A stretch of DNA of 62,311 nucleotides, filler included, from Asterionella formosa (Eukaryota), in the NCBI GenBank assembly GCA_002256025.1. It is 5 parts of 5 records of this genome, joined end to end, with 100 filler letters (N's around TTAATTAATTAA, not from the genome) between each part and the next. Parts side by side here need not be neighbours in the genome. Positions count along the whole stretch, not along the records: positions 12,506 to 24,903 come from NKIB01007563.1; 4 more parts are not named here. One strand, 5' to 3'. Shown one piece after another: positions 1 through 62,311 of this stretch. Both the position numbers and the translations under genes were made by a program. The notes beneath the pieces are model-generated. The model was not told the origin of the DNA. It was given only the letters and a program-made list of their open reading frames with translations, and did no database searches. Positions within the stretch are counted from its first letter, which is position 1; every line of letters begins with the position of its first letter.

Positions 1-806
1 CGCTCAACTGGTACCAGTTCGTTTCGTTGCCATCAAACTTGATGAGCCTCATGCTCTCTTCAGACATTTCTGTAGACATGTTTAAACACTTAAGTCCGTT
101 TATAACCGTGTTAAAGTATTACCTTTTGTATAGATCTATATCGTTAGACAAAGAAGACTATAGATAGAGACGTTCGTTTCTCTTTCCATTTCTATATATG
201 AGTTTACTAATCTAGTTTAGGTTGTTCTGTTTGAACAAACAAACGAACTATTCTCCAAATGCTGTTTGCATTTCTAGAAACATACAATCATAGATAGACC
301 CATGTCTATCTCACACTTACTGATCATAGGTATTTAACCATGATCATTCATTTCAAACTATCGGTCTTCCAAAATAGCTTATATTGTCCGGCTCATTATA
401 GTCGGAGTAACAAGGTATAATGTGTGGTTGATGAGTGCTTGGTACATCAAAGTTGACTCATTCGAATCGTTTGACTCGTTTGACTCAGAGTCCTAACTAC
501 CGGTAGCTAGATGAGCTCACTTTAATTAACAGCAACATACCACCCGGATGAACACTTTTCTATTTCTGTCGGCTTGGGGGTGTCACTCGTCCGGTCAACC
601 TACCGATACTCGCGCCTCCCAAGCCTCGAACACAAGAATTCTTGCACGCAGTCTGATCCACCCTCGGTCGTGTCTTTCCTTGAGGAATATTTTGCCGTCG
701 CGCTGCCTGGAGACTTTTCGAATATAAGGAAGTCTGACACTCTCGTTTCATCGGACGTGGTAATTAATAAACATTCAGCATTCGACATTGCCACAATAGC
801 TCAGCC

Positions 807-1951
807 ATGGCAGACGAATCCTTCATTCAAGACATCGAGATGGAAGACAGCGATGACGATCTGGACGACGGCAATGACTTCTCAAACAACATGCTTCCCG
901 ACTATGCCTCGCCTCCCGCTCCAGAACCTAACGAAGAAGACGCTGCTATTGCCAGAAGGCGAGCCATCCAAGCGATTATGCGTGATACCACCCTATCTGA
1001 GGAGGGTCGACGTATGCAGATACAAAATCTCATGAGCGGCGGAAGAAGCGAAGTCGCAGCCCAAACGGCTCCAGTAATCCCAGAGTATGAAAGCAATACT
1101 TGTGTTCATTATGAGAGAAACTGTAACATTATTGCGCCTTGTTGCGACCGAATTTTTGGTTGTCGTATTTGCCACGACGAAATTAGCCCCAGTGGGCATG
1201 CTAATATGAATCGTTTCTTGATCAAGCAAGTGGTCTGCAAAAAGTGCAACACTAAGCAAGACGCAAGGTACGTTGCGTCAATGTCTCCCCAAATTTCATG
1301 TTTGCAAACAATCTTACCAACCTTTGCCTCTTTCATAGTAATCTTTGTGTTCAATGTGGAACAGTCTTTGCTGAATACCATTGCGACGCTTGCAACCTCT
1401 GGATGGCGCGTTCCAAAAAACCTTTCCATTGCAATGAGTGCGGCTTTTGCCGCGTTGGCGGCGTCGAATCCTTTCGACATTGCAAAGAGTGCTGCATGTG
1501 CATCTCAGTCAATGTGTTCAACACTCACAGCTGCTTCAAGGACAAATACAAGAACAACTGCCCGGTGTGCCGCGAAGATATGTTTTCCTCTCGTCAATCT
1601 CCTCAGGACTTGCCTTGTGGACATGCCATTCACGCTCATTGTTTTCGCAAATTAGCGGGCTTTGATTACCGTTGTCCAATCTGTAAGAAAACGGTTGTCA
1701 GTCAGCAATCCATGGCAGCTGCGTGGGAAGCTCGTGCGAGGGATATTGCTGAGCAACCTATGCCACCAGACTTGCAGCGAATAGTAGATATTATGTGCAA
1801 TGACTGCGAAGCCAAGAGTCCACGAAGGAATTGGCATTTCTTGGGTGTGCAATGCCCGCAATGCAATTCCTTTAATACTGTTGTGGAGCAGGTCTTGAGC
1901 AGTGGAAATCAAGGGGAAGCGGGGTCTCCATCCGGTGGAGGTACCACCTAG
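807..1951 (+). CDS. RCHY1: CHY-type zinc finger / RING-H2 / zinc-ribbon E3 ubiquitin ligase (Pirh2/RCHY1-like), 2 exons, about 357 aa
   Basis: Exons 807-1267 and 1339-1951. The GTACGT...CATAG intron at 1268-1338 joins the two ORFs in frame (KQDA-S-NLCVQC). Domains: CHY (CVHYERNC..CC..CRICHD), CTCHY (CDACNLW..FHCNECGFCRVG), RING (CPVC..LPCGH..H..C..CPIC) and C-terminal zinc ribbon (CNDC..HFLG.QC..C.SFNT). Confidence 0.93.
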
Positions 1952-2086
1952 GAGTGCATCGATGCATTATTATGGGAAGCGGGAAGGACGAAAGGCGATA
2001 GTGGATACAAGCTGATGGGTATTTTAATTGTACCGTAAATTTTTAATATTATCCACGCCAATCAAGTGCAACCTCTCGCTCATTCA

Positions 2087-3894
2087 TTACTCCCACTCAA
2101 TTGTAGCCGGTGGCTTGGAACTGATGTCGTAACATAGACGATTAATACCTCGTACTTCATTGATGATACGACTTGACATGTTGCTCATTACGTCGTATGG
2201 AAGATGGTAAAAGTCGGCAGTCATGTAATCGGTCGTCTCGACACATCGGACACACGCAACATTTTCATATGTTCGGCCATCACCCATGACACCTACGCTC
2301 TTGACTGTGGGAAGAAGAACGACGAAGGCTTGACCGATCATGCGGTAGTGACCAGACTTGTGCAATTCCTCAATCATTATGGCATCGGCATGCTGTAAGG
2401 TTGCTACATTCTCAGCGGTGACTTCACCTAGAATACGGATAGCAAGCCCAGGGCCAGGAAAGGGATGACGCCATACACTGATCTCGTCGATTCCAAGAGC
2501 AATACCGAGCTCGCGGACTTCATCCTTAAAGAGTTCTCGCAAGGGTTCAATTAACCTAAGCTTCATAGTGGCAGGAAGCCCTCCAACATTGTGATGAGTC
2601 TTGATGGTAGCAGAAGGTCCTTTGTAAGAAATGCTCTCAATCACATCGGGATACAATGTTCCCTGTAGAAGCCAGTCGCATTGTCCGAACTCCTTCTCAA
2701 TTCTGGTAGCTTCTTCCTGAAAGACTTCAATGAACGTTGTTCCGATGATCTTTCTCTTCTTCTCTGGATCAGTCACACCCTTGAGCAAGTCTAGGAACCT
2801 ATCCTGAGCGTCAACGCAATTCAAATTAACTCCGCAGTCTTCTCTCATTCTCTTTAAGACTTCCACGGCCTCGTTCTTCCGAAGGCAGCCAGTGTCCACC
2901 ATAATGGCATGGAAGCGATCGCCGATTGCTCTCGTCATCAACACAGCGGCAACAGTTGAGTCCACCCCTCCACTAACGGCACCAATCACGGTCCCAGTTG
3001 GTCCAACTTGTTCGCGCACTTGCGCAATGAACTCATTGGCATAGTCTGTCATGACCCAATTGGGAATCGCCCCGGCAATGTTAACAACGAAATTTTTGAG
3101 AATATCTCTTCCCAGAGGTGAGTGAGTGACTTCGGGATGGAACTGAAGCCCCCACATACGCCTATCGGCGTCTTCAATTGCCACGAACTCTGCGTTGCCT
3201 GTAGCAGCTATTTTTGTTGCAAAGCAAGGACCGGTAAGTTAAGGATAAAAATGAGGGAATGTCCATGAGAAATGTACTTTGGTGATACATAGTCTGCATC
3301 ATGTCATGCTACGTACCAACAGGTTTGAAACCTTCTGGAACAACATGAAGTTTGTCTCCATGAGACATCCACATTTGAAATTCAGATGGAAGTCCTGCAA
3401 AGATCTGACTGTCACAACCCTCTACACGCGTCACCATAGCTTTGCCATACTCGTGCTTCAACCCGGCCTCGACCTTGCCCCCAAAAACATGGGCCAACTC
3501 TTGCATACCATAACAAATCCCCAAAACTGGAATATTTCGCTCTTCAATCAATTTCCAAACGCCCTCGGACACATGAGGAGCTCCTTCGTCGTAGACGGAT
3601 GAGGGGCCACCCGACAGAATAATTGCGGTCAGTTCGTGCCTTGCCAATATGTCTACTTCGACGAGGCAAGAATACAATTCACAGTACACGTGCATTTCAC
3701 GGACTCTCCGAGCAATCAAATGAGAATACTGAGAGCCAAAGTCCAGAATCGCCACCTGGGGGCTGTTGCACAAGCCAGTAATGAGCGTACCCAGAGAAAA
3801 ATACAACAGGCTGGCAGCTTCAAAGTAAAATCAAAACGTACCGTTCCAAGTTTCCCAAATGGGCAGATTGCTTCAATACAGCTGCTTCGCTCAT
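2087..3894 (-). CDS. guaA: GMP synthase (glutamine-hydrolysing), 3 exons, about 539 aa
   Basis: Exons 3894-3842, 3762-3317 and 3207-2087, separated by GT-AG introns 3841-3763 and 3316-3208 that keep the frame. Motifs: [48 protein letters not shown] and C-terminal [10 protein letters not shown]. Confidence 0.97.
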
Positions 3895-4059
3895 TTTATG
3901 ATCGTGTTGCTGGAATGGAATAGATCGATCGCGACAAGGAGTAACTCTGGTGACTTGAATGGTTTTATTTTCGTCGGACAAGAAGAAAAAAAGCTTGAAC
4001 TCCGGTGTTTTGAGTCGCTTTGTGTTTTTCGCGTTGTGATGGTGGCTGCTACGGAGTAG

Positions 4060-4505
4060 CCAATACCCGTACCGGTACCCGGTATCTGGTACTGGTACCA
4101 GTACTATGTTTGATGAAATTGTGGAGAGCCAAAAAGGGCCATCGTATGTACCGGTGGCTTCAGACTACCTGGTACGTGGTACCACCAGTAGATGCGGGAT
4201 GTAGTACATGGTACCTGTTACTGGTATTACTGGCACACATGTGGACCGGTATACCGGTATTTCATATTGTCTACTGGTAATACTGTATAAGAATACCACC
4301 AATCATCGATACAAGCAATTAGATTACAAATATTTTACTCCGGGCACAACATACACAGCAACAGCCAGGAATCAATAATTCCTCTCGGCAGAGCGAGAAT
4401 AAAATTTACGTACCGGTATGCTGCCTTGCCACATTACTTGTATGGGGGTACGTAGGGAACCAGGGACCAGCTATCATAGGGTACCGTACCGGGACGACCA
4501 GGCAG
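4060..4505. repeat. GGTACC/TACCGGTA/TACCWGGTA-rich low-complexity tract
   Basis: Dense GTAC/ACCGGT/CCWGG palindromes upstream of guaA. Similar tracts lie at about 10110-10440, 23960-24220, 24690-24770, 29240-29410, 34060-34140, 41320-42250 and 45070-45510. Confidence 0.75.
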
Positions 4506-4695
4506 TCTAATATATTTTATCAATGGCTAGAACGTCAGGTTATGGGTTTAATATATTCATTAAGGTACGTAAATATATGACCAAGCAGTCCTCCAAGAAT
4601 TGTAATGAGCAGCAAGACTGCATTTCACAGACTGGTAGGTACCAGTTAAAAAAAGGTTTGAGCCACTTCACGATATAATAATAGTTAGTATGTTA

Positions 4696-5029
4696 TATAG
4701 CCCATTCGTACTCCACTTGTTCCAGGCAAGTATTTCAAAACCTGTTCTTCCCTAGTTTTGTTAGCGTAGGTGAGTCCCCAACCACCTTTTGCAAAAGGGG
4801 ATCATCTTGGCCGCAGCATGAGGGGAAACTCCAACCGCTTAGAAAGGCAGCAAAAGCTGCTTGTAGGGGTGCAACCCACTATTTCTTGCACAACAGGCAA
4901 GACCATGCAGGACCCAATGGTAATGAGTGTGGGGGTGGAATGCAACAATTGATTCTCAAAAAAATTGCGGGAATCAAACCTCACAACCTCAGATCAAAGG
5001 AAACATGCTAAACTACTAAGCCATTCCCT
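4696..5029 (-). mobile_element. tRNA-headed SINE, copy A (nested in the pogo-like element)
   Basis: The reverse complement aligns end to end with 16765-17116. The head has degenerate A and B boxes (TGGCTTAGTAG, GTTTGATTCC). It shares the core AAAGGTGGTTGGGGACTCACCTACGCTAACAAAACTAGGGAAG and the 3' end GAGTACGAATGGGCTATA. Confidence 0.8.
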
Positions 5030-5869
5030 TTAACAATAAAATATTCACAATGTATACATAGATTTTTTCTAATTTTTCAGTTATGACTATTTTTAGTAGT
5101 ACTACAAAGTTGTTCCTGACGTTGCGCCGGATACAACATATCTAGTTGTCAATTAGGTCTTGTGTTTTAGATAATCAGATAAAAGTGTCAAAAAGTAACA
5201 ATCGGCCCAAAAGCGGCAAAAAATATTATATCATTGAGCTGGCATCTCCCGGAAATACACATATACATTTGTGTACAAAACTTAATATATAATATATAAT
5301 TAGTTGCATTTAACAATCATGGACCATGTACTAAAGCAATAAATGAATCAATTCGTCACTCTTTTTAAATGAATGCAATATTTCTTCAAGGCAAAAAAGG
5401 AGCCATATTGTTTTCATTTCAGAGACTGTAATTCACAGCAGAAATTGCTTCTGACACACCAAAAAATGAGGCAAATCGCAATCATCGTATTAACAACGAT
5501 GAAACATACAGCAAGAAACCAGCCTCAACCACCCAAAAAGTAAAAGGCGATACCTATTTCTTCGGATAAGACTGTAGTGTCATTTATTTGAAAAATATAC
5601 AGTAATGGAATTAGAAACTTTGAAAGGCAAATAACAATGACAAACTACTATATGGTGCAGTATCGAATATTGTTGCATAGAAGGCGGCTACACTGGCTTG
5701 TTGGCAAACAAAACTTATAGTCCAGTACCATTTGTAGAAGCTAAACCCGTCGGGAAAGGCAACTAATTCACAAGTGCAATTTCATGCTATTATGATAATA
5801 AATGATTCACAGTCATTGTCAGGACATAGCTCATCGATTTCTACCCTGACTATAAATTCAAGTTTAAAT

Positions 5870-6480
5870 ATCCAACTGAAAAAATGTATGAGAGACTTAC
5901 TCACCCAAAAGGAAAGGCGCCGTGCTGCATTTGCTATTGAAAAGGAAGATATTGTTGACCTGGTGTCGAAAGCATGAGATGAATCCTTTGCCCACATCGC
6001 TACAAACCAAAAAGCTGTTACTGAAAGAGGTGGTTGGGGTCCATTGAACTACAACTTTTTACTCAATCCGGAAATTCAACTGACCAACACCTCAAATTTT
6101 CAAACAGAAGCAAACAATAATCAACCCGCCTCTTCCATTCCCCCATCCGGACTAAACTTGAGCCAAGGCATCACTGCAACCTTTGTTGATCAGGTTGTAC
6201 AGTATCACAACCGTGAGGACGCTTGCAAATAAGGTTTATGCAATCAGATTGCTTAACAAACAGCCAGCTGAGTGGACAGTGGCACAAACGAAAACAATTG
6301 CAATGTGGTACAAGCAAGCAGGCAATCTTCCATTACCAACAACAAAACAACTAATACTTACCAGATTCCATGACACCATCATGATGCGTGGCGACGCTGC
6401 AGTACAAGTTGCAACTGCTGTAATGGCGCCACCTCCTCAAACCCTTTGGTTGCTCCTATTACACAACAAGATATGAAGGG
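5870..6480 (+). pseudogene. Pogo-like DDE transposase C-terminal remnant
   Basis: Reads EKEDIVDLVSKA*DESFAHIATNQKAVTERGGWGPLNYNFLLNPEI, like the AW..SF....N.KA..ERGW.PLN..LL.HPEI tail of diatom DDE transposases. Has stops and frameshifts and lies between the TIRs. Confidence 0.6.
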
Positions 6481-7333
6481 AGGACCACAAGTCTAAGAAT
6501 GATGCAACAACTACTGCGAAAAATACGAGGAGACAGAACCAAGAAGAGCACCATTAGTCTAAAAACAATGTAACAACTGCGAAAAAAATGCAAACAATAT
6601 AATATTTTCTAACCGTCACCTATAAAAATAACTACATGTATGGTAAAATTTTGATAAATGGCTTTGAGCCATTTCGACTGTTTTTGTCACTTTTGAAATG
6701 GATAAATCTCAGTTAACATATGTTCAAGTAAAGAAATGATCTGATTCTCATGTAGCTTAATGAACTTACCGGTACTCATATCATGCCAAAGGGCGAAAGA
6801 GGGGATTGATTTTAGCATAATTCTAGAATAAGTCGGAAAACGATATAAGAACGTGGCTCAAAGCCATTTTTAGCCGGTACCACAGTACTTACTGTTATAC
6901 GCAAAGAGAAGAAATGATTTGCACCGTACCCTGGTACCGTACCAGGTTACCAGCTAGTAGTCTAGACTTCGCCATCATTCTTTATGCACATGATACCGGA
7001 GTTTATCAGTGCAGTTAGATTAAAAAATGCTTTGTTCGCCAATAGGATATGCATTCAGCACAATATTATAGAATCTGAAGTTTCGAACCATGGCACAGGT
7101 GATTATAGGTTCTCTTAAGGCAATTTGAAATTGGATTGAACGTCCTTTGTTGTAACTTTGAGTAAGAATACCGGTAGCATCGTTTGGACAAGAAGTTCCT
7201 ATACTATGCAATAGCCATATAACTCAAAACGTGAAGAAGGGGAATGAAAGGTTCAAGTCTTTGCTGTTGAAATTACAAACGAATATTTTTACACTTTTGG
7301 CATGAACGTTCAAAACGGGACCTGCATGCCTAC

Positions 7334-9388
7334 TTAATGAGACTCAGCCCCCATGGCCATCAGATCTCGTAATCCCTTAGCAGCAGCCATTTCGTGTTCC
7401 TGGTCGTCATTCTTTTCTTCTGACATTCGTGTTCGCTTTTCACGAAGCTCATCCTTTTGCAACGCATACTTTTCCCGCTGACGATCACGGCATCGGACGC
7501 ATTTGGTAGCAGACCCTTTGTCCCCAAAGGAAGCCCAAGGACGAAAATTCTTGCAACCCTTGCACCACTTGATTTCCAACTTATTCTCCGCCACGACCCA
7601 GACGGTAACGTCGCAGCCAGTGCAAAGACCCTTATTTTGACGAGGAATTATATGAACTGTCTCGTCACCCTCGCCAGTAGTAGCCTTGCTGACTGAATCC
7701 TCGTCGTCCCTGGATGTTGCATTCTTGCCGCGGCGCAAAATGTTACCACCAAGGTTGTTAGTCGACGCTGAGCAGAGGCGCAGCTTGCCGCACATGACGC
7801 AGTTGCGCTTGCCATTAGAAGAATTCAGTTCAATGCCCACAGGACGAGCCTTGGTGAGATAGTCCGGGAAATTGACAAGTCGGTGAAAATCAGGAACGGG
7901 AACATCTTTGGTTTTTTCAGCTTCACCCCAATACTTGGAAGGAATGGGTGCCTTGAGAGCCATGCAACGGTTGGCGCTAGGAGCCATTCCAGTCGTCAAC
8001 GCAGCTTGTTGCCACTCAGCAACAGACTTGATGGTTTTGGTCGAAGCTCCAAAATCGTTTTTGAGAGGGGATTGTGTAGTCGCTTGGGGTGACGGGGTTG
8101 GTAATCGAACGTCAGCGTCTTTTCGTGGATAGAGAGCTCCATGTGAGTCTGATGTAGGTTTGGGGGGTTGTCGTTGTGGAGGTGGGTACCTGCCAGGTGG
8201 TGGGTAGGAATAACCGATGCCACCATGTGGATGACCATACCGAGCAGGGTAAGTGGAAGGCCCGTAAGCAAGGCCATGAGGCGGAAATGGCCTTGGTGGA
8301 GTCATTCTCCAATTCTCTCGTGGTGGCCCATGGTATCCAGGATGGACAGGACCTCTTGGCGTACCAGGGTAATACGTATGAGGCGACAACGGAGTTCGCA
8401 TGAAAGATGCAGCTCCAGGAGGGCCAAGAGGGAAGAATTGACCGGTCGTTTCCTTAGCTTGTGGCTTGTTTCTTTCCTCATCTTCATCTGCCTTCGAATG
8501 ACCTTCTAGAGAAGAGGTTGGAGAAATAACTCTTTGTTTAGAGCCCTTTCCATCGTCTGTAGAATCGGAAAGCTCTCGTCTGTTCTCTTCGACAAGCTTA
8601 GTCACCTTGCCTTTGTCGGGCTTAGAATTCCTTAATTGCTTCTTTTTTGGTGACTGCTGAGTAGAGCCTCCTTCGACAGCTGTTCGCTTGAGAGGAGACA
8701 TCGGGACAGAGCGTCCATGTATGTAACGCTCGTCGTACCCATGTGGATGAGGAGGGTAGTGGTACGCGTAGGTTGGAGGCAATATATTTGGAACTGCGAA
8801 GTATGGGGGGTGACAAAGATCAGGGCGGTAATGAAGCGATCGTCCAGGTTCAGTATTGTACGAACTAGGGGAATGGGTTCCTTCAGATTTTCTTGCTTGT
8901 GTGGGTTCTGAACACACCCGTTCACTATCGTTTGCTCGACGGATTGGTGAAACAAAAAGGCGTCTGCTTCCTTCATATATAACAGGAAGTTGACCAGGTC
9001 TTCCATCTTCCATGCACCCATCTGGAGGCGGACCAGAATAACCCATCCATCCGGGATGTTCGTAGCTGTGAGCAGGTGGCGGGTACCCTTCAAAACGATG
9101 ATGAAAGGGCGAAGGAGTTACCGGTGGCCAAGGAACATGTCCATGCGAGCCGTATTCGTTACTTGTTGGAGAGATATCTTGCTCCGACGAGCGTGAAATG
9201 GATTGATCGATTTTTACCTCTTGTTTAGAAAACGGTTTCGGCGCAGTTGCGGCTAAGGCCAATAATACGTTAGCTTCGCCACAGACAGGGTCGCCTTCCG
9301 TATCACCAGCTCCAGCTTCATCAGCTGTTGCTTTGAAGGGATCATCAGGAGCATCGCTGACTGGCGGAGCAACTTGAAGATGAGGCAT
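7334..9388 (-). CDS. Pro/His/Tyr-rich protein with a C-terminal Cys-rich zinc finger and basic tail; putative transcription factor, 684 aa
   Basis: Long intact ORF with a low-complexity N-terminal part and a PKKKQ NLS-like motif. Four CxxC pairs (CVMC, CTGC, CKGC, CVRC) are followed by RDRQREKY..K..REKR. Confidence 0.85.
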   Translation of the reverse strand: MPHLQVAPPVSDAPDDPFKATADEAGAGDTEGDPVCGEANVLLALAATAPKPFSKQEVKIDQSISRSSEQDISPTSNEYGSHGHVPWPPVTPSPFHHRFEGYPPPAHSYEHPGWMGYSGPPPDGCMEDGRPGQLPVIYEGSRRLFVSPIRRANDSERVCSEPTQARKSEGTHSPSSYNTEPGRSLHYRPDLCHPPYFAVPNILPPTYAYHYPPHPHGYDERYIHGRSVPMSPLKRTAVEGGSTQQSPKKKQLRNSKPDKGKVTKLVEENRRELSDSTDDGKGSKQRVISPTSSLEGHSKADEDEERNKPQAKETTGQFFPLGPPGAASFMRTPLSPHTYYPGTPRGPVHPGYHGPPRENWRMTPPRPFPPHGLAYGPSTYPARYGHPHGGIGYSYPPPGRYPPPQRQPPKPTSDSHGALYPRKDADVRLPTPSPQATTQSPLKNDFGASTKTIKSVAEWQQAALTTGMAPSANRCMALKAPIPSKYWGEAEKTKDVPVPDFHRLVNFPDYLTKARPVGIELNSSNGKRNCVMCGKLRLCSASTNNLGGNILRRGKNATSRDDEDSVSKATTGEGDETVHIIPRQNKGLCTGCDVTVWVVAENKLEIKWCKGCKNFRPWASFGDKGSATKCVRCRDRQREKYALQKDELREKRTRMSEEKNDDQEHEMAAAKGLRDLMAMGAESH

Positions 9389-10440
9389 GGCTCATAAAAA
9401 CTTTGGTGGTGATGCCTTACTTAATGAGCAGACAACGGACCTATTAGAGGAGGGACTTTCCTTTCAACAGACCAAAATTTGGTCCAGAGCACCTCATCAG
9501 GACAGGATTTATCCAAACGAGACCTAAATCAAATTTTTGCTGCCAATATGAGGATCGCTCAGGTTAGGGATAGCATACTGTATCCATATTTGAGGACATG
9601 AACGATGAGTCCAACGCCGAATACTTAAGGAGTGTCTGCCAACTACAGATGATGTAATTTTAATGTTAAATATGCTAATTTTTTGAGGGCGCCCGCATCG
9701 TTGGATATCAGTCTTCATAAACAAGAATAGCTTAATCCATTGATTATCTACAAGTATTAATACATTACTAAAGTTTTTCAAATTACTTAGTCAGCTTTTC
9801 CGTTGAGTTGGAATAATCTTTGGCGGCAATATCCAAAGATGGAGCGGTTGGCGCAACTCAATTACATTTCTTGTCCACTTTTGGCCCCAGTTTGGCGAGG
9901 GCTTGCTTGATGTTGTACCATTTGCTAAATAGAAGCAAGAGTACCTGATACCTGCAAGGTACAGTACTCCAGGTAGAAAGAACGGCTTGTGCTCACCAGC
10001 CAAGATGTATTACTTCCATCAAGGAAGTTGCGGTCATTTTGCTAAAATAATCTATCTGAGATAAAGATAGCTAAAGTTTTAGCTTTCAGCACAATTACCA
10101 CAACTTGCACAGGTACGGAGTACCTGTTACCTGTTACCTGTTACCTGGTACTGGTACCAGGTACCTGATGAAGTAGAGGTATATACCCGGTACTACCAAA
10201 CTATAGTAGAAGTAGAGTACCGTTAGTTGGTCTAGTACCTGGTACTCCTGGAACACAGAGTGCCACATGGTGATGATACTGAGATACTGAGAGCGCAGCA
10301 ATATACCGCTACCTGGTACCAGGTTCCGGTAGAATGGTGTCCAGTGGTATTCATATTTATATCACTACGTATCAAGCAAATTAGGGAGGATTCTACCTGT
10401 TACCTGGTACCAGTTACCAGGTCTGGTACCTGGTACCTGG

Positions 10441-10599
10441 TGAGCAATCCTGCACATCGATACAGATATATATAGAGAGAGTTAGGGTTATATCAAATAC
10501 ATCGGAATTCAATAATGAGAGAACCCGACTAATATCCATTCTATACTTTGATGTCAGTTCAGGAAATGAGTTGTACATAAGGATTAATTTATAAGCTCA
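10441..10599 (+). mobile_element. Putative short 5' LTR (159 bp) of the gag-like retroelement
   Basis: Bounded by inverted termini TGAGC...GCTCA, with a TATA-like GATATATATAG. Homology with the second copy (34143-34299, TGAG...CTCA) starts essentially at this TG. No tRNA-type PBS was seen. Confidence 0.5.
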
Positions 10600-10678
10600 T
10601 ATATTCAATAAATTCTACTACTTCTAGTTAGATACTTCACTTTGAATTCAAAAAGAGTCGAATTAGAAGACAACAAAC

Positions 10679-12187
10679 ATGGCAATGTATTCAAGGGTTC
10701 CTGTGATTCCTTTGATCAAAGACTACAATGTATTGACTATCAAGACTAAAACATTCAGAGTTGCTTTAACCGGTGGAAGGTTTGAATCGTTTGATCAAGA
10801 TATGATCGATGGAAGCTTGGTGGAAGCATTGTTAATTGGAGTGAGTCAATTTCGTGACATGGCTAACACATGTGCCTTTAGCCCTCCTGCAGATACCTTT
10901 TCCTACTTTAAAAGGTGTTTGACCGACATTGCCTTATCGGATTGGTTGAATGTGGAAGTACACCCAGAAGATCAATCTTACAATAGTTTCGATGAAGCGA
11001 TGGTTTTATGGTTAGACGATCGTTTACCAAATGAGAGTTTTCAACATCAACGACAATGGATGCTACGTTATTTATCTAAACCCTTTTCTATGTTGGTAAT
11101 GGATTTCGGAGCTCGTATAAAAACTTTAAACAGGCTACTTCAACTAATGCCTCATCCAGAAGATCAAGTTGGATTGTCAAAAGAAGATATGCGTATTATC
11201 ATTATCCGTTCTATGCCCGATGAGTGGAAACAAGAGTTTGAATTAAATCATGCAAAGACTTCAGACCAATCGATTCGCTCGGTTCTCGCTTACTTCGAGA
11301 GTCAACAATCGTTTAAGGATCGAAACAAGCATCTTCCCAAGAGCAGTTTTCAAACAATCACACAGAACCGTCTTCGCATTGCTGAAGGCAATCGTGTGAT
11401 GTGTCAAGAAAACGAGCGTGTCAGTCGTCAATTCTACAAGGATAATTTTACTCCAAGTGGTCGTGGAAGAGCGCGTGCTATTGTCAATGCAGCCGGACGC
11501 GCATGGGATCGTCAGGCAACTGCTCGTCATCAAGCTCTACAAGCCACCAGTCGTACATACCATGATTATCGTGGTCCTTGCCCGGTACATCCTGAAGGTG
11601 TACATACTTGGGGCAATTGTTTCCAGAATCCTCGTACTCAAGGTGGTCGAGCAGGTCGCATGGCTGGTCGTCATAATGGATATGGCCGTTCCAGTTTCGG
11701 TAGACGAGGACATTTTGGTGGTCGTGGAGGCGGTGCACACAGCAATCCTACGGAAAGCTATCATACTGACACTGCTAACCTTGTGCCTGTTCCACATGCT
11801 CGTATGTTAAATACATGGGGTCATACTACTCATCCATCCAATTGGGGTACCGTGCCATGTGCCGATCCTATTGAGAATACATCGGCCCAGGAAATTTCAG
11901 TGGTCACGAACCCTCCTGCTGGTGGTCAGATAGTGACTTTTGTCCCTACTACACAACAGCAGATTGCTGATCGCCATTACAGAGGTATGTGCGATAATAG
12001 CGATGCTATTTATAATGACTCGTTGAGTATATCTCACGTTAGTCATCACCTGAATAATATTGTTTATTTACAGGTTGAATACACTATGGATACCGCTGTT
12101 AATGTTACGCGGGATGTATATAACTGTATTGCATCAAAGCTGCGAAATACGCCACTTTTCGAAATTTCGTCTACGTATGAGTGTTAA
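10679..12187 (+). mobile_element. Gag-like ORF of an LTR retrotransposon (probably Ty3/gypsy-type); no pol before the scaffold end
   Basis: 502-aa ORF. Capsid-like segment KPFSM.V.DF.ARI..LN.LL..MP...IIRSMPDEWKQEF, a C-x2-H-x4-H-x4-C knuckle (CPVHPEGVHTWGNC) and an RG-rich region. A decayed second copy lies at 34143-36268. Confidence 0.7.
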
Positions 12188-12405
12188 TTATGTGGTACTT
12201 CACATGCATTAATGCCACTCTTCACGTAAAAACGATTACTTTTAACGGTTTCATGTGAAGTTTTAACTGTTTCATGTGAAGTTTTCACAACGAATTTTGA
12301 ACGCGAGACTGAATTAGTTGATGTTTCAAATAATTCATTTGACTTTTCGAAATTTCGTCTACGTACGAGTGTTAATTATGTGGTACTTCACATGCATTAA
12401 TGCCA
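12154..12405 (+). repeat. 64-bp direct repeat (188-bp period) at the scaffold end
   Basis: 12154-12217 matches 12342-12405 with 1 mismatch. An internal 20-bp tandem (TTTTAAC(G/T)GTTTCATGTGAAG) lies at 12240-12288. Confidence 0.85.
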
Positions 12406-12505
12406 NNNNNNNNNNNNNNNNNNNNNNNNNNNNNNNNNNNNNNNNNNNNTTAATTAATTAANNNNNNNNNNNNNNNNNNNNNNNNNNNNNNNNNNNNNNN
12501 NNNNN
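12406..12505. other. Artificial scaffold linker (100 nt, N44-TTAATTAATTAA-N44)
   Basis: Six-frame stop spacer. Identical linkers at 24904-25003, 37385-37484 and 49854-49953. Confidence 0.97.
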
Positions 12506-13279
12506 AAATTTCGATCAATTTCATCCTATTTTAGACAGTGATATCGATGAGAATTACGATCATGCTAAGATAGATGTATGACAAAAGTATACACATCATA
12601 TGACCATGTTTAACTAATTATATGATGCAATGGTATTATAACTATGATAGTCTCATCATACTTCAAGCTCGGTAAAAGTTTACTGCATTATATGATACAT
12701 TGATCATATTTTTGATCGAAAAACTATCATATATGTGAAAATCCTGTGCCACTTAGCGTACGATACCCTTGATCATATTTTCATGATATTTTTTATTTAC
12801 AGACGTACTAGGATCAGCAAAGATATATGGGTGGAGAAGATAAAGTAAGATGACACTGTGATGGGGGGAGTGGGCGATTGCAGCTGGAAGGAGCACTTCT
12901 TCTTGTTTCGCATGGTAACAACAGAGAGAGGGATGAGTGCAATGAGTGAGCGAGGATGAGGGAAGGAGGCGGGATGGTGCTGGAAGCAAGTAGGCACCTA
13001 ATATGGTAGTAGGCATTCATGTCCAGATGTCAAGCTTTGACTTCTTGTTTGCGCAGTTGCGCGCTTTATTTTGTGGAGTGTCAACAGGAGCTAAGCGGTT
13101 TTTGTTATCCATAGGAGGGTTGCTCAGAGGGGCAGCAACGCATGATGATGCTTTGTCCGAAGACACCATGGTGGGGGCAGGAAATTCAGCAGCAGCACGT
13201 AGGGAGGGCCGTAGGGCCAGTACTAATGTAAAGTGTGTAAAATACACTAGAAAGTTGCAAGTTACATTGTTAAAAAAGT

Positions 13280-13530
13280 AATAGAAGCAATACATATAAT
13301 AATTAAATATAGATAGTCAAAAGGGTTACTATTTATGTCCGCCAAAAACCCATCATTTTCGAATGATGTGCGCATCATAGGAATATGATCCTCGGATCAT
13401 AAATTTTTGATGTATCATCTAATAAGTATGAGAAATGCCATCGCAAATTAAATAGTAACCCTTTTGACTCTCTATTTAAATTTCCTTGTAGGATGATGTA
13501 CCAGCTACAGTATTAATGTGGTTTGGTTCA
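13280..13530. repeat. Fold-back/GATC-rich interspersed repeat with a perfect 21-bp inverted repeat
   Basis: AGTCAAAAGGGTTACTATTTA at 13315-13335 is inverted at 13449-13469. Homologous blocks at 49620-49853 and 52875-52960. Confidence 0.8.
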
Positions 13531-14059
13531 TCATCCTCACCAGTCCTCAATCCGATTCTTGCAACAACGCATGACAAAACAGCCATGTCGAGAGGAACAA
13601 GTGTTTTTGACAAAATCTTCATTTCTTGTTCAAGTCATCATATGTCTTCGATTAATCATCATCTTCAGTGCACAGTATGTTCCTACTATGCAATCCGTTA
13701 AGAGCTCGAAAAGAAATCCAATGAAAACGAAATGGCTCATCACACAACACGAATATTTCCGGTCTGTCACCGGAGCATTGATCAGTGTTACAACCTCAAT
13801 CATAGCTAGCTAAACAACATCCATTATAGAACAGCACAATCTACTTCTATGTTTCATCGTCTCTCTAACAAGAAAATAATACATTTAGAATTGAAACGCA
13901 GCAGAGCAGGCGATATGGCCTGCACAAAGAAGCAAGAGACTGTCTATGCATAGTATCAACGACAGAGTGATTCTGGTTTCGTAAATTTCATGTCTTGTTA
14001 GATTTCCTTTGTCATCGTACTAATTCCTTACCTTTGAAGACAGGAGCGTATTCTTTGAT

Positions 14060-15650
14060 GTATCTGTAATGGTTCAATGGATGGCAGCAGTTGGATTTAG
14101 ACACAAAAGCAAGCTCGACAAAAGTACTACTTTGTAGATGGTCATGAAAAGCCAGACACTTTGGCCTATCGCCCACCAGCCAATCTATACTGCAAAAATG
14201 CAAGAAGCACAAGTTGAATGTCCATTGATGGATTCAAGTTTCACTAGTGCAACGTAAAATATTAGAAACAGAAAGTCACATGCATGATATCATCTAATTA
14301 AGGTTTTCATTTTACTAGTAGTATTGATTGAGAAGCAATGATGGTAGCTACTAGAATGTCAAACAGGCGGATGCAAGTGAAAAGTTCGACCCTATACTAA
14401 CATTGGGAGGAAATTAAAGTATACATCATCAAGACCCTCCTATCCCAGTGGTTTTGTTTACTGGTCAAAGTGACGCTATATTCAAGTGGTCACTATATAA
14501 TGGTGAACAACCTTTGCTACTAAAGGAATAAGGTGCAGGAATGATGCATGTCACGCAGCTTTATCAGTTGAGTTATTGGTCATTGAGAGAAATTGACGAA
14601 ATTACAGTATTAGCAGTGAACACTCTAGTGCTAGTATCAAGTTATGCTGATACCGATTCTGCTATGGAAGTGTAGCTAGCTATGGTTCGTCCATTGAGAC
14701 ATAAAAGGGCTATTGGTTCTTCTATAGCCACTAAGCAATGTTTGAGAATATACTAGTTGATGTTATTAAAGTTATGATCCTACATACCATTTCGTTTTTC
14801 CCTTTGATCAGTCGTCAGGCCATTCAAAGCAAAGACTGGATGGATTGAGTGCTGCCCAAATGAACAAGGTCTATTGAGTCGAGGAAAAGCAGCCACCAGA
14901 TACTTTTACTGTTGAACCCGATGATGGGCTACAATCTTGGGCCATTCGAATGTATTCTTGAAAAGGGGCAAGCACTGTGGAGCCTAATTTTTCTCCCCAA
15001 TGATCCCTGACCCTCCTGGATGTCACTCGCTTCAGAAATGGGAGAATAGCATCCGCAATGATCTGTTGATTGTTGCTGGCCTTGGACTATGTCACTGACA
15101 GAAACCTCCAGAAATCGCAATTAGTTGACTCTTGACTTGAATGCCCAAGGAATCAAAGCCAGTGGAAAAAGCAAAAGGGCACTAAAATTCTCTGTAAAAA
15201 TCAAGACAATTGTGAAAGAGAAAGGAAGGTTGTTGGGAGGGGAAGCAAGTAAAGGGATTATTGCTGGTCTTGCGGATGGATTGACCCAAACAATGTTGAC
15301 AAATAGATACTTACCCGAAAAAGGAACGCTTGCCTCAGCATCGATAATCTATATACAATCTTGCGCCATCAGACGTCAATATAGCTAGCTACCTCGAATT
15401 CATCAATGAAGAAAGTATGATGGAGTGTGCATGTGAGAAAAAATCGGGGTTGAGGTTCTTGTCTTGACGCCAACGTACATGGCTGAACTTGCAGGTGAAG
15501 GCATTGAGTAGCCTGGGCCTGTGCCATAGGATAAAGAAAAATTTATGACAAGAAGTGTGATGAGATAGTGTTTAGGAGATTAATTTATCACAGCTGAACG
15601 CATACGAAAATTCTTATGTACAATATATGATGGCATATCATGGCTGCTAT
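14060..15650 (+). pseudogene. Decayed IS630/Tc1-like DDE transposase
   Basis: Motif remnants in order across broken frames: W..VGF..YYFVDGHEKPDTLAYR (14125), GQ.D.IFK, LL.KE*GAGMM, FDQSSGHSKQR.DGLSA.QMNK, EFINEESMME and LTPTYMAELAGEGIE*. Confidence 0.75.
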
Positions 15651-15794
15651 TGGCTGAAAGTTGCCAAAAAGTCATGTACAAACACAACAAGGGTGCACAG
15701 AAGATGGTCCCATTTTAATCGACCTATATACCGGTTTATTATACCGCCCTTATCTAATTTCCTTGTGGTTTTAAATTCTAACCCGTGAGTATGC

Positions 15795-16060
15795 ATGATC
15801 TTTAGTCAATAAAGTTTGATTCGTTCATCCTATACCTTTGATCATAACATATTGATCATATGATAAACAGCATCATTGGCTGATATAAGAAATTGAAAGA
15901 TTAAAATTTGTTTTTTAGGATCAAGATAAAGTGATCTTAAAAGTATGGTGATCAAATGATCCTCAACATATATATTGTGGTACGCCCATGATAGAAGTAA
16001 TACTCAGCAAGTATACAGTAGGCCATATGAATTTCCTTTGATGCATCATAGGACAATGAT
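15795..16060 (+). repeat. GATC-rich interspersed repeat
   Basis: Aligns with 53036-53300, for example ATCCTATACCTTTGATCATAACATATTGATCATATGAT and CAGCAAGTATACAGTA..GTAGGCCATATGAATTT. Confidence 0.8.
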
Positions 16061-16764
16061 GGGCGGCTTTTATTTGCAAACGACTATTACATTCGATTTA
16101 TTGGCCAAAGTAAAATAAATAGAAAAATTGAGAAAAAACTCTAAAATATTATTTGCAGCACAAACTAGTAATCATCTATTAAATGGATTGGTGAACATCT
16201 CTCAACGAAAGATCAAGCCAAATGGAATGAGTTCTGGACTAGAAAAGCCAATTTCCTCAGGCTCTTGCTCATTTAGATTAAATCATTCTCTCATTGGTGG
16301 ATAGCGCCAAAGAATAATACACTTTGGAAGTTTCTCTAGCTGGCAAAATTGAAAGTCATTTTTGTCATTTGACTGGATCATCAATGTTGAGCGCGTTTAT
16401 GGTATGATTTCTTGGTTTCGGACGTTGCTTTGCATGATACGCTATTAGCGATCTCAACCAAGCTGTGTCTTGTTGTTGTAGTTGAATCAATACCTCAAAC
16501 ATGGCTGTCCATCGTCACCAATGCTGCACATGGTTGCAGATTCAGACATTATTCACACTTTGTACCTTGAGGTCCATGCATCAACTTCAGTTTGACATAC
16601 CGGTAAAGTCAATATTTTGTATGCCTTCGTTGGTGAGAGCAAGCCATTTTGGGTATGAGCAAGCACGTCTTGAAATCTTTTGGTGATTTCTATTTTGTCT
16701 TTCATGACTGAAAATATTTTTTTTATTTTTTATAGTGTTATTCATATTAAATTTGGTCATTTTG

Positions 16765-17132
16765 AGGGAATGGCTTAGTGGTTATGCACGTTGCTGTCTT
16801 TGATCTGAGGTTTTGAAGTTCGATCCCCGCAATTTTTTGAGAAGCAATTGTTGGGTTTGACTCCCACACTCTTTACCGTCCCGCATGTTCTTGCCTCGTG
16901 TACAAGAAATAGTGGGTAGCCCCCTACTACAAGCAGCTTGTGCCGCCTTCCTACTAGGCGGTCGGAGTTTCCCCTAAAGCTGGGGCTAAGACAAACACCT
17001 TTTGCGAAAGGTGGTTGGGGACTCACCTACGCTAACAAAACTAGGGAAGCACAGGTCTTGTCGGCAGGTAGCACAATGAGATATTTGCCTTGAAAGAGGG
17101 GAGTACGAATGGGCTATAAAACATTTAAATTT
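16765..17132 (+). mobile_element. tRNA-headed SINE, full-length copy B with an 18-bp target-site duplication
   Basis: Pol III A box TGGCTTAGTGG and B box GTTCGATCC in a tRNA-like head, followed by an AT-rich tail. Flanked by an exact direct repeat TTAAATTTGGTCATTTTG at 16747-16764 and 17133-17150. Confidence 0.85.
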
Positions 17133-17725
17133 TTAAATTTGGTCATTTTGGGGTTATTAGTATGACAATTTATGTTATATAAATTTTTTTTTAAATCATT
17201 TTTATAGCGCATTCTCACTATTATATTTCTATAGTTGCCGTCATTGAGCTCGATGACGCATATAAGGTGGAGTGGTGGAAACAAGTTTTGTTTGGTAGTC
17301 ACCTCCTTGTGCGGAAGTACTTAAAAAAATGTGATAGCTTTGTTCTTGGTTCAGTTTTCTATAAGTGCTCTTATTGTGTCAGCTGCAGAACGGGATGTTG
17401 AGTGTGCATTGGGTTTAAAAATTTCCATTTGGCCCCACTTCTGGTGATTCAATTTGAATTCTCCATAACAAGAATTGGTGATTCCAGGGCTTCCAACTCA
17501 TTGTTTTTGTCTTTGTCTTCTTTGTCATCACTAAAATTATTACTTTCAGCAGGAGCACATCCAGCTCTGGCGCGATTTCTTCACGAGTGACTTCTTTTTA
17601 TTTCTCTGTATTCTTCTTTAGAGTATTGCCATTCTTATAATATTCTTTGTTCTGCTTGCACTGTAATAGCGCTCACTGTAGTGAAAAACGTGTTACATTT
17701 CTTCTTTCCTTTTCTCTTATTGATG

Positions 17726-17828
17726 TCTTTGCCTGGTTTTTCTTCTGTTTGTGTTGTGTTGATGCCATTGCCATGAATTCCCCAACTGTGCATAGCGTTT
17801 GTGAAAAACGCCAAATCGACATCCATGC
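17726..17828 (-). repeat. Interspersed coding-like repeat of unknown family
   Basis: Aligns with 51494-51596. Both translate as AWMSIW.F..TL.TVGEF.AM.S.Q.KQKKNQAK. Confidence 0.7.
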
Positions 17829-19092
17829 AATTGCTGTTTCTCACCGTTCCTGCATTAATATTTGTTTTCTTTTCCATCTTCTCCTTTTTCTGCATTCTCT
17901 TTCTGTCGGATTTCATTATTATCTCATAGCACTGTCCATCATGTATGATTTGTTCTTTCTTTGCTTCGTTGGCCGCTTGAATAGCGCCTTTTGTCATGGT
18001 GAGTCTGTCAATTTTAAGAATTATTAACTATCAGAACCCGGAGGTCCCTGTAGCTTAAATGTACCACAGAATTCTGTGATCAGCGCTATATTAATGTATT
18101 AGTATTTCTAAAACTCCCCTTTGCTCTTGGCAAAAAAGTAATACAACAATGCATGTTATATTACATGTGTTCGTAATATTTTTATTATCAGAACGCGCCT
18201 GGTAGAAACGTACTAACAATTAATCGCAAAATAGTACTCCCTCTGTCGCGGTATAGTTTCAACACGCTCAGCGCCTAACCTGGCTCGATCCACGTCCTTC
18301 AAAAAAACACACTGTAGAATCAAGCAATATGCATTTTCTATGTGAGAAAAATACAGGCGACAGGTGCGTCAGTAAGATAAGCATATTTAGGCGAGTATAA
18401 CGCTAAATAGCTTTATGTGTGGATCATTTAGGGCAATTGAATTTTCTTGGATTTATCTAACCAGCACAGTTGTTTTTCCCTACACCTTGGAGTATTTTGC
18501 TAATATATTTAAGATCGACTGAATAAAAATGCAACAAATAAGAATAAAAATGCCTTTCTAAACGAAAAATTTTCACCACAAAAATGAAAATCGAGTCTTG
18601 GACCTCAAGGCCAACAAGAACAATGAACGTTCTTGTGACCTTCACCATGTCGCCCTGTGGTCGTAATATTGTGGTAATATCGTTCTTGCATTTATGGAAG
18701 TGTTAAAGAAGACTTGACAGATACCGAGAAGACTGCTATAGCAGTTATTTTCTTGCGAGACAATAGAGAAGCCACGAGGGAAGAGGCAAGGCTTGTTGTC
18801 ATGTTGGGTTTATTGGGAGAAATTTCGTTAAAAATTCCTCCATTTAGACTTGGAGTTATGCTGAATTTCAGGAGTTATTGGGAAATTCCTTGGAGGCCTC
18901 TGTGAGTCGCGAGAACAAACTTGTTAGACTTGGAGTGGCCAGTTTTTTCTTTCTTGACGTAATTGTCAAAAAAACCAATCGATGTTGATGTGATTGATGT
19001 TGACAAAAATGTTGACAGGATCAACAATATTGAAAATCAAAGCGTAAGCTGGAAGGATGACCCTTGTAGAAGCCAAGTAACTAAATAAATAA

Positions 19093-19595
19093 GTGGGACA
19101 AGGAAGGAAACTGGGTAGAGAGTTCATGCTCGAGGAAGGGTGTTGGCAAATTCTGAAGGATGATCCAAATAAAAGAGTGGCTTTGGATAGCTATGTCCAA
19201 GATCAGCAGCAAATCGCGAAGAAGAGGCCTGAGTTGCTAGAGGTGCGTCCCATGGGGACGAAAGCAGCAAAGGATAGTAAGCTACTCGCAAATTCTCAAC
19301 TTGTCATTGAACAAAATCTTGTACAGATGTTGGAAATAAAGGTGAAGACGCAACGAGATGAATTTTTGTTAAGATTTTCTCTTAATAGTTATTCAGAGGA
19401 AGCCAAAAGATGATTTGCTATGAAGGCACAACAACCTACGGAGGAGATGGATAACAGTTCAAACCCATCACGCAAATACCCAAGACAGGTTCTTTGTAGT
19501 CAGACATATAAGTTGAAATCAATGTTTCAACTTTTCGTTCATCATCTGCTGATGATGAGGTTTCGATTCTAGAGACTGGATCACAAGATTATTAA
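19093..19595 (+). pseudogene. Harbinger accessory (Myb/SANT-NAM-associated) ORF remnant
   Basis: F.LE.CW.ILKD.P.K...RPMGTKAAK is the NAM-associated signature. It converges on a Harbinger transposase remnant. Confidence 0.7.
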
Positions 19596-19699
19596 ACTAG
19601 TTTGATTTTAGTGAGAGTAAATTACACTATTCATTTCATTATCGCCAACCTAGAACGTGCATTTTACAGACTTACAAATATCAATCTAGAATCAAGTTA

Positions 19700-20200
19700 T
19701 TATCTACTAGTTGTTCTCGTCTTGAATCCACAAGTGCTCAATCAAATTATTGCACAATTGAAAGTGCTCACTTTCAATCATGTAGTTCATTCTAATGTTC
19801 TTGAAATCAAGAAAATGTATGGACATTGCCATGATTCACGTTGTCAACCAAAAATCCATCCTGAATATTGTCAAATCTATAGTCATTTGTATTTTCAGTT
19901 TCCCACTTGTCCTCCATTATCATGTTATGCAAAATAATGCATGCAATGATTACACTGTTCATAGAGCCCATTGACCAAAGTTTACACGGAAGTGCAAGGA
20001 TCCTCGCTCCACTGGCCTGTAGAACTCCAAATGCTTGCTCGATGTCCTTGCGCTGTGGCTCCTGGAAGGTCCGGTAACGCGCGTTTTACGTGGATCTTTT
20101 TAGTTTCGCCTCACTCCTGATGGTTCGTCGGCCAGCTTTCAATTACAAATATTCCCTAAGTAATCAACTTTGCCGTTAAATGGTCATTTGTAAATACAAG
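19700..20200 (-). pseudogene. PIF/Harbinger (plant-type) transposase, 3' remnant
   Basis: Manual translation gives FQEPQRKDIEQAFGVLQA..RILALPCKLWS...MNSVIIACIILHNMIMED, then the terminal motif EHFQLCNNLIEHLW. Confidence 0.85.
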
Positions 20201-20337
20201 TCGTGTTCTAAAAATTCAAATTGTGTACACCTATCACAAAACTACCGGTACAAGTACGGTATTCAGAACCTGGAGGACGGTTTGCTTATATGGTTCACCA
20301 ATTAGTAACTTTGTCTTAGTCATCAATTTCTATATTC

Positions 20338-20458
20338 GTAGTGAGCAGTTTCTAGTCGTAGTCAGCAGTTTCTAGTTGTAGTCAGCAGTTTCTAGTCGTA
20401 GTCAGCAGTTTCTACTTGTAGTCAGCAGTTTCTAGTTGTCCGCAGCAATTTATAGTCG
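20338..20458 (+). repeat. 20-bp tandem repeat, about 6 copies (GTAGTCAGCAGTTTCTAGTY)
   Basis: Head-to-tail units with no spacers, about 215 bp upstream of a transposase ATG. Confidence 0.92.
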
Positions 20459-20672
20459 AATGTACTAGTAAAACAAGAGTCATTTTGAAAATGTCAATGA
20501 ACCACTAAATAAATGAAATTTTAAAACAGAGAGAATGAAACAAAATATTCCAGCGGTATGCACTGGTATATGATGCCGCATTGTTCTGAAATTTTACGTA
20601 ACGACAACTAATAATAAGAGACCAACTTGCACACTGAACGCATCTGCTCCCCCCAATTCAGCAACTCCTGTC

Positions 20673-21672
20673 ATGGCCATTTTAATCACTGATCAGCAGT
20701 TCATGATTCTTGGGCTTGAAAGTGCAGGATTCACTGGCTGGGAGCGTACTTCCAACGCAACAAATGTGGAGCGCTTTCGGTGCTGGTATGGACCAAGACC
20801 AAAGTGTTATGCGAGAAAATTTGGTTCGACCTACAGAATAGTGTAGAGTGTTGCATTGGGAGTGATGCAAATCCATTGCACTTCCTTCTGGCTCTTCGTT
20901 TCTTGAAGGGGTATCCTACAGAAACGGAATTAGCTGGAACATTTGCGATGTCAGAGAAGACAGTGAGAAAATGGACTTCATTTTACATCCAGAAAATTCA
21001 TCTGCTAAAACAAGAAAAGGTGAGAAGGAAGATAGACGATGACTCAATTGTAAAACGTACTACACTGCTTACTTTGGTACTCATATTTGCTTCCTTAAAC
21101 ACTTATTATATACCTGGTAAAAGATTGTATCTGGCTGGGACGATTTCGATGATACTGTTTCCATTTTCTTCATGTCAGTTGATGGAACTCATTTTCCATT
21201 TGAGGAGCCCCGACCATACTCAACAAAGTGGTCTAGTCATAAGTTGGGTGGTAAACCAGGACTTAATTATGAGATTGGTCTAAGCATTTTTGATTCAAAA
21301 TTGTTATGGATCCATGGTCCTACTCCTCCTGGCAGATATAACGATATCACTGTGTTCCGGAGTCATCTCAAGGACAAAATTCCTAATGGCAGGCGTGTAA
21401 TTGCTGATCTTGGGTATAGGGGAGAAGTTGACATTGTTAGCACAAAGAACGAGTTTGATCCCCATAAGATATCCGAATTTAAAGATCGTGTGATGGTTCG
21501 TCATGAGACATTCAACAAGCGAATCAAGATATTTGGTTGCATGAGCAACAAATTTCGCCATGGATTCAAAAACCACAAGGTTGCTTTTGAAGCAATTTGC
21601 GTCATTTTGATTTATGAAATGGAGAATGGCTCTCCACTGTTCGATTCCTATCCCTCAAACCTAGGTAGATAG
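20673..21672 (+). mobile_element. DDE_Tnp_4 (ISL2EU/Harbinger/IS5-like) transposase with one intron and one frameshift
   Basis: ATG at 20673 (MAILITDQQF..ERFRCWYG), frameshift near 20804, then an HTH-like segment LL.ALRFLK.YPTE..LAG.F..SEKTVRKW. Intron 21020-21123 (GT..AG, frame-preserving). Catalytic motifs SVDGTH, IADLGYRG and RHETFNKRIK.F. Confidence 0.85.
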
Positions 21673-21849
21673 CTAATATCAAGCGGTCATGTGAACTTCC
21701 GTCATACTTTCATTTTACTATTAATTAAACAAATGTTTTGCCATGATCCGTTGAGGATTGCAGGCAAGCAAAGCATTCAGTAGATGAGGAAATAGTAGAT
21801 ATCTGCTGAATTTAGTTTTCCACTAGTCTAGTGGCTTCTTGATTAAACA

Positions 21850-22454
21850 ATGCTTCGAATCTTCTTCTTTGCAATGCGTGTCAAACGCTTGGATCAACGG
21901 TCAACCTCTTGGTAAATATGATTTCGAAACATTTTGAGGGAGAATGCCTTGTATTCATCTCTTGTGCTATAAAGGTCGAGAGGCGCAAGTTGAATGTGCT
22001 TGCCTTCATTAATATCTTGTTTCAAAAGTCCTCTTGCTGTTGACTCATGCCATAAAATCATCTGTGGGCCCTCAGCACTTCGCGATTCTTTCACCAATGA
22101 AACATCATGACCATATGCTTCACAATCAGACAGCATAGTACGCTCGTGATTCTTGCCAATAACTTAACGGAGACTCGCCAAATTATTACAAAATTCTTGA
22201 GTTGGAACTTTTTGTATCCCGGCCGCATTTCAAATACGTCTATCGCTGCCATGCTGGCCGGAACAGCACCAGAAAGAATGTCACTGTGAAGGAGACCTTT
22301 CTCCTCACTATTCACCCACTTTTCCTTTTCTGGCACCATGATTGGGGTTCTCACTTATTGCTCTTTGATTGTTGCTTTCAATATCATTGCTTGCTAACTT
22401 GTTCCGTTGTTTCCTTCTATTTGGCTGTTGAAGTTTCATTTCTAAACACGACAT
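21850..22454 (-). pseudogene. Accessory ORF with two W-x2-S-x4-LL-x2-DI-x2-G...R-x2-YK-x-F modules, convergent on the transposase
   Basis: Frameshifted pieces: KWVNSEEKGLLHSDILSG..DVFEMRPGYKKFQLKNF and WHESTARGLLKQDINEG..DLYSTRDEYKAFSLKMFRNHIYQE. Confidence 0.65.
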
Positions 22455-22742
22455 AAAGATGGCAAGAAGTATTTTTTCATAGGTATGCATATCTCGTAGT
22501 CACGTGATCATTTTCGTATTCTATCGCCTAGTGCATGCTTGAGTGATAGTACTAGTACCTGGTAACAGCCAAAGCAAAAAAAAGGTTCATGCGCATAGTA
22601 TCAATACCTGCAAGTTGTTGCTGTAAATGATTTGGACACGGAGTTGGAACACTGACGATGTTCAAATTATTGTATTGTCGTTTTTAGAATGATTAGATTT
22701 CAGAAGCCTTTACTCATAATTTTCTCTTCAAGGGAAATACGC

Positions 22743-23400
22743 ATGAGCATTCAGAAAAAACTTCGAACAGGACGCGGGATTAACCTTACAGTCACGTATC
22801 AACTGCTTATCGATCTCGAAGATACTCAAACATGAACATTTAACTGTCGGGAGCCCTGTCAATTGCGTCCAGAGCTCTACGGATATCCAAATTCCACACT
22901 TTGCCGCTCCACTCAGAATCGATTTCTTTGGTTGAAGAAGTGGAAGATTAAAAACGCCACAGAATACTGGAAGGATTACGCAAAAGCTGTGAGCAAAACG
23001 GGAAAAAAATCGTGGAATCAAACCCTTCTGACAGCCAGGAATCTGAATCTGACTCAAACCCTCCTAGCAGCAGCAAGGAATCTAAATCGTCAGACGAGGA
23101 CCACATGGAAGCGTCTCCACAACAAACATCAAGGCGTCAATACCACCCTGATTGGTCGTCTCCTCAACTGAAAGTTTCGAAAGACCCTTGTCATAGTTCT
23201 TGTACAGTCTCTGTTGCAATGTCTTCCACGCCCATTTCGAGGAAGCGATTTTTGGCTTACCAGGCAGGATAGTATGATCTCTGTATCATAAAATCCGTCA
23301 TGTGCCTCGCCTCTGGACCAAGAGCTACGCCTACCATCCTGACCTATACAATAGCTACCCAATGAATGATATTATGAGGTGCGTTGCTACAAAAAATATT
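22743..23400 (+). pseudogene. Second accessory ORF remnant, divergent from the previous ORF
   Basis: MSIQKKLR..YQLLIDLEDTQT*TFNCREPCQLRPELYGYPNSTLCRSTQNRFLWLKKWK, followed by a Ser/Glu-rich stretch. Contains an internal stop and a frameshift. Confidence 0.5.
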
Positions 23401-24903
23401 CATATCATCATATGTAGCTAGCTACCAGCAACTGGTAGATGAATAGAGCCGAAGGGCGAAGGAACGAATTTGTGAAAGTTTAGCATCAATTAATCAAAAT
23501 TCTCCAAAGGCTGCGGATGTAGCAAAGGTTGATTGTAGAGTAAATTGGTTAGTAAAACAAAAGAAATTGCATGTTAGCGATAGCAAGAACCAGTGACCGC
23601 TTTCAATCATCACATTTGGTGAGTTTGCTGTTTATTTGCATTTCTGTGTGGTGATGTGCAAGATGCAACGTTGGAGATGAATATTGAAAAGGTGCACATG
23701 CGCAACAATAATATTTCAAAATGACTTCGTGACATGTCGCCGCTGCACCACATTGCACCACCATAGACCTACTGGTATTTTGTAACATGGTCCCTTGTTG
23801 TTGGGGTGGTGCACGGACAACACACATCACAATTACATCCCGGTAGTTCGAAGTTTATTAAAATCTGGGTACAGCCAGTGTTAGGTATTTGTTTCTGGGT
23901 GTCGGTATGGAGACGACCCGTCCATAAATACGCCTTACTACACATCATGTCATAGTTTTATTGGTACCAGGTACCAGGTACAAGTATCATATGTGTGAAC
24001 GACATCAGTTTATTCTATAAATAATTTTATGTACCGGTGGTACCAGGGTACAGGTAGTTCTTTGCAAATACTTTGATGAACGGAACTCTTGATGTCAATA
24101 TACCAGGTAGTGTACAGTTCCGCACTACGGTAATCTAACTCAAATTTTACTCCAAAGTACTATACCGGTCGGTATATAGGTTACTTACTACCTGGTTCCC
24201 TGGGTACCTGGTACCACATGCATTTATTCACTGCCAACATAAGCAACAAGTACTGTTTCTACTTTTATTTTGTAGGACCTTTTTTCATTTGTCCTAACCA
24301 CTCCTATGTAAGACAAAATAACCAGAACACTCCTTTGCGTGGTTTACTATTAGCTAAGACATCATCAGATGTTATACGAATTGCAGATTGCAGATCAGAA
24401 CCTTCATCAGTAGAAGCGTCAACCGGACATGCAGTCGGCAGAGAAGGGTTTTGTGTCGAACAGTCATCGATCCCCAGATCTTCCGTCGAGTCACGCACAC
24501 CCTTGTATTTGATTCACTTCTGATAGGCGATAAAAGAGTATAGCGTCGATGTGGTAGACAAAGGACAGCGGTGAGGCCGTCGACAGAACCTCATGGTGTT
24601 TTAATTCAACAAGAACAGAAGTGTGTGTGATCTTGTCTGTATGCATACCGGCACGGCAATTCGAATGTCGTCCTGATGCTCCCTTATTTAGTCTGGTACC
24701 AGGTGCCAGGCGGGGTACAGTACAAGTACAAGTACCTACCGGTATGTACAGTCCTGTGTACCGGTACTCTGTTTCAATACTGTGCCAGTATTGACAATTA
24801 ATTCTACCCCCAATACTACCATTTTTTGTCGTAGTGAAAGCTAGTGCACTAGTTAACTAACATGATGCACGTACAAAGCATGCACTGTGTGTGAGTGGGC
24901 GGT

Positions 24904-25003
24904 NNNNNNNNNNNNNNNNNNNNNNNNNNNNNNNNNNNNNNNNNNNNTTAATTAATTAANNNNNNNNNNNNNNNNNNNNNNNNNNNNNNNNNNNNNNNNN
25001 NNN
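24904..25003. other. Artificial scaffold linker
   Basis: N44-TTAATTAATTAA-N44. Confidence 0.97.
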
Positions 25004-25210
25004 TAACTAATATATACGAGTTCTTATATACGCATAACCTAACATGTGTATGCTACTAACCTAATGTACAAATTTGATTGATCATACAGACACTGCCGTT
25101 GATATATCAAAATTATCATCAACATGTCAAAATATTTGAATGATCAATCAGTTTTTTTAACGTATGCTGAGTAAAACGTTAGATCTTATGGAAAATCTAT
25201 TCACAGATGA
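25004..25210 (-). repeat. Repeat downstream of the Plavaka transposase
   Basis: Reverse complement of 49283-49485. Confidence 0.8.
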
Positions 25211-25293
25211 TGGGAGTAATAACTGTTAATATTAATATTAATCATTGATCTAATTTATTTTTACAGCAAGCTATCATCGTTAACTAGATATTT

Positions 25294-27700
25294 TTATTCC
25301 CACCCAATTGATTTCCATAAATGGCGTGCAGGTAGGGAAACATAGTAATTATCTTTTTCTAATTGCTCCAATACCTCCTTGGGCTTCACTGGTTTCCTAG
25401 ATCGAATAGATCCTTTTTGCGGTTTCAAGGCAGGCACAAAAAACGCAGCGGACAGAATGTTGTTAAACTCAACCACACTCAGTTCAGTTGTATCATTGCA
25501 TATAGTGTGCCTTTTGCAAAGAACATACGTTTATGAGCTTTAATTTCGGATGAAAATTTCAAGGAACGTATAGAGGGTAAAAGAATGGTAGTATGGTTCG
25601 AAAAAATTACATTTCCCCAAAGAAATAATTTTCCCGGAACAATATATGAATTTGACCCATCCCCCTTCTCCCAAATCACTTCAATCCAATCAAACCATTC
25701 CCGATCAGAGATCCCAGCTTTTGAATCATTTTTCCATTTCGGATGATGACATCTCAAAATAGTACTTTGTCCTGGAGCATTGGCGTGAATTCTGAAATTG
25801 TAGTAAAAATCAATCCTAGTTACAGTCACGGATTTCCCTTCATTATAAATTAGACTTTTCGCTCTTTCCACCGCTGAATTGGTAATTTTGGAGGTAAACC
25901 TGGTTCATTCGCCTCAGAGTATCTGTTTGGTACTTCTGGACAACTCCTTTTCTTAAAAAAGGATTCCCAATCTTTAGGAATAGTTCGAAAAATATATAAC
26001 GAATCGAAAATGTACTTCAATAGGCCAAGTAACAGTTGATGGAGCACCTCGAAGGGTGTTGCTCCAAATAATCCTTCAGGATCACCACCAAAGTAATGCG
26101 ACATCAATGCCGGGATGATTGGATTATGTGAAATGACGCGGCACCACTCATTTCGTGTTGCGAACTTACTATTAGTCTGATTCACACCAAAAAATGTTGG
26201 TATAGATGGTAATTTTCCATCTGGATAAGTTTCTTTCTCCAAATATTGCTTCAGAAATTTGTATGCATCGCCAACTTCTCGCAGTTCACATTCTATATCC
26301 GGATTGTCAGCGTCTTCTGTACTTACCAAGCAATCTCGGCAAAAATGTTGTCGATATAATCCATTACCTCCACGGAAACCGCAAATTTTTATATGTTCCT
26401 GTGTATCTCCAACTACCATTCCAATTTGAAAATAAACTTTTTTATACCACAGACCATGCACCCAAATGTCATAGAATTTAAGAATGGATCTTGAAAAGGT
26501 TCTTATAAAAATCCGGTGACAGCATGATATAACTTCAGTCGAGAAAGAGAGATATCATGATTACCTCCTGACTTCTTAGTATCCATTTGTTTCTCCAAGT
26601 CACTAACTTAGATATCTGGTAATAATGACACGAGTTGCCACGCATCAACTTTTTTCCTTCCTTCCAATCTTAAGTTTAAGATTGTTACTAAGATGGATGT
26701 TCTGAGTGCTTCATTTGTTTATCAATAGGTGAACCGTCGCTAAAGACAGTCAATGCCAGAAAGAAATGCCCAGGCTTTAAAACTCTGTTTTCCGTAGCTT
26801 CAGAATTGTTAAATGCATTTTCAAACCAAGTGGCAGAGGTAACTTCGTCATATATATTCGTTTTCCACAGTTTGTAAGCTTCCTGTGTGGATGACATGCA
26901 AAATTTTCCATGGTGTCAGGATCACGTAACAACGATGCCATGAGTTGTACTCTTGCAAAGAAATGTAATGTCCGTGGAATAGAGATTATTCCATTATTCT
27001 CAAGAAGAATTTCTTTTTTCAACAGTTCACCACCTATTAACCTTGGTGGAAATTAATCATCCCTTTTTTCAAGGTTTGATAGGAAGGAGCTTGATTCTTT
27101 CCATGACAATATTTCATTCTCTGTGCTTAGAATAACCATTTCATAAGATGATCGAAGTACATTGGTGGTAGATAGTTCTCGTTCAGGAATAGCATGAGTT
27201 CTAATTCGATTGGATGCATGTTTAGCAAATGTTTTTTGGGAATTTGGAATTGAACAAGTAGAGGAATTTTCATAGATTCCTTGGGAATGAAACCACTTCG
27301 ATCTTGGTACTCAGCGTAATGCATAGTATCATTATCTAACCAATAATTTCTGTTAATTCTATTTCTTCTTCACCTTGCCCTTATCGATTTGAAGTCACTG
27401 AGATACTTTCATCATAGAATGGAAATAACAAATCCTGGTCATCTAATTGTGAAGCAGATTCTTCCGTTTGCAAAGTATCAGAAATAAGAACGTTGGGAAA
27501 TGAGGAAGAGACACCTGACTTTCCTGTTTCATTTAAATAACTTGATAGTTTACCGCCACAATACATAGTTCGATTGCGAATTCCAGAAATGCGGTGTTCT
27601 TCCAAGCAGTGATGGCACAAACCAAAATAGTAAAATTTTCGATTGTTGCAGTTTTGATTGTGAAAGTCAGAAGGAGATTCTTCCCAAATTCATAGTTGCA
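25294..27700 (-). pseudogene. Plavaka-family transposase (CACTA-related), decayed
   Basis: Ordered motifs: YDEVTSATWF, LTVFSDGSPID, MVVGDTQEH.KICG..CRDC, FGGDPEGLFGATPFEVLHQLLLGLLKY, LRCHHP..WFDWIEV.W...VPGKL. Many stops and frameshifts. Confidence 0.8.
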
Positions 27701-27809
27701 TAACGAGCACCAGTGAAAGGTTCATAATGACATCGTTTGGGCGAAAAATCAAAATAGATTAGAGGGATCGATTTGTGGGCAGCGGTATGAATAGAAATGA
27801 ATATAACAT

Positions 27810-28293
27810 NNNNNNNNNNNNNNNNNNNNNNNNNNNNNNNNNNNNNNNNNNNNNNNNNNNNNNNNNNNNNNNNNNNNNNNNNNNNNNNNNNNNNNNNNNN
27901 NNNNNNNNNNNNNNNNNNNNNNNNNNNNNNNNNNNNNNNNNNNNNNNNNNNNNNNNNNNNNNNNNNNNNNNNNNNNNNNNNNNNNNNNNNNNNNNNNNNN
28001 NNNNNNNNNNNNNNNNNNNNNNNNNNNNNNNNNNNNNNNNNNNNNNNNNNNNNNNNNNNNNNNNNNNNNNNNNNNNNNNNNNNNNNNNNNNNNNNNNNNN
28101 NNNNNNNNNNNNNNNNNNNNNNNNNNNNNNNNNNNNNNNNNNNNNNNNNNNNNNNNNNNNNNNNNNNNNNNNNNNNNNNNNNNNNNNNNNNNNNNNNNNN
28201 NNNNNNNNNNNNNNNNNNNNNNNNNNNNNNNNNNNNNNNNNNNNNNNNNNNNNNNNNNNNNNNNNNNNNNNNNNNNNNNNNNNNNNNNNNNNN
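27810..28293. other. Intra-scaffold sequence gap (about 484 N)
   Basis: Plain N run without the linker motif. Confidence 0.95.
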
Positions 28294-29754
28294 CATAAAT
28301 CGAATTTATATGATCATGTAATCGTTATTATAAGATGCATCACACAAATAAGATGTTTTCTATTTGCAGACGTGGCAATTGGGTTGATACCAGGCGAGTT
28401 AGGTTTAATTTTTCTCATTTCAACGAAACCCAGGCTTGGTACGCCAGGAAGCGCCATGAGGGCTCCCCTTCTGACAATAGAGCAGCAGTAAGGCGCTTAA
28501 TAAATGATATTTATCTCTATTTCCAGATGTGCTCAATGCATGCATGCTGTACTTACGATACTAACTAACAATGGGCGGCATAGCTCTATAGACAGTATTT
28601 CAGTAGCTACTCCGTCAGTTCAATAAAATTTGCATCGATGATTTACATTTCTTCGGGGACATTTTGACTTCTACAATTTTCTCCAGCTTAATTGCCCTAT
28701 TGTGTGTTTGGCTAGTATACAGATCCACTGTTGGCTCCGATATATTTTTTCCCTTCCACATCTCGATAATTAAACAACAACAATACTCTCCCCACAGCCG
28801 CATCTCAAACACAAATAGTTATCGGTCGATAAGAGCAACATTTTCCTAAATTACTCAAGGAATATTGTTTCTATCGAAAGCTGGCCTATCTCATCTAGCA
28901 GGCATGGGATGAATCATTGGAAATGAGTCGAAACTGAAAAGGTGTGCATAAAATGTGTGCTACCAGACCTTCCTGGAGGATCCTGTATCATGTCGCTTCT
29001 GCCTTGTTGAAAACAATTAAAAACGACGATTTCCTATTGTGCACCGTATTAAACACAACATAGAAAATACAATCCTCAAAGAATTATTAGGAATAATTTT
29101 TAATAGGAAGGGATCTTAGCTGGAGAATTATCGGATCTTATGCTTCATGAGAGGCACAGTGACCTTAAGTTTGGTTGCAACCTTGAAACCAAATCTACAT
29201 GAATGTAAGGAGTATTTCGTATTGCCCAGGCATCCAAATCGTACCGGTAGTTATGTAGTATCCGTAACGACATGTGTTTCAGGTTGCTTGTACATACTTC
29301 ATGTGAATAATGATACCAGGGTAACCTGGTACTGAATTCTACACAACAGATTGATATAGTGGTGGGAGGAACCTGGTACTGGAGTACCTGGCACCAGTAC
29401 CTGGTATACTGTATTACCACGAAAGTAGATATATTTTTTATGTACAGCAAAGGAGCGCTACAAATACACACATGATACGACAGCATTGCGAACTACCCCG
29501 GTAAATTATTAATGGCTTGCGTACAATGGAAGGCGGTGTTTCGGAGACAGGGATACACACAACACCACCCTGCCTTGCTTGTTGAAACGAAACAGCGGAT
29601 TGACAGTCCCGACGATTCAACTAATCCTCGATCTGTTCGTCGTCACTAGTGACGCATCAGTCTATATTTATTGCAACCTTAGTCATTACACACTTAAGTT
29701 CATTTCAGTTCAGTTCCCACAGTTCAGTTCAGCTCATTTCAGCACACGAACACG

Positions 29755-31971
29755 ATGCCCATCGCTCGATCCACTTCGACGACGACTAAACGCAAGACTA
29801 TCATTATCAAAGGGTATCAAGTTCCACCCAAATTGCCACCCAATTATTATGATGTTACCTCTCGTCAGCTGTTGGATGCGACACGAAGTATATTGGCAGA
29901 TCCTACCACGAAAAATCCGACTAACACCTCGCTTCAAGACAGTTACAATGCCGTGGTCACCCTCTGTTCCCATCAATTCGGTCCAACCTTGTACCAAGAT
30001 TTGGTGCTAGAGTTACGTTGTGCCGCGACGCTGCTATTATCCACATCGCATCATCATCGAGATACTCATCATGTTTTGGACTATGTCCATGCACAATACT
30101 CTTTATTTGTAGAGTATTTGTGGCTTGTCAAGGATATTTACCTTGTCTTGGATCGACAGTATGTGTGGGATGAGCAGGATTGTAGAGCTACCAAGCGAAC
30201 CAATCATCACTATCATCATTATGGGCTAGTGGAAGTTGGATTGGCGGAATTTGCAACTCGATTGGGGGTTTTAGAATTGGATTCCATTTTGTACGACGAA
30301 TGGTTCCAACAGTTATGGCAAGATTGGAAAGACCCGTCCACAACAACATCATCAACATCCTTGCTGGGATCAACCATGATCATGTGGCAAGAATTACAAT
30401 GGAAACTATCTATTGTCAAGAAATTACAGCATGACTTACAAACAAGTTTGACATGTGTTTCTAGAGAATGGCAAGAACAACAACATTATGTGCCAGAATC
30501 CTTTGTATCATTTGTACATGCACAATGGATGCATGTATCACAATATTGGGGCGTGTTTTTACCGAAACAATGGTTGCGGACTTTGATTGAAGTGCATCTG
30601 TTAGAACCACATTTGAATACCAATTATTTGTTGAAGGATTTGGATTTGGTCAATTTGGATTTTTTTGCCAAAGTCTGGTTCTTGGCTGGTCGATTGGAAG
30701 GTGGATTGGAACGCGTTGTCACAGCCGTTGTGGCACATGGAAAGGCATTGGGGCTGGCTTATGTTAGAGAAGTCAATGGTACACCCAAAACTATCATTGG
30801 AGGATTGTTACATCTCCAAGATCACTTGAGTACTTTACAAAAAAGTGTAGGAGGAGGAGGAGATATCCCTGTTAAACAAATTTGGTCGGAAGTGCTCAAC
30901 GTTGATCCCAATGTGGCAGAGTATCTGGCCAAGTACATTGATATTACCTTGCGGAATCACAAGGCAACCCCACCTCTTGACGCTATTCTACAGCTCTTTA
31001 GTAATCTCCAAGCTAAGGATATCTTTGAGGCCTTTTATAAAAAGGACTTGGCCAAGCGCCTTTTGAATCAAAAAGTACAGTCGATGGACGTGGAACGACA
31101 ATTCGTATCTCTCCTCAAAGTCGAATGCGGAGCAGGTTACACCTCGAAGATGGAAGGCATGTTCCAAGACGTGGAATGGTCTAGAGAAACTATGCAACGT
31201 TGGAAAGATAGCGCCGACTATGTCTCTCATGCAAACGTTGAGATGGAAGTTCAAATTCTCACGACGGGATACTGGCCAGTGTATCCTCAATATGAAGGTC
31301 TTGTCCTACCGGAAACACTCGTCAAACCACAACAGGAATTTTGGAACCATTACAAAACAAAGTACCAAGGCCGGAAAATTGTGTGGCAATATGCGTTGGG
31401 TGGCTGTCAGTTACGATTTAAGGTGGGTGAAAAAGTATATGATTTGTTGGTTAGTTTGGGCCAGAGCTTGGTGCTCCTGTGTTTCGATCAACGAGACAAG
31501 TGGAAATTGACCGAGATTTGTGCCGAAATTGGTTTGAGTGACCGCGAGGAAGTACAGCGCATGTTGCAATCATTGAGTATGGGTAAGGAAGGAACTCGTG
31601 TCCTGAGACGCATCACCAAATCGGGACCACTCATTGGCAATGACGACGTGTTTGTGATTAATGAAAAATTTACTTCGCAACATCGTCGCATCAAAATCAA
31701 CAATATTTTATGGAAAGAAACCAAAGAGGACCGAGAGAAGGTGGTGGAAGATGTATCTCGGGATCGATTGTATTTGATCGACGCGGTATTGGTCCGCATC
31801 ATGAAGGCCCGCAAGACAATTTTGCATCAGGAACTCATCCCACAAGTCTTGGAGCAAGTCAAGGTGCCAGCTCAGCCGGCAGATATTAAGAAGAGGATTG
31901 AATCGTTGATTGAAAGGGAATACATGGAAAGGGATGAAAGGGATCGGAATCGATACAATTACTTGGCGTAG
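29755..31971 (+). CDS. CUL4: Cullin-4-like scaffold, 738 aa, single exon
   Basis: N-terminal KTIIIK..PKLP.NY, then KDIFEAFYKKDLAKRLL, LKVECGAGYTSKMEGMFQD and LTTGYWP. Neddylation domain IDAVLVRIMKARK...KKRIESLIEREYMERD...YNYLA. Confidence 0.93.
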   Translation: MPIARSTSTTTKRKTIIIKGYQVPPKLPPNYYDVTSRQLLDATRSILADPTTKNPTNTSLQDSYNAVVTLCSHQFGPTLYQDLVLELRCAATLLLSTSHHHRDTHHVLDYVHAQYSLFVEYLWLVKDIYLVLDRQYVWDEQDCRATKRTNHHYHHYGLVEVGLAEFATRLGVLELDSILYDEWFQQLWQDWKDPSTTTSSTSLLGSTMIMWQELQWKLSIVKKLQHDLQTSLTCVSREWQEQQHYVPESFVSFVHAQWMHVSQYWGVFLPKQWLRTLIEVHLLEPHLNTNYLLKDLDLVNLDFFAKVWFLAGRLEGGLERVVTAVVAHGKALGLAYVREVNGTPKTIIGGLLHLQDHLSTLQKSVGGGGDIPVKQIWSEVLNVDPNVAEYLAKYIDITLRNHKATPPLDAILQLFSNLQAKDIFEAFYKKDLAKRLLNQKVQSMDVERQFVSLLKVECGAGYTSKMEGMFQDVEWSRETMQRWKDSADYVSHANVEMEVQILTTGYWPVYPQYEGLVLPETLVKPQQEFWNHYKTKYQGRKIVWQYALGGCQLRFKVGEKVYDLLVSLGQSLVLLCFDQRDKWKLTEICAEIGLSDREEVQRMLQSLSMGKEGTRVLRRITKSGPLIGNDDVFVINEKFTSQHRRIKINNILWKETKEDREKVVEDVSRDRLYLIDAVLVRIMKARKTILHQELIPQVLEQVKVPAQPADIKKRIESLIEREYMERDERDRNRYNYLA

Positions 31972-32788
31972 CGTCTTTCTTTTTACAGTAAGCGTTGACT
32001 TGAACGCGTGGGTCTATAGTAACAGTCAGCGATGATGAGAATTAGTGGCTGCCCCACCTTGCAGGTTTAGTTAGAAATGCGTATCGAGTGGATACTGAAG
32101 TAGTAGCGACAATGTTTCTATTAAAGTGCCTTCTTGGGGTCAACGACAACAAGGTGATGCTTGATGTAATCATTCATCCTAGTACGAATGAATGGAACAT
32201 GAAGAACTCGATCATCCAATACAGAAATTACAAAATAATGCGATGACCTTTATAATGTCTAAGTCATGTCGATGGGGTGTGGTAAAGCAGCATTACTCGA
32301 ACGATCGATACTAGTGGTCAGACTGAGTGACGCCATTGATGTACATACCCTTCCTTAAGGAGCGAAAGATATATATGCCCTTAAACAATTACAATATAAA
32401 TTATTCAAATTACTCTTTGTGCTTGGAATTCACAGTTCACGCTATTTCCCAGAACCCAACATTATTTACCATTTTGTTATTTATGAATAGAAACAATCTT
32501 ATAAAATCGAGCAAAACAAAAAGAATGTTCTTCACAGCTCTAGGTTGAGGCACCGCATTCCTTGCTCGACTTGTTTGATTTGTTCTACGTGTTTCCTTCT
32601 TTGTTCGTGGACAATTTGATAACAAGTTTGAACACATCAAAGCGGTTCCCATGGTATCATTTCTACTCAACGCTATCTCACTTTTCTGCCATCCCTTCAC
32701 ATAGGATTCCATGGAGGTCATTCACAGTAATGGTGTCGATGAAACAGAGAATCTGTTCGTTCCGTCGCTGTTGCAGCAGCGTTGGCCT

Positions 32789-33958
32789 CTATAATTGTGT
32801 CACCCTTTCCACAGTAGTAGGGTCTTGTGGTAATTGTCGTTGTTCTATTGCCGTCACTTCGGCTGGTTCAACGCTGCCACGCAGCTGTGAGGATTCTATG
32901 TCACTCATTATAGTGTCCAACCTATCTGTTTGTTCCATCAATTCCACCGCCCTCACTTCCTCTACCAAATTCAACCTCGTACGATTCGTTCGAAAACCCT
33001 CTGTACCCAATCGCGATCCCACAAAACTTCCTTCGACTGGCTGTTGAGATGAGTCATTATTATCTGAATCATTCTGAGCCAATGGCACGGCTTCAGGAGT
33101 AACACTACGCACAGTGGTGTCCAAACGACGTGATGCCGATGAAACAGATGAAGTCTCCATGGCTGCAACCAAGTGCATAATTCTCATTTGTTCTGTTGTC
33201 ACAGCATTCATTGTCTCAAAAGTCCTTGACCTGTTCCAAGGACTCCTATTGTAATTGTTTTCCACAGTAGTGTCAGTTGCGGGTGTTCCCAAATAATACC
33301 TACGACAACATGGACAAGTTGGTTTCTTTTGCATCCAATCCAATATACATTCTTTATGAAAAATGTGATCGCATTCAGTATTCCGCGACTTAGTAACTTC
33401 ATCCCCCACTGCATAATCTAAAATACAAATATCACAAGAATGTGTATCCAAGCATTCCAAGGCCAATTGTTGTTGTTGTTGTTGTTGTTGTTGTGAGTCA
33501 TCATTGGGAGTGTCGACCACAATAAAATACACATTCAACATGCTTTCCAATTCACTACGAGAAATTTTTGGTTCTGTTTCCTGCTGGTGTATAGTATTGA
33601 AATCCAATGCAGTAGTATTCCAAAGATATAGTTGTGATTCTCGATTGGCACCGCCAAGCCAGAGCGAAGGATTGACTGTAAACGTTGCTGGAGAGATACA
33701 ATACAGACAATATCCAAAGCATCCCAACAGTAGGAGAACAGGGAATAAAAATAGAATCAGAAGTGTCAAAACAATAACAATCACGGCTGTAGAGAGAAGG
33801 AAACAGGACGTCATAAATGGCAAGTCATTGTACTCCTGGCGTACGGGCAGTGCTGGTGGAACAGATGCTGCGGGTGCTCCGGTTGGGATTTCGAGTTCGA
33901 GCTCGTCTCCTTCTCCTTCTTCTTCCTCTTCTTGTTGTTCTTCGTTATCGTTTACCAT
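32789..33958 (-). CDS. Membrane-anchored RING-H2 E3 ubiquitin ligase (ATL/RNF-like)
   Basis: The first in-frame ATG is at 33958. A hydrophobic segment is followed by poly-Q (CAA repeat at about 33467-33493) and the RING-H2 CDIC..Y..GD.V...CDHIFHKECILDW...TCPCCR. Confidence 0.85.
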   Translation of the reverse strand: MVNDNEEQQEEEEEGEGDELELEIPTGAPAASVPPALPVRQEYNDLPFMTSCFLLSTAVIVIVLTLLILFLFPVLLLLGCFGYCLYCISPATFTVNPSLWLGGANRESQLYLWNTTALDFNTIHQQETEPKISRSELESMLNVYFIVVDTPNDDSQQQQQQQQQLALECLDTHSCDICILDYAVGDEVTKSRNTECDHIFHKECILDWMQKKPTCPCCRRYYLGTPATDTTVENNYNRSPWNRSRTFETMNAVTTEQMRIMHLVAAMETSSVSSASRRLDTTVRSVTPEAVPLAQNDSDNNDSSQQPVEGSFVGSRLGTEGFRTNRTRLNLVEEVRAVELMEQTDRLDTIMSDIESSQLRGSVEPAEVTAIEQRQLPQDPTTVERVTQL

Positions 33959-34142
33959 AGCGATGACTGCTATCAATGATACCCACTCATTGATTTATAC
34001 AGGCAACGATTGTGAAATGATATAAAATAAGAATCAAACTACAGGGCGGAGGTTAGAAGTACCTGGTACCAGTTACCCCATCAGTATTAGCTATGTGACG
34101 ATCATATGGGGCAGTGTACGGTACCAGGTACCAGGTAACAGG

Positions 34143-35861
34143 TGAGCGATCGCGAGCATCAATAAAGATATATATAGGGTTAGTGTTTTATCATGTATAT
34201 CAGAACTCAATAGTGAGAGAACTCATCAACTAACCCCTATTGTAAACTTTGGTGTCAACTAAGAGTATGAGTTGCATATCAAATGAAATAATGAACTCAT
34301 ATATTCAACAAACACTTAGATACTTCACTTTGAATTCAAAAAGAGTCCAATTAGAACAGAACAAACATGGCAATGATATTCAAGGGTTCCTGTTGCTCAT
34401 TCCCTTGTAATGACAATTAAAGCTAAAATGTTTCAAGTTACTTTGACTGGTGGAAGGTCTGAATTTTTCGACCAAGATTTGATTTATAGAAGCTCTGTGG
34501 AAGTGTTGTCAATTGGAGTGAGTCAATTTTGTGACATGACTGGCTAAGCAACACAGCCATGTGCTTTTAGCCCTGTGGATACCTTTTCCTATTTCAAAAG
34601 GTGTTTGACCAACATTGCCTTATTGGATTGGTCAAATGTAGCGATCCTAATAGCACTGGTAAGCGCCCCCTCTCACCATGGAGGGCGATGTATATTAACA
34701 GCCATGCAATCAAATCAGACCTCTCTTGCTACCAAATCGCTACACTGTATGCAATGAACTACAAACATATGAAAGAATCAACAGAAACAACAAGAAAATC
34801 AAGGAGCTTGATGAAAATGAATGGAATTCACCAACATGCATGATCATTCAATTGAAGAGCGCATTTGTTGATGTACTGGCATCGGAATCAGGCTCCACTG
34901 GCGCTTTGAGCTACACAATAACTACAGTTTCTTGTGTAATGAGCTACGAAAACATGAAAGAATCAACAGAAACAACAAGAAAATCAAGGAGCTTGATGAA
35001 AATGAATGGAATGCAACAACATGCATCATTCAATTGAAGAGCGCATTTGTCGATGTACTGGCATTGGAATCGGGGCTCCACTGGCGATTTGAGCTACATA
35101 ATAACTACAGTGTATGCAATGAGCTACAAACATGAAAGAATCAGCAGAAACAACAAGAAACTCAAGGAGCTTGACAAGATGGCTGGAATAAGATGCATTA
35201 TTCATTCAAGAAAAGTCATGATGATCATGTCACCATATTTCATTTTAATCCAACAAATAGATACTAAAGCTGCACAATATTATCAGAGTCTGCCATAAAT
35301 ACCACAAAAGGCAAGGCAATCACATGGGATGCAAATAAATGCCTCATCAAAAGATCAAACCAAGCCATCTGCCTTCTCCTCAGTCATCAAGATGTGGGGA
35401 CAGATTTTCTCACCAGTGCCAGAATATGGCATTTACAGTACACATAATTTCCCCTACTCTCATTCAAGAGAGTGTATCCACCCTTTCCCCGCCTTGCAGC
35501 GCCCAAAGTCACCATGTTTGTTGGGTTGATGCTGGCTTGGTTAAGAATTTGTATATAACCTAGGCTGTCAACAATGCCTGGAAGCGCAACGCGGGCTACC
35601 CTACTAACACTTGAGTAGTCTTAAGGCGCTTAATAAAGGAAGTTAACTATATGGATTGGTCAAATGTAGAAGTTCACCCTAAAGATCAACCCAACGATAG
35701 TTTCGATGAAGCAATTGTTTTGTGGTTTTATGATTGTTGTCCAAACAATAGTTTTAGACGTCAATGTCAGTGGATGGCTGCTACCTATCCAAACCCTTTT
35801 CTATGTTGGTGATGGATTTGGAGCTCGTAGTATTAACATTTTAAACAGGCTACTCCAACTA
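34143..35861 (+). mobile_element. Decayed second copy of the short-LTR gag element, interrupted by a 1010-bp insertion
   Basis: 34143-34641 aligns with 10441 to about 10955. After the insertion, 35652-35861 continues the alignment to about 11146. Confidence 0.85.
34642..35651. mobile_element. 1010-bp insertion with an 18-bp TSD (probably non-autonomous, non-LTR)
   Basis: TGGATTGGTCAAATGTAG is duplicated at 34624-34641 and 35652-35669. Internal tandem repeat of about 182 bp in about 2.4 copies (starts 34739, 34921, 35104). Confidence 0.75.
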
Positions 35862-36958
35862 TATCATGCAGTCAGATAGAGCCGAAAACCGCAATTTCGA
35901 TAAGAAAACAGCGGAATATCTCTCATCTCCTCCATTGAAAGTCGGACAAAGATCTTCATCCTCAGATAGTGCATTAGGCATAAACATTGTCTGAAAGCAT
36001 TCTTGGGAAGGTGCTTGTTTTGATTCTTTGATCCTCAAACAACTGTTGACTCTCAAAGTAGCTAAGTACCAAAAGAATCGATTGGTCTGAATTCTCGGCA
36101 TCATTCAATTCAAACTCTTGTTGCCACTCATTTGGCATCGATAGGATAATGCTGATAAATGTGTCTTCTTTCGACAATCCTGTTTGGTCTTCTGGATGAG
36201 GCATTAGTTGGAGGAGCCTGTTTAAAATTTTAATAGGAGCTCCGAAATCCAACACCAACATAGAAAACAGGAATATGATATATATTGGATAAAATTATTG
36301 AGTATAACGCTAGCTTGCTTGCTTTTTCCGTTTTCAGTCTACCATCATCACCAAACCTGGTGTCTCGTACTACCCCTCAATGTACACAGCCACAACTGAT
36401 TTAACTTACTAGAGGGGAGTACAACAAGACATTGGTCCTTTTTTGATCATCCAACATTATGAAAAAATAAACATCACCACCAATTTCTCCGTAGTAGTCT
36501 CAAATGTAAATAGCTTAAAAGACAGATATATTGTTGTGGGTTCAAATGCTTTCTATGATGAATAGAAGTTCTAGTTTTGGTGCACTGGTGCACCCAAGTG
36601 TTGTGATGGCTTTCAAAAGTATTTCCTAAAATGTATACTCTTTTGTACCTAATCTGTTTTTACTCCACAATTTGGATCCATCGACATATTAATATAAGCC
36701 AACAACCAAATCACTTGTATGATTATTCAATCAGAATTATGACATGCACAAAATATTTCTGCATCATGGGGCAGCAGAAAAAAATGATTCAATGAATGCT
36801 TCTGGCAAGCTGACAACATGATCAAGGCCAGCACTGGTGCCTGAGCCTGTAGCATTCAGCTTGATATTTGTGCCACAACGAGTTTCACTGGAGATAAGAG
36901 ATCTTCCACTGCTTTACTATCGAAATTGCGGTTTTCGACTCTATCTGACTGCATGATA
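35862..36958. mobile_element. Element with about 75-bp terminal inverted repeats carrying an inverted gag fragment
   Basis: TATCATGCAGTCAGATAGAG(C/T)CGAAAACCGCAATTTCGATA... at 35862-35940 is inverted at 36883-36958, with TA on both flanks. A gag fragment lies on the minus strand at 35974-36268. Confidence 0.7.
36350..36455. repeat. Interspersed repeat
   Basis: Reverse complement of 39076-39170, which is on a different scaffold. Confidence 0.7.
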
Positions 36959-37384
36959 TAAAAAGCCACCAAATCCTCCAGTTCTTTGTCTGCTTTCCTG
37001 TTAAGCAATCTTCCACTCTAGCCAATTGAATCCGCACCTTACTCTCTTTCCTTCAATGACATGACTTGAGTGACTGCTTTCTCCGCTGCTCATTGCTTTG
37101 TCATCTATTTGGGAAATGCCGTTCCCTCATCATTGTTGTCTCAAGCATCTAGAGTCTGGTAATCCTCTTTTCTATCGATTTCTTGCAATTGCTCCATATC
37201 TATATCCCTGTCTTCTACTCTCACTGCTGGCTGCATTACATATTGCTCCACCGCATCTGCATATGCATGCTGTATCGACCTCCATTAAAGCCAGCCCCGT
37301 GATGGCATGATCAGAAGTATAGTGAAGGTATAGATCATATTTGAGATAAGTCTCCAGAAAATGGACTGTGACTATGATCTTGCT

Positions 37385-37484
37385 NNNNNNNNNNNNNNNN
37401 NNNNNNNNNNNNNNNNNNNNNNNNNNNNTTAATTAATTAANNNNNNNNNNNNNNNNNNNNNNNNNNNNNNNNNNNNNNNNNNNN
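37385..37484. other. Artificial scaffold linker
   Basis: N44-TTAATTAATTAA-N44. Confidence 0.97.
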
Positions 37485-38993
37485 ATGCCCTCACACAAAC
37501 GCGCCACTTACATCCGCATTGTGTGTGCCGATCGCCCTGAAAAAACCATTCCCCAACGCGTTCGTTGGACTGCTGGGGGTGATCGTGTCATTTACACTGG
37601 CAATGTCAGCACCAAGACTGCTGATCTCACTACTGCAAAATGTTTGTTCAACAGCACCATCAGTACCCCCGGTGGCCGCTTCATGACTCTGGATTTATCT
37701 GATTTTTATCTGGAAAGTCATCTTGCACCTGCCGAGTATGAATACGTGCGCATCCCTATATGGATGATTCCCCCACACATTCAAACCCTCTACAACCTAG
37801 CTCCAAAAATCATTGATGGGCACATCTATGCCGAAATCCGTCGTGGCATGTATGGGCTGCCTCAAGCTGGTAAACTTGCCAATGATCAACTTGCTCAGTT
37901 CTTGCTACCACATCATTACCTCCCCTGCCCAGTCACCCCTGGCCTATGGATGGATACCACCAGTGATCTCATGTTTACGCTTGTTGTTGATGATTTCGGT
38001 GTACGTTACACCAAACGTAGTGACGTGGACCGTCTCCTCACCACTTTACGTACCAAATACCGACTCACAACTGATTGGACTGGCTCTCGATACATTGGCC
38101 TTACACTGACGTGGGACTATGAACATCGCACAGTTGACCTCACTATGCCTGGTTACATTGTTTGTGCTCTACAACGCTTCACGCACTCCACTCCAACACA
38201 CCCACAACATGCCCCCCATGCCTGGACTGCACCTAGTTATGGCGCTCGCCAGCAATTTGTTGTTTCTGATGTCACCCCTGTCCTTGACCTCCATGATAAA
38301 ACACGTGTGCAAGAGATTCTTGGTACTTTATTGTATTATGCCCGTGCTATTGATTGTACTATGTTGCCGGCCCTTGGTACATTGGCTACACAACAAGCAA
38401 CCCCCACTGTGGCTACCTTGACTGCTATTACTCAACTTCTCAATTATTGTGCCACGCATCCTGAGGCCACACTTCGCTTTACTGCCAGTGACATGGTCCT
38501 CCATGTTGAAAGCGATGCTTCCTATCTCTCTGAAACACGTGGTCGCTCCCCCGCTGCCGGCATTCACTTTCTCAGCTGTAAACCCGTGTCTCCCCCTAGC
38601 CTCACTACATCCATCCCTCCTCTTAACGGTGCTATTTACGTCCACTGTCAAATTCTTAAGGAGGTTGTATCAAGTGCTGCTGAGGCCGAATTAGCTGCTT
38701 TATTCCACAATGGCAAAGAGGCATATGCTATTCGCACCATTCTTGCTGAGCTTGGTCATCCCCAACCTTCTACCCGTATTGTCACCGATAATAGCACTGC
38801 CAGTGGCATCGCCAATGATACTGTCCGACAAAAACGTTCCAAAGCTATGGATATGCGTTATTACTGGGTACGCGATCGGGTTCGCCAAGGCCAATTTCTT
38901 GTATACTGGAAAAAAGGTAGTTTGAATCGTGCTGATTATTTCACTAAACATCATCCCGCTTCCCATCATATGTTGATCATAGAAACTTTTTGA
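37485..38993 (+). mobile_element. Ty1/copia (CoDi-type) pol fragment: RT and RNase H
   Basis: Motifs RVRWTAGGD, GMYGLPQAG, LVVDDFG, ESDASYL, SSAAEAE, TDNSTA, SKAMDMRYYWVRDR and ADYFTKHH. The 5' end is cut by the scaffold start. Confidence 0.95.
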
Positions 38994-41900
38994 GCCTACA
39001 ACTGTAAATCTTTTAATATTGCTATTTACGTTTTAGACTACGGAAAAAACAGTGGTGAAGTTGGTTTGCTCGCAGTGTTGGATTATCAAAAAAGGTCCGA
39101 TGTCTTGTACTCCCCTCTAAGTAAAATCTGTCGTGGTTGTGTACATTGAGGGGTATGAGACACCAGGTTTTACGGTATATGGTTTATTTCATTTGAGAAC
39201 AAATGTATCATTTACTTTGACAAGTCTGCATGCAGGGAAGAGAGATATTATAAATCTTGAAATCTTTTATACATATCTATCATTGTTGAAATATATTTCA
39301 TGTTATCAGCAATGATCACAGATGTTACAAACTTTGTGCAACATTGCACAAGAACATATCAGGTGAGGTGCACAAGAACATATCAGGTGAGGTTACTTAC
39401 CTCTTTGTTTGGTTGATTACTATACCAATTTTGAAAATTAGAAGCGCAATTGAACAGCGATATGATTTTATAGATATCTTCCGTTTTCAGAGGGTCAAGG
39501 GTTTGAGCACCAATCATAAGCCCTCTTGTTGCCAAAATTGAGAAATCATTTCATAAACTTACCTCGACATTTAGGTTGGTTTGAAAGGAGGCTATCGTTC
39601 TTCATTTCGTCATCAGATTTTGTAAATTGAGGTGCGTGCTAAGATATTTTCGTTATCATTTATCATTTGCAACCCTGTATGCATATAACCTATTTCAAAG
39701 GAAAATTTGATACACAACAAGTATGAATGATAAGATAAACTTTTAAAGACTTGAAAGAGCGAACCTCGAACGTAATTTTTTTAATTTATACTATGTATGA
39801 ACGCTTAGTTGTTGGTTCAATTGAAGCCAACTTAACGGACTGCAGTAAATCCGATTTTATTTGTTTTGGCTACTTGTTTGTATCAGTTTGCTCATCTGGA
39901 TATCTGTGATCGTTCATCCCAACACTACTGGTCATGCCTCCAATTACTCGCTCCTCTCATTTTCTTCCGAACAGGAATCAAGACTCATGGTCAATATTTG
40001 CCCAGTTAAATCTTACAAATACCAGTTAAGTAAGCAAAGAAAGTGTCTTCTGCATGGTACACATGCATGTTAGTGATACAAATCATGGCAGCACAGAGGC
40101 CTATACTTTCCTGAGTAACCGCAGAAAATTTTCTATGATACAGCACCCTGAAAATCATGTATCTTTGTGAAGATACTGATATTCCCGAACAGTTTCTTAA
40201 AGCCCTTACCTATGATGAAATTATTGTGGTTGGCGGATCTGCGAAGGGACGCAGTAACCTTGATGTAAACAGTTCAAGCCGAACAATCAATGGTTTGACT
40301 TTTAGCTGGTTTTATGAAAACTGAAGTACTACAGAGAGCTTCTTGTTGATATCAAGAAGCAGAACTCAATCGAAATGGAAACGAGGGTACACCTGAATTT
40401 GAAGGAAGGCAAAATTATTTTCATTTTCCGGAATTGACGACTGATGACTGGGATATTTACAATCAAGATCATAGCAAATTTTTAATTTTACTTCTTTATC
40501 TACTACCTTCAGAACCATCCAAGGAAGTAAATACTGTCAACAACCTCCTTGACTACTAAGAAGAAAAGGATAATATGGAACTTGGCGACCATTTAAAAGG
40601 TTTCACTAAATAAATAGACATGAAATAAAAAATTATATTAACTTTCAATTACAAAAATTGTGTAACTACTAGATCATAAATGAGTCCATCCTGTTCCATC
40701 ATACTGCACTATGAATGACAAAAAATGCCTACAGCCACATATTGAACTGTCTGTGAATATGGTGTTATCTTGTTGTCATTTCGTTTCAGCAACACTTTGT
40801 CCATTTCTTTGGGTTAAAGCTGGTAACAAATAGAAATGAATCTGTAGAGCACCATTTTCTCATTTATCCAAAGCTCCACCATGGACTATGTCTATCCCAT
40901 ACATTTAAGCAGTTTGCTCCTACTAAGGAGGAAAACATTGTCATTTCCCAAGGCAGAGGAGGTGTTTCCCTTTCACATTCTGTTGGAGCATAATCTTGGT
41001 TTGGCTTCTGAGGTTTCGGATAACCATTCTTTCTGGAATGTGAGCAGTAGCTAACTAAGCTATTCCCATGTGTGCATATGTATTTCCAAAAACTTAATAT
41101 ATTTATAAGATTTGATGAATAAAGGCCAGCATAAACCCAATGACCCTTAAAAATCACCCATGACTCATTTAGAAAGGATCTTAATACAAAAGCAAATAGA
41201 AAAATATGTTAGTCATCTGCTCAATTTTTATATAGCTCACACATCCGGGGGCAAATGTTGCATCCTCTCCATCAACACAATTTTTTTGTTGCTCATGCAC
41301 CGAAATGTGTATCTGTTTGCACACCAGTATACCGGAACAGAGGGAATACAACATGAGTTACCGGGTATTACCGGTATAATACAAGAACATCAATCAGGAC
41401 CGGTATGCTAGTCATGTTGAATATTTGTAGACTGACTACCTGGTACCAGTAAGTCATATTCAATCTCGTGTAAACAATTGTGTACTACGAATTGCGTTCT
41501 ACAGGTAGTCATGTAAACGTGACGAGTGGGAACACAAGTTTCACAGGTGACCTATAAATACCCGCGTCTTATCTCTACGTTAAAAGTAAGAATCAAAATA
41601 CCGGTAGTGCAGGTCTAGCTAAGTAGAAATTATACCAGCAATGATCAATTTTCTCCTGCTCAATTGCTACAATACCGGTACCTGGTACCTGGCAGTGCTG
41701 GGGTACCAGGTAGTTTTATGTGTAGGCCGAAGCAGGAGTTGGGCGGGGGTTGGATATAATAGGTACACATCAACTATTCCGATGTACCGGTATACCATTT
41801 AGAAAAACCAAGCAAACCACCAAATATGTCCTCCCAATAGATAAAATTATAGATGTCCAAAATTCCACGATTAATGCTACAATACTTCAAGGAAGTGCAT

Positions 41901-42726
41901 CGTCGAAGATTTCGACGAAGTCTTGGACAGATCCACAACCAACGCAGGAAGTTACTATGGTACCACCTCTTACACAAAGCGCTTACGTAAGACAGTACGA
42001 GGAGGGAGTTATAATCATATTCTACACATGGTGCATACGTAATATCCCCATAGTACAAGTACGGTTGTCATTTATGCCTCCTCAAGTTACAGAATACAGG
42101 TACCGTGCCGGTAATCTGGTACCAGGTGCAGATGAAATGTATATTACGATATGCAGTCATTCCCGAAGAAAATGGGAGATCACTTAGCGATGGTCGCAAT
42201 CAGGTCACAAATGCATGTGTACACCATCCGAAACATTCGGTACCAGCCAGGTCGTATAGACATGTGGTTTTTCAAGTGAGGCAATAGAATAAGGGACAGC
42301 CTCAATTCCCTGGACAATGAGGTATATTAGGAATGAAAATATGAATTGAAATTTATTGTTATTTCAATCGTTAAGTCAATTGGTTCAAGTCGATTGTTTT
42401 GCCTAACTCACAGCTCGTAATTCCGAGCAGACTTCATGTCAAGATTGGAACGATGATGTCATTCTCTGAAACTATTTATGATCTGTACTCGACCACGTCA
42501 GTCAGCATTTTGATGCGATGAGAGTAGGAATGGGTTTTTAGTGTTTTTATTTATGCCCAAGCATTTATACTAAGTATCTTTACCCTGTGCGGTACTAAAA
42601 CTCAAATCGTTTTTATTTTATGTAGCATTGTTCCTCGCCGCAGCAGAAACGTCCAAAGCAGACCACATTACATTTTTGCCTTCTATTTTTTATATTCCCA
42701 AAACTAAATACTTCATTTTTCACCAC

Positions 42727-45003
42727 ATGATCCGAATACAGGGATATTCAGGTAGCGAAATGAAGGCGAGCAGAATAGACCCGCTGGAGCATCAGCGGTG
42801 GGCTGACCTACAGAAAGAACTGGTGTCTTGCGGAGGCCTGTCACATGCGTCAGTGTTGCAATCGTTGGCTCTGCAATATCGGAACGAGGAACGCATATCA
42901 ACTGTCAATGAGTTTCAGTCGAGAAGGGAAGCCAAGGAGTCAGCGTCCGGCATCGAACAGTCGCTGTGGAGGCTGCGGTTTACTCGAATACAGGGTGAAT
43001 CAACCAACATTCGTGAGAGCAAAGACGACAATTTAATGACTAGGTACGTCAGGCGCAGGTACGAAGGAGAGCCTGAGAAGGAGAAGAAAGAAATCAAGAC
43101 TCTGGCTGACAGTGTCCAAGATGTGATCATGAAGCTGTCGTTACAGTTCAACGATCAAATCAACGATGCCATGTGTTCGGACAGTTCTAGTCCCGAAATT
43201 AGTGTACAGGAAAACAACCCGCTGACAGCACTCATGCAACTTCAAGCTATTGAACACAATATGAAGGCCATTGATCGTGACATACTAATTTTGGAAAGTA
43301 ATGTGGATGGGGACATTGGAGGTCTACTTGTAGGCTTTGGATTCGCTGACGAGGAATACATGGAATGTGGTGAATGCAGTAGCAGCGGCTCTAGTGAAGA
43401 CGATGACGAATCATCTGAAGGCGACAGCAGTGATGAAGAGGAAGAAGATGAATCATCAGATGACGACACGAAATGCGATAGTCTAATGAAAGAAATTGCC
43501 ATTGAAATGGGAATATTCGTCCCAGAAGGTATGAATCTCGATGATTTGAGCAGTGATAGTGAAAGCTCCAGTGACGACTCTGATGAAAGCGACTCTGATG
43601 ATGAAGATGAAGATTCATCAGACGAGGATAGCACCGAAAGGTCCGAGATGGAAGCTGGATATGAAGAATGTACTGGTGAAATGATTGCAGAAGAAGGAAA
43701 GTTGACATCACCAGGCGTTGTGTCGCCTGTATCATTACCAGTTACCGAACTGGCATCCATACATGCTGCACCATCTTTTCCAGTTAATGCAGTATCATCA
43801 ATTTCCAACCAGCAACCATTATCAAAATCGGGTTTTTTATCCCAAGTAGATTCTACTGAAGTTTGCAATGATAGCGCAGTGGTCATAGTCAATGATGAAA
43901 TGGAAGGACCTAAAAGGGATTCATACGACAGTGGATGTGACACTTACAGTGATGGAAATTCATCAATGAATGGGTTCATTCTCAAACAAAACCTCAACAT
44001 GTTGTTGCCAAACGAAGTACCGATCTCGACAGTGGCCATGAAACATTCACGCCCCGTATCAGATAACAATTCAAACGCTGATACTAGGATGAAACAAGAT
44101 CATTCTTCTGACAGTACGGCCAATACTTGCACGCACTCGGCAATTGATCACAGCGTTCGTCAGGATCCTCTAGTCTCAGAAGCTAGTGCCGTCGACAGCC
44201 ATGACAGTGTGATCATGATGGCTCCGCCTAGCTCACATACAAGCTGCGAAGTGGCAAACACGGTCCGACACCCGAGGAAATCATTCATTTTGACCCTCCC
44301 CGATGGATCTGTTAGCAACATGGTTTTTGATGGAGAGATGCAAAGAAAGGGAGAAGTCATTTGCGGATGGGGAGAATCTGATGTTGGCAGTGATGAGTAC
44401 GACATGTGTGACGATGGGCTCTTGGTCGAATGGGGAAGAGTGGACTTTGGGTGTGACAGCGAAAACCTGGAGGATATTGAAGAGGCGCGACTTTGCTGGG
44501 AAGCGGCCAATGCAGCCGCAATTGACGCAGCAAACGCAGAGTTGGAAATGTTCAGGACAAAGGGTACTAGACATGACGCACAAGATGCTGTGACTGTATC
44601 AACACAGCCTGCGATTCCGTCATGTGCAGCGGATGTCAAGGCTCCAAGGTCTAAGAAGCCAAAAAGAGAGAAGAAACCAATTCCCAAGAAGATTGTAGCT
44701 AGCGATGGCGAACCTATTGATTTCCACTTCACGCCACTATCAGTCAGTTCCGCTACTACTGACGAAGGATCTCCCAAACGGAACGAGTTTTTCAATCAAT
44801 CATTTTACGACAGGAAAAAGAACTGCAGGATAAAGCGAAACAAAAACAAACACTTTTGCTACGATGACGACGATACCAGTTTGGCTTCCCATGACAAGGA
44901 AAAGAAGCGCACCAAGAAAAAGGATGAACACAGTGAATTTGTCGAGGGTCTATTTGTTTTGGCACCAGGAAAAAGTCGCGCGGTCCAGGCCATCATGTAC
45001 TAA
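42727..45003 (+). CDS. Hypothetical acidic, Ser/Asp/Glu-rich protein with a basic C-terminus
   Basis: Uninterrupted ORF of about 760 aa. Likely ATG at 42727 or 42760. Coiled-coil-like N-terminal part, long acidic tracts and K-rich NLS-like clusters. No family recognised. Confidence 0.75.
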   Translation: MIRIQGYSGSEMKASRIDPLEHQRWADLQKELVSCGGLSHASVLQSLALQYRNEERISTVNEFQSRREAKESASGIEQSLWRLRFTRIQGESTNIRESKDDNLMTRYVRRRYEGEPEKEKKEIKTLADSVQDVIMKLSLQFNDQINDAMCSDSSSPEISVQENNPLTALMQLQAIEHNMKAIDRDILILESNVDGDIGGLLVGFGFADEEYMECGECSSSGSSEDDDESSEGDSSDEEEEDESSDDDTKCDSLMKEIAIEMGIFVPEGMNLDDLSSDSESSSDDSDESDSDDEDEDSSDEDSTERSEMEAGYEECTGEMIAEEGKLTSPGVVSPVSLPVTELASIHAAPSFPVNAVSSISNQQPLSKSGFLSQVDSTEVCNDSAVVIVNDEMEGPKRDSYDSGCDTYSDGNSSMNGFILKQNLNMLLPNEVPISTVAMKHSRPVSDNNSNADTRMKQDHSSDSTANTCTHSAIDHSVRQDPLVSEASAVDSHDSVIMMAPPSSHTSCEVANTVRHPRKSFILTLPDGSVSNMVFDGEMQRKGEVICGWGESDVGSDEYDMCDDGLLVEWGRVDFGCDSENLEDIEEARLCWEAANAAAIDAANAELEMFRTKGTRHDAQDAVTVSTQPAIPSCAADVKAPRSKKPKREKKPIPKKIVASDGEPIDFHFTPLSVSSATTDEGSPKRNEFFNQSFYDRKKNCRIKRNKNKHFCYDDDDTSLASHDKEKKRTKKKDEHSEFVEGLFVLAPGKSRAVQAIMY

Positions 45004-45552
45004 AACGAATATATCCCCACTGTCGGAACTCGTCAGACTCTTGTCCCATTTTATCATTTTCTACATGCCACGGGTACGGGTTAGGTACATACCAACCGGT
45101 ATATGTACCCGTACTGTAGTAACAGGCAATCATTGTCAAAATGTCAAAAGAATACTGATGATGTATAAGAACACAAGAAATACATCGCTCAGCCAGTACG
45201 CACACCAATTTCTAACTGTAAAATAATTCAGTACCGTTACTATTCTTCTTCTGTCATGCTGTCCACGACCAGGATACCGGTATTTGACACCACCGCTCCG
45301 ATGCAGGTAGGTATGGACAATGTACTAGGGGTACGATCAGGTCCTCTTTATTTTGACGCCGTGAAAACACAAGCAAGCAGTACCGGTATACCGGTATTGA
45401 ATTTTACCGGTATTACTATGCAATTTGGCCACAGCCATTATTGCAAAACTCTAATCTCATGACAAGAAGAAAAGCAGCAGCCATCGATCACAATACCGGT
45501 ATACTATATTATAATAGAATAGAATAGAATTCAGGTTGAGAACAAAAGCAAA

Positions 45553-46623
45553 ATGAGACGAGCTCCGCATCCAATTTCTCCGGCTCGTTTCGTGAGCGCC
45601 ATTCTCATGTTGTCTACCGGTATTCATCATCCCCCTGTCCCATTCATTGCTGCATTCCGTCCTTCTCCTTACTCTCGAGCAATCACTGTCACTGCGAAGA
45701 CTACTACAACTACTAAGCGATCCATGGCACTCATTCCCTTACCTGTCGACACCTTGGATACACTTCTTGTCCTTGGTGTCCCCACAGCATCCCAATATTC
45801 CACCTATTGGGGACGCAACTCAAGAGAAACGTATGCCAATTTACTGGAAAGTGCCATTGTTACCTTTTTGGGAGTCTTTCTGTCATATTTCCTTTCTTTT
45901 GTCATTGGGGGATTCATTGCTACTATTTTGGGATTCCTATTTGCTACATGGACCATCCTAAGTCCGGAATTACGAGCCTATCAACGAAATTGGGAATTAC
46001 TGGGAGGTCGCCAGTTGGTAGACGTATGGACAACTAACAGTGAACGAGAAGGTCTATACGGAGCCTTGTTCCTAGGGATTGTCCAAGATATCTCTGTCGT
46101 TGAAGATGCGACCGATACACGAGAATACGAATTTCAAGACTTTTCGGACTACACCATGGAGGGCGACGAACTAGAAGAGGAAACAGGTTTGCCCTATTTA
46201 TTGAGAGTACGACTTGGGGACTCCAAGGGTAGGTCGATCCAAGTTCATGCCAGGATGAGTGAAGAGTATTTAAGCATGGAACCTGGACAAAGTGTGGCTG
46301 GAATTTTGCTAAGCACATCACCCAAGTTTAACCAACTATCGGCCCTAACGGACTTTGTTGTACCCGATGCATCTTGTTGGATTGGAGACTATCCTTATCT
46401 GGATAGGAATACACTGGAAGAGTACTTGGCCCAAGATTTTTGGGATATTTTGGAGGAGGAAAGAATCATGTATCAAGGTGGAGACCCCACGTACAATTGG
46501 AGACAAACACCTAGAAGTGACTATGACATGATTGGGTTCGACGAAGAGGAGGAGTTTCAATCGGAAACTGTTCCAGTTCCAAGACGAAGGAGGCGTGGTG
46601 GACGTAGAGAAAGGAGTGAGTGA
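45553..46623 (+). CDS. Predicted plastid-targeted two-TM protein of a conserved cyanobacterial-type family (unknown function)
   Basis: Signal peptide, then IAA|FRPS (ASAFAP-like), then a Thr/Arg-rich transit peptide. The mature part (LIPL...QY..YWG, two TM helices, LGD..G...Q, W.GDYPYL.R) resembles, from memory, a conserved cyanobacterial family. Confidence 0.75.
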   Translation: MRRAPHPISPARFVSAILMLSTGIHHPPVPFIAAFRPSPYSRAITVTAKTTTTTKRSMALIPLPVDTLDTLLVLGVPTASQYSTYWGRNSRETYANLLESAIVTFLGVFLSYFLSFVIGGFIATILGFLFATWTILSPELRAYQRNWELLGGRQLVDVWTTNSEREGLYGALFLGIVQDISVVEDATDTREYEFQDFSDYTMEGDELEEETGLPYLLRVRLGDSKGRSIQVHARMSEEYLSMEPGQSVAGILLSTSPKFNQLSALTDFVVPDASCWIGDYPYLDRNTLEEYLAQDFWDILEEERIMYQGGDPTYNWRQTPRSDYDMIGFDEEEEFQSETVPVPRRRRRGGRRERSE

Positions 46624-46901
46624 GAAAATTAAAGAGATGATGGATACGTGTTCGATTTTTGATTTATATACCTCTGTATCCCATCCAGTATCCCATCCAC
46701 TATCCTCGAGGTCCCTAAATCGCCACACCCTCAATGGAATGAAAAAAAGTAAAAAGTACCGGTATATTCTCAGCACTATCATACATTGACACTAATACAA
46801 AAAAACCTGAGATACTCACTAGTCTACACCGCAAACGTTTCATTCGGTTGTATGGGCATAACCACATTGATATTTATCACCAATATCATTGATGAAAAAA
46901 C

Positions 46902-48548
46902 TTATATCACTTCCACGTTGCCATTAATCGGAAGTTCACGATTCCGTTCCATCCATGTCCAGTCTTCCACGTAAGGTGCCGACTTGGCATCTTCGGTCCA
47001 CTTTTCCATCAAACGCTCAAATCCATGATCACAAATGTTCAATAATGTCTCATTCGAAGGGAGCAAGGGCGTCAAGTCTTCAAAATTGATAAATTTGTAC
47101 AGAAAGTGTAGAGCCGCTTGAGGACGGAATTGTGGCACCATATGGCCTGACCCATGAAAGGTTATAAACGACAATCTATTTTCGTAGTCAACAACTTCGC
47201 CTCCAAATTGCGCGCCCGTGTTTTGCACAACAAGGTCGGGTCCAAACAAAACGGCCTTTTGCGATAAAATGTCAACAGGCGCGGCAGTATGGTTGTAGAA
47301 CCACGGCCGGTAGGATCCTCCGTCCACCTCGGGAAAGCCAACCCTCGCCACAGCCACCCTAGTCCCTTCATAGGATACACAAGGATCTGTGTCACCATTG
47401 TAGACCCAAATTAGTTTGAGTTGCGGAGCAAGCTCACGATAAAAGTCAATCATGCTTCTAGGATCCGAAGGCGATTCATTGCACGCGTCATACTCCTTGG
47501 TGTAATCAAATCCTTGAGTGGGGTATGGCCAAGTGTCAATGGGTGTTTCGGATACATGAAGGGCGGCCTTGACGTCCTGTCGATTCATGTATCGCTGCAT
47601 GTCAGTGTCTTCCACATTTGACACTGGTGCAAAGAGGGAGTAATCGTCAATGAACAAATCCTTCCATGACTGCGACAGGCCTGACGAAGTTGAGAGCATG
47701 AACTTCCTAAATGCCAATTTGCACTCTGGTGTGTGGCTAAAGTTTGGACCTGCCGAGAGGATATGATTCACAGGCGACGATTTCATCATGTTGGTTGAGA
47801 TCCTTGCGTGGCACTTGTTTGAGAGAGTATCAAACGTAGCATCGTCCACAAGACCATACTTGTGACCGTACCACAGGGCATCCATCGAGTCCGCCTGAGC
47901 TGTATTGTCGGTGCAAGGATCTCCAACGGCCAAGCCGACGAGGTTCAGGGAAGTAGAATCTAGAATTTCCTTGGCCAAGGTCGGAATATACACTCCCGCG
48001 TACGATTCTCCAGTGATGAAGAAATCGAGCGACGCTAGTTCTGGAAATTTGTTGGTGAAGAAATCCACCAAGGCTGCTCTGGCGGTGGATGCAGTAAATT
48101 TGTCAGTATTCTGGCATACCTTTCCTTCCATCTGAGCGGCGCAATAGGAATATCCAACCCCTACAGGTGACTCGATGACGAACAAGTGAGCCACCTTGGT
48201 CCAACTCCAGGGGTTCTCCATCAGTCCCCCTGTTGCATTGATCAACAGCGGTCCGTTCTCTTGCAAATAGCCCAATATGGACGACGATCCAGGTCCTCCG
48301 TTCAGCCACAGCACCACCGGGACGTTGTCGTCCGTTCGTTCGGACGCCGAGAACCAATAGTGAATCTTGCAGAAGGCTCCATTGACCGACGTATCGCAGC
48401 CGTCCGACCCGTCGAGATATCCAGAATACTGCGGCGTCGGGGGAGGTCCAAACAGAGGCAGCTTGAGGACTCGATCCGCTTCTGGAGCCGCCTTGACAGA
48501 TGTTGTCCTGAGGACAGTCAGAAGAGAAACGACCAGAGCACGCAACAT
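46902..48548 (-). CDS. Secreted serine carboxypeptidase (peptidase S10)
   Basis: Signal peptide MLRALVVSLL.., then QYSGY, WLNGGPGSSS, GESYAG (catalytic Ser), YNGDTD.CV (Asp) and GSGHMVP (His). Confidence 0.95.
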   Translation of the reverse strand: MLRALVVSLLTVLRTTSVKAAPEADRVLKLPLFGPPPTPQYSGYLDGSDGCDTSVNGAFCKIHYWFSASERTDDNVPVVLWLNGGPGSSSILGYLQENGPLLINATGGLMENPWSWTKVAHLFVIESPVGVGYSYCAAQMEGKVCQNTDKFTASTARAALVDFFTNKFPELASLDFFITGESYAGVYIPTLAKEILDSTSLNLVGLAVGDPCTDNTAQADSMDALWYGHKYGLVDDATFDTLSNKCHARISTNMMKSSPVNHILSAGPNFSHTPECKLAFRKFMLSTSSGLSQSWKDLFIDDYSLFAPVSNVEDTDMQRYMNRQDVKAALHVSETPIDTWPYPTQGFDYTKEYDACNESPSDPRSMIDFYRELAPQLKLIWVYNGDTDPCVSYEGTRVAVARVGFPEVDGGSYRPWFYNHTAAPVDILSQKAVLFGPDLVVQNTGAQFGGEVVDYENRLSFITFHGSGHMVPQFRPQAALHFLYKFINFEDLTPLLPSNETLLNICDHGFERLMEKWTEDAKSAPYVEDWTWMERNRELPINGNVEVI

Positions 48549-49067
48549 ACTACCAGGCACCAGGAGTGATGGAGGGTCAAGGATGAAAGTGGTTGTTGTA
48601 ATGTTCCTTTGATTTCTGAATCAGAGCCAGTGGCACGAACAGCAGTCGCAGCAGTGTGTGCTTGGCTGATCCTTGTGTGTCATGTCTCGTACATACCTAA
48701 CGGTCTGATCGCTCGGTAGGTACATACTAACGGAAGAGCGGTACATAGACTACTCCCGCCAATCCTACGGTGTATGTATAACAGGAAAGAATATGAGTGT
48801 GGTCATTTAAAACGAAGAAGCCCATCGTCGCACGAGCAAAGATAGCACCGACAGAGCTCGGATTAGCCAGACTTACCTGTATCATAAACTGTCAGCAGGA
48901 GCTCAAACACTGATACCTCACGAGGACACTTCAACAATTACTGTATGATGAGTGCTGGTATCATGTAGGTATGGCGCCCTGGGAATATATACCATTTTAA
49001 AACTGTAAGCCATCATTATTTTCCTTATCTTGTCTTTCCTTTATGATGTTGTAGTCACATTAAATAA

Positions 49068-49281
49068 AATTTTGGGGATACTGAACTAGTTTTCGAGCCA
49101 AGGCATTCCTTACCTTCCCACACAGTCTTGCCTGGTGTGCAAGAAATAGTGGCTGGGTTGCCCCCCCCAACAATCAGCTTGTGCCGCCTTCCTAGGTGGT
49201 CGGATTTTACCCTAATGATGTGGCTGAGACACTTACCTTTTGCGAAAGGTGGTTGGGGACTCACCTATGCTAACAAAACTA
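49068..49281 (+). mobile_element. SINE copy C, truncated at both ends
   Basis: Matches the body and core of 16830-17043. It has no tRNA head and no tail. Confidence 0.75.
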
Positions 49282-49282
49282 C

Positions 49283-49853
49283 GTCTGTGAATAGATTTTC
49301 CATTAGCTCTAACGTTTACACAGCATACATTTAAAAACTGATTGATTATTCGAAGATTTTTACATGTTGATGATAATTTTGATATATCAATGGCAGTGTC
49401 TGTATGATCAATCAAATTTGTACATTAGGTTACTAGCATACACATGTCAGGTTATGCATATATAAGAACTTGTATATATTAGTAACCAAATCTAATTGGG
49501 TTGAAATTGTTGATATATTGATCAAATGTTGTGTTATGTTGATATCAGTAAGGTCAATTAGATTTGTTTGTCAGATTACTTTCTTACACACCAGGTTACG
49601 CATAGATAGAAGTCATATATACGTCTACAAATAAAAACTATCATATTTCCATGATGCATCATAGGATTGTGATCATCTGATCATAATATTTCGTTATATC
49701 ATCTAATAATTTTGATAAATGCCTTTGTAATTTAAATAGTAACCCTTTTGACTACATATATTTAATTATTATATGTATTGTTTCTATTTGATTCCTGTAT
49801 TCGAATTTCTTGGTAGGATAATGTACCAGTTCAAGTAATGTAATTTGGCTCGT
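49283..49853 (+). repeat. Plavaka-associated and GATC-rich repeat block
   Basis: 49283-49485 is the reverse complement of 25004-25210. 49620-49853 matches 13340-13530. Confidence 0.75.
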
Positions 49854-49953
49854 NNNNNNNNNNNNNNNNNNNNNNNNNNNNNNNNNNNNNNNNNNNNTTA
49901 ATTAATTAANNNNNNNNNNNNNNNNNNNNNNNNNNNNNNNNNNNNNNNNNNNN
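49854..49953. other. Artificial scaffold linker
   Basis: N44-TTAATTAATTAA-N44. Confidence 0.97.
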
Positions 49954-50205
49954 TACCAATATGTATTATGTGGCATCAATGACTGTATAAAATTTGTATA
50001 CCAGTATACAAAGATCATGTATAGCTCTACCGGTCGCTAGGTATGCACGTACGAGACAGACTGGCCTGACTGTCCATCCGAAATATTCTCTTTCAGGAGC
50101 GCCACAAAACCAAACGAGCATGCAGTATGATGTGTGCTGTAGAACAAATCCCGGTCTAGGCAGTATTTTACAGGGTGGGACAAAATTGAAAGCAAGGGCA
50201 TCACC

Positions 50206-51159
50206 ATGACGACTCGTTGGGGAGACGATGCGGATGATTCCGATGAGGAACAGTTTCCTTCTTCCAGCTTAGGAGACTCCAAGATGGAGATTCCGCCAAC
50301 ACACAAGAGCCGAGTGGACTCGAAAGGCATTCAAGTTGTCACGTCATACCGTCCACACCCGTCTCATGCTGGCCAAATGATCAAGACGATCACCAAAGTC
50401 CGGGTTTCTACCGCCGATGTAAGGGAACACAAAGATGTTGCTAAGAGAAGAAAATGGAAGAAGTTTGGGCAAGCGGCGCTGGATGAAGACACTTCCAACG
50501 TCACTATCCAGTCTCGTGATGATATCTTTTTGGATGATCCAAATGCGGACACCGATTTGCAGGATGAAGATCCATCAAAGGCTCTGGCTGGGAACCTCAA
50601 TGCCTTTTGGGCCAAGCAACAACGTCGACAATTGGAACGCAAGTACGATGTCGACGTCGAAGAGGGCGGTGAGAAGAAGGAAGAGAAAGGATGGACTCAA
50701 GTTACCGCAAGTGGGGGAACTGCAAAGTACGTGCCTCCCAGTCAACGAGGCGGGGCAGCTGGCTCCAAACTGCCGGACCGTCCACGTACAGAAGACGTCA
50801 ATACCATTCGTGTCACCAACATTAGTGAGAACACTACTGAAGCTGATCTACAGGAGCTCTTTCAGCCTTTTGGGCGGATTTCTCGTGTCTACCTGGCCAA
50901 GGACAAGGAGACCATGATCTCGCGTGGGTTTGCCTTTGTCAGTTTTGTACATAAGGAAGATGCTGCGAAAGCGATGGACAAGTTGCAAGGCTTTGGTTAC
51001 GATCATTTGATTCTCAAGTTAGAATGGGCCCGTCCGAGTGCACCCAAGGATCCTGCCTCCTCTGGAACGGAATTCAGATCTGGTTACGGAAAAGCTTTGG
51101 CACAGGATACCAAGGAGAAGGTCTCGTATGCTTCCAACTTGACAAAAGGAGTGAGGTAG
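50206..51159 (+). CDS. EIF3G: Eukaryotic translation initiation factor 3 subunit G
   Basis: RWGD, VAKRRKWKKFG and KYVPPS.R motifs. RRM: TIRVTNISE..EADL.ELF.PFGRISRVYLAKDK.T..SRGFAFV.F..GFGYDHLIL.LEWA. Confidence 0.96.
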   Translation: MTTRWGDDADDSDEEQFPSSSLGDSKMEIPPTHKSRVDSKGIQVVTSYRPHPSHAGQMIKTITKVRVSTADVREHKDVAKRRKWKKFGQAALDEDTSNVTIQSRDDIFLDDPNADTDLQDEDPSKALAGNLNAFWAKQQRRQLERKYDVDVEEGGEKKEEKGWTQVTASGGTAKYVPPSQRGGAAGSKLPDRPRTEDVNTIRVTNISENTTEADLQELFQPFGRISRVYLAKDKETMISRGFAFVSFVHKEDAAKAMDKLQGFGYDHLILKLEWARPSAPKDPASSGTEFRSGYGKALAQDTKEKVSYASNLTKGVR

Positions 51160-51493
51160 GTTGTAATATAGAAACTGGAAACAGAAATGGATTTACTGAA
51201 ACATTTTGTTAGGTATAACATATACGACTAAATTTCACCATTTTATTTCTATTCAACATGATTGTGGTGGTGCAATGCCATAGATTATTGGTAGATCTTC
51301 AGTAAGGAGCAGGTTACCAAAGAACAGGAGGCAGCAGAAGTCAGCCAGAACATAGGGCCAATGAAGTGACATGCATGAACTGGGAACTGAGATGATTGGT
51401 ATGTCGCATTTTCCACATTTATATCAATCTTAGCTGATGATGTATTAGCTATAGTGGGAGTGCTTCGAAATTCCAAATTAATTTGTTCCAAAA

Positions 51494-51596
51494 TCTTTGC
51501 CTGGTTCTTCTTCTGTTTGCGTTGCATTGATTCCATAGCTGTGAATTCCCCAACTGTGTGTAGTGTTTTTGGAAAAAGCCAAATCGACATCCATGC
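51494..51596 (-). repeat. Second copy of the unknown coding-like repeat
   Basis: Aligns with 17726-17828. Confidence 0.7.
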
Positions 51597-52874
51597 TGCA
51601 ATATCGGTGCATATCTGATGTTGGTGGCAAGTTTTTCTGTGATGTGAAAAATAAGAGAGTTCTTCACATCACAAGAAAAACGCCACTTCATGTTGTTATC
51701 AGCAATCTCAATGTTCGTTGTCATTATTAGTGTTATAACTTTACTTCTTTTACGATTGCATTTTCTATGTCGTTCTTAATACAGGTAGAAAGTAGCAAAG
51801 CGTCGTTCTTTATTTTCGTGGAGATATCTCGTATTTTCGTCATGATCAAGGTTGCAACAACGTGATGAAGGATTCTCCAGCTGCTCAAAGCAAGCCACTA
51901 TGATATCTGTCTTCTCTTGTGTTATGTATGCACCAAAGAATCGCAAAATCGTAGCTAAATAATTATATACTAGTGCCTCGAGGACCAAACGAATTATAGC
52001 ACGTTACTTTGTCTATGACAAGAAAAAAATTGGGTGTTTGGTTCCACCTCGAGAAAAATGTACAGGGTCCAGCAACCAAAGGGGGGGGGGTCCAGGACAA
52101 TGAAGATGAAGTAACCGGTATTCTGGTGGTCATCTAGCCTAATACGTACGTGGTACTAAAAATAACCATACATGCTTTAAGCTAAACTTTCACGCTTACT
52201 TCGGACACATTATTTTGCTGTAAACTCGGTATTATCATTACAAGACAAGAACGTTAAATTTTAGTGTTCACATGTTCATTGATTTTACATACCGTATGCC
52301 CGATTTTGTCCTCACAATTATCCCTCTCACTTTATCCTGACTGCCGTTGTGATTGCATGAAATTTGATGAATTCCGCAAAAAAGCTCAGCAACGAAGCTA
52401 TTGCGAATAGTTCTGCTCGTGTGGAGCTGTTTCCTTTCTTTTCTCCATCCACTGGGCTTGCACAAAGAACAGTTTACCAGGGGATTGTCCTCGGGGCGCA
52501 TTGAAGGTGGAGTGACCATGCATATGACGCTGCACCGTCTTTGAAGGAAGTGTCTGTCCCCACATAACAATTAAATCCCAGTTTAAGGTGTCGTGTTAGC
52601 CTGGATTCGCTTGCCGGACTCATTTTAATATTGTAGATTAACCATTTTTGAAATGATGGAAGATGAAAAATTGATTTGCGAAACGTGGATCGCTTGCTAG
52701 GAGCTGTGACCTGGGGAGGCTCTACTACGGGTCGATAGACAATTTTTCACTCCTTCTTTAAATCGCATGGGCACGTTTTCAGTGGAAGAGTTTGTCGTGT
52801 CATGCTCCCTTCGAGGTGGAAGGTTACTGAGATTCTGTTTGATTTCAGATAGTCATTGACTAGCCAGCACCTTG

Positions 52875-53300
52875 TCTGCAAATAAAAACCATCATATTCC
52901 TATGATGCATCATAGGATTATGATCATCTGATCATAATTTTTCGTTACATCATCTAGCTTGGGGGTTATCACTTCCGTACTGTATACAATGGGGGGAGGG
53001 GGTTGCATGCATGAGCAACTACTCCGGTATAAACTATGATCTTTAATCAATAAATTCTGATTCGTTTATCCTATACCTTTGATCATAACATATTGATCAT
53101 ATGATGAACAGTGTCGTTGATGAGAAAATGAACGATCAACATTTATTTTCAAGAATCAGGATTAATTGATCTTAAAAATATGATCAAATGATCCTAAACA
53201 CATGAGCATATTCAGTTTTCCGCTGCACTATTGTGGCATTTCCAAGATAGAAATAATTCCCAGCAAGTATACAGTACTACAGGTAGGCCATATGAATTTT
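52875..53300 (+). repeat. GATC-rich repeat block with a 20-bp perfect palindrome
   Basis: Palindrome TCCTATGATGCATCATAGGA at 52898-52917. Matches 49625-49705 and 15795-16040. Confidence 0.8.
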
Positions 53301-53665
53301 GGTCAATATGTCTAAATACATAAATGAATGATTTCGACCATTTGAAAAATTGGTGATGACTCGCGTTTATTAGGGGGCTTAATTAAATCAGCCACTGACT
53401 TGTAGGTACAAGAATTGACACAAAAAAAATTGAAAAAACTCAACAGGTCGTGGAAAACTATGAACTCATCAGGCATTGTATATATTTGAATTATGTATAA
53501 TCAAAATTGATGAAAGTATACACAGGATGTGCCGTATTATGAGGGTGTTTCAAACTATGCAAATGTTCAACTATATATACATTTAAACTTCTTACAAATC
53601 TTTATATAAATGTAATATTCATGGCTGAAACATTCGAAATCATGTTTTCATGCATACAATTTGCT

Positions 53666-53959
53666 CCTGAAATGAAGGATTAACACAGATGATGACGCCG
53701 AAAACGAAAGTGATAATACAGCACAATGATACTTGCGGCTTAGAAGAGAAGGGCGGAATCAATTGATGGTAAGAAGTCAAGAGCGAATGCCTTTCATGTT
53801 CCTTGTCATACATCCATTTCCTGAAATGAAGGATCTCAAGCAACACATGATGCGAAAACTGAAGTGACAATACAGCACGATAAGAATGAGTGAAAATGAT
53901 GGAGAAGGGCGGAATCAACAAGCTGTGCATAGCATCACGGTTTGTCAAGAGCAAATGCC
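53666..53959 (+). repeat. Diverged tandem duplication (about 153-bp period)
   Basis: TCCTGAAATGAAGGAT...ATACAGCAC...GAGAAGGGCGGAATCAA...GTCAAGAGC.AATGCC occurs twice. Confidence 0.7.
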
Positions 53960-54710
53960 AAGATGATCAATTGCTGGGATTCTAAATACGGAATGACTCA
54001 TCCCCTTTCAGTGATTCAATAGCTCCTTTTCGATTTGGTGACTGGCCAACCATCAATGGCTGTGGACAAAAGAAATCGGTAAGTGCTGCCTATCAGCCAT
54101 CTTTGGATCAATCTACAACTGTTAGAAAAACTGACACATTTTTGTTGCTTCTTTCAGGATAATGATAGCAAACAGTAATTGTAAGTTACAAAGAGCAGTG
54201 TTGGAACCCATTTATCGATGGATACTTTGCTTCTCATTCAATCTTCGACTAACACATTCTTCTACAGAAATATGCATCAGTTACTTCCTCAATTTGTGGT
54301 AAGTGAAGCAAGATAGAAGCGAAATGAATGCTGTTGTGTAAGCAAAACATGAACAGCTAACAATGAATTGCTTCTCTTTGTTAGTATGGCTGAGTGTACA
54401 ATACCCTTGATCCTATATTCATGATAGTTTTTATTTACAGACGCTGTTATACGAGCTGCGCCATAGTTGTTTTTTCTCTTGATAGTAGTAGAATTTCCAA
54501 GCCAAATTTGGAGGCCTAATCCATTTACCCAGTCGTCAGTGTTGCAAATACATTGTTAGAGAGGATTTTATAGGCAAGATGCCAGGGCCGCTTTCCAATA
54601 TACTTTCTGTTGGTCAGTGCTGTTCTCAGGTTGATTAGGCCATCGCAACTGCGATTTTCTAGCCCTGGATTGCTTACACTCGACGACAATGCATCGGAGT
54701 TGCTTCCATA

Positions 54711-57700
54711 ATGTATTTATCGATGACTAATATTTGAAGATGTATTGTTGTTGATCGTATTTGTTGATTTGTATAGTTGTTGACCATGATGTCAATAAGA
54801 ATACCTCTAACCAATGCTTTTTTGTACTAACACGCTTTGCCACTAGCTACATTTCTACTATGAGTTCGTATCACAAGCTACGTTGAAATATTCAGATAGC
54901 GGGAGTTGACAGCGCTGGAGCTTCCTGGCGATCACAACCAATCAGAACAGATTGGAATGGAATGATTAGGGCTCATTGATGGAAGAGACCACTGTGGGCG
55001 GAAGGACTGTAAGCAACTTGGGTCAGGCTACTATAGTAACGTTCATGGCTGCAGCAACCAGATCATCTAGTATGCTAAATCACGATGCAGATTTTAATTG
55101 GGTTGAGCTTTTTTCTTCTTATCTGTTTCATTTGCTCTTCAATGGTGTAATGGAATTTTGCCTGTGTAAGTGCTACAATCAATGAATACATCTCCACTTA
55201 AACTGCTATTTTTTACTTCGTCTGTATATAAAAAAACCATAAGGCCTAACAGTTTTGCTGTAAGACCCACTGCCCCAAAAATTCTCAGTATGACGTATTA
55301 TTTTTTGATTGATCATAAAGAAAAACTGATTGATCATACAAAAAAACTTATTGATATCAACTTACGTTTTGGTGTTACATCTAAAGATAGTAATCGTGAG
55401 ATCAAATCAGTTATTCATTCGGTTTAACCTTTGAAATGCTAATATCAAATAGAATTTTTAGCTCTCGATCTAATATTCATTACTTCTGATCTAACTTATT
55501 TCTCTCATTGATCAAACCTATTATCATGTTCGCTCAATGATGAACACAAATCGAATTAAATGGATTGTTATTTAATACTCAAATATTCTACTTCTGGTCA
55601 CCCATACTTTCCACTGTGCATTCTCTTTCAGAATGAGCACACAGTGGTCTTCAATACCTTAATTTTCACTTCTGGTAGCTATGTTTAGATCATTGCCTTT
55701 TCAAAATGAAATGAGAGAGCAAACGAAATTGATGATGTTTTATTCGAACCTCTAACATTGCGAATGGCAGCAAGTCACATTCTCCAATGTTCTTATACGA
55801 CTTTCCTGTAAGAGATAATAACAACAATGTTAGCAAAACTGTTGCATCAAGTAAGCAAGGCAGGCATCTAAACATAGATATGTGCAACGAAACGAGTACA
55901 TGAACAATCCATCACTCCAATTTCCGTATGAGCAGGCAATGTGAATATAACTTATTTGTGCTCTCATGGTGGTTGGTTGTTGCTTCCATTAAGAATGGTA
56001 GCAAGCCACATTCTCCAAGTTTCCTGTATGATTTTGAGGAGAAAATATCAATGTTAGCAAAAGTGTTGCAATGATTAAAGCATCTCCATCCTCACATGTG
56101 CCATGAACTCATGACATAAGCAATCTATATAGTAACTTCACGTTCCAATCAACATAACAAGCATCAAATGAGGCAGAGATGGGTGACAGGTAGGGTTGTT
56201 AACCCTCACAACTGCATATATGGAAGGGAAAGATGTTATTAGTGTCGAAATCCAAATTCTTGGACACATACACTACAAACCCTCTGCAGCACTGTGCACA
56301 AAGATATTAAGTGCGGTTTCTTACCTCGTAATTAGGTTGATAACCCAAAACATCTTTTTCTTTTTCTCACTTGATGCTAGCTACTTATTACATCAAATTT
56401 CATACTTTGTTTGGTCCAAACATTATGTTCAATTTTCATTGATGTTGCATGTTACAATCATTCTCGTGTGTTTGACGCTTGTTGTACCACCTAAAAGCTG
56501 CTTTGAACCTCTATTTTACTACGTTCGATTGATTAGCACGACTAAACGCCGAAATATTCATTTCAATCATCTTAGATGCTCCAGATGTTTACGAGAGGTG
56601 GGGAATTATGATTGGACAAACGATTCAACCAGAAACCATTGACAACGGAAGATATGATTGTCCGTAATGAGGGTGCATTTATCCATTATAGAGGTTCAAA
56701 GCGCTTAATACTGTAGAATTAATTTTATGTTCCACAGGGAAGACAGATTACCGGTACCAGGTACAATGTTTCATGATGCATATTCGCCGTCAATTACCGC
56801 CCATACATAAACTTAGTATGATTTCTAATATGTGGCTAAACATATCTATTTGCAATTTAAATAAATAAATGATAATAACAAGGTTTACCTAATTCATGGA
56901 TGTGTAAATATGCCTGTATACTCCGAGGTCGTGGTAAACCGCTATTTTGTCCAAAAAGGACGATTGACACTTTCACGTATAAATATCGATTAAAAAATGG
57001 ATGTTCAGTGTAGCTCGTTGATACATGATCATTGAGAGGCGCCACATGCTCAGCTACAGATGGATTGTTTCAGATTTGTAAAATTATCAGAAATTCGTGA
57101 CAAAACGTGTTTTTCTACGTATAAAGGTTCAAAAGGGTAAAATAATTTCGATAGAGGTTTAATGCAGTTTTTAGGTGATACCATTTCTAGGTATATTACC
57201 GTTTTTCTGGCTGTCATGCTACAAGTAATTTTTATTTAGGGGCAATATGGGGCACATCGATTTTTTCTGCATTAAAATTGCCAATTATAGCATGACAACC
57301 AGAATAACAGTAATATGCATAGAGATGGTAAAACAAGCGTAAAACACATGATAATGATTGTAACAACATGCAACATCAATGAATATTGAAAATGATGTTT
57401 GGAGCAAACAAAGTATGAAATGCGATGTAATAAGTTGCATCAAATAAGAAATAGAAAAAATTGTTTTGGGTTAGAAATGAAGTAAAAAATAGGAGTTTCA
57501 ATGGAGACATCTGCATTCTGAATCATTGTAGTATTTACACAAGCAACATTGACTTTCCATCACCACACAAATGTCAACCGAAAGAAGAAGAAAAAAACTA
57601 AACCCAATTTAGACCTGCATCATTATGTAGTGTAAATGATCTGGTTGCTGCAACCATTCACATCACTGTAGTAGCCTGATACCAGTAGTACTAGCAGTTT

Positions 57701-57984
57701 TTTCGCCACAGTCATCATTCCTCTGCCCAGTACCAAACAAGCAACCCTGATCATTCCATTCTGAGCAAGCGTGATCGCCACACTGCTCCAAAACTATTGA
57801 ATCTCTCTAGCTGAGTATTTATGTAGCTTGTGATATGAACTCGTAGTAGAAATGTAGCAAAGTGCGTTAGGACAAGAAAAGCATTGCTTGGCGGCAATAT
57901 TGACATCATGGTAAACGACTATACAAATCAACAAATACAATCAACAACAATACGTCATCAAAGAGTAGTTATCGATAAATACAT
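54711..57984. repeat. Inverted repeat pair (87-bp arms)
   Basis: 54711-54797 is the diverged reverse complement of 57898-57984. Confidence 0.7.
57179..57330. repeat. Fold-back with 43-bp imperfect arms
   Basis: 57179-57221 pairs with 57288-57330. Confidence 0.7.
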
Positions 57985-59212
57985 TGGTTCTTATGTAGAT
58001 AGATACAATCGAAACAAAATGACAGTGCGGAATTACAAAGAGCAATAGAAGCGATCAAAATGGAGCATGGAAGCAATCAAATCGGAAATTCGACAATTGA
58101 ATCTATGATCACATTCAGTGTTTGACTGTTGTACTCACCAATCTGCTCTAACAAGTGTAACACGCAGCAGATAATGGCCGCATAAGAAAGTAGAAAGTTC
58201 CTGTTGCAAGCCCGAATTGAGTAACGGCAGGCAGGATAGCGATTCTATACTAGCTTCTAATCGATTATCTGCATTGTTTACAACTGATGATCAACCTTGT
58301 ATTTATGATAAAGAATTAACCTACTGGTATATGTAATCGAAATCAACACAAACAATAGTTTCAGAATCTGGGAGTAAAGAATAAGCAAGCTTGTAGTTAC
58401 CCAGTAACAGAAATGAGGGACCTCGTTTTGCAATCTCTCCATTGGAAGTACTCCACAACGAGCCCTGCTATCGATGGTGAGAAGCGCGCCAATTGGAACC
58501 GGTCAGGACAACCAATAAATGATATTAGCGTACGGCTTTTTGAATTCCGTGTTGATTTTTTTAGTCGCGGAAAACGTCGAAAAAGTCCTCGATACATGGG
58601 GGCTGGGCAATCTATATAGCACCGAGTTTATCTCAGAAGGAGCTTCCACTTAAGTACTTGTCTACATGGAGGGTGCGGTACATCTCCTTTAATCACGATA
58701 CCACGTTGCCGGCGCGAGACTCTATGTAGCAACACCTGATGATACCGTCATTTTGTCTAAAATAGAACGGGGTCATTCTCGACCAAGACCAAAGCAAATA
58801 AAGTCTTTGTCTAAGTGGCTGCTGGTTGCTGTAATATGTTTGCATTTTCAACCAGCCAGGGTGACGTATGGTGACGTCTGTAAAGACCCCCCACTTCAAT
58901 GGGCTTTGGTCTTGGTCAATGCGGTGAAAGTGCTCTTAGTATGTCATGCAAGAAGAAACTCCATAGTTGTTTGTGTTGTAAGTAATGGTCCCAGTTACCA
59001 GGGTCCCAGGTAATGTTGTGGATAAGCCCTCGCCAGCTTGCTTTGTAAAGAGGAGTAGCGATAAAGGATTGGCATCCTGATACTTACAATCTGAAAACTT
59101 GGAGGCGAGGTCGATTATACAAAACGCACTTTTTGCTAATAATAAATGTCATTAGTGTTGTATCGATGCCATCATTTGACAAGGTGCTAATTCAGCAACT
59201 CATACTGGCCCC

Positions 59213-60674
59213 ATGAACGCCAAGTTTTCGAACGAACAGGTGCTCCACTCAGCTTCAGCATCAGATTATCCTAGTCGAACGAAACATGTAACCATTAGTT
59301 TCGCGCAATCAAGAAATGGAGGAAGAGATGACGCGGATGATTGTGACAAAAACGATGAAATGAGCATCATTAGTTCGCTGTCGGGGTTTTCCGGCGGTTC
59401 TTCTGATATATATAACTATGGAGGGTTGATGCGCTTCGTTCGTACCGGTATTCTCTACGGCCGAAGCACAGAAGTGAGTATTCTATTGAATGCTTTTACA
59501 CGTGCCAGGAATGGACCTTCTGAAGTGGTCCTTGTTTCAGGCCAAGCAGGCTCTGGAAAGAGCAAAGTCGCCGAGTCCCTTCGAGGCCCTGTAACTTCGA
59601 TCGAATTTTCCGGTTACTTTGTTGCAGGAAAGTATGACCAGCTTAGACTGGACGAACCCTTTAGCGCGATTGTGAACGCGTTCAATGACTTGGCTGAAAT
59701 CATAAGTCTCACTGAAGGTTCCCAGTCGCGAAGAAACTACATAAAGGAAGCTCTCGGGGATGAAGCTCATTTGCTTTGCAAGTTCATCCCGAATATTTCG
59801 TTTTTACTTGGACAAAAGAAAAACCCACAGGAGGTGGTGGGGGTGGTTAACATGATGAACGTTATTTCCAAATTGACTCTGGCCTTGCGAAGATTTGTAG
59901 GGCTTGTTGCTACAAAAGAGAGCCCTTTGTGTATATTCCTTGACGACATTCAATGGGCAGATCAAGCATCCATGCAAGTGATTCGAGGCCTCATTGCAGA
60001 CATTAGGAGCAAACATGTTCTGCTAGTGTTCGCCTATCGAGATAATGATTTGAACAGTGCAAGAATTGACGAGTTCTTTCAATGTTCTGAGGATGAGCAA
60101 ATGGTGCATTTGACCAAGATATCAATTGGTCATCTTGATGTTGAGTCAGTACATGAATTAATTCAAGATCAATTGGAAATGATAGCTTCTGAACAATCTA
60201 TGTTATTAAGCGAATGCGTATGGAAGAAAACTTTGGGAAATCCTTTCTTTGTACTTGAACTTCTGGATGAGTTACTTGGCAGGGGGTTCATGGTTCGGAC
60301 AGATTCATCATGGTTGATTGATTTAGAGAAAATTCATTCCGAGACCAATGTGATATCTGAATAGAATAAATGGCTACATCCCCATGTCAGATCTGTTTTA
60401 ACATATGCCGCATATCTTGGCTTTCAGTTTCGACGCGATGTACTGGAAAACATTATGATCTCTAAATACATATCATCCAGTTTGATTTTGATTCTATTTG
60501 ATATTGATATTGCAGAGATTAAGGACCGAATTACACAAGATCAATATCATGACAGGGTTTCCAGAATCCTGGATGCTGCAACTGCCGAAGGTATTATCGA
60601 AAAATGCGATGATTCTGAAATCAAAATGAAGTTTGTGCATGACTGCTCTCAGACTGTTTTTTATGATTCCACTC
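59213..60674 (+). pseudogene. STAND-type/AAA_16 P-loop ATPase, disrupted
   Basis: LYGR..E, Walker A GQAGSGKS, GKYDQ..EPFSA, Walker B IFLDDIQWAD and TLGNPFFV. There is an in-frame TAG at 60362. The same frame resumes (AAYLG..F, KFVHD) and is then cut by an LTR. Confidence 0.85.
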
Positions 60675-60933
60675 TGTGATAACAACAATCTTGACAGACG
60701 AGAATAGATGATAGCCTAAAGGTAGTAATATAAACGATGTACTTCGGAAGTAAGTTCTAGCAATGCGAGAAAATTATTTTAAACTAAAAGCAGCAACAAA
60801 TGCAAAGGAGGATGGGAAATGAATAAATGCAGCACCATACAAGAGGCATGAATAATGCAGCAGAAATAAGGGACAGTCATTTGCAGGTGATGTCATGATG
60901 ACTTAGACAAGTAAACATGAAATAATAATCTCA
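60675..60933 (-). mobile_element. Putative 3' LTR (259 bp) of a copia element
   Basis: On the minus strand, a purine tract AGGGGAG precedes TGAGAT...ATCACA, about 70 bp after the RNase H stop codon. Confidence 0.65.
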
Positions 60934-61002
60934 TGCTCCCCTGTGAATTGTTATTAGAGAAAGAAGGGATAAAGAAAGCGGAAACCAAGAAGCACAAGAG
61001 AT

Positions 61003-61230
61003 TCACCGACCCATCAATTTGTGTTGACCATAGAGAAAAGTAACAGGAGAAAGGAGTTTGGTGAAAATATCAGCAACTTGGTCAAAAGTAGAAATGGGAT
61101 AGCGCTTGACAAGGCCCAAGGTGACATGAGAAAGGAAATGGTGATACTTCAAACTAATATGTTTTGTGTGGGGATGGGTTTTGTGATCAAGTGCAAGGGT
61201 AAGGGCACCAGCATTGTCTTCAAGAAGCAA
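61003..61230 (-). mobile_element. Ty1/copia RNase H C-terminal fragment
   Basis: EDNAGA..LA...PHTKHI.LKYHHF..HV..IST.DQ.ADIFTK...KLMG. Confidence 0.9.
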
Positions 61231-62311
61231 ACATGAAACAAGAGCCTGTTTTTTGTTTTGCTTGCTGATTTCTATCTGATTTGTAGGTTCCCAAACATTT
61301 CTGCAGGTGTGTGAGCCATGTTGGTGTAAGATATGTTACCAACATTGATGTGTGCATCAGTAAATTTTCCATTTTACCTGATTCAAGTTGACTTATCTGC
61401 AGCAATATGTCCATCATTTTCCCGACTTCATAATTTGCATACTTGTAAAATAGGAAGGTTTCTGTGACTCTATCGCCAAATCCACCATTTTCAATCCTCC
61501 TGTTGTGCTTGGATCATATGCAAGAGCTTTCGGAAAATTTTGTTTGAATACCAGTTTTCCCAGCAGGCTTGCCCTTCTTGCTTTTCTTTGAATATTTTCG
61601 AGTTCTTCTCATCTCATGCTAGTGACTGTAAGTAAGCAAATATGTCATTTGTGCTGCCTGTATTGCTTGGTGTCCTTGGTTTGCATCTCCTCTCCTCATC
61701 TTGTTTGACATTGTTTTTATTGCATGATCATTACTTTTATTCTGAAGTCTCTTTGCCTTGCCTTCCCATGTGCCCTCCTGTGGTTTGGACATCATCCCTA
61801 ATGCTTTAGTGCTTGATTCTGATGATTTGTTTGCAATTATTTTATAGTTAGGGTCTCAGCCTGTTTGTATTTTACTGCACAGTTATTCCTGGTTGGATTT
61901 CATACTCTCCTGGAATTGTATTACCTTTGTTTTGCTTTAGTTGCATATTTTGTGGATATCCAAATTTGTTCCATTACCAATGTAGCAGTTGGTAATAACA
62001 TTTTGACAATTTGAGTGCTCCTCCTGTTGCAAAGGGCAATTGTTCCCATAGTTGAGCATATTCTGTGAGTGTTTGTAACATTGTGAGAATATCCATTGGA
62101 GACGATTTTTCATTGTTGAACCCAATTCTTGTGTCATCTACAAATGCGTCTGCATTTCCTTCTGACCTGATGCTTCGAGTTGGGTCCTGATAATTCATTC
62201 CTCTTGGAGCGTTTTTCTTGATACCATCAATAATACTACTGGTATGCATATTGAGTTGCATTTCACTTTTACCGGACACTTCGACATTTACGTATGGTGC
62301 CATCGCTCGAG
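61231..62311 (-). mobile_element. Non-LTR retrotransposon (LINE) reverse transcriptase remnant
   Basis: AFVDDT...AQLWEQL.FATGGAL.LSKCYY.LLHW, followed by a KALG...G.W segment. Has stops and frameshifts, and is CpG-poor. Confidence 0.85.

Follow-up and report, generated by a model that had tools for sequence, protein, structure and literature searches.

A probable right-truncated copy of a CWG-inserting three-gene DDE transposon in Asterionella formosa

In the available text of Han et al. 2015 (PMC4482050), ISL2EU elements are characterized by AT target site duplications (TSDs), THAP and YqaJ, Harbinger by TWA and Pangu by ANT TSDs, and NuwaI, found only in animals, by two ORFs, GGG termini and its defining mark, a CWG TSD; in the accessible part of the supplement, the diatom names looked for occur only in the genome list. 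For Harbinger3_DR and Ping/Pong, the available parts of PMC9710019 and PMC2836001 describe a Myb-like partner required for nuclear entry, which contacts the transposase and also binds motifs in the subterminal regions. According to the accessible sections of PMC12730594, the termini of Harbinger4_TP are GGG and its flanks TTA/TAA/TGA, and uncharacterised diatom transposase elements are mentioned without detail in those of PMC2806351. The literature searched, with Repbase and most subscription papers outside its scope, contained no three-gene CWG family.

The window, i.e. the whole stretch of 62,311 nt from Asterionella formosa that was analysed, carries on contig G000:C7563 of a 68-Mb eukaryotic assembly a transposon with the traits of the PHIS superfamily, namely an IS5/Harbinger-type DDE transposase and terminal inverted repeats (TIRs) with a short TSD. 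We consider it probable that this is a dead, right-truncated copy of a CWG-inserting three-gene family, whose transposase likely needs both accessory proteins for end binding. The broken copy belongs to a widespread cut-and-paste family, likely one of diatoms; public runs containing the stretch are unlabelled or bear algal, lake or freshwater metagenome labels. Its features and surroundings are as follows.

19093..20064, canonical Harbinger that receives the transposon (Plant_tran, PF04827, E 3e-15)
19093-19413, + strand, second-gene fragment of this host Harbinger
19810-20064, − strand, 3′ part of its Plant_tran transposase
20062..20064, + strand, CTG, the target triplet and left-hand duplicate of the CWG TSD
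20065..20126, + strand, left TIR, beginning GAAGGTCCGG; the same end lies in both orientations at sister copy C2534
20313..20472, + strand, subterminal 20-bp tandem repeats with 20-bp spacing
20673..21672, + strand, DDE_Tnp_4 transposase pseudogene (E 4e-5), ATG at 20673 and stop at 21670-21672
22339-21843, − strand, ORF2 pseudogene, basic, with two tandem three-helix repeats (predicted)
22485..22551, short repeat of high copy number lying between the two accessory genes
22743..23252, + strand, 5′ half of a decayed ORF3 with the predicted helical domain and the first part of the linker, the C-terminal domain, predicted to be HSP20-like, being lost here
23253..24474, unrelated repeats where the remainder of ORF3 and a right TIR would be expected, in pieces 23253-23497, 23494-23777 and 23769-24474

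The preliminary description had given the same layout, transposase (+), ORF2 (−) and ORF3 (+), all decayed, and an intron-containing DDE transposase, which agree with our results; some of its statements needed revision. It had reported no TIRs in this copy, yet the left TIR and its CTG target occupy 20062-20126 of the window. Its span also ran to 23400, whereas ORF3 ends at 23252 and 23253-23400 is unrelated repeat.

The left TIR sequence flanks sister copy G000:C2534 (L039 543-7557) in both orientations, with 78% identity over 69 nt. The pattern of CWG plus terminus matched 151 times in the genome and 0 times in the control. When CWG was left out of the pattern and the first 30 of 97 matches were inspected, it still stood before 24 of the 30 distinct termini, and TWA before 0 of 30; with termini searched likewise, an exact 3-bp duplication was found at five of six paired copies. 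Termini begin with GAAG or CAAG in the window copy, L037, L039, L129, L130 and L141, and a second subfamily, C541, has CAAGTTG termini with CTG at both sides. The 20-bp tandem repeats lie within both ends, the right-end copy being seen in L039 and L048, and are likely binding sites for an accessory protein. A terminus scan of G000:C7563 found no right TIR, and CCTGCAAGTTGTTGC at 22608, considered as an internal terminus, failed the same kind of scan. In 4/4 public runs compared, the uninterrupted host Harbinger runs on past 20064 as a loose end; we take its second-gene fragment at 19093-19413 to be Myb/NAM.

Motifs GTACCWGGTAC and CTGGTACCAGG are numerous at 4069-4230, 10121-10450 and 23958-24210, and since several family insertion flanks read GTAC-CWG-GTAC, they may be preferred targets or footprints. 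Elsewhere in the window, decayed frames at 25479-26554 (−) have CxxC and FEVLHQLLLG motifs, presumably those of Plavaka-like transposases, with no Pfam match; a frame at 10667-12187 (−), also without Pfam match, is one that we assume to be Gag-like. A copia-type RT fragment lies at 37437-38993 (+) (RVT_2, E 3e-4), and an AAA_16/STAND-type NTPase frame at 59180-60364 (+) (E 7e-28).

Relative to a sister copy, the transposase carries two extra bases near 20808-20811, which shift its frame. A GT-AG intron was placed at 21020-21123 by comparison with intronless relatives, the relatives being either intronless or with an insert at this position; the second exon is open. Among public contigs aligned to the stretch plus a sister right arm the spliced joint was not found, and a contig from an RNA run crosses the intron unspliced. 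The catalytic residues D (SVDGTH), D (IADLGY) and E (RHETFN) are kept, and are invariant in 37/37 cases. PF13359 scored above cut-off in all eight full-length relatives, where the only other domain was a weak DDE_Tnp_1 and Pfam gave THAP in none. We take the motif spacing to be IS5/ISL2-like. In a quick tree with same-genome Harbingers and one long-branch Streptomyces row as the only comparison, the transposases formed a clade separate from the HARBI1-like Harbingers of the genome. The sole database relative was a weak Streptomyces transposase match (E 8e-3), and scans of IMG/VR with the ORF2 and transposase alignments gave no relative. A GTDB scan gave one contig, L237 from a bacterial MAG, with an intron-split transposase, ORF2 and ORF3, likely a eukaryotic contamination of the bacterial bin.

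ORF2 is frameshifted once, is interrupted by stop codons at 22166 and 21896, and contains the two W-x2-S-x4-LL-x2-DI-x2-G modules noted earlier. Structure prediction suggests two three-helix (FF/homeodomain-like) repeats, as in a DNA binder of helix-turn-helix type, and ORF2 is net basic in 139 of 150 cases. A profile made from independent proteins matched 2,728 representatives at E ≤ 0.001 (clusters at 50% identity), and an Atlas search gave no usable match. Among the relatives P0023, P0053 and P0160 are ones with 8-9 repeats and one fused to a SAP domain (E 4e-13).

ORF3 starts with ATG at 22743, meets TGA at 22833 and is broken by stops and frameshifts. The motif QLL.D.E..C..RPELYG.P.S....QNR is present, as in the (+) gene proposed before. 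What this copy keeps is just the front half of a longer gene with two domains: the match to sister C14404 breaks off at 23252, with other repeats after it, and the C-terminal half is encoded in sister right arms (tblastn with L117 ORF3, E 8e-18 to 8e-11). No piece joining the two halves was found in public contigs aligned to the stretch plus a sister right arm. For the full protein, prediction gives a Myb-like helical domain followed by a disordered linker and then a beta-sandwich of HSP20/CS-like type; the latter fold is equally CS/p23-like, with no sequence profile match to HSP20/alpha-crystallin or CS domains. Foldseek searches of PDB and viral structures gave nothing at E ≤ 0.001. Pfam gave no consistent match for either accessory family, YqaJ was absent from its families listed for ORF2, for ORF3 and for 22 frames downstream, and NCBIfam matches were 0/7. 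The claim that the accessory genes lack known partner signatures holds for these profiles, and is qualified by a weak Myb/SANT-like lead in ORF3, by which, although a Pfam Myb/SANT match is absent, ORF3 may be a divergent Harbinger-type partner.

A frame 3′ of ORF3, considered as a fourth gene, looks more like its last exon, as GT-AG joins read through in 18/18 loci, a reading that stays unproven because the best join was picked among many. An IXI-type tail motif was dropped, its residues coinciding with the likely splice donor. This frame gave sub-threshold importin-beta-binding (IBB) matches in 2 of 22 loci (E 5e-4 and 8e-3):

L130:2625-3269, − strand, frame with sub-threshold IBB match
L178:1281-2393, − strand, frame with sub-threshold IBB match

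Similar basic stretches were seen by eye in L154, L117, L126, L132 and L115, and the frame is possibly a nuclear-import module.

Sister copies C5695, C2534 and C12678 are ∼90% identical to the window copy and have internal deletions jumping from the transposase into the right arm, which ends in the right TIR in C2534 and C12678. These arms encode the C-terminal half of ORF3, so that the full element read TIR-transposase-ORF2-ORF3-TIR. Many derivatives are non-autonomous, measure about 0.9-1 kb and share the GAAGGTCCGG termini (97 matches to one pattern), e.g. G000:C14603 (L040 771-1754), C1113 and C2380.

A metagenome scan with the transposase alignment gave 120 relatives, from which 80 loci were kept; grouped at 85% identity, they form 56 clusters. 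Of these, 25 contained ORF3 and 21 ORF2, most misses having short flanks; where the best member per side offered at least 1 kb on each side, ORF3 was present in 15/15 clusters and ORF2 in 10/15. The ORF3 profile is partly circular, since it was iterated on the scanned loci, and it gave 0 matches to reversed frames; at 26 control loci beside the genome's other DDE_Tnp_4 transposases, 137 kb in all, the accessory genes gave 0 matches. All three genes occur in 14 clusters, in six layouts, with ORF2 and ORF3 head to head in nine. Hence, of the conserved linkage and orientation for which a check had been proposed, linkage was found and orientation was not, the window's order recurring in 3/14. Scanning 30 loci for termini, we found CWG-flanked TIR pairs enclosing the three genes in metagenome loci L129 (4,847 bp), L130 (5,167 bp) and L141 (5,173 bp), apparently intact elements of ∼5 kb; other candidate TIR pairs with other short repeats were judged chance. 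The accessory genes are spread over the quick transposase tree, save a 5-row group with short flanks, and accessory and transposase distances correlate (rho 0.63, 0.62 and 0.59; 0 of 2,000 permutations), to which shared hosts could contribute. Across many divergent relatives, as had been proposed, the three genes are carried jointly by a single transposon with TIR and TSD boundaries, and we regard the three-gene lineage as almost certainly real.

One further question was whether accessory homologues occur independently of the transposase. Of nine distinct ORF2 places in the own genome, four adjoin a transposase, two adjoin ORF3 only and three stand alone. Family termini or TIR-like DNA lie near three of the five places without transposase, and none near C5757 or C13136. 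At L042 / G000:C5757:963-2665, an ORF2(−)/ORF3(+) pair has long open frames, while the 9 kb examined contained neither transposase nor terminus; the pair is a candidate for domestication or for a divergent element. Separately, in one cluster a 736-aa frame lies between transposase and ORF3 (L144:2856-5063, +); it has no Pfam match at 0.001, and its C-terminal part resembles a helix-hairpin-helix glycosylase fold.

By analogy with Harbinger3_DR and Ping/Pong, both accessory proteins likely help the transposase to find its ends. ORF3, present in every well-flanked relative, would be the obligate partner, binding the subterminal repeats and bringing the transposase to the element ends and into the nucleus, and its HSP20-like domain might serve as an oligomerisation, chaperone or assembly module. 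ORF2, missing from some relatives, may be a second, less essential DNA binder.

It is somewhat unlikely that the family is already catalogued, as a Repbase Harbinger/ISL2EU entry or as an algal extension of NuwaI, its Myb partner having diverged and one passenger gene being added. The CWG TSD that defines NuwaI (available text of PMC4482050) and the Myb/SANT lead in ORF3 would fit this reading, and our comparison covered published descriptions, Repbase entries lying outside it; against it, NuwaI elements usually begin with GGG, carry two ORFs and live in animals where this family has (G/C)AAG and three ORFs, Harbinger4_TP differs in termini and flanks (available text of PMC12730594), and no such family was found in the literature searched. 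Another reading accepts the same element and makes the HSP20-like domain and ORF2 anti-silencing factors, with the transposase acting alone or with one partner. Arabidopsis Harbinger-derived HDP1/HDP2 act with alpha-crystallin-domain IDM2/IDM3 in an anti-silencing complex (available text of PMC5339849), other DNA transposons carry chromatin genes such as TET, SET and VANC (PMC12730594, likewise), and one ORF2 relative is fused to SAP; yet none of the accessory proteins gave a Pfam match to a chromatin enzyme, the parallel with plants is one of analogy and concerns host proteins, and the fold of ORF3 is equally CS/p23-like, so that we judge this reading unlikely. That the three pseudogenes lie together by chance, as pieces of nested elements or as host genes, is highly improbable: the region does consist of nested insertions, the copy in the window lacks a right TIR and some ORF2 copies stand alone, but the reading is largely refuted by the linkage (15/15 versus 0/26 control loci), by complete TSD-bounded elements and by the ORF3 end lying inside the right TIR of the ∼90% identical sisters.

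Returning to the three-gene family with two helper proteins, its recognition places two large families of ‘hypothetical proteins’ in a transposon. It also defines a PHIS lineage, one missed by current profiles, through termini of its own, the CWG target and the set of three genes. The family still shapes this genome, the 151 exact terminal matches being mostly short non-autonomous elements, and the apparently intact L130, L141 and L129 make the question of helper function testable. If functional, the HSP20-like domain would tie transposition or anti-silencing to a chaperone fold, in parallel to the plant IDM complex. More tentatively, and with some doubt, an undescribed ancient algal PHIS lineage may have captured an alpha-crystallin/CS-fold domain, fused to its DNA-binding partner, as a chaperone or anti-silencing module alongside a new tandem helix-turn-helix family, which would be the mobile equivalent of a pairing seen in plants, that of Harbinger-derived with alpha-crystallin-domain proteins.

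Compared with known systems, the family resembles ISL2EU in what we take to be IS5/ISL2-like motif spacing; the earlier assignment to ISL2EU is abandoned, as the TSD is CWG rather than AT, with no GG termini, THAP or YqaJ partner found. The ANT TSD of Pangu/Harbinger2 differs likewise. PHISTA and HarbingerS, in the available text of PMC12730594, also combine a PHIS transposase with extra accessory genes, one without Myb/SANT, but PHISTA has TA TSDs and TET/JBP, and HarbingerS has SET, neither domain being found here. Relative to the HSP20-like chaperone fold (alpha-crystallin, CS/p23), the ORF3 domain has ∼100 extra residues and no sequence similarity, and unlike known HSP20-like proteins it is fused to a helical domain and transposon-encoded, for which the literature searched, most subscription papers being outside its scope, held no example. 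Canonical PIF/Harbinger elements (Harbinger3_DR, Ping/Pong) share the DDE_Tnp_4 transposase, 3-bp TSD, subterminal repeats, non-autonomous derivatives and a helical partner, here predicted, that likely binds the subterminal repeats, and differ in TWA instead of CWG, in the two accessory genes and in the distance of our transposase from same-genome HARBI1-like Harbingers. With NuwaI, as far as the available text of PMC4482050 describes it, the family shares a DDE transposase without other recognised domain, a 3-bp CWG TSD, short TIRs and a length of about 4.5-5 kb, and is set apart by (G/C)AAG termini, three genes, absence of a Pfam Myb/SANT match, the predicted HSP20-like domain and a presumably non-animal host; among diagnostic NuwaI traits only the CWG TSD is common to both. 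The lineage is likely an undescribed one.
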